From the IMG/VR virus record IMGVR_UViG_3300021401_000002: a stretch of 20,000 nucleotides of DNA. The stretch is one strand, 5' to 3'. A program made the position numbers and the translations under genes. Under the pieces are notes generated by a model. The model searched no databases. It was given only the letters and a program-made list of their open reading frames with translations, and had not been told where the DNA came from. Source of the stretch: an uncultured virus (IMG/VR IMGVR_UViG_3300021401_000002). Taxonomy: Duplodnaviria; Heunggongvirae; Uroviricota; Caudoviricetes. Shown in pieces: positions 1-20,000 of this stretch; positions within the stretch are counted from its first letter, which is position 1, and every line of letters begins with the position of its first letter.

Positions 1-115
1 GCCGCGCAGCGAATGGGACCTGGTGGCACCGAAGGATCGTTTGCGCAGCCACAACGAAGAAAGCCCGGTATCCCCTTGGTCACTCCGTTGACGAGCCTTC
101 CCATCCGCGCTGGCC

Positions 116-370
116 TTACGCTGCCTTCGAAGCGCTCGCAAGCGTCTTCAAAAGGTTCTGTGTTGGAATGTCGAACTTGCCAGACGGATAGAGCCCATGC
201 GCGGTCTGCATGTCCTGGATGGCTTTGCGCGTCTCGTCGTATTTGCGATGCCATTTCGCTTCTGACGCAGCGTTCTTCGCCTGCCACCACCAATACCCAA
301 GTCCGACGAGCAAAGAGCCGCCTCCGAGGTAGAGCGACCACTTTGCATAGTCGGGTTTGGACACAGTCAT
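116..370 (-). CDS. Small membrane-anchored protein with a peptidoglycan-binding-like C-terminal motif (84 aa)
   Basis: ATG at 370 overlaps the upstream stop (ATGA). It has an N-terminal hydrophobic segment, WSLYLGGGSLLVGLGYWWW. ETRKAIQDMQTAHGLYPSGKFDIPTQNLL resembles the PG_binding_1 pattern 'AVKAFQ..HGL..TG..D..T...L'. Confidence 0.55.
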   Translation of the reverse strand: MTVSKPDYAKWSLYLGGGSLLVGLGYWWWQAKNAASEAKWHRKYDETRKAIQDMQTAHGLYPSGKFDIPTQNLLKTLASASKAA

Positions 371-606
371 CGAATAGGCTTCCAATACCAGAACTTCTCA
401 ACGAAATCGGAGACGTCAGTACCGATGCGAGATACAGGATAGCTAGCAAGTAGACGTTCCGATCCTCCCATGACACGCAATCGGTTCTTCTTCACTTCGA
501 AGCTCACCGGCAAGACCTTATCGCCCTTTGCGATGAAGTCGCCAGAGAGACCGGCACCGTAACGTGCGAGCGCTGTACTGATTTGAGCACGTTGATCGGA
601 CGTCAT
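367..606 (-). CDS. Hypothetical protein (79 aa)
   Basis: ATG at 606 lies 7 nt after the upstream stop, and its own stop overlaps the next start. The longer start at 696 would overlap the upstream gene. Confidence 0.6.
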   Translation of the reverse strand: MTSDQRAQISTALARYGAGLSGDFIAKGDKVLPVSFEVKKNRLRVMGGSERLLASYPVSRIGTDVSDFVEKFWYWKPIR

Positions 607-613
607 CAGTGAA

Positions 614-1636
614 TCACTTGACGATGTTCTCGGGAACGAACTGCGTGCCGCCCGTGCCAATGGGAGTGATAACGCGCTCGTTCTGAGGGGCGACAACGCG
701 CTCGTACTGGCTCGATTTGACCTCAGGCTGCGAGATGACGCCGCTGAGACCGAGCGCGCTGTGACCTTGCGGCGTCGGAAGATGCACGACGGTGTTCATG
801 ACTCCTGCAGGAGCTGGAGGCATGTAGGCGTCGCCCGTTGCATTGACGATCTTCTGACCGCCCACTTCTGGAGGAGGCGCCATGGATGTCGAAGAAGCCA
901 TGCTTGGTACAGCTTGAGCGGGCTCTGGCGTTCCTGGCACCTGTGGCACTTGAGTCGGTTGAGGCGCTTGAACCTGAGGCGGCGGCACAGGCTTCTTGTG
1001 CATGTAAGCGAGATGCGGCGGATACCAGGGTACGTCAGACTCGACGACGTCGGGCTGAAACACGACACGAGACTCTTGCGCAACCTGAGGTTGAGAGCCT
1101 CCATTCGGAGCTGTCACGTACGAAGGATGTACGGTCGGTGATTGCGATACCGGTTGCAAAGCACCAATCACCTGCGAAGGCGGCGCACCTTGCGTAGGAG
1201 GTAAAGGTCCTGGACCCACTTGCGGATAAGACTGTGGCTGCGGTTGCGGTTGCACTGCAGGATGGTTGTAGTGCAATGCAGGAGCTCCCGGTGCGCCTAC
1301 GGGTGCTGTCGTCGGAGTAACGCCGTAACTTGGCATCGAAGTATCCGCAAACGACGGCGCGCCAAATCCGTTTCCACCGACTTCGGGCTTCGCGGCTCCG
1401 CTGGCTTCGGGTTGCACTGCGAGCTGCACATGCTGCGTAGGCTGCGAATGGTTGAAAAGACCCATGCGCCCACATTCGGCAACACACTCCGAAGCGATCC
1501 CGTCCGCGAGCTCCTTGGCAGTCACCTCGGAGACGCCAGGTCCCGATACCTTCGCGAGCACGTTTGCCACGACGGCAGCGTACAAGTCGTCTGGCGTCGT
1601 ATTCTTGTTTTGATGATTCGCATTTTGCTGAGTCAT
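614..1636 (-). CDS. Pro/Gln-rich, probably largely disordered hypothetical protein (340 aa)
   Basis: Long ORF with an SD-like AAGAGG upstream of the ATG and low-complexity P/Q/A/V composition. Confidence 0.75.
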   Translation of the reverse strand: MTQQNANHQNKNTTPDDLYAAVVANVLAKVSGPGVSEVTAKELADGIASECVAECGRMGLFNHSQPTQHVQLAVQPEASGAAKPEVGGNGFGAPSFADTSMPSYGVTPTTAPVGAPGAPALHYNHPAVQPQPQPQSYPQVGPGPLPPTQGAPPSQVIGALQPVSQSPTVHPSYVTAPNGGSQPQVAQESRVVFQPDVVESDVPWYPPHLAYMHKKPVPPPQVQAPQPTQVPQVPGTPEPAQAVPSMASSTSMAPPPEVGGQKIVNATGDAYMPPAPAGVMNTVVHLPTPQGHSALGLSGVISQPEVKSSQYERVVAPQNERVITPIGTGGTQFVPENIVK

Positions 1637-1689
1637 TGGAAAACCTCTTTACCTCTTTGAAACTTCATGTTCCGAACACGATGAATGTA

Positions 1690-2997
1690 CTATACATTGA
1701 TGTAATAGTACGCAAAGAATGGGATTTCGAGATCCCCTATAGCGGCACTGTTGCCGCCAAACACGTCAATCGACGTTGCTCCTTGAACGATAGGAATGAT
1801 CGACTCGCCATCGGATGGAAACGGCCCAACAGTCGCACCGGCAACGTCGAGATTTTGCGTCCATGTGATGGGCACGGTCGATGGAGTGAGCCCCGAATTG
1901 AAAATGCCACCAAAGAGAGCAACGCCAATCGCACCAAACGGGATTGGAATGCGCGATGCGTTCGTTGGAGCCCCTGTCGCTGCGCTCGAGAGTACCGAGC
2001 CGCGGAAAATACGAACAGGAAGCGTCGCTTCGTCAGGCGTTGGCGAGAGACCTTTGCCGCTCCAACCCGAAAACGTGACGGGATTAGCAGCTACGCCAGC
2101 TGCGACGATGGTGCCAGGGCCTCCGCCTTGAAGGGACATGATGTTCGGCGGCAAATTCGAAAACGATGCTTGCGTAAGGACTGGACCGCCAGGGAAAAGG
2201 AGGTACTGACGAAGAGGCGTACCGCCGTCGTTTGCAAAGTAGCGGGGCGCAATGCGTCCTGCCATTCGCATCATCGACGGAACAGCCGGAATCTTCACCA
2301 GACTTCCAGGCAAGACGTCGAACGTCAATTCAGTCGAACCGCCCTTGTGGCCAAACTGAGCCAGTCCAAGTGACACGGCGCCACCAAAGAAAGCAACTGG
2401 CGCTATTGCAGGTGCCGTGATGAGTGAGTCACCAAGAGGTACCACCAAGAGAGGCGAACCCGGTGTAGGGGGATCAACTTGAACGAGCCCGAGCATTTCT
2501 TTCGAAAGGTGATATCGCGATCGAACTGGAGACGACGGCGAATCGAAGACGGCGTTCGATGACGTTCCTTCGTCTTGATGCGGAACTTCATCGCCTTTCA
2601 AATCGAGGTACGCTTGCTGCGGCACAAGCGCGACTTCTCGCTCTGTGAGTTGAGGCTGATGTCCTGTCGCGTCCCTCATCCCATAACGGGGAGGAGTGGA
2701 GCCATCTGGAAGAGGCTGATTCTCGAGCGACATTCGCCCTTGCACGAATGCAAGATATTGAGGGTTTTGAGGGTCGCCCCAACGCATCTGAGGACCGTCA
2801 GCGTTTGGCTGATAGGGGAGTTGAACGAGCTCGCCCATCCGATTGAACATGTAACCGAGCGGAGCAGGGCGACCAAGGTAGTCGTATTGCCAGAGAAGAT
2901 CGTACTCGCCGTGAAGCTGATCGCGCGGGCGGCGCGGGTCCCAGCCAGCGGCGCCGACGCCGCCTCCGATGAGGGGATTAGGGCCTCCGTTTGCCAT
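1690..2997 (-). CDS. Hypothetical protein (435 aa) with a Gly/Pro-rich, beta-rich-looking C-terminal half; possibly structural
   Basis: Longest ORF in this region and co-oriented with its neighbours. The structural role is inferred from composition only. Confidence 0.75.
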   Translation of the reverse strand: MANGGPNPLIGGGVGAAGWDPRRPRDQLHGEYDLLWQYDYLGRPAPLGYMFNRMGELVQLPYQPNADGPQMRWGDPQNPQYLAFVQGRMSLENQPLPDGSTPPRYGMRDATGHQPQLTEREVALVPQQAYLDLKGDEVPHQDEGTSSNAVFDSPSSPVRSRYHLSKEMLGLVQVDPPTPGSPLLVVPLGDSLITAPAIAPVAFFGGAVSLGLAQFGHKGGSTELTFDVLPGSLVKIPAVPSMMRMAGRIAPRYFANDGGTPLRQYLLFPGGPVLTQASFSNLPPNIMSLQGGGPGTIVAAGVAANPVTFSGWSGKGLSPTPDEATLPVRIFRGSVLSSAATGAPTNASRIPIPFGAIGVALFGGIFNSGLTPSTVPITWTQNLDVAGATVGPFPSDGESIIPIVQGATSIDVFGGNSAAIGDLEIPFFAYYYINV

Positions 2998-3206
2998 CAG
3001 ACTTCACCGGAGATGAAGAGGTAGGCATTGACGATTACATGGGTCATAGGACGGGCTCCGCTCGGCACGATGTTCGTTCTGTCGCAACCTTGTCGCCCGT
3101 CCTAACAACAGCCGGCAAAGTCAACCGAGATTTTGCGTCATCCGTGCCAAAAAGACCAGTCAAATAAATCCGCTGGTCTATCGGGATTCGAGCTTGGTTC
3201 TGAACC

Positions 3207-3235
3207 TTGACAGAGTGCACTACGCGCTGTAACGT
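3207..3235 (+). promoter_or_regulatory. Sigma70-type promoter for the RHH-cas12-CRISPR cassette
   Basis: TTGACA (3207-3212), a 17-nt spacer, then TAACGT (3230-3235). The predicted start site falls at or just before the ATG at 3244. Palindromes GGTTC-T-GAACC (3196-3206) and AGTGCACT (3214-3221) flank the -35 box. Confidence 0.7.
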
Positions 3236-3243
3236 GCTGGGAC

Positions 3244-3453
3244 ATGCCCAGACCTCGCAGCGATAACACTCAGTCGATGACGATCAAGATGCCTCGAAAG
3301 TGGGTCGAGGACGCAAGTGGCTGTGCCAAGCGGGCTACGGAGCATGGATTTGCAACGGTTACACGCACCGACATCTTTCGATCTGCGCTGCGAAAAGGTC
3401 TCGACGCAATCATCGAAGAGCAGCGCCAAAAAGAGAAGAGGCGAGAAAAATGA
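3244..3453 (+). CDS. Ribbon-helix-helix (CopG/Arc-like) transcriptional regulator (69 aa)
   Basis: RHH pattern: beta strand SMTIKMP, helix A, then helix B TRTDIFRSALRKGL. Its stop overlaps the cas12 start (ATGA at 3450-3453). Confidence 0.7.
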   Translation: MPRPRSDNTQSMTIKMPRKWVEDASGCAKRATEHGFATVTRTDIFRSALRKGLDAIIEEQRQKEKRREK

Positions 3454-5315
3454 CGATGATTCGAGTCTACAAGTACGGTCTTCTTCGACCCATTCAGAAC
3501 GAAGCGCTCGTACGGGCGCAGCTTCGTGCCAAACACGACTATCGCAACACGCTCATCGAAATCGAAAGAGGTCGACGTACGGCGATGAGAAACGTCGAGG
3601 AGCAACATTCTGAGCTTGCTACGGCGATGGCAGCTTCACGTGCAGCGCTCGTGGAGCTGGAAGAGTCACGCCAAGCCATTCGCCTTGCTCGCAGCAAGTC
3701 TCGCAGCCGATCCGAAACAAACGTGATGAAAGAACGCGTCAAACAGGCCCGAATCGTGAGACGTACGACATCGCAAGCACTCTATGATTGCCGAGCGCGT
3801 GTTCGTCCAGAAATGATTTCTGCACGCGATGTCATCAACGAACGCGCAGCCGAGCTCGTTCGTGGAGCCCGAGCGCTCACGACGTCGTATTGGGGCTCGT
3901 ATCTACTTGCCGAAGACGAGGTCAAGGCCGCTGCGAAGCAGCCGCTTTACGACGATTCTACGCCGAATGATCCTCGCTTTGAACGCTGGACTGGCGAAGG
4001 TCAAATCGGAATGCAAATTCAAAATGGCATGACGCCTGGCGAGGTGCTCAGCTCTGAAGATACACGACTTCGCATCAGCGAACCGAATTGGAACGACGGC
4101 AAGCACGTGCGAACTCTTCGCACTCTTTCGCTACGTGTCGGATCAGAAGGACGCAAGCCAGTTTGGGCATCTTGGCCTCTCATCATGCATCGACCTCTTC
4201 CGCCCGCGGCGCGTATCAAAAGATGCAACGTTTCTTTGCGCCGCCACAGCTCGCGTGAGATATGGTCCGCCGAGCTTACGATTGAATGCCCGAACGTAAC
4301 GAGCGCAATTCGCGAAGAGCACGGGTGGGGACGCGGCGGCGGAGTCGAAGGAGCCGTGGGAGTCGACATCGGCTGGCGTGTTGTCACGGATGACGACGCA
4401 GGTCTCCGTGTGTGCGCCTACGCATCAGAAGACGGTCAGGACATTGGTGAGCTTCGTCTTAGTCCTCATGAGATTACGCGTTTACGCAAGGCAGATGAAA
4501 TCAGGAGCATTCGAGACAAGAGGTTTGATGCGATTCGTCTCATTGTGCGAGACAAGCTTGCGACGCTCGAAGTTCCAGCGTGGCTTTCCATGTCGACGCT
4601 GCATATGCATGTGTGGCGTTCACCGGCTAGGCTTGTCTCGCTCTCGAAGCGTTGGAGCAAGGAGCGCTTCGCAAACGATGAAGAGGTCTTCGATTTGCTC
4701 GAGTCTTGGAGGTACTGGGACAGCCAGCACTACCAATGGGAATGCGATCAGCGCACCAAGGCGCTGCGACGGCGACGCGAAAAGTACCGAGTGTTCGGGG
4801 CTCGGCTCGCGGAAAAATACGAGGTGCTGGTACTCGAAGATCGAGCAGAAGATGACCGAACCAAACCCATGGATCTCCGAAAGTTCGCCCGCCGAGCTCA
4901 AACGGAGATGGAACCAGAGAACGAGACGGCAAGGTCAAACAGACACCTCGCAGCAACAAGCGAGCTACGCCAAGCCCTCGAAGAGGCTTTTATCTCCCAC
5001 GGCGGACGTGTCGAGCTTGCGCCATGTGAAGATACAACGCGAACGTGCACAGCGTGTGGCGTCGTCGATCGTGGATTGGATGCGGAAACTGAAATCGATG
5101 TAACGTGCTCGTCGTGTGGTGCCAAGCAAGACCAGGACGTGCGTGCGAGCAACAACCTTTGCGAGCGGTGGCGTAAAGCGCAAAATGCCGGAGGCGCTCG
5201 CAATGCCAAAGCGGCGAAATCAGAGGGGAGATGGAAAAAAGCAAGACGTCTTCGGACCGAAAAGCAGCAGCGAATGGGAACCTTTCGCAATGCCAGCGAT
5301 AACAGCGCAGAATGA
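3450..5315 (+). CDS. cas12m: Compact type V CRISPR effector, Cas12m (V-M, formerly V-U1)-like, TnpB superfamily (621 aa)
   Basis: RuvC-I AVGVDIGWR (D306), RuvC-II VLVLEDR (E463), zinc finger CTAC...CSSC and RuvC-III DQDVRA (D563). Motifs that recall Cas12m: LRAKHDYRNTL, a long helical REC insertion, YWGSY, RWTGEGQIGMQIQ, MHRPLP, WRSPARL. It sits 19 nt from a CRISPR array. Confidence 0.85.
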   Translation: MTMIRVYKYGLLRPIQNEALVRAQLRAKHDYRNTLIEIERGRRTAMRNVEEQHSELATAMAASRAALVELEESRQAIRLARSKSRSRSETNVMKERVKQARIVRRTTSQALYDCRARVRPEMISARDVINERAAELVRGARALTTSYWGSYLLAEDEVKAAAKQPLYDDSTPNDPRFERWTGEGQIGMQIQNGMTPGEVLSSEDTRLRISEPNWNDGKHVRTLRTLSLRVGSEGRKPVWASWPLIMHRPLPPAARIKRCNVSLRRHSSREIWSAELTIECPNVTSAIREEHGWGRGGGVEGAVGVDIGWRVVTDDDAGLRVCAYASEDGQDIGELRLSPHEITRLRKADEIRSIRDKRFDAIRLIVRDKLATLEVPAWLSMSTLHMHVWRSPARLVSLSKRWSKERFANDEEVFDLLESWRYWDSQHYQWECDQRTKALRRRREKYRVFGARLAEKYEVLVLEDRAEDDRTKPMDLRKFARRAQTEMEPENETARSNRHLAATSELRQALEEAFISHGGRVELAPCEDTTRTCTACGVVDRGLDAETEIDVTCSSCGAKQDQDVRASNNLCERWRKAQNAGGARNAKAAKSEGRWKKARRLRTEKQQRMGTFRNASDNSAE

Positions 5316-5334
5316 CAACTCTCTCCAGAGAGGA

Positions 5335-5962
5335 GTCTCAATGGCTGCGACGAGCCGTGCAATCGTCGACCGTGAGCGGCGCGACGGGCGGCACGACAGG
5401 TGCGGTCTGTCTCAATGGCTGCGACGAGCCGTGCAATCGTCGACGCCCAAGGACACGTGTACTTGGAATCCCTGCTGGGAGGTCTCAATGGCTGCGACGA
5501 GCCGTGCAATCGTCGACGCGCGCGGCACCGACGAGACGCTCGCGCACAGTTGCGTCTCAATGGCTGCGACGAGCCGTGCAATCGTCGACGCGGTGACACC
5601 TTTGCTCTCACCTTCGTTCGTGGGCTGTCTCAATGGCTGCGACGAGCCGTGCAATCGTCGACCTGCTGGCGGGCGCTGTGAGCGTACTCGTGTGGACCCT
5701 CGTCTCAATGGCTGCGACGAGCCGTGCAATCGTCGACCGCCGCAACCTGTGGCGCTCCCCAACGGCATCATCACGTGTCTCAATGGCTGCGACGAGCCGT
5801 GCAATCGTCGACGTCTCGTAGACGATCGCCCACTTGTACCTGCCCTCGTCGTGTCTCAATGGCTGCGACGAGCCGTGCAATCGTCGACTCCACGTGCTGA
5901 AGGCGACGATGCCGCCTGCGTACCGGGTCTCAATGGCTGCGACGAGCCGTGCAATCGTTGAC
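5335..5962 (+). CRISPR. CRISPR array with 9 repeats of 36 nt (GTCTCAATGGCTGCGACGAGCCGTGCAATCGTCGAC) and 8 spacers of 36-40 nt
   Basis: Repeats start at 5335, 5409, 5482, 5554, 5627, 5702, 5777, 5853 and 5927. Spacers are 38, 37, 36, 37, 39, 39, 40 and 38 nt and all differ. The last repeat has a C>T change (…ATCGTTGAC), consistent with + strand orientation. Confidence 0.98.
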
Positions 5963-5977
5963 ATCGGCACGTGGGCG

Positions 5978-6580
5978 TCAACGATTTCGTTCGCCATCTT
6001 CGCGCTGTTCGCGGGTTCCGTACAAGTAATCCGAGGGATTTTTCAAGCGAGCGACCTTGAACGCTTCCTTGAGCCGTTTGTACTTCCACACGAGATCATG
6101 CACGCGTTCGAATGACAAGAGCGAAAGATCGCCGCTCACGATCATCTTCACGATTGCTGCGCTAGCAGCTGTAGCCTCATGAAGAGGCGTCCCTGCGTGA
6201 GTAGCGAGCCGAAGAAATTTCTGCGCCTTCGATTCGATCTTCTCCCAGTCGACCTCTCCACTGGCTTCCACCCAAGGCATCTTGCTTTCGTGCTCTAGCT
6301 CGTACTCGTTCAATCGTTGCTCGAGTCCGTCAACGAACGAGCGAAGCTCCTCAGGGGTGCGAACATGTTTTACCGGAAGCAAATGCGTCGCGAAGCGATA
6401 GCCAGCGAGCCGCCAACTTGAAATGATCTCGTGGCGACGAGGCGAAGAAGACGCGCCTCGTGGTCCTTGCCGCTCGACTGGGTGAACACGTGCGATGAGG
6501 TCTTCGCACACTTGGCGAAAGAAAGCGTGCTCGATGGACTCTTCGTCTTCACCGTCACGCTTCGCCCCGGTGTAGTCCAC
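5978..6580 (-). CDS. Hypothetical protein (200 aa) with a DUF2786-like helical hairpin near the C-terminus
   Basis: GTG start 2 nt after the upstream stop. KFLRLATHAGTPLHEATAASAAIVKMI resembles the DUF2786 pattern 'KLL.LA....N.HEA.AA...A..L'. Confidence 0.6.
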   Translation of the reverse strand: MDYTGAKRDGEDEESIEHAFFRQVCEDLIARVHPVERQGPRGASSSPRRHEIISSWRLAGYRFATHLLPVKHVRTPEELRSFVDGLEQRLNEYELEHESKMPWVEASGEVDWEKIESKAQKFLRLATHAGTPLHEATAASAAIVKMIVSGDLSLLSFERVHDLVWKYKRLKEAFKVARLKNPSDYLYGTREQREDGERNR

Positions 6581-6582
6581 TG

Positions 6583-6768
6583 CTACTTCCCACCGCTATC
6601 GGGTTTTCGGCTTTTGGGTTTAGGCGTCGGAACGAATGGAGGAAACCGTAATACAGGTGTCGGAACTGAAACTGGCACTCCGTAATTGCGTGCTCCACAC
6701 ACGCATCGAGTCATTCGCCTAGCCTGAACGAGAATGCCACGCTTACAGAAATTACAACGCGTCCTCAC
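6583..6768 (-). CDS. Small zinc-ribbon-like protein (61 aa)
   Basis: GTG at 6768 overlaps the upstream stop (GTGA). It has a CNFC...CVC motif and a Pro/Lys-rich tail. Confidence 0.5.
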   Translation of the reverse strand: MRTRCNFCKRGILVQARRMTRCVCGARNYGVPVSVPTPVLRFPPFVPTPKPKSRKPDSGGK

Positions 6769-8159
6769 GTTCCACCTGCCTGATGATATTCCTCTAGTAG
6801 CTTCACGAGACTCACGGCCGCCACTTTGCAAAAGTCGTCGAGCGTTTGGTGAATGACGATCCCCACGCCTGGATCACTTTGTATCATGGCGCCGAGCATG
6901 AGCGCCATGTGCGCAACGAGCGCAATGCCCTGATCCGACGCAGCGTCCTCGGAGCTCGACGCGTCTGCAATGGCATCCCAGAGCTGGAGCGGTCCGGGCT
7001 CGAGCGCCTCGCGGATCACGCCCTCCTTTCCACGAGCGCGCACGAGCGCGAAGAACGACGCTGTTTGAAGGGCCACCGAGAGCCGAAGCTTGTCGAGCTC
7101 CGACGGCTCGCCCTCCTCGACCTCTTCCGCCTCTGCCCCTACCTCTTCTGCCTCTGCCCCTACCTCTTCTGCCTCTGCGTCTTCGACCTTTGTGTCCGTT
7201 GGAACTTGACCAGACGCGGTCTCCGTCTTGGTCTCTGTTCCGGCCTCTGGCGACGTCTTCGGTTTTGCTCCGTTCACACCGTTTGCGCCATTCGTTTTCG
7301 GCTTGGAGGTTTTCGCTGCTCGCTTTTGCTCTTGATACCACTCGTTGAACTCGGGCGGCAGTGACTCGCCGCCTCGACGTTGCAACATCGACATAGCCAT
7401 GACCATGAGCTTTGGACCGTGCTTTTCGAGGCCGGCGAAAATGCTATCGACAATCTTTTTCTTGAACGCTTCGGCCTCCTCGTCTGCCTTCTCCTTTTTC
7501 TTCTGTTCGTATTCGAGACCTCGGGCTGCAATTTCGATTTCACGAACAGCGGTCTCTTTGTCCGTATACGCCTGACGGACGCTGTCATGGTGAACCTCTC
7601 GCTTTTGGTAGATGTCGAGAAGATGCATCGTTCGATCGTCCAAACGCGCTTCTTTCTTAGAGACGTATTCCAAGACCGCAGGCATCAACCGTTCGGCGAT
7701 GCCTGCCTCGAACTGGGCATTGAGACCGCCAGCACCAGCAGCGCCACCATACATTCCCATGGCCCGACTACCGGGACCAGACAAGACCATGGATTGTGTC
7801 TCTTGTCCGCCGTACACCTTGAACATGAAACGAGAGCGGTTGTCGTGGTCTTTGGAATGGAACGCGAGCTCGTAAATGATGTCGCCTGCGGGCTGAAACG
7901 AAGCATCGTGACAGCAGACTCTCTCGACGATACGAACGACGGAATCGAGTGATATGTGAGGCCCTCGAAGATCTCGCTCGAACCACTCGCCTACGGGTTC
8001 GTCACGCATTCCGCCCTTGAGGCGGAGAGACATTCGAATGATCTTGCGCAGCGCAAGCTCGGCCTCATCGCCGACGAGCGGTTTCGAGTAGCAGAGCGCA
8101 TCGTCGATCGCGTTCGAGACCTGCCTCTTCGTTTCGGCTGAGAATTCCAGGGTTGCCAT
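6765..8159 (-). CDS. Hypothetical protein (464 aa) with a coiled-coil segment and an acidic repeat linker
   Basis: Long ORF with a charged helical central region and AEAEEVG repeats. Confidence 0.8.
   Translation of the reverse strand: MATLEFSAETKRQVSNAIDDALCYSKPLVGDEAELALRKIIRMSLRLKGGMRDEPVGEWFERDLRGPHISLDSVVRIVERVCCHDASFQPAGDIIYELAFHSKDHDNRSRFMFKVYGGQETQSMVLSGPGSRAMGMYGGAAGAGGLNAQFEAGIAERLMPAVLEYVSKKEARLDDRTMHLLDIYQKREVHHDSVRQAYTDKETAVREIEIAARGLEYEQKKKEKADEEAEAFKKKIVDSIFAGLEKHGPKLMVMAMSMLQRRGGESLPPEFNEWYQEQKRAAKTSKPKTNGANGVNGAKPKTSPEAGTETKTETASGQVPTDTKVEDAEAEEVGAEAEEVGAEAEEVEEGEPSELDKLRLSVALQTASFFALVRARGKEGVIREALEPGPLQLWDAIADASSSEDAASDQGIALVAHMALMLGAMIQSDPGVGIVIHQTLDDFCKVAAVSLVKLLEEYHQAGGT
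7120..7178. repeat. 21-nt in-frame tandem repeat (about 2.8 copies) encoding AEAEEV(G)
   Basis: The unit ACCTCTTCTGCCTCTGCCCCT is repeated within the 464-aa gene. Confidence 0.85.
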
Positions 8160-8188
8160 AGCCCTACATTTACTACGTGACGCAAGCC

Positions 8189-8218
8189 TTGCCTAGCCGT
8201 CCTGTGAAGCAGTAGTAT
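8189..8218 (+). promoter_or_regulatory. Candidate sigma70 promoter in the divergent intergenic gap
   Basis: TTGCCT (8189-8194), an 18-nt spacer, then TAGTAT (8213-8218), ending 8 nt before the ATG at 8227. Gene orientation switches at this point. Confidence 0.45.
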
Positions 8219-8226
8219 TGACGAAG

Positions 8227-9027
8227 ATGATGAACGCCAGCCTAAAACTGCGTTCCAAAACTAAACCGAAGCCGCGAGAGCGACTCACTTTAGAGGAACA
8301 AACCCAAAAAGACATCGATGAAGGACTGCTTACGATCGAAGAAGCTACCGCCCAATTCAAGTTGCACAATATCAAAGGTCTGACTTGTTTAGAATCGGTC
8401 AGGCGAGCCATTGTCGGAAAGCGCATCTCAGCGACTAGAGCGCAATGGCCAGCTCGTGGATTTCGAATCAAGAAATCAGAAGTAGAATCCCTCATCAAAA
8501 AATTGAAACCCGAAGTCGAAAAAGCAGCGCAGGGAATTCATAAACAGCTCTACGATTTCTTTGCCGCTGACCCATTGCACACTCCCGTTCTCGCTGTCTT
8601 ACAAGGTATTTCGACCTCCGCCGATGAAACCGAACGGATCTATCGGCTATTCAAAAGACATCAACCTACACTTCAAGCTTACAAAGCGAGACAAGCGCAT
8701 CTGGAATGGGAAAACAAACAAACCGAAGCAGCCAAGCAAGAACCCCCATGCGAAGGCTGCAAGAGAACCCACTTCCAGGCGCGACATGAAAGCGCCAATG
8801 TCGTCACCCAAGTTACTAGACGTCCACTCGACCCATGGTTACATGCAGGAACTCAGTTCGATGAATGGGAAATTGCAGCGCTCATCGATTTCAGAGAGAA
8901 GTGGCAATGCTCATCCTGCTTCATGTGGTTGCTCGGTGCTCCTGTCTCGAAAATGAAAGAGCTACTCGATGCTCAACGTCCAAAAGAGGTCTTGACATCT
9001 ACACCGCCCATCAGTGAAACAGGATAA
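8227..9027 (+). CDS. Excisionase/HTH_17-like DNA-binding protein with C-terminal CxxC pairs (266 aa)
   Basis: LLTIEEA...SVRRAIVGKRISATR...GFRIKKSEVESLI matches the winged-HTH excisionase-like pattern. CEGC and CSSC occur later. The start could be 8218, 8227 or 8230. Confidence 0.6.
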   Translation: MMNASLKLRSKTKPKPRERLTLEEQTQKDIDEGLLTIEEATAQFKLHNIKGLTCLESVRRAIVGKRISATRAQWPARGFRIKKSEVESLIKKLKPEVEKAAQGIHKQLYDFFAADPLHTPVLAVLQGISTSADETERIYRLFKRHQPTLQAYKARQAHLEWENKQTEAAKQEPPCEGCKRTHFQARHESANVVTQVTRRPLDPWLHAGTQFDEWEIAALIDFREKWQCSSCFMWLLGAPVSKMKELLDAQRPKEVLTSTPPISETG

Positions 9028-9050
9028 CGCTTTCAAAGAGGTCCAATTCC

Positions 9051-9764
9051 ATGCAATCGCCCCCGCCCCCGCAACAGCCTCCCTACGGTAACCCGCAGCA
9101 GCCGCCATTTGGCGGTCCACCGCACCGTCGTCCTCAGATCTTTGCTCCCATCGCGAGCCTCGCAGAGCTCAAAGACCAAAGCGAAGGTCGCATCCTTCGT
9201 TACGGCGAAGAGATTCGTGGTCGAAGACGCGTGCTCCAGAGGCTTCAAAATGAATGTGGCAACCTCGCCAACGCCGCTCACCACGCGATGCAAGATCCGC
9301 AGATGACCCCCGAGCAAAGGGCGCGCGCTGCCGCCGACGTCGACATGCTCGGCAAGTGGTACGCTGTCGTTGGTCAAGCGCTCGAGATCAACAAACAGTA
9401 CCTCGAAGACATCGTCCAAACCGAGTTCGTTCTGCAAGGCATCGCTCAGCGCTGGGTTGCGGGCATGCCGCCTGATCCGAGCCTGCTCGAACCGCTCACA
9501 GGCTCGCAGCCGCAGCCACAGCCACAGCCGCAACAGCAACAGCAACAGCAGCAACAGCAGCAAAACGCGCCAGAGCCTGAGCCCCAGCACTACGCGGCTT
9601 CTCCACCCGTAACTCAAGCTCAGGCTCCTGCGGCCCCTCATCGTATCGTACCCATGCCGCGAGCCGCTGCCATCGCACCACGTCAGCCTGTGCAAGAACA
9701 GCAACAATCGCCCGAAGAGCCTGCGAAAACGAACAGCGGCAGCGAGCCGCGGACGGCATCGTAG
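9051..9764 (+). CDS. Pro/Gln-rich hypothetical protein with a helical core and a poly-Gln tract (237 aa)
   Basis: SD-like AAGAGGT upstream. (QP)4 followed by Q11 at 9507-9563. Confidence 0.75.
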   Translation: MQSPPPPQQPPYGNPQQPPFGGPPHRRPQIFAPIASLAELKDQSEGRILRYGEEIRGRRRVLQRLQNECGNLANAAHHAMQDPQMTPEQRARAAADVDMLGKWYAVVGQALEINKQYLEDIVQTEFVLQGIAQRWVAGMPPDPSLLEPLTGSQPQPQPQPQQQQQQQQQQQNAPEPEPQHYAASPPVTQAQAPAAPHRIVPMPRAAAIAPRQPVQEQQQSPEEPAKTNSGSEPRTAS

Positions 9765-9811
9765 ACCGTTTTCCGTCAAAGGCGTATCATGAGGAACGAA
9801 AGTAGGTTCCC

Positions 9812-10018
9812 ATGGCTGTCGTCGGACTTCTCACGCTCATCGTCTGCATCCTCGGCCTCGTCGTCTATCTGTCTCTCACCTCCTTCTCTAGAGCGACCTT
9901 CACCGACGTCGCTCGCATCTGTTTTGCGGCTGGGCTCTTGGCCTTCCTCATGAGTCAGGGCGCCTCGAGTTGCTCCATGGGCACCAGCGGCGCTTCCTCG
10001 AGCAGCCAGCATCGATAA
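9812..10018 (+). CDS. Small two-transmembrane-helix protein (68 aa)
   Basis: Two hydrophobic stretches, VVGLLTLIVCILGLVVYLSL and ICFAAGLLAFLM, with AGGT upstream. Confidence 0.65.
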   Translation: MAVVGLLTLIVCILGLVVYLSLTSFSRATFTDVARICFAAGLLAFLMSQGASSCSMGTSGASSSSQHR

Positions 10019-10034
10019 GAAGAGAGAAAGAGGC

Positions 10035-10238
10035 ATGCCGCTCATTCATCGCTGCACCCAAGCCGCGTTCGAAAAGAACGTTCGCACCCTTCATCACGAA
10101 AATCGCACGAGGCGAAGAAAGCGAAGCGCGAAGCAAATCCTCGCTATCGCCTACTCCACCGCTCGCCGCGCCGCCGCGTTCTACAGGAAGAGACCCGCGT
10201 GGCTATTCCGCCGTGCCACTCACCGAACAACGCGATGA
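10035..10238 (+). CDS. Small basic hypothetical protein (67 aa)
   Basis: A purine-rich SD (AAAGAGG) precedes the ATG, and the stop overlaps the next start (ATGA). Confidence 0.6.
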   Translation: MPLIHRCTQAAFEKNVRTLHHENRTRRRKRSAKQILAIAYSTARRAAAFYRKRPAWLFRRATHRTTR

Positions 10239-10771
10239 CCTCTTCATTTTCTTCTCCGTCACCCGACCTGGAGTCCGTGTACTACTCGCCCAGAAGAGCT
10301 CGCCCAGTTCCGAACCCTCCGCGTGCGACGTTCGACGCCGATCGCATCATCAGCGGAAAACCTCCTACTCAGCAAGGATCGCTCTGGCAAGGCGCTGCGA
10401 GCACCGTTCACACGGCCGACATGCACGGCTTCGACGTCGTCGTACTCTGCGCGCAAGAGTTCCAGCCCATCCTTCCGCGTTCCATCGAGGTCATTCGTTT
10501 TCTGAGTGACGACTGCGAGCTCACGATGCCCCATCTCAAGGAAGCAGCCTTTGTCAGTGGAAAGGTCGAGCGCCGCGTACGAGCCGGAAAACATGTACTA
10601 TGCACGTGTTTTGCGGGTTTCAACCGCAGCGGGCTCGTCGTCGCGCTCGCGACGATGAAGCTCACGAAGAAGCCCGGGCGTGAAGTTGTAGACCACATCC
10701 AACGCAGACGCGAAGGCGCGCTTTGCAACGAGAGCTTCGCTCGAGCGCTCCGCAGGCTGAGAGCGGTTTGA
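10235..10771 (+). CDS. Dual-specificity / tyrosine phosphatase family protein (178 aa)
   Basis: P-loop CX5R signature VLCTCFAGFNRSGLVVAL, an upstream acid loop FLSDD, and a C-terminal IQRRREGALCNESF. ATGA-coupled start at 10235. Confidence 0.85.
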   Translation: MTSSFSSPSPDLESVYYSPRRARPVPNPPRATFDADRIISGKPPTQQGSLWQGAASTVHTADMHGFDVVVLCAQEFQPILPRSIEVIRFLSDDCELTMPHLKEAAFVSGKVERRVRAGKHVLCTCFAGFNRSGLVVALATMKLTKKPGREVVDHIQRRREGALCNESFARALRRLRAV

Positions 10772-10772
10772 C

Positions 10773-11093
10773 GTGAGCGCTGAAGAAGAGATCGATAGCT
10801 ACCTTGCACGGTCGCCGATTCAAGACTTAGAAGACTTAGAAGACTGGGACAGGAAATACTTCCAGCACTTCATCCAACGCCTACGCGACCATAAAGGTCC
10901 TAAATTATTCATCGTCGACTTCCAAGAAGTTCCCATGCTTATGAAGATACCTGGATGTCTCAGAATGGAAGGAACGCATATCGGAAACTACCGCATTTAT
11001 ATCTTCGGCGTACCGTGCGAACTTGAAATGCCAACTTGGATTAGCCAAGGACCGGACCGTCCTGAATACATCATAAAAGAACGCAAACCATGA
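10773..11093 (+). CDS. Hypothetical protein (106 aa)
   Basis: GTG start 1 nt after the previous stop, and ATGA overlap with the next gene. Confidence 0.65.
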   Translation: MSAEEEIDSYLARSPIQDLEDLEDWDRKYFQHFIQRLRDHKGPKLFIVDFQEVPMLMKIPGCLRMEGTHIGNYRIYIFGVPCELEMPTWISQGPDRPEYIIKERKP

Positions 11094-11716
11094 GCGCCGC
11101 CCAAACAACTGATAGTAGTCTCAATGGCTGCGACGAGCCATGCAATCGTCGACGCGACTGGGTCGATGTCGGGAGCGCTAAGCAGCTCGCGCTCTACGAA
11201 GCCGATCCCAACTACTCGGGACGCCCAGTCGTCTACGACTTCGAAGACCAAGAGGTCGAGCCTCAAGCGATTCTTCCAGGGCTTCGCAAGGATGTGGGGT
11301 TTGCGAAGAGGTCTTTCCGGAAATGGAAGGACGACAAGGGCCAAGTCATCGAGAAGGCCCCGCGCTACAAAGGCGCGACTTTCTACTCAAAACTCATTCT
11401 CCTTCCGACCGATGTGCACGGCAAACCCCTCAGGCTCGGCAACTTCCAGGTGATGCTCCACGGGAGCAGCAGCTACATCGTCTGCGACTGGTCCAAGCCG
11501 CTCGGCGAAAACGTCGTCTACGTCTCGTCGAAGGGATTTCGCGACGCCTGCATCCTCTGCGGCATGTTCCATCGCTGGGAGCGCTGGCAAGGACCGCTCC
11601 GTAGAAACCAATCACGACACAAGGCCGTCTTCGGCCGCGAAGCAAAACCGAAGCCGCCGCCTCCGCCCGAAGCACCCGATGCCGACGATCTTGGCGAGGA
11701 CGTCACTTTGCGCTAA
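11090..11716 (+). CDS. Hypothetical protein (208 aa) whose 5' end contains a CRISPR repeat copy
   Basis: ATGA-coupled start. The frame stays open through the repeat, which reads as SLNGCDEPCNRRR. Confidence 0.7.
   Translation: MSAAQTTDSSLNGCDEPCNRRRDWVDVGSAKQLALYEADPNYSGRPVVYDFEDQEVEPQAILPGLRKDVGFAKRSFRKWKDDKGQVIEKAPRYKGATFYSKLILLPTDVHGKPLRLGNFQVMLHGSSSYIVCDWSKPLGENVVYVSSKGFRDACILCGMFHRWERWQGPLRRNQSRHKAVFGREAKPKPPPPPEAPDADDLGEDVTLR
11118..11153 (+). repeat. Solitary CRISPR repeat, 35/36 identical to the array consensus
   Basis: GTCTCAATGGCTGCGACGAGCCATGCAATCGTCGAC, with a single G>A at repeat position 23. No second repeat lies at spacer distance on either side. Confidence 0.97.
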
Positions 11717-11745
11717 GTTTTGGACAAGGAGTCTTCGATACTAAC

Positions 11746-12098
11746 GGGAGCGAAATGGTTTCGACAGTGAGAGGAAGATCCCATCTGCGTATGAGCGGCG
11801 CTCGATCCGGTCTGACCAATCGAGCAAGCCCAATTGCGAACGACAACGCAATCGCGAACGCGGCCTAAGAACCGCTTCGCCATCAATGACGTAGACGACT
11901 CGGTATCGTCATTGGTGTGAACCCAACAGAGTCACCATTACCCATTACGAGCGCGAGTCTCGCAAAACCTCGCTGGTGGACGGTGAAAATCGGGAAACCG
12001 ATTCAGCCCCTTCTGTCGGTGGAGCCAATCACCGAATATGTACGTAGATGATGGGATACGAAACTTGCTGGACCTGGGTTCGATTCCCAGCGCTTCCA
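11746..12098 (+). ncRNA. ssrA: tmRNA (one-piece, about 353 nt), tag peptide (A)ANDNAIANAA
   Basis: The 5' end GGGAGCG-AAATGGTTTCGAC pairs with the 3' end CGCTTCC-A, giving a G3·U alanine-identity wobble. T-arm CTGGG-TTCGATT-CCCAG. Tag ORF at 11836-11868: GCG AAC GAC AAC GCA ATC GCG AAC GCG GCC TAA. CCA is not encoded. Confidence 0.95.
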
Positions 12099-12297
12099 CT
12101 AAGTTGTAGAATACAAATAACCTTGAAGTACTTCTTCAAGTCCGTGAAAATTTGGCAGACCTTTTCGGCCGTCGGGACGAATCGTCAAAGAGCAGAACCT
12201 GACGCAGAGGACTTGCCCATTTTCGATCGGCTGTGGCATACAGGTTACTCGCCTTTCACGCGTCCGATACGCGAACGCGGACTGACAATACCCACAG

Positions 12298-12336
12298 AAA
12301 AAAGGCCCACTGGCTCCGCGACGAGCACAGTGGGCC
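12298..12336 (-). terminator. Intrinsic terminator-like hairpin with a U6 tail on the minus strand
   Basis: GGCCCACTG-GCTC/GAGC-A-CAGTGGGCC stem (12304-12336) preceded on the + strand by A6. Confidence 0.5.
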
Positions 12337-12348
12337 AGGAGAGCGTTC

Positions 12349-12975
12349 ATGCCGCTCGACCCGTGCAATATACAGTCTTCCTCTTTGGCGTCAACACCTC
12401 TCGTCTCCTTCGATTCCGAAGCCAAGAGCGAGGTCAGAGCCAAACCCAAAGGCAGAGCAAACGGCAAGCTCAAGGTCAACGGCATTCACAAGAACGGCAT
12501 CCACGGCAACTCGACGCCGATCCCATACGTGCCCGTCGAACCGCGGCCGAATTCGAAAGCTCCGCCGAGCAACGGCATAAAAGCCTCCTCCACAGGTAAG
12601 TGTTCGAGCTGCGGGCGCAAAAACGTGCTCGTCTCGATGCCGCCGATGTGCCGCTGCATCGACCATTCCACTTGTGAGGAGGTTCGAAAGCTCATCGGCC
12701 TCATGCGCTCCGGGAAGCCAATCCCAGTGACGAAACGCGCCGTTGTCGTCACGAAGAGACACGGTGTCCCGTACTACTTGAAAACGGTCTATTATAAGAC
12801 GCGCGAGCTCGTCGCGGGCGAAATCGTGAACGCTCCCACCGCCAATCGCATCGTCGAGAAGACGATCGGCGAGGCGCTCGAGCTTGTGCGCGAGAAGAAC
12901 GAGGCGACGAAGTTCCCGCCCGACAAGGCCAACCAGCTCGCCGCCATCTGGGGCGCCGTGGCGAAGGAGGTCTAG
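12349..12975 (+). CDS. Hypothetical basic protein with a Cys-rich motif (208 aa)
   Basis: SD AGGAG upstream and a CSSC...CRC...C motif. Confidence 0.7.
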   Translation: MPLDPCNIQSSSLASTPLVSFDSEAKSEVRAKPKGRANGKLKVNGIHKNGIHGNSTPIPYVPVEPRPNSKAPPSNGIKASSTGKCSSCGRKNVLVSMPPMCRCIDHSTCEEVRKLIGLMRSGKPIPVTKRAVVVTKRHGVPYYLKTVYYKTRELVAGEIVNAPTANRIVEKTIGEALELVREKNEATKFPPDKANQLAAIWGAVAKEV

Positions 12976-12977
12976 CG

Positions 12978-13250
12978 ATGGTCGGCATAGGCTTCAGTGC
13001 CACCATCACTGGGGACACGACGTTCGGCGAGGTCGATAAGCGTCTCGCCCAAAGCAGGCTCCGGGTCCTGAGCCTCGCGTGGCAAGGCGAAGACGAAACG
13101 TACTCCGTTCGCCTCGGCTACCACCAGTCCAGGTTCAAACACATCTACTTCGGCACCGGAAAGACGCTGCACGCGGCGATCACGAGCGCGCTCAACGAGT
13201 ACGTCATCCACCAAGCCAACACGTACTGCCGCGAACGCACGCAGCCATGA
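12978..13250 (+). CDS. Hypothetical protein (90 aa)
   Basis: Strong SD AAGGAGG before the ATG, and ATGA overlap with the next gene. Confidence 0.75.
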   Translation: MVGIGFSATITGDTTFGEVDKRLAQSRLRVLSLAWQGEDETYSVRLGYHQSRFKHIYFGTGKTLHAAITSALNEYVIHQANTYCRERTQP

Positions 13251-13465
13251 CAACTGTGCTGCTCTTCAAGACGACGGGACCAAACCACCTTGCTGCGCGA
13301 TTACATTCGGATACATGCCAGATGCTTCGAACAGCGAAGCGCGGCAGTTCTGTAAAACGCATCGACAGTCCAACCAAAGAAGACATCGATGATCTCAATG
13401 AACGCGGCTTTCCGGTTGGCGTTTGCAAGTGTCTCAGAAGCCAAACTGTAATCGCTAAGCTGTGA
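13247..13465 (+). CDS. Small putative metal-binding protein (72 aa)
   Basis: ATGA-coupled start at 13247 and an HxxxC...CxC motif. Confidence 0.6.
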   Translation: MTTVLLFKTTGPNHLAARLHSDTCQMLRTAKRGSSVKRIDSPTKEDIDDLNERGFPVGVCKCLRSQTVIAKL

Positions 13466-13469
13466 CCTC

Positions 13470-14507
13470 TTGAGCGTCTCGAACCGCGCTCGCCTTCAAC
13501 GCCTTGCCCGTGAGCAAGGTAGCAAAGCCGCGGCAGCGCGCGCACTGAAAGTCTCCGCGAGCGCCGTACGTCGATGGCTCGAGCGCGGCGTGCCCGATGC
13601 GGTCAAGACCCTCCTCAAGCGCAAGACCAAGAAGTACTACGAGCCGCCGAAGCCGAAGGCCAAGACGAAGGCCAGGGCCAAGGCCAAACCTCAACAGGCG
13701 CAGTCAAAAGCCTCTGCCAAAAAACTGTCAGCCAAAGACAGTTTCATCCTCAAGTCACTTGAGCGTAACCACCTCCAGCCGAGTACTCGAAAAAAGTACC
13801 TCAAAGAGCTGAGCGCCAACGCACGCAAAGTCCTCGCAGCAAAAACACCGTCGGAACCAAAGACTAAGCCAAAAAAGAAACTCACCGAACAAGACCTCTT
13901 CATCCTGAGCTCGTGGAGCGATCTCAGCGAAGACGTTCAGCAGAAATATTTCAAAAAGCTCTCTCCGCTGGGCAAGGCACGCATTCGAAAGCAGGAACGC
14001 GAACATGCCAAAGAACTCGAACAAGACGAGCGAGCCCGAGCAGCAGCGGAAGAAGAACGAAGAAAAATACCGACTCCTGAAAGGATGCTGCGGGACCTCG
14101 ACAATGCACTCAATGATGAAGCCTGGAAAGCGATTCGAGAAGAGGTTCGATTCGACAAGCACATCACTGAGCCAATAGTAATTCAAAAAGACGAAGACCT
14201 TGCAGAAGCATCCATAAAAGCTTCCGTGATCCCTGATGAAAACCGTACCGTCAGAAACCCAAATCGCTTTTACACTGTAATCGCAGCTGTCACTCAATAC
14301 CCACCTGACGGGGACTACAGCCAAAAACCTGTAAAAAGCAAAACGCCTCTTACCATGTTCTATTTCAGTACAGAATCTGTGAATTCGGAAGACAAGCTCC
14401 CCGAAGCTATTGCAAAAGCCATCAACAACATTCGCGGCATGCTTCCAGGAAATGCACCCATCGCTATTGTGGGTACGCACGTGAGAATGGCGCGGGCAAA
14501 AACATGA
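13470..14507 (+). CDS. Lys-rich protein with an N-terminal HTH and an internal duplicated module (345 aa); candidate terminal or replication-initiation protein
   Basis: HTH AAAARALKVSASAVRRWLERG. Its stop overlaps the polB start (ATGA). The TTG start is uncertain, and the function is inferred from position only. Confidence 0.7.
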   Translation: MSVSNRARLQRLAREQGSKAAAARALKVSASAVRRWLERGVPDAVKTLLKRKTKKYYEPPKPKAKTKARAKAKPQQAQSKASAKKLSAKDSFILKSLERNHLQPSTRKKYLKELSANARKVLAAKTPSEPKTKPKKKLTEQDLFILSSWSDLSEDVQQKYFKKLSPLGKARIRKQEREHAKELEQDERARAAAEEERRKIPTPERMLRDLDNALNDEAWKAIREEVRFDKHITEPIVIQKDEDLAEASIKASVIPDENRTVRNPNRFYTVIAAVTQYPPDGDYSQKPVKSKTPLTMFYFSTESVNSEDKLPEAIAKAINNIRGMLPGNAPIAIVGTHVRMARAKT

Positions 14508-17500
14508 GAATAAGCCGCCTCCTTCGTCCGTTCGAACCCGGACCAGACCGCGAAACCGTTGCAGCCGCTGCCGACATCGAAAGCAAAAAACCTCTCTCAG
14601 AAGAGATGGGCTTCGAACGACCCTTCATGGTTGGCGTTTACGTAAATGGGCAATACAAAAGCTTCTTCGATGAATTGCATCTCAACCCAAACGATCCAGA
14701 GCGTGCATTCAAGGATGGTGGCTGCGTGCGTGAGTTCTTCAGGTGGCTAACGGAGTCGCCAGAAGGACGAAAACTTCAATATCGAGCGCGTAGCAAAAAA
14801 CATCCAAAGGTCGTCATCTACGGACACAACCTCGGAGGGTTCGATGCCCTTCATTTCCTCAGATTGTTACGTAGACCAGAGTACGCCAGAGACTTCGATG
14901 TTCGTATCATTGCCTCAGGCTCTCAACTGCTAGAGCTTGAAATCACTGAACGTGACTTCAAAGTAGAAAACGAAGATCGACCTTTCGATGATGACGAAGA
15001 TGATTCCGCGCCTGTAGCAGACAAGGAAAAACAACCCAAAAGGCGTAGACTTCGTAAGTGGGTATTCCGAGACTCGATGAGACTCATGCCGGGCTCGCTA
15101 GATTCGATTGGAAAGAAGCTGGTACTAGACACGCGTAAAATCAAAATGAACGAATCTCTTGGCGGTCTTTCTACTCCTACCAAAGAGAGAAAAGCGTGGG
15201 AAGAATACAACAGTGTAGACTGCAAAACGGTAGTAGGGCTCGTGGATGAACTACGAAAACAACTCGACATATTGGGCGGTCATCTCAAAATGACACTCCC
15301 ATCTTCATCGATGGACTTATTTAGACGCGAGTACCTAACACGATTCCTCAAAGCCGAGGTCATAGACGGAAAGCCTAATCCTTTTCATGGGAAACCAGGA
15401 ATTCCTCGCGAAAGACACTTCCCCGGATGCCGATGCCTCTGTGGAATGTGCCGCCAGGAAAAATGCTTCAAAAGTTGCCCGAACGCTCAGCAAGAAAGAC
15501 CTCCTTGTCCCGCAGCACCTTATGGGTGCCTACACGCATGGCTTTCGATCTCTCCAACCGGCGCTCGCAAGGGTGGACATACGGAAGTGTTTCACCATCA
15601 AGAAAAGGAAGGAAAACTCAGATACTACGACCGCAACTCGAGCTACGCCGCCGCAATGACGGAGCCGATGCCACTCAAGCTTCAGTACTCCTTCGGACCT
15701 GGACGAGGACCACAGACACTTGAAGAGTGCAAAGGGTATGCAGATGATGGACTCATTGGATTTGTAGAGGCCATCGTCTATATTCCAGAAACTGTCAATA
15801 TCCCTCCACTGGCAGTCATCTACGATGACAAACTAGTTTTCCCAGTGGGAACCTTTTATGGGCGTTGGGACTGGTGCGAGCTAAAACACATAGAAGAAAT
15901 TGGAGGGCACATAGTTCTTATTCACCGAAGCGTTTGGTATCTATCGTCTCCGTTGATTAGATCGATGATGGAGGACATATTTGCAAAACGAGCGGATGCC
16001 AAAGCAAAAAATAATAAGCCCATGTCTGAAACGTGCAAATTAGTAGGGAACTCTTTGTACGGAAAATTCTTGATGTCCCCCGAACGAGATGAGCTTTTCA
16101 GTGCTCCTATCGGAAGTGAACCAGAGGGCGCCCAAGCGGTATCACCCGAAGAACTCGCTTACGCCAAAGATGACGAGCCCATCTTATGGCGCAGACCAAA
16201 ATACAACGAAGCTGATTACTTCTTGCCGCACATCGGATCTCACATCACCGCACTCGCCCGTGAAGCCCTGTGGCTTCAAATGCAAAAGGTCGAATCACTT
16301 GGTGGTCGAGTATACTACTCAGACAGTGTCACTGGTGACCGTACAACCATAGTTCGCTCGCCGCAAAACCGAGTGATAATCGAACCAATCCAGAAATTGT
16401 GGGAACGATTCAAGGCTGACAAAATCCCAGCAGAAAAAGAATTTGCCGTTACTGATAATTGGCAAGCGCTTGCAATGACCTCCGACGGCACACAGGGATG
16501 GTTTCCACTAAAGCAAATTATTAGACACCAAACCCACAAGACGACGTGGCTAATTTCAAATAAGCAGGGCCAAACATCTGTAACCACAGATCATGGCATT
16601 ATGTGTGACCCCAGAACCGCAATCGTACCAGAAAAATTCGTTGCAAATGGTGCCAACTTTATCAAACTCAAAGCTACACCATCAACAAGAACAGATGAAA
16701 CGATCGACCTGTTTGAATTTCTGAAAGACTTCAGTAGCAACAAATATGGCAATATAACAAATCTAGAGTTTGAAGCCCACGACGATTACATAACCATAAA
16801 GGGCTGGCGAACCATCGGTGGAGAAGCGATAAAAGCGAACTTCATCATGAATCAACCACTCACGATTACTGCTAAACAAGTCGTCGAATTAGCCAAGAAA
16901 TCCGGAATCAAAACCACAGAGAAATCCGTTATCAGTACGCGCAGTCGCATCAAAAAACACGGAGCGCGATCCTCTAACGCCAACGACGATGCCCACCGAG
17001 GCATTCATGGGGAAGTAAGATTCAAACGGTTCTACCGCCCAAATACCCCAGAAATCGGTGCACTCTTACGCCTACTTGGCGCTTACATTTCAGAAGGAAG
17101 CGCCAGCTTTCCTAACGAGAAGGGAAATCGTTGGCTCTTTTCAATTGCTCAAAACCGCCGAGAATGGCTCGAAAATTTACTTCACGACATGGAAATCATC
17201 GCGCCGCATTCGAATGCCAAGATATATGAGACATCTCGCGACGTCGAAGCTGGCAAACCAGGAAGCGGAATGTTCGCACTACGCTCCGGCGCAGCTCCAC
17301 TCTCATGTTTTTTCGCAGCACTTGGCGGGCGACGATCCGACGGAAAGAAGCTGCCATCATTCGTATACGACCTGACCGCGACTGACGCGATGATACTCTG
17401 GGAAAAGCTTCTAGAAGGAGACGGTCACAGAATACTGTCAAAAAGAGGAGGTGAAATAATCGAAACTGGTCAAGTATGCTACACGACTAAATCCCAAGAA

Positions 17501-18343
17501 CTAACGGCTGGACTCTCATATCTGCTAGATCAACTCTCAATAGAGCACGCGATAAATTATCGCGCGGACAAAAAAGTTTGGTCGCTTAGAACGAGGCCTG
17601 CCGGTTCTGGCAGAACCAGAAAAACCACTCACATAGAGATAGAGCAGAACCAATCAAAATATGTTTATGACCTAGAAGTTCAAGGGGCTCACACATTCGT
17701 TGATGGCGTCGGAAGAGTACTGCTCCACAACACCGACAGTGTGATATGCGATGTAGATATGCCATCGGGCAAGGAATTGGGCGAGTGGAAGCAGGAACAC
17801 GCGAACATCAGTCGCCTTGCCGGTGAATTCGATAGCCCAAAATCTTATAGGCTCACGTCACTTGTCAAAGGCGAATACTTCGAAGACCACCATGTCGACA
17901 CGTGTACGCTCAAAGATGAAGAAGACGAGAAGGGCAAACCCAAATGTCCAGGTTGCGCTACCGAACTCGTACACATCAAGGGACTACACAAAAGCAAGCA
18001 CACGGCTGAAAACTTCGAAAAACTCAAACGTGGTGAAACCATTCGAGTACCCGATCAACCTCCTAAGCTTGGCGAGCTCATGGCCATCAACTTCAAGTCT
18101 TACGAGACCAAGAGCCGCGACAAGAGCAACCTGCGCTGGAGAGACGGCGAGAACGGTGAAGAAGTCATCAGCAAACGCGTTCGTCAGGGCAGGAACCCAG
18201 ATACCAAGGCCCTTGTCTTCAATGAAGACACGCCAACCATCTATGTCGAAGACGGTGAGGCTCGCGAAACTACCCAGCGAGTTGTCTTCAGCTACTTTCG
18301 TCGCTGGCGCGACCATGTCCTCAACGCCACCGCCTCAGGATAA
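14504..18343 (+). CDS. polB: Family B DNA polymerase, protein-primed type, intein-containing (1279-aa precursor, 810 aa after splicing)
   Basis: ExoI ADIES, ExoII HNLGGFD, FRDSMRL, ExoIII YNSVD, motif A YDRNSSY, a TPR1-like insertion (PPL...LVFPVGTFYGRW..EL), motif B KLVGNSLYGKF, motif C YSD|TDS, the KxY motif PKSY, and IKG. Confidence 0.92.
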   Translation: MRISRLLRPFEPGPDRETVAAAADIESKKPLSEEMGFERPFMVGVYVNGQYKSFFDELHLNPNDPERAFKDGGCVREFFRWLTESPEGRKLQYRARSKKHPKVVIYGHNLGGFDALHFLRLLRRPEYARDFDVRIIASGSQLLELEITERDFKVENEDRPFDDDEDDSAPVADKEKQPKRRRLRKWVFRDSMRLMPGSLDSIGKKLVLDTRKIKMNESLGGLSTPTKERKAWEEYNSVDCKTVVGLVDELRKQLDILGGHLKMTLPSSSMDLFRREYLTRFLKAEVIDGKPNPFHGKPGIPRERHFPGCRCLCGMCRQEKCFKSCPNAQQERPPCPAAPYGCLHAWLSISPTGARKGGHTEVFHHQEKEGKLRYYDRNSSYAAAMTEPMPLKLQYSFGPGRGPQTLEECKGYADDGLIGFVEAIVYIPETVNIPPLAVIYDDKLVFPVGTFYGRWDWCELKHIEEIGGHIVLIHRSVWYLSSPLIRSMMEDIFAKRADAKAKNNKPMSETCKLVGNSLYGKFLMSPERDELFSAPIGSEPEGAQAVSPEELAYAKDDEPILWRRPKYNEADYFLPHIGSHITALAREALWLQMQKVESLGGRVYYSDSVTGDRTTIVRSPQNRVIIEPIQKLWERFKADKIPAEKEFAVTDNWQALAMTSDGTQGWFPLKQIIRHQTHKTTWLISNKQGQTSVTTDHGIMCDPRTAIVPEKFVANGANFIKLKATPSTRTDETIDLFEFLKDFSSNKYGNITNLEFEAHDDYITIKGWRTIGGEAIKANFIMNQPLTITAKQVVELAKKSGIKTTEKSVISTRSRIKKHGARSSNANDDAHRGIHGEVRFKRFYRPNTPEIGALLRLLGAYISEGSASFPNEKGNRWLFSIAQNRREWLENLLHDMEIIAPHSNAKIYETSRDVEAGKPGSGMFALRSGAAPLSCFFAALGGRRSDGKKLPSFVYDLTATDAMILWEKLLEGDGHRILSKRGGEIIETGQVCYTTKSQELTAGLSYLLDQLSIEHAINYRADKKVWSLRTRPAGSGRTRKTTHIEIEQNQSKYVYDLEVQGAHTFVDGVGRVLLHNTDSVICDVDMPSGKELGEWKQEHANISRLAGEFDSPKSYRLTSLVKGEYFEDHHVDTCTLKDEEDEKGKPKCPGCATELVHIKGLHKSKHTAENFEKLKRGETIRVPDQPPKLGELMAINFKSYETKSRDKSNLRWRDGENGEEVISKRVRQGRNPDTKALVFNEDTPTIYVEDGEARETTQRVVFSYFRRWRDHVLNATASG
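16325..17731 (+). mobile_element. Intein with LAGLIDADG homing endonuclease (469 aa) inserted in polymerase motif C (pol-c site)
   Basis: It begins SVTGD after YYSD and has block B VTTDHGI, LAGLIDADG-like blocks LLGAYISEG and LLEGDG, block F VYDLEV and a terminal HN followed by +1 Thr. It is visibly more AT-rich than most of the window. Confidence 0.95.
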
Positions 18344-18347
18344 TAAA

Positions 18348-18758
18348 ATGAGTGACCTATATTGCAACAAATGTGGACACTCCAAGGAATGCCACAGCAG
18401 TGTCGCTATTCCATACGGCCAACATCTGTATGGCGAAGGTGGATTTTGTGGATGGTGGCGCGACCCAATGTTCGGTCCGACCGAGGAGTGCCATTGCTCG
18501 GGCTTTCAACTTTCCCTGCTTATCCGGTTCCTTCCCCCAACCGAGTGGATGCCACTACATGTTGTGGTGTCGTTTTCTCGACGAAATCGTGAGAAGATAA
18601 ATCATGCACACCTGCCCTGGATGCGGGACAACGTTGCAGACGTACGCAAATGCAAGCGAGGTTCCGAACGCCACGCAATTGGAGGAAAGCGACGGCTCGT
18701 ATCACAATCGCGAGCGCTGCCTCACTGTTCAACTCGCGAAGGTGAAGAAGGAGCGTGA
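18348..18758 (+). CDS. Cys/His-rich zinc-finger-like protein; C-terminal extent uncertain
   Basis: ATG 4 nt after the polB stop and a CxxCGH...H...C...CxC motif typical of small phage proteins. The frame overlaps the next gene by 155 nt. Confidence 0.45.
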   Translation: MSDLYCNKCGHSKECHSSVAIPYGQHLYGEGGFCGWWRDPMFGPTEECHCSGFQLSLLIRFLPPTEWMPLHVVVSFSRRNREKINHAHLPWMRDNVADVRKCKRGSERHAIGGKRRLVSQSRALPHCSTREGEEGA

Positions 18759-19563
18759 CGAATTGCCAGCGACGGTAGCGACGGTGTGCATCGCAGACTG
18801 CGACCACTGCGGAGCTGTCGTGCTCAATTCAACTAGCGATCAGTGTCCACACTGCGAAGGCGAACTGTATCCGGTGACGAAGAATCTCGGGTCAGACTGT
18901 TTTCTCCTGGGCATTGCGCTTCACAAGAATGATGGCGTCGCAGTGCTGGAACTGGAGGCACGTGGAGACGGCTTTCATTGGATGCGACGCAAATACGTTG
19001 GTGAGCCAAAGCGCGCAAAGAGAGGGAATCCTGCCGAAGAGGTAACGAACATCGGGCGTGCTTTCGCTGAAGACTTGGAAGCCGGAATGTCTGCGCCGCC
19101 ACGGTCGATTGAGGAGAGCGGGGCGGCTGTTGTTGAGGCCATCGCATCAATGACTCAGCCTTCCTGGCAGAAGGCCGAAGCTGAGCAGACAAAGTTCCTC
19201 GCCCATCTAGCCAAGAAAGCACCGCTCACCACCAAGACCCTCGGAAGACTTGGGTGCGGCATTGGCTGGCACCCCATCGTCGAAGAGCTGATCTGCGACA
19301 TCGAAAAGATCCTCGTCCTCGACGAGAGACTCGCGAAGGCCTTCACCATCGGCATCAAGGAGAAGTACGCACGCCTTACCGTTTACACGAGACCCGAGGA
19401 TGATCCCCGCATCGCCGCTGTCGTCGCGAAGGCCGAGGAGAGGGCGAGCAAGACGTGCGAAGAATGCGGCAAGCCTGGACGCTGGCGCGTGAACTCGAAC
19501 GAATGGGAAAGCATCACCTGCGACCGTCACGCGCCAGAAGACGACACTGCCGCTGAGTTGTAG
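18604..19563 (+). CDS. Multi-zinc-finger phage-type hypothetical protein (319 aa)
   Basis: Several CxxC pairs. The C-terminal GCGIGW...IKEKYARLTVY...AEERASKTCEECGKPG...W...CDRH matches a pattern I recognise from uncharacterised phage proteins. Confidence 0.75.
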   Translation: MHTCPGCGTTLQTYANASEVPNATQLEESDGSYHNRERCLTVQLAKVKKERDELPATVATVCIADCDHCGAVVLNSTSDQCPHCEGELYPVTKNLGSDCFLLGIALHKNDGVAVLELEARGDGFHWMRRKYVGEPKRAKRGNPAEEVTNIGRAFAEDLEAGMSAPPRSIEESGAAVVEAIASMTQPSWQKAEAEQTKFLAHLAKKAPLTTKTLGRLGCGIGWHPIVEELICDIEKILVLDERLAKAFTIGIKEKYARLTVYTRPEDDPRIAAVVAKAEERASKTCEECGKPGRWRVNSNEWESITCDRHAPEDDTAAEL

Positions 19564-19698
19564 AGTACCTCACGATCTCGCAACAACTGCACACCACCAT
19601 CCGTAGTGGGTACATATGGTCATTGGGAAAGAACCGGATAAGCATGCAACTTTCGAAACCGATAAAACCGACAAAATCAAAACGGTCAAAAAGATAGC

Positions 19699-19896
19699 AT
19701 GAGTGAATACGCTGTTCGTCGATATCGAGAGCTTGTTCGCGAGCTTTGGATTGCCCGAGCGATTTCTGACGAACTCGATCAAGATGAAGAAGCCGACCGC
19801 GCTGAGGAACTCGATACGTGGTGGGAACAAATAACGGTCGATGAACAGACTGCAATGGAAGCGGAACTTAGAAGTAACAAGCTTCGCACAAGCTAG
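19699..19896 (+). CDS. Small acidic hypothetical protein (65 aa)
   Basis: ATG ORF co-oriented with its neighbours, with a helical acidic sequence. Confidence 0.55.
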   Translation: MSEYAVRRYRELVRELWIARAISDELDQDEEADRAEELDTWWEQITVDEQTAMEAELRSNKLRTS

Positions 19897-19906
19897 GTAC
19901 CCTTCT

Positions 19907-19994
19907 TTCTCTCCTTCTCTCCTTCTCTCCTTCTCTCCTTCTCTCCTTCTCTCCTTCTCTCCTTCTCTCCTTCTCTCCTTCTCTCCTTCTCTCC
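19907..19994. repeat. Perfect 8-nt tandem repeat (TTCTCTCC)x11 in a pure polypyrimidine tract
   Basis: Directly visible. The pyrimidine-only run spans about 19900-19997. Confidence 0.97.
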
Positions 19995-20000
19995 CTCAGC

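Follow-up and report, generated by a model that had tools for sequence, protein, structure and literature searches.

A compact type V-M Cas12m system, most likely a non-cutting DNA binder, on a large mobile element

We describe a compact type V-M Cas12m system, most probably a DNA binder that does not cut, on what looks like a large mobile element. The effector keeps a canonical D-E-D RuvC triad, which is the normal state of its branch of the family, and cutting by this Cas12m is unlikely on present analysis.

Results

Organization of the cassette and its surroundings

The window (the whole stretch of DNA that was analysed, 20,000 nucleotides) contained a small gene, cas12m and a CRISPR array in this order on the plus strand, and a further repeat copy downstream. 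The features were as follows.

3207..3235, plus strand: candidate promoter, TTGACA as -35 (3207-3212), a 17-nt spacer and TAACGT as -10 (3230-3235)
3244..3453, plus strand: 69-aa small protein, its stop overlapping the cas12m start
3450..5315, plus strand: cas12m, type V-M effector of 621 aa, with RuvC residues D306/E463/D563 and a zinc-ribbon TNB domain
5335..5962, plus strand: CRISPR array of nine 36-nt repeats and eight spacers of 36-40 nt
11118..11153, plus strand: a tenth repeat copy, solitary, with both stems intact and 1 mismatch at a loop position

The preliminary description of this DNA was right about the 621-aa effector, the 9-repeat array and the orientation of the cassette, which opposes the minus-strand genes on both sides (614-2997 and 5978-10045). 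A single transcription unit probably covers the 69-aa gene, cas12m and the array, because the ATG of cas12m overlaps the TGA of the small ORF (ATGA), the gap from the cas12m stop to the array start is only 19 nt, and no plus-strand terminator-like site was found between them. Possible expression of the cassette was seen in a metatranscriptome contig, from a library that may contain DNA, which matches 3288-3545 at every base and so runs across the boundary of the 69-aa ORF and cas12m. The promoter proposed earlier stood only in part. Its -35 is perfect and it lies in a 246-nt divergent intergenic region, between the end of a minus-strand ORF at 2997 and the 69-aa ORF, but the -10 matches the consensus at only 3 of 6 positions, and a consensus promoter scan reported no plus-strand promoter at 3207..3235 (below threshold). 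Were transcription to start here, the 69-aa ORF would have almost no leader.

Cas1, Cas2 and Cas4 were absent, as had been claimed, from the 18 main ORFs of the window (Pfam) and from 82 further window ORFs of at least 70 aa (PADLOC), a search that covered 20 kb of an element of about 125-129 kb. Lack of adaptation genes agrees with type V-M as described in the available text of PMC10691335. In contigs from other runs, the window sequence recurred with 0 differences over 2,185 bases. Contigs of two runs skip from 5334 to 5927, which we attribute to the repeats having collapsed during assembly and not to an array-less variant.

The effector is a full-length Cas12m

A profile search, a phylogeny and a structure prediction were run on the effector. 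It matched the type V-M profile Cas12u1 of PADLOC with an E value of 6.6e-85 (residues 3-576 on profile positions 2-532/533), and its matches among PDB sequences were Cas12m 23vw_A (4.3e-57), Cas12m2 (4.8e-24) and UnCas12m4a (5e-20). The Pfam domain PF07282 was found at residues 505-570. The AlphaFold2 model (pLDDT 86, pTM 0.73) contained long helices at residues 18-143 and showed a complete Cas12m architecture, with WED, the coiled-coil REC insertion, RuvC with its helical insertion and the zinc-ribbon TNB domain. Its best Foldseek match was 8hhl_A (Cas12m2; E 6.5e-31, TM 0.69/0.72); the top four rows were all Cas12m or Cas12m2 (E 6.5e-31 to 3.1e-24), and Cas12f came next at 2.3e-12. These results identify the protein as a type V-M (formerly V-U1) Cas12m over its full length. 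Together with the lack of adaptation genes, the profile, sequence and fold matches support the original reading of a minimal Cas12m-like system.

D306, E463 and D563 are all present, as had been noted, and align with the RuvC-I, -II and -III columns. Of the 120 closest homologue clusters, 102 carried the same D-E-D triad, as did 147 of 183 tree leaves, and it is retained in a 71%-identical orthologue. In the tree, the window protein fell in a 7-leaf clade that is entirely D-E-D, nested five nodes deep inside a 132-leaf Cas12m clade (111/132 D-E-D); MsCas12m, which is also D-E-D, and the H-D-D mycobacterial form lay outside that clade. This tree was rooted on H-D-D Cas12m, with no TnpB outgroup, and several of its deep nodes are weakly supported. 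From these comparisons, D-E-D is the normal state for this Cas12m branch. A definition of Cas12m by a His/Asp/Asp RuvC, which had been noted for the Mycolicibacterium mucogenicum protein, holds only for clade 2. An intact triad represents the majority state, and the view that it marks out a cleavage-competent lineage is not supported. Nor did the protein look like an intermediate between TnpB and Cas12m, given its deep nesting, its full REC insertion and its true 9-repeat array.

Binding without cleavage is the favoured activity

Published tests also argue against reading cleavage competence from the triad. Four D-E-D Cas12m proteins were tested in the part of PMC11013384 (Bigelyte 2024) available to us, and all bound DNA while 0/4 cleaved dsDNA. 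Two H-D-D and two N-D-D orthologues likewise bound without dsDNA cleavage there, and purified RNPs of MsCas12m (D-E-D) and GoCas12m gave neither target nor collateral cleavage. When the H-D-D triad of Cas12m2 was changed back to D-E-D, cleavage was not restored, according to the available text of PMC10442227. The best PDB match of the window protein, 23vw_A, carries D/E/D at the same positions and was deposited as 'DNA-binding protein Cas12m'.

These data weigh against an active RNA-guided nuclease, whose D-E-D RuvC would cut or nick target DNA and thereby destroy the element's competitors, and we hold this reading to be unlikely. What speaks for it is that each of D306, E463 and D563 shows at least 90% conservation across a 30-sequence alignment of relatives, which implies selection for some metal-dependent function that binding alone need not explain. 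Two-metal catalysis in clades 3 and 4 was speculated on in PMC10442227, as far as its available text goes. Directly after E463, within a low-confidence segment of the model (467-482), there is an 8-residue insertion; among the 12 closest homologues listed it was common only to the two closest relatives, so that the lid region is unlike that of most homologues. Moreover, the characterised Cas12m proteins are only about 20-34% identical to the window protein.

The repeat matches the Cas12m crRNA pseudoknot

Eight of the nine array repeats were identical, and the terminal repeat was degenerate, with C to T at repeat position 33. With as many as 3 mismatches allowed, 10 repeat matches were found in the window, where 0 were expected from 200 shuffles. 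The window repeat can form the Cas12m-type pseudoknot, with stems of 3 bp and 6 bp and 9/9 pairs. The structure tested was named from the window repeat and the literature. Over 42 distinct repeats, 90.7% of cells paired compared with 63.4% in shuffles; 0/500 shuffles scored as high, slid controls reached 29-50%, and all nine pairs showed compensatory changes. The pseudoknot was evident only by covariation, and plain MFE folding of the repeat was no better than that of shuffles (z -0.39). Stems of the same kind at the same positions are described for the crRNA of PmCas12m (10.64898/2026.03.26.714355) and of Cas12m2 (PMC10442227), as given in the accessible text of both sources.

Exact anti-repeats within the 20-kb window reached 9 nt at most, and none adjoined the cassette; a tracrRNA appears to be absent. 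The exact window repeat had no match in IMG/VR.

The upstream 69-aa protein is lineage-specific

The start of the small ORF at 3244 was backed by an N-terminal MPRxxS conserved in 11 of 12 remote homologues. Homodimer prediction gave an ipSAE of 0.56 against a best control of 0.00, with a partner pLDDT of 82; the ipSAE mark was attained by 21/30 solved pairs of one chain and by 0/23 proteins solved as single chains. Three runs agreed in at least 98% of contacts, with the interface at residues 1-5 and 33-46 in the 58-aa form. The monomer AlphaFold2 model had two helices and no strand.

This gene had been called an RHH gene. The predicted homodimer and the sequence pattern are in keeping with that call, but no Pfam family matched the protein at E ≤ 10. 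None of 13 members of its family matched RHH families at E ≤ 1, and the family profile reached RHH proteins in the PDB only at E 0.74-0.79 (2k9i, 8u12). A fold search with VIA-align gave Z of at most 4.8, with RHH antitoxins among the rows and not above noise. On the strength of the dimer model and the sequence pattern, we consider the protein probably to be a dimeric ribbon-helix-helix-like DNA binder.

No homologue of the protein adjoined cas12m in 153 related loci, which rules it out as a conserved Cas12m partner, and no recurrent small ORF was present upstream of cas12m in 114 evaluable loci. A single family member was found (L022/L023); it is 7 kb away from a cas12m and stands ahead of an unrelated ORF. 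We class the 69-aa protein as lineage-specific.

The solitary repeat and the spacers

The solitary repeat is on the strand of the array, at a distance of 5.2 kb, and contigs of two other runs contain it with the same flanks. A single crRNA-like RNA could arise from it. Solitary same-strand repeats were present in 10 of 58 Cas12m loci examined (10/10 on the plus strand); several of these copies are degenerate array-edge copies.

None of the eight spacers matched the window at more than 23 of its 36-40 bases. Searches of GenBank phages and PLSDB plasmids gave chance-level matches only (E 0.2-0.7), and no protospacer was found in 1.8 Mb of related loci or in 401 Myxococcota genomes (best match E 1.5e-5 per genome). 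The first 25 nt of spacer 3 matched two genomes at 24/25 and 23/25 and a third at 19/19. These matches lack a common flanking motif and were judged to be GC-rich chance similarity.

Such observations bear on whether the system is mainly a programmable repressor of host or element genes, in which the solitary repeat provides a fixed guide, the small protein sets expression and immunity is secondary. A binding-only effector fits gene regulation, the solitary repeat has intact stems, shares the strand of the array and is present in other runs' contigs, such repeats recur on the plus strand in other loci, and the spacers match no virus or plasmid searched. Against this, the would-be guide of the solitary repeat matched the window at no better than 13/18 and had no match in related loci, the guides after solitary repeats in five other loci likewise had no local targets, several of the solitary copies are degenerate ones from array edges, and eight diverse spacers resemble an immunity array. 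We regard this account as rather improbable.

A decaying or inert passenger, that is, a captured array and effector no longer functional, is very improbable indeed: the array is short, adaptation genes are lacking in the window and spacer targets were not identifiable, but the 621-aa frame is unbroken, retains every conserved motif and has a confidently predicted fold, eight of the nine repeats are identical, other runs' contigs agree without a difference over 2,185 bases, the 71%-identical orthologue keeps its triad, and there is a possible transcript, allowing for DNA in that library.

The carrier element

Two contigs, of 129,016 and 124,887 bp, carry the exact Cas12m or a member of its cluster at 90% identity or more. 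The small protein was found on a contig of 128,903 bp, and homologues of one neighbouring gene on contigs of 112-128 kb. The window sequence was present in soil metagenome runs. Almost all window ORFs lacked a Pfam family. The system had been called virus-borne, which the window does not show: 0/18 main ORFs matched PHROG structural or packaging families, within 20 kb of an element of ~125-129 kb. Three neighbouring proteins had no relatives in IMG/VR, two had no GenBank phage matches, and a protein-primed polymerase in the window matched only distantly, at 23-29% identity, to tectivirus polymerases. The carrier looks like an uncultivated mobile element of large size, about 125-129 kb.

The window also contains a tmRNA gene. 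It resembles Myxococcota tmRNAs only in the conserved cores, so no host was called.

Discussion

Proposed mechanism

We propose that the 69-aa gene, cas12m and the array would be transcribed together, as the ATGA overlap, the short gap before the array and the lack of a terminator-like site between gene and array suggest. As in characterised orthologues, Cas12m would cut its own pre-crRNA within the repeats without a tracrRNA, and each crRNA would carry the pseudoknotted repeat handle at its 5' end followed by a guide of about 17-20 nt. The RNP would then bind PAM-flanked dsDNA tightly and block transcription or replication of the target without cutting it, as tested orthologues do. For the element, the likeliest use would be against competing mobile elements or in silencing chosen genes. 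New spacers would need machinery encoded elsewhere, since the window holds no adaptation genes. The small upstream protein would most likely act as a dimeric DNA-binding regulator of the operon.

A more speculative picture, which we think unlikely as a whole, is that of a large soil element, possibly a virus, with binding-only Cas12m as a built-in programmable repressor in place of an immune system. The small dimeric DNA-binding protein, lineage-specific and coupled in translation to cas12m, would set the level of the operon, and the solitary repeat, 5 kb off, would supply a hard-wired guide for silencing one particular gene of the host or the element. The role of the strongly conserved D-E-D would be to hold strands in a metal-dependent way or to make a conditional nick, and not to destroy targets.

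Comparison with known systems

The virus-assigned type V-M locus of MvCas12m, from myxophage MV-1 (bioRxiv 10.64898/2026.09.14.751636), resembles the window in the accessible text of that preprint: the effector lies beside the array, there is no cas1/cas2/cas4 and no tracrRNA, the RuvC is D-E-D, and eight spacers have no identified targets. MvCas12m has 610 aa with D305/E463/D555, whereas the window protein has 621 aa with D306/E463/D563. MV-1 was reported from a wastewater biofilm and the window sequence from soil metagenome runs. An upstream small gene and a solitary repeat, both found in the window, are not mentioned in the part of the preprint available.

MsCas12m, from plasmid pMESIL02 of Allomeiothermus silvanus, is likewise a D-E-D member of the Cas12m family with an adjoining array. 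It and other D-E-D Cas12m need just one crRNA and have no further cas genes, according to the available text of PMC11013384, as would the window system. MsCas12m is, however, only 29.9% identical to the window protein (tblastn) and falls outside the 132-leaf clade, and it is plasmid-borne in a cultured bacterium, while the window cassette is on an uncultivated element. Its pre-crRNA processing, independent of D274, was established by experiment, and it is reported not to cut DNA, in the same text.

MmCas12m/Cas12m2 and GoCas12m (PDB 8hhl, 8hio, 8pm4) have the fold of the window protein (TM 0.69/0.72 and 0.68/0.70), its long coiled-coil insertion in REC included, and lay out the crRNA pseudoknot in the same way. 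They differ in being actinobacterial His-Asp-Asp proteins (clade 2), with 20-22% identity to the window protein in structural alignment.

Virus Rctr197k (KX853510.1, Caudoviricetes, 197 kb) encodes a D-E-D Cas12m homologue of 33.6% identity, directly followed by an annotated CRISPR region as in the window. Cas12m homologues were found at 61 IMG/VR loci, many with an array just downstream, and at one of these (L093) the cassette lies between integrase and tail/baseplate genes. Neither Rctr197k nor the IMG/VR loci have neighbouring genes in common with the window, and their records annotate the effector only as transposase-like. Virus-borne Cas12m effectors were also reported in a 2025 landfill paper. 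Virus-borne Cas12m is already on record and is not new with this locus.

Like the window system, the Cas12j (CasPhi) of huge phages is a compact type V system built on a single effector and lacks an adaptation module, but it belongs to another Cas12 subtype (Foldseek E 4.6e-07, TM about 0.3). It is phage-borne and thought to target competing elements, and it cuts DNA.

Against this background, the locus adds a further natural D-E-D Cas12m carried by a mobile element, alongside dozens on virus-assigned contigs, and D-E-D is strongly conserved although none of the family members tested cuts. A regulatory use of a natural CRISPR-interference-like effector is hinted at by the small putative regulator coupled to cas12m and by the solitary repeats, and the 621-aa protein is another compact candidate DNA-binding scaffold.

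Cassette layout and identity of the effector

The cassette on the plus strand at 3244-5962 is a genuine, tidy type V-M locus, with the following features in and around it.

3244-3453, plus strand: 69-aa ORF, whose TGA overlaps the ATG of the 621-aa ORF
3450-5315, plus strand: 621-aa effector ORF (Cas12m)
5335-5962, plus strand: CRISPR array of nine 36-nt repeats and eight spacers of 36-40 nt, 19 nt past the effector ORF
614-2997 and 5978-10045, minus strand: flanking genes on both sides of the cassette
11118-11153, plus strand: solitary tenth repeat with 1 mismatch and intact stems, 5.2 kb from the array

The cassette indeed opposes the surrounding minus-strand genes, as the preliminary description held. 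Its nine-repeat array was also correctly read, but the solitary tenth copy had been overlooked. Eight of the nine array repeats are identical, and the single change in the last one converts a G-C pair to G-U. Ten repeat matches were found in the window at up to 3 mismatches, compared with 0 in 200 shuffles.

The PADLOC Cas12u1 model, made for the V-U1 group now named type V-M (Cas12m), matched the 621-aa protein end to end (E 6.6e-85), and Pfam recognised nothing in it but a Cas12f1-like TNB zinc ribbon (residues 505-570). The top PDB sequence match was 23vw_A, 'CRISPR-associated DNA-binding protein Cas12m' (E 4.3e-57); Cas12m2 (8hio, 8hhl; E 5e-24), UnCas12m4a (E 5e-20) and GoCas12m (8pm4; E 6e-9) were also matched. 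An AlphaFold2 model built with 30 homologues (pLDDT 86, pTM 0.73) displayed the long coiled-coil REC insertion (helices 18-143), and its top four Foldseek rows were all Cas12m/Cas12m2 (8hhl_A, E 6.5e-31, TM 0.69/0.72), followed by Cas12f at E 2e-12.

RuvC triad and phylogenetic position

The triad D306/E463/D563 was correctly located in the preliminary description, but it is not unusual: D-E-D occurs in 102 of the 120 closest homologue clusters, the other 18 being N-E-D, D-E-E, N-D-D and four single variants. In an enlarged set of 183 leaves, comprising homologues, proteins from viral and genome contigs and three named references, D-E-D was present in 147. The premise that Cas12m carries His/Asp/Asp is true of one clade only, because the clade list of PMC10442227 also includes other triads (HEK/HQK in clade 1, HDD in clade 2, DED/NED in clade 3 and DED/DND/NED in clade 4).

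In a FastTree phylogeny rooted on the H-D-D mycobacterial Cas12m, the window effector had as its sister a metagenomic protein of 71% identity (support 1.0), within a 7-leaf clade that is all D-E-D (0.91), itself nested in a larger clade (0.76) where 111 of 132 leaves are D-E-D. Virus Rctr197k and MsCas12m were placed outside the latter. There was no sign of the proposed intermediate between TnpB and Cas12m, the effector being nested inside Cas12m in this tree, which leaves out a TnpB outgroup and has several weakly supported deep nodes.

Probable DNA binding rather than cutting

The best-supported reading, by analogy with characterised relatives, is that the effector would act as an RNA-guided DNA binder that silences instead of cutting. 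In the available text of PMC11013384, which gathered 134 Cas12m variants, the eight assayed proteins (four with D-E-D and two each with H-D-D and N-D-D) all show dsDNA binding that depends on a PAM, and none is reported to cleave dsDNA; target and collateral cleavage were absent with purified Ms and Go RNPs, and pre-crRNA processing persisted in MsCas12m D274A. There is a small chance that the window effector cuts DNA, since the characterised proteins are only 20-34% identical to it, no assayed Cas12m is known from its sub-clade, its triad residues are at least 90% conserved, and an 8-residue insertion directly follows E463. Against cutting stand the four assayed D-E-D proteins and the report in PMC10442227 that converting H-D-D to D-E-D failed to restore cleavage. 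As a DNA binder, Cas12m would probably serve the element against its competitors or in controlling genes.

crRNA structure, transcript and solitary repeats

The plus-strand repeat can form two interleaved stems, of 3 bp (nt 9-11/20-22) and 6 bp (nt 14-19/29-34), at the positions reported for the crRNA pseudoknot of PmCas12m and Cas12m2 (10.64898/2026.03.26.714355, PMC10442227). Among 42 distinct 36-37-nt repeats, each from an array adjoining a Cas12m homologue, standard pairs filled 90.7% of cells, whereas column shuffles gave 63.4% and none of the 500 came as high; the test was somewhat favoured by choosing the structure from the window repeat. Double-sided changes numbered 103 against 32 expected, all nine pairs had compensatory changes, and slid controls paired at 29-50%. 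Covariation is also seen within a single array: at one related locus (L001:7801-8517) the repeats have two forms whose short stems, GGCT...AGCC and GGCC...GGCC, are distinguished by a compensatory pair.

The longest anti-repeat in the window measured 9 nt, and no plus-strand terminator-like site was found between cas12m and the array, which fits a single transcript that Cas12m would process on its own, like its characterised counterparts. A 258-nt metatranscriptome contig spans 3288-3545 with 0 differences and bridges the 69-aa gene and cas12m, a weak hint of expression from a library that may contain DNA. No protospacers were found in the window, GenBank phages, PLSDB plasmids, 401 Myxococcota genomes or 1.8 Mb of related loci. 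Over its first 25 nt, spacer 3 (5518-5553) matched two Myxococcota genomes at 23-24 of 25 positions and a third at 19 of 19 (L167, L168, L165), which was judged chance in GC-rich DNA with no common flanking motif.

The solitary repeat at 11118-11153 falls within the opening codons of ORF 11090-11716 and recurs with the same flanks in contigs of two other runs; the would-be guide after it has no match in the window. Solitary same-strand copies occur in 10 of 58 Cas12m loci examined, the window counted (e.g. L120:1849, L141:393, L124:6505), some 6-7 kb from their array and one about 115 nt upstream of cas12m. No local targets were found among the guides tested.

The 69-aa upstream protein

Pfam gave no match to the 69-aa protein even at E<=10. 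An HMMER scan of all 1.84 billion representatives yielded 12 genuine small homologues (37-73% identity); one further match, a spurious repetitive protein, was discarded. Because the homologues begin MPRxxS (11 of 12; the remote homologue P0130 starts MARPT), the true start is 3244 and not the internal Met of one public gene call.

Tests of the claimed RHH gene gave mixed results. The conserved pattern, a short N-terminal strand-like segment and then two helices, resembles ribbon-helix-helix at the sequence level, but none of 13 family members matched an RHH family, the family profile reached RHH proteins in the PDB only at E 0.7-0.8, and a fold search from the monomer model gave Z<=4.8, with RHH antitoxins among its rows but at the level of noise. 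Modelling supports a homodimer (ipSAE 0.56 vs 0.00 for the best control; of proteins with solved structures, 21 of 30 homomers but none of 23 monomers attain the homodimer mark), with contacts agreeing at least 98% between runs, pLDDT 82, and predicted contacts at residues 1-5 and 33-46, as in an RHH dimer. A short palindrome, GGTTC-T-GAACC (3196-3206), lies directly against the -35 hexamer that precedes the gene and is a possible operator for this protein.

The 69-aa gene is no general Cas12m partner, because no homologue lies beside cas12m in 153 related loci and no recurrent small ORF lies upstream of it in 114 evaluable loci. The only family member near cas12m (L022/L023) is upstream of an unrelated gene.

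The carrier element

Carriage by a virus, as proposed earlier, may hold, but no PHROG structural or packaging family matched in the window. The neighbours of the cassette include the following.

6765-8159, minus strand: 464-aa protein with acidic EAEEVG repeat, matching no known family
10199-10771, plus strand: dual-specificity phosphatase (PF00782, E 3.5e-08; phrog_10650)
11746-12101, plus strand: full-length tmRNA (Rfam RF00023, 108.5 bits; ARAGORN tag peptide ANDNAIANAA)
13470-14507, plus strand: helix-turn-helix gene
14504-18343, plus strand: 1279-aa protein-primed family B DNA polymerase (PF03175), split by a LAGLIDADG intein

Contigs of 129,016 and 124,887 bp carry the exact Cas12m or a member of its >=90%-identity cluster, and a contig of 128,903 bp carries the 69-aa protein in exact form. 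The 464-aa protein has homologues (57-98% identity) on metagenome contigs of up to 112-128 kb, which together define a small lineage of large, related elements. Since, in addition, hardly any window ORF has a known family, these results point to a discrete large mobile element and not a chromosome. GC falls from ~57% to 46-49% across 13470-18343, which suggests from composition that this block may be a separately acquired module; the nearest phage relatives of its polymerase are tectiviral (23-29% identity). The tmRNA is either element-encoded or an integration-site marker: no recognisable chromosomal genes surround it, and its similarity to Myxococcota tmRNAs is confined to conserved cores. 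Two metagenome loci (L030, L008) have relatives of the phosphatase in the vicinity of Cas12m homologues. The window stretch was found in 20 runs from 19 coded studies, every one labelled soil metagenome, and contigs from two of these runs matched over 2,185 bases with 0 differences.

Comparison with known virus-borne Cas12m

An alignment-based IMG/VR scan returned 61 loci with Cas12m homologues, many with an array directly downstream. In a clear case, a 47-kb contig (L093, 3813-16879), Cas12m and its array lie between a tyrosine integrase and minor-tail/baseplate genes, so that a temperate tailed phage here carries a V-M system. Virus Rctr197k (GenBank KX853510.1; Caudoviricetes, 197 kb) encodes a D-E-D homologue of 33.6% identity, with an annotated CRISPR region after it. 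Its record labels the homologue only 'similar to transposase', annotates two CRISPR regions in all, and has another transposase-like gene about 5 kb from the homologue.

Carriage of Cas12m by viruses has also been published before: viral effectors from a 2025 landfill virome cluster with Cas12m/V-U1 (PMC12607003), and a V-M locus of a myxophage, termed the first phage Cas12m, is the subject of a preprint from September 2026 (10.64898/2026.09.14.751636). The intact triad and virus carriage, on which the initial interest rested, are both ordinary in the Cas12m family, and only the lineage-specific coupled 69-aa protein and the solitary repeat, both minor, are not yet described. The myxophage locus, as presented in the available text of that preprint, comprises eight spacers for which no targets are given and lacks adaptation genes; its effector is 610 aa with D305/E463/D555, and that of the window 621 aa with D306/E463/D563.

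Follow-up and report, generated by a model that had tools for sequence, protein, structure and literature searches.

A complete Cas12m crRNA scaffold lies as a solitary repeat unit inside the coding sequence of a conserved gene in the stretch of DNA analysed here (20,000 nt; the window), about 5.2 kb from the CRISPR array whose repeat it matches. The unit (11118-11153, + strand) agrees with the array repeat at 35 of 36 positions and is an intact, family-typical fold of the Cas12m scaffold. We propose that it is a working Cas12m handle embedded in an mRNA, where it would be transcribed, bound and cut, and we put the probability of this reading at about 0.5. Such a handle may let Cas12m act on the element's own messages.

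Judged by its sequence, the effector adjoining the array is Cas12m, type V-M. The cas12m gene encodes 621 aa from the ATG at 3450 (3450-5315, + strand; the listed ORF begins earlier, at GTG 3300), and its best match among solved structures is the Cas12m 23vw_A (E 2.9e-57), with Cas12m2 (8hhl) at 3e-24. The product also has a Pfam TNB domain (5e-09), and its residues at the RuvC positions are D306, E463 and D561/D563. P0007 (621 aa) is the recorded protein of the same identity; a single-protein search of the species genomes found no Cas12m relatives. The array (5335-5962, + strand) begins 19 nt past the cas12m stop and comprises nine repeats and eight spacers of 36-40 nt. Its repeat is 36 nt long, GTCTCAATGGCTGCGACGAGCCGTGCAATCGTCGAC, with one change in the last copy. 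The spacers have no match elsewhere in the window at up to 5 mismatches, nor in L001, a contig discussed below, at up to 6, and against GenBank phages the array region gave only a chance-level match (E 0.7). A spacer absent from the window was seen with the array's repeat in run X14, showing that array content varies between samples.

As described in the portions of two published accounts used here, Cas12m works with a single crRNA of 50-60 nt and no tracrRNA, its pre-crRNA is trimmed in or before the repeat, and it silences by binding DNA, not by cutting it (PMC11013384, PMC10442227). The Cas12m2 crRNA is a repeat followed by a guide, and the heteroduplex is 17 bp, according to the same portion of one of them (PMC10442227). 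The point made in the preliminary description, that a type V repeat and the sequence following it may together form a guide, fits the Cas12m effector found here.

A repeat search and a scan of the 20-kb window returned one extra repeat copy on the strand of the array, with Cas12m and the array 5.2-7.7 kb upstream of it. Measured between starts, it lies 5191 nt from the last array repeat. The identity, orientation, distance and codon span are as first reported for this copy. A 35/36 match over 36 nt in 20 kb cannot have arisen by chance. The sole difference from the array repeat is G>A at 11140 (+ strand, repeat position 23), the third base of codon Pro17 (CCG>CCA) and thus synonymous. In the ATGGC/GCCGT stem the change turns a U.G pair of helix 1 into U-A and takes the stem energy from -8.3 to -8.7 kcal/mol, while all 10 scaffold pairs are kept. 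The change had been described as structure-preserving; this part holds, but it was given too much weight, as the pair is the least conserved stem pair in the family, paired in 16 and unpaired in 15 of 31 repeat types.

The family fold itself is well defined. In an alignment of 31 distinct repeat types from Cas12m phages, the 10 pairs are formed in 86% of cells (96% in helix 2, the pseudoknot, and 77% in helix 1), both sides have changed in nine of the 10 pairs, none of 500 shuffles reached the observed covariation, and slid controls were 28-43% paired. A covariance model of these 31 repeats scores the lone copy at 33.2 bits, eight of the nine array repeats at 33.4 bits and the last array repeat at 27.9 bits. 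Other matches to the family model in 10500-12800 reach at most 15.7 bits. The match with that score (10617-10653), within the active-site motif of the phosphatase-like gene, and one of 13.9 bits at the 5' end of the tmRNA (11738-11765) were both judged to be chance.

No neighbouring repeat at array spacing (~72-76 nt) was found within 110 nt of the lone copy at up to 25% mismatches, a search for a degenerate repeat following it returned none, and no promoter-like site was called upstream of it. The repeat core has no match in IMG/VR or the species genomes, and window positions 10700-12200 have none in GenBank phages or plasmids. The hexamer ACAACT, reported as preceding both the lone copy and the first array repeat, precedes repeat 1 by 20 nt (5315-5320) but the lone copy by 13 nt (11105-11110), so that the offsets differ. 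We rejected it as a shared leader motif and regard it as chance, being out of register and absent before the L001 copy.

The gene that carries the unit encodes a conserved protein of 208 aa with no assigned function (11090-11716, + strand). Its start overlaps, as ATGA, the stop of an upstream ORF of 106 aa without a family match (10773-11093, + strand), as originally described. The repeat begins 28 nt after the start codon and runs in frame from the second base of codon 10 to the first base of codon 22. Because it is free of stops in all three forward frames, the open ORF is uninformative by itself. There is no in-frame start codon between the repeat and the conserved part of the gene. A tmRNA gene follows 30 nt downstream (11746-12101, + strand; ARAGORN; Rfam RF00023, 108.5 bits), and the sense strand thus reads, in tight operon order, phosphatase-like gene, 106-aa ORF, 208-aa gene and tmRNA. 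From its sense-strand site in this tight operon, we infer that the unit is transcribed within the mRNA.

Homologues of the 208-aa protein (P0003-P0006 and P0127-P0134) conserve the body of the protein; no relatives are present in IMG/VR, and G001, a 183-kb Cas12m phage, has no match. In alignments A1 and A3, Ser at position 2 is invariant, and the start is MS in 9 of 11 rows, with LS recorded for P0127 and P0133. The N-terminus differs by a lineage-specific segment at codons 3-29, AAQTTDSSLNGCDEPCNRRRDWVDVGS (11096-11176, + strand; boundaries approximate at the DNA level), which in alignment A3 replaces DDPDIDPV of close relatives for a net gain of 19 aa. P0127 and P0128 (189 aa), which are 87-90% identical to P0001, are without the repeat segment, and so are the more distant homologues P0004-P0006. 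Since relatives as close as 87-90% identity lack it, the repeat-bearing segment is a young insertion, and a young insertion requires no selection for its unit to be intact.

An assembly artefact, in which array reads were chimerically joined into the 208-aa gene, has practically no standing as an explanation. Two other metagenome contigs, L002 and L003, are 100% identical to the window over 3244 and 5297 nt spanning the site, and a contig from run X10 covers 11097-11422 with zero differences; the junction, which the preliminary description had wished to see confirmed, is secured by these three, and they already refute a chimeric join. Moreover, the protein with the repeat-encoded N-terminus is recorded on seven contigs as well as in P0129 and P0130, and, owing to the G>A change, the lone copy and the array have no 31-mer in common.

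A further lone copy, also with A at repeat position 23, is present on contig L001. Its flanks are unrelated to those of the window copy, with no homology beyond that of shuffles, and it lies directly behind TTTCCA-16-TGcTACAAT, the one promoter-like site found there against 0.1 expected. A neighbouring protein of L001 is recorded with identical sequence on a 129,016-nt contig, and the longest contig with the window's Cas12m and the 208-aa protein is likewise 129,016 nt. L001 is therefore most likely the same or a sister element, as judged from this shared length and from cluster membership, and not from sequence overlap. Because the window unit has the A shared with the L001 copy and not the G of the array, it was not freshly copied from any repeat of today's array. 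The window element as a whole is a large soil phage-like element of ~129 kb.

Lone units are not peculiar to this element. Our census set comprised 37 distinct Cas12m loci with a derived scaffold (36 IMG/VR loci and the window), and copies were counted as lone or paired if they lay at least 1 kb from any array with no more than 3 mismatches in 30. Such distant copies were found in 7 of the 37 loci. G001, 95% complete, has no lone copy at up to 3 mismatches, so lone units are not obligatory in Cas12m phages. The 43-kb phage G002 has 10 copies outside its array. Compared with the array repeat, they are changed at 13 of 310 positions in the scaffold but at 15 of 50 in the 5' tag (Fisher 1.8e-7). 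The 5' tag is the part of the repeat that Cas12m does not hold. Five of the G002 units are grouped in a 930-nt stretch immediately upstream of cas12m, on either side of small ORFs. One G002 unit begins 29 nt past the ATG of the gene for the head maturation protease (phrog_328, 5.8e-58; PF10123, 3e-38), at codon 10; head-protease homologues are without ~15 N-terminal residues at this site, and the guide that follows the unit is conserved native coding sequence.

A repeat 28-29 nt after the ATG of a conserved gene is thus a layout seen in two unrelated phages, the window element and G002. Among 14 lone units, six lie at +28 to +43 nt from a same-strand gene start (null mean 1.4, P 0.0025), in a test that uses crude ORF calls, draws 8 of its 14 units from one phage and is open to inflation, since the repeat has no stops and ORFs run on through it. 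Proteins tolerate insertions best at the N-terminus, which would be a neutral reason for the position.

If the unit serves as a crRNA, the repeat-then-guide architecture places its guide in the 20 nt at 11154-11173 (+ strand), GCGACTGGGTCGATGTCGGG. In alignment A3 these first 20 nt after the repeat are not clearly native sequence. A search for targets of the downstream sequence, which had been suggested as a check, returned nothing: the 20 nt have no second match in the 20-kb window, including upstream of cas12m, at up to 5 mismatches, none in L001 at up to 6 mismatches, and no exact match in IMG/VR. The guide of the L001 copy likewise has no exact 20-mer in IMG/VR and no match in the window at up to 5 mismatches.

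Taken together, the data suggest a model for how an embedded handle could work. A complete Cas12m handle arrived recently, in a short insertion just past the start codon of a conserved gene. Cas12m would recognize the pseudoknotted scaffold in the mRNA, as in the array transcript, and on binding would trim the RNA at the scaffold's 5' side. The start codon would thereby be severed from the body of the 208-aa frame, or the bound Cas12m would stall elongation, and in the presence of Cas12m the output of the 208-aa gene would fall. The resulting Cas12m particle would be loaded with a fixed guide, the sequence after the repeat, and the unit's own DNA locus would be spared, as we propose, because the end of the repeat occupies the place of the PAM.

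Of the two consequences, we tentatively suggest that selection more likely favoured the loaded fixed-guide particle; control of the host mRNA is the less likely product and, in our opinion, a doubtful one. Extended to the group, the model would have Cas12m phages place the handle near the starts of genes of their own, around codon 10 or immediately ahead of the start codon, so that each mRNA doubles as a fixed-guide precursor whose guide is the 5' region of the gene. Since Cas12m binds DNA without needing to cut it, the loaded particle could then shut off the corresponding gene in co-infecting relatives without the insertion, the phage's own copy being spared by the repeat in place of the PAM; alternatively, translation of the tagged genes would depend on the Cas12m level. 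In both cases the arrangement would be a natural parallel to engineered mRNAs with embedded crRNAs. We regard the general claim about gene 5' ends as rather unlikely at present.

The strongest alternative is that a one-repeat piece was copied by illegitimate recombination into a permissive N-terminus, where it is neutral, too young to have decayed and bound by Cas12m only incidentally, and we consider this a substantial possibility, short of probable. Relatives at 87-90% identity and all other homologues are without the unit, the altered pair is at a tolerant position, and N-termini accept insertions. A contig from run X14 fits 10968-11098 with 2 differences and then leaves 7 letters unmatched, as a near-identical strain without the insert would, which is a weak hint in the same direction. 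Moreover, the guide has no target in the window, L001 or IMG/VR, no promoter of its own was called, and no RNA contig from runs X17 and X18 covers the unit. The preliminary description had taken relatives lacking the repeat as a sign of a neutral insertion, and P0127, P0128 and P0004-P0006 indeed lack it. However, this absence does not decide for neutrality, because the A variant is found again in the L001 copy and lone units recur in other Cas12m phages. The A shared with L001 in place of the array's G, the recurrence in 7 of 37 loci, the far better conservation of the G002 scaffold than of its 5' tag, and the 28-29 nt layout in two unrelated phages all argue against neutrality.

Two further explanations were considered. 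As a Racr-like decoy or titrator, the unit would sequester Cas12m and guide it nowhere, whether this Cas12m is encoded by the element itself or by a competitor with the same repeat. Phage solitary repeats do act as RNA anti-CRISPRs in the part of the literature cited here (PMC10651486), and the L001 copy, promoter-proximal and intergenic, has a typical Racr layout. Against this, the element itself encodes the cognate Cas12m and a nine-repeat array, whereas the published Racr candidates, so far as that portion describes them, match the host's system and have no cas association (PMC10651486); the window copy lies inside a translated gene; and a full scaffold followed by ordinary sequence would make a normal type V guide RNA, not an aberrant complex. 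We therefore consider a decoy improbable. Still more improbable is a recombination site, at which dispersed repeats would provide short homologies for cassette shuffling or capture, linking the array with other loci or one related phage with another. The five G002 units that bracket small ORFs near cas12m and the array content that varies between samples (the extra spacer of run X14) would suit it, but the flanks of the two lone copies share nothing beyond chance, 36 nt is short for homologous exchange, and no rearranged form was seen in the runs examined.

We return to the unit as a working handle and compare it with known systems. It resembles the crRNA scaffolds of Cas12m2, GoCas12m and MsCas12m, as given in the cited portions, in its 36-nt repeat handle followed by a guide, its stem plus pseudoknot, its 3' end in ...GAC and the absence of a tracrRNA (PMC10442227, PMC11013384). 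Unlike a type V-M scaffold, it is isolated from the array by 5.2 kb, lacks a next repeat that would set the 3' end and is translated. With viral SRUs and Racr RNAs (Camara-Wilpert et al. 2023, PMC10651486; Faure et al. 2019 as cited there), in the parts of the work drawn on here, it has in common that a single repeat lies on a mobile element outside an array. A Racr is an intergenic small RNA with its own promoter; the L001 copy, intergenic and promoter-proximal, fits this, whereas the window copy lies in a coding region with no promoter called. Moreover, SRUs and Racr RNAs come without cas genes, mimic the system of the host and inhibit its Cas proteins, as these excerpts describe them, whereas the window unit has its cognate effector and array on the same element. 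According to the section cited, published SRUs were searched for in intergenic DNA only, with ORFs masked in SRUFinder (PMC10651486).

Regulators that resemble crRNAs (Shmakov et al. 2023, 10.1101/2023.03.03.530964; CreR, 10.1101/2023.03.10.532045; viral crlRNAs, 10.1101/2024.10.29.618823) offer a further comparison. As far as the excerpts of these reports go, they too consist of a repeat outside an array that supplies the effector with a fixed guide, the effector acts by binding, and the purpose is other than immune. They are located beside cas genes or between genes, mostly include a second repeat that is degenerate, and have a spacer partly complementary to a cas or toxin promoter, again in those excerpts. 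The window unit, in contrast, has no second repeat and no such complementarity in the window, and it lies inside a gene. A virus-encoded fixed guide is also found in the virus-borne mini-arrays of inter-virus conflict, in the account used here (Medvedeva et al. 2019). The G002 guide, being native head-protease coding sequence, would suit the targeting of relatives without the insertion in the same way. Those mini-arrays have two repeats in that account, whereas the window unit has one, and its guide has no exact 20-nt match in IMG/VR.

In the literature we found no report of lone repeats in Cas12m phages, and the words solitary and standalone are absent from a September 2026 preprint that calls its own Cas12m the first in a phage. 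Solitary CRISPR repeats of phages are known, from the portions of the published work cited above, as intergenic decoys against host systems, and the published searches whose methods were consulted masked or set aside coding regions. This case differs in three respects: the lone unit is one of the element's own Cas12m system, its sequence is translated within a protein, and comparable units occur in other Cas12m phages, one of them in a head-protease gene. If such units work, phages would be using a DNA-binding CRISPR effector on their own transcripts or against close relatives, and a crRNA could live inside coding sequence.

Exact contigs from RNA runs X17 and X18 cover the tmRNA and 9985-10169 only, and none covers 11090-11716, a result that speaks neither for nor against processing at the lone copy. 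As evidence that the neighbourhood is expressed, the tmRNA with the exact window sequence was recovered from two soil metatranscriptome runs belonging to two studies, over 11757-12017 and 11759-12096.

The preliminary description had reported a near-exact solitary copy of the CRISPR repeat, oriented like the array, in an ATGA-coupled ORF, and our analysis bears this out. This tenth repeat copy lies at window 11118-11153 on the same strand as the array, matches the array repeat at 35/36 positions and falls within ORF 11090-11716, where it makes up codons 10-22 of the reading frame; the start ATG of this ORF shares bases with the stop codon of the ORF before it. The sole change relative to the array repeat, G>A at 11140, is synonymous (Pro17, CCG>CCA). 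The ORF encodes a 208-aa protein, and a tmRNA gene (11746-12101; tag peptide ANDNAIANAA) starts 30 nt 3' of it. Downstream of the tmRNA, window 14504-18343 encodes a DNA polymerase of the protein-primed B family (PF03175; 1279 aa). Its residues 967-1025 form a LAGLIDADG domain, probably the mark of an intein or of a homing endonuclease inserted there.

Misassembly does not account for the lone copy. Two metagenome contigs, L002 and L003, are identical to the window over 3.2 and 5.3 kb spanning it, a contig of DNA run X10 spans 11097-11422 with zero differences, and the N-terminus of the 208-aa protein with the repeat-coded stretch is on record from several contigs. The longest contig with both Cas12m and the 208-aa protein measures 129,016 nt, so the element is large; since IMG/VR virus contigs with Cas12m relatives reach 406 kb, a large phage is its likeliest kind.

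The CRISPR locus of the window is assigned to type V-M on its effector. The cas12m ORF (start on record ATG 3450, end 5315; 621 aa), identified by structure matches and Pfam, has Cas12m 23vw_A as its best solved-structure match (E 2.9e-57), followed by Cas12m2 8hhl (3e-24), and encodes a TNB domain (Pfam) and the RuvC positions D306, E463 and D561/D563. The array (5335-5962) begins 19 bases past the cas12m stop and comprises nine repeats of 36 nt and eight spacers of 36-40 nt; no cas1 or cas2 was seen in the window. A repeat-spacer-repeat contig of run X14, compared with window repeat 11118-11153 as reference, holds a 37-nt spacer absent from the window's eight, and arrays with this repeat therefore vary between samples.

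By eye, the repeat folds into helix 1 (ATGGC/GCCGT) and helix 2 (CGACG/CGTCG), the 5' strand of the latter lying inside the helix 1 loop to give a pseudoknot. This is the same layout of pseudoknot plus stem as in the Cas12m2 crRNA, for which the available text of PMC10442227 also describes seven disordered nucleotides at the start of the 36-nt scaffold and a 17-bp guide-target duplex. We aligned one repeat per distinct Cas12m locus (n=31, the window and 30 IMG/VR loci), excluding five loci whose consensus was doubtful as well as four duplicates and a near-duplicate. Paired cells made up 96% of helix 2 and 77% of helix 1, both-sided changes occurred in 9/10 pairs, the covariation score was reached by 0/500 shuffles, and pairing dropped to 28-43% when the partner was slid by 1-3 columns. 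The G>A change had been described as structure-preserving, which is true of the pair itself: U.G becomes U-A, and helix 1 gains 0.4 kcal/mol in stability. However, the position is a tolerant one, this pair being the weakest of the ten and paired in only 16/31 repeats. Under the family covariance model the lone copy scores 33.2 bits and eight of the nine array copies 33.4; judged by sequence and predicted fold, the lone unit is a complete Cas12m handle.

The last array repeat (5927-5962; 27.9 bits vs 33.4) carries a single change, in the pseudoknot helix (3' strand), and resembles the decaying end repeat typical of arrays. A weak family-model match at window 10617-10653 (15.7 bits), in the active-site motif of a dual-specificity phosphatase gene, was judged to be chance; contig loose ends from other organisms accumulate there because the phosphatase motif is conserved. 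At another Cas12m locus (L004 11820-12530), one array contains two repeat forms with a compensatory helix 1 pair (GGCT...AGCC vs GGCC...GGCC).

Homologues of the 208-aa protein come from metagenomes only. Whether they carry the repeat, a question raised by the preliminary description, has a uniform answer: all relatives compared are without it, both the more distant ones (52-80% identical) and P0127 and P0128, 189-aa members of the same 90% cluster (87-90% identical). At the same place the window reads MSAAQTTDSSLNGCDEPCNRRRDWVDVGSAKQLALY vs (M/L)SDDPDIDPVAKQLALY in P0127/P0128; in this alignment codons 3-29 (11096-11176) take the place of eight, lengthening the reading frame by 19 codons. Going by these homologues, the lone unit in the 208-aa gene is a recent insertion. 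The DWVDVGS behind the repeat may be diverged native sequence (DIDPV) or may have been imported with the repeat. No in-frame start codon occurs in the ORF between the repeat and the conserved protein body, Ser2 is invariant, and 9/11 aligned rows start MS; the repeat is therefore truly inside the translated gene.

A metagenome scan yielded a second lone copy on L001, a 1288-nt contig. It equals the window's lone copy from the second base on, A variant included, and the flanks of the two are unrelated. In L001 the unit lies between genes and runs antisense to the neighbouring ones. Directly 5' of it stands TTTCCA-16-TGcTACAAT (1 promoter-like site found vs 0.1 expected), whose -10 hexamer ends at the repeat's second base, which places the predicted transcription start close to where the ordered part of the scaffold begins; a terminator-like hairpin follows about 95 nt behind the unit. 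One L001 protein recurs letter for letter on a 129,016-nt contig and has cluster mates on a 124,887-nt contig, the same sizes as the contigs with P0001/P0007 (the window's 208-aa protein and Cas12m) and with the P0001 homologue P0003. From these shared sizes and a G+C of 0.55 in both L001 and the window, we infer that L001 is probably a further piece of this element or of a sister element. If so, at least two dispersed units of the element share a change absent from all nine array repeats, which does not fit recent copying from the array as it now stands.

We surveyed 55 sources (53 IMG/VR loci found via an alignment of 48 Cas12m relatives, one via a single protein, and the window), taking a 30-nt scaffold consensus from each and listing copies with <=6 mismatches within 10 kb on each side. 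Thirteen of the 55 had no array; the 42 with a scaffold represent 37 distinct loci, or 32 after dropping five doubtful consensus sequences. Lone or paired copies (<=3 mismatches, >=1 kb away from chains of at least three copies) occurred in 7/37 distinct loci, namely the window, L029, L032, L041, L056, L062 and L065. The whole record of a 183-kb Cas12m phage (G001, 95% complete) had zero lone copies. In G002, a 43-kb Cas12m phage (locus L062) with a four-repeat array, ten further copies lie elsewhere. They differ from the array repeat at 13/310 scaffold positions vs 15/50 in the 5' five-base tag (Fisher 1.8e-7), which points either to selection on the Cas12m-held part or to copying that took in only the scaffold. 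One of them lies 29 nt past the ATG of a head maturation protease gene (phrog_328 5.8e-58, PF10123), with conserved native coding sequence right behind it; homologues of this protease begin about 15 residues later. Further G002 copies precede candidate start codons by 2 nt or 20 nt or follow them by 37-43 nt. Overall, for 6/14 lone units the distance to a start on the same strand was +28 to +43 nt (null mean 1.4, P 0.0025), a test that used crude ORF calls under a first-start rule that may stretch ORFs through the stop-free repeat, drew 8/14 units from one phage and concerns N-termini, which tolerate insertions.

According to the available text of PMC11013384 and PMC10442227, Cas12m effectors work with a single crRNA of 50-60 nt and need no tracrRNA; they trim the precursor within the repeat or ahead of it, and silencing is through DNA binding. 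Given these properties, Cas12m should bind a complete handle carried in sense orientation by the mRNA of an expressed operon, and trim it. This would sever the start codon, 28 nt 5' of the handle, from the reading frame and leave Cas12m loaded with a fixed guide, GCGACTGGGTCGATGTC... We put the probability that the lone unit is a working Cas12m handle at roughly 0.5; if it is, the fixed guide is more likely to be the selected product than control of the host mRNA. A search for targets of such a guide had been suggested; ours, with the 20 nt that follow the unit, gave none in the window (<=5 mismatches), in L001 or, as an exact match, in IMG/VR. A serious though less probable rival is a neutral young insertion; the repeat-free close relatives speak for it, and the A variant that the window and L001 units share speaks against it. 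The decoy role also proposed is unlikely, because the element itself has the cognate effector and array.

The window unit, a putative working handle, differs from the solitary units of the published surveys considered here in that it lies inside a coding gene; its cognate effector and array are on the element. The SRUFinder survey masked ORFs (available text of PMC10651486), and ORF matches served as the control in preprint 10.1101/2023.03.03.530964; the units in these two sources were without cognate cas genes, or beside cas genes with promoter-directed spacers. A September 2026 preprint describes the Cas12m of a myxophage as the first from any phage and makes no mention of solitary or standalone repeats.

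Two soil metatranscriptome runs from different studies contained exact RNA contigs over the tmRNA (11757-12017 and 11759-12096) and over 9985-10169, and none over the 208-aa gene. The exact tmRNA contigs indicate that the element is active in soil or that the tmRNA is stable there.

Several further arrangements were seen at Cas12m loci. In G002, one lone unit runs directly into an inverted copy of part of the repeat's 3' half (both within L069 11137-11195); the two give a long hairpin just 5' of the gene preceding cas12m, a possible terminator or anti-repeat. The spacer of a two-repeat mini-array in the same phage (42660-42585, minus strand; L071) matches its own genome at 36311-36354 (L070) in 16 of the first 18 bases, with about 0.002 such hits expected per guide and borderline after 14 guides tested; self-targeting by a binding-only effector is possible. 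G002 also has a helicase gene (L069 7488-10022) with an intein (Intein_splicing and HINT domains, residues 141-417). A degenerate scaffold copy with 6/30 mismatches (L066 6908-6943) is flanked by a tRNA-like 3' end and, 7 nt downstream, an ATG. Two tandem scaffold copies with no spacer stand immediately 5' of cas12m at L056 9920-9990 and recall the auto-regulatory crRNA-like elements of other types.
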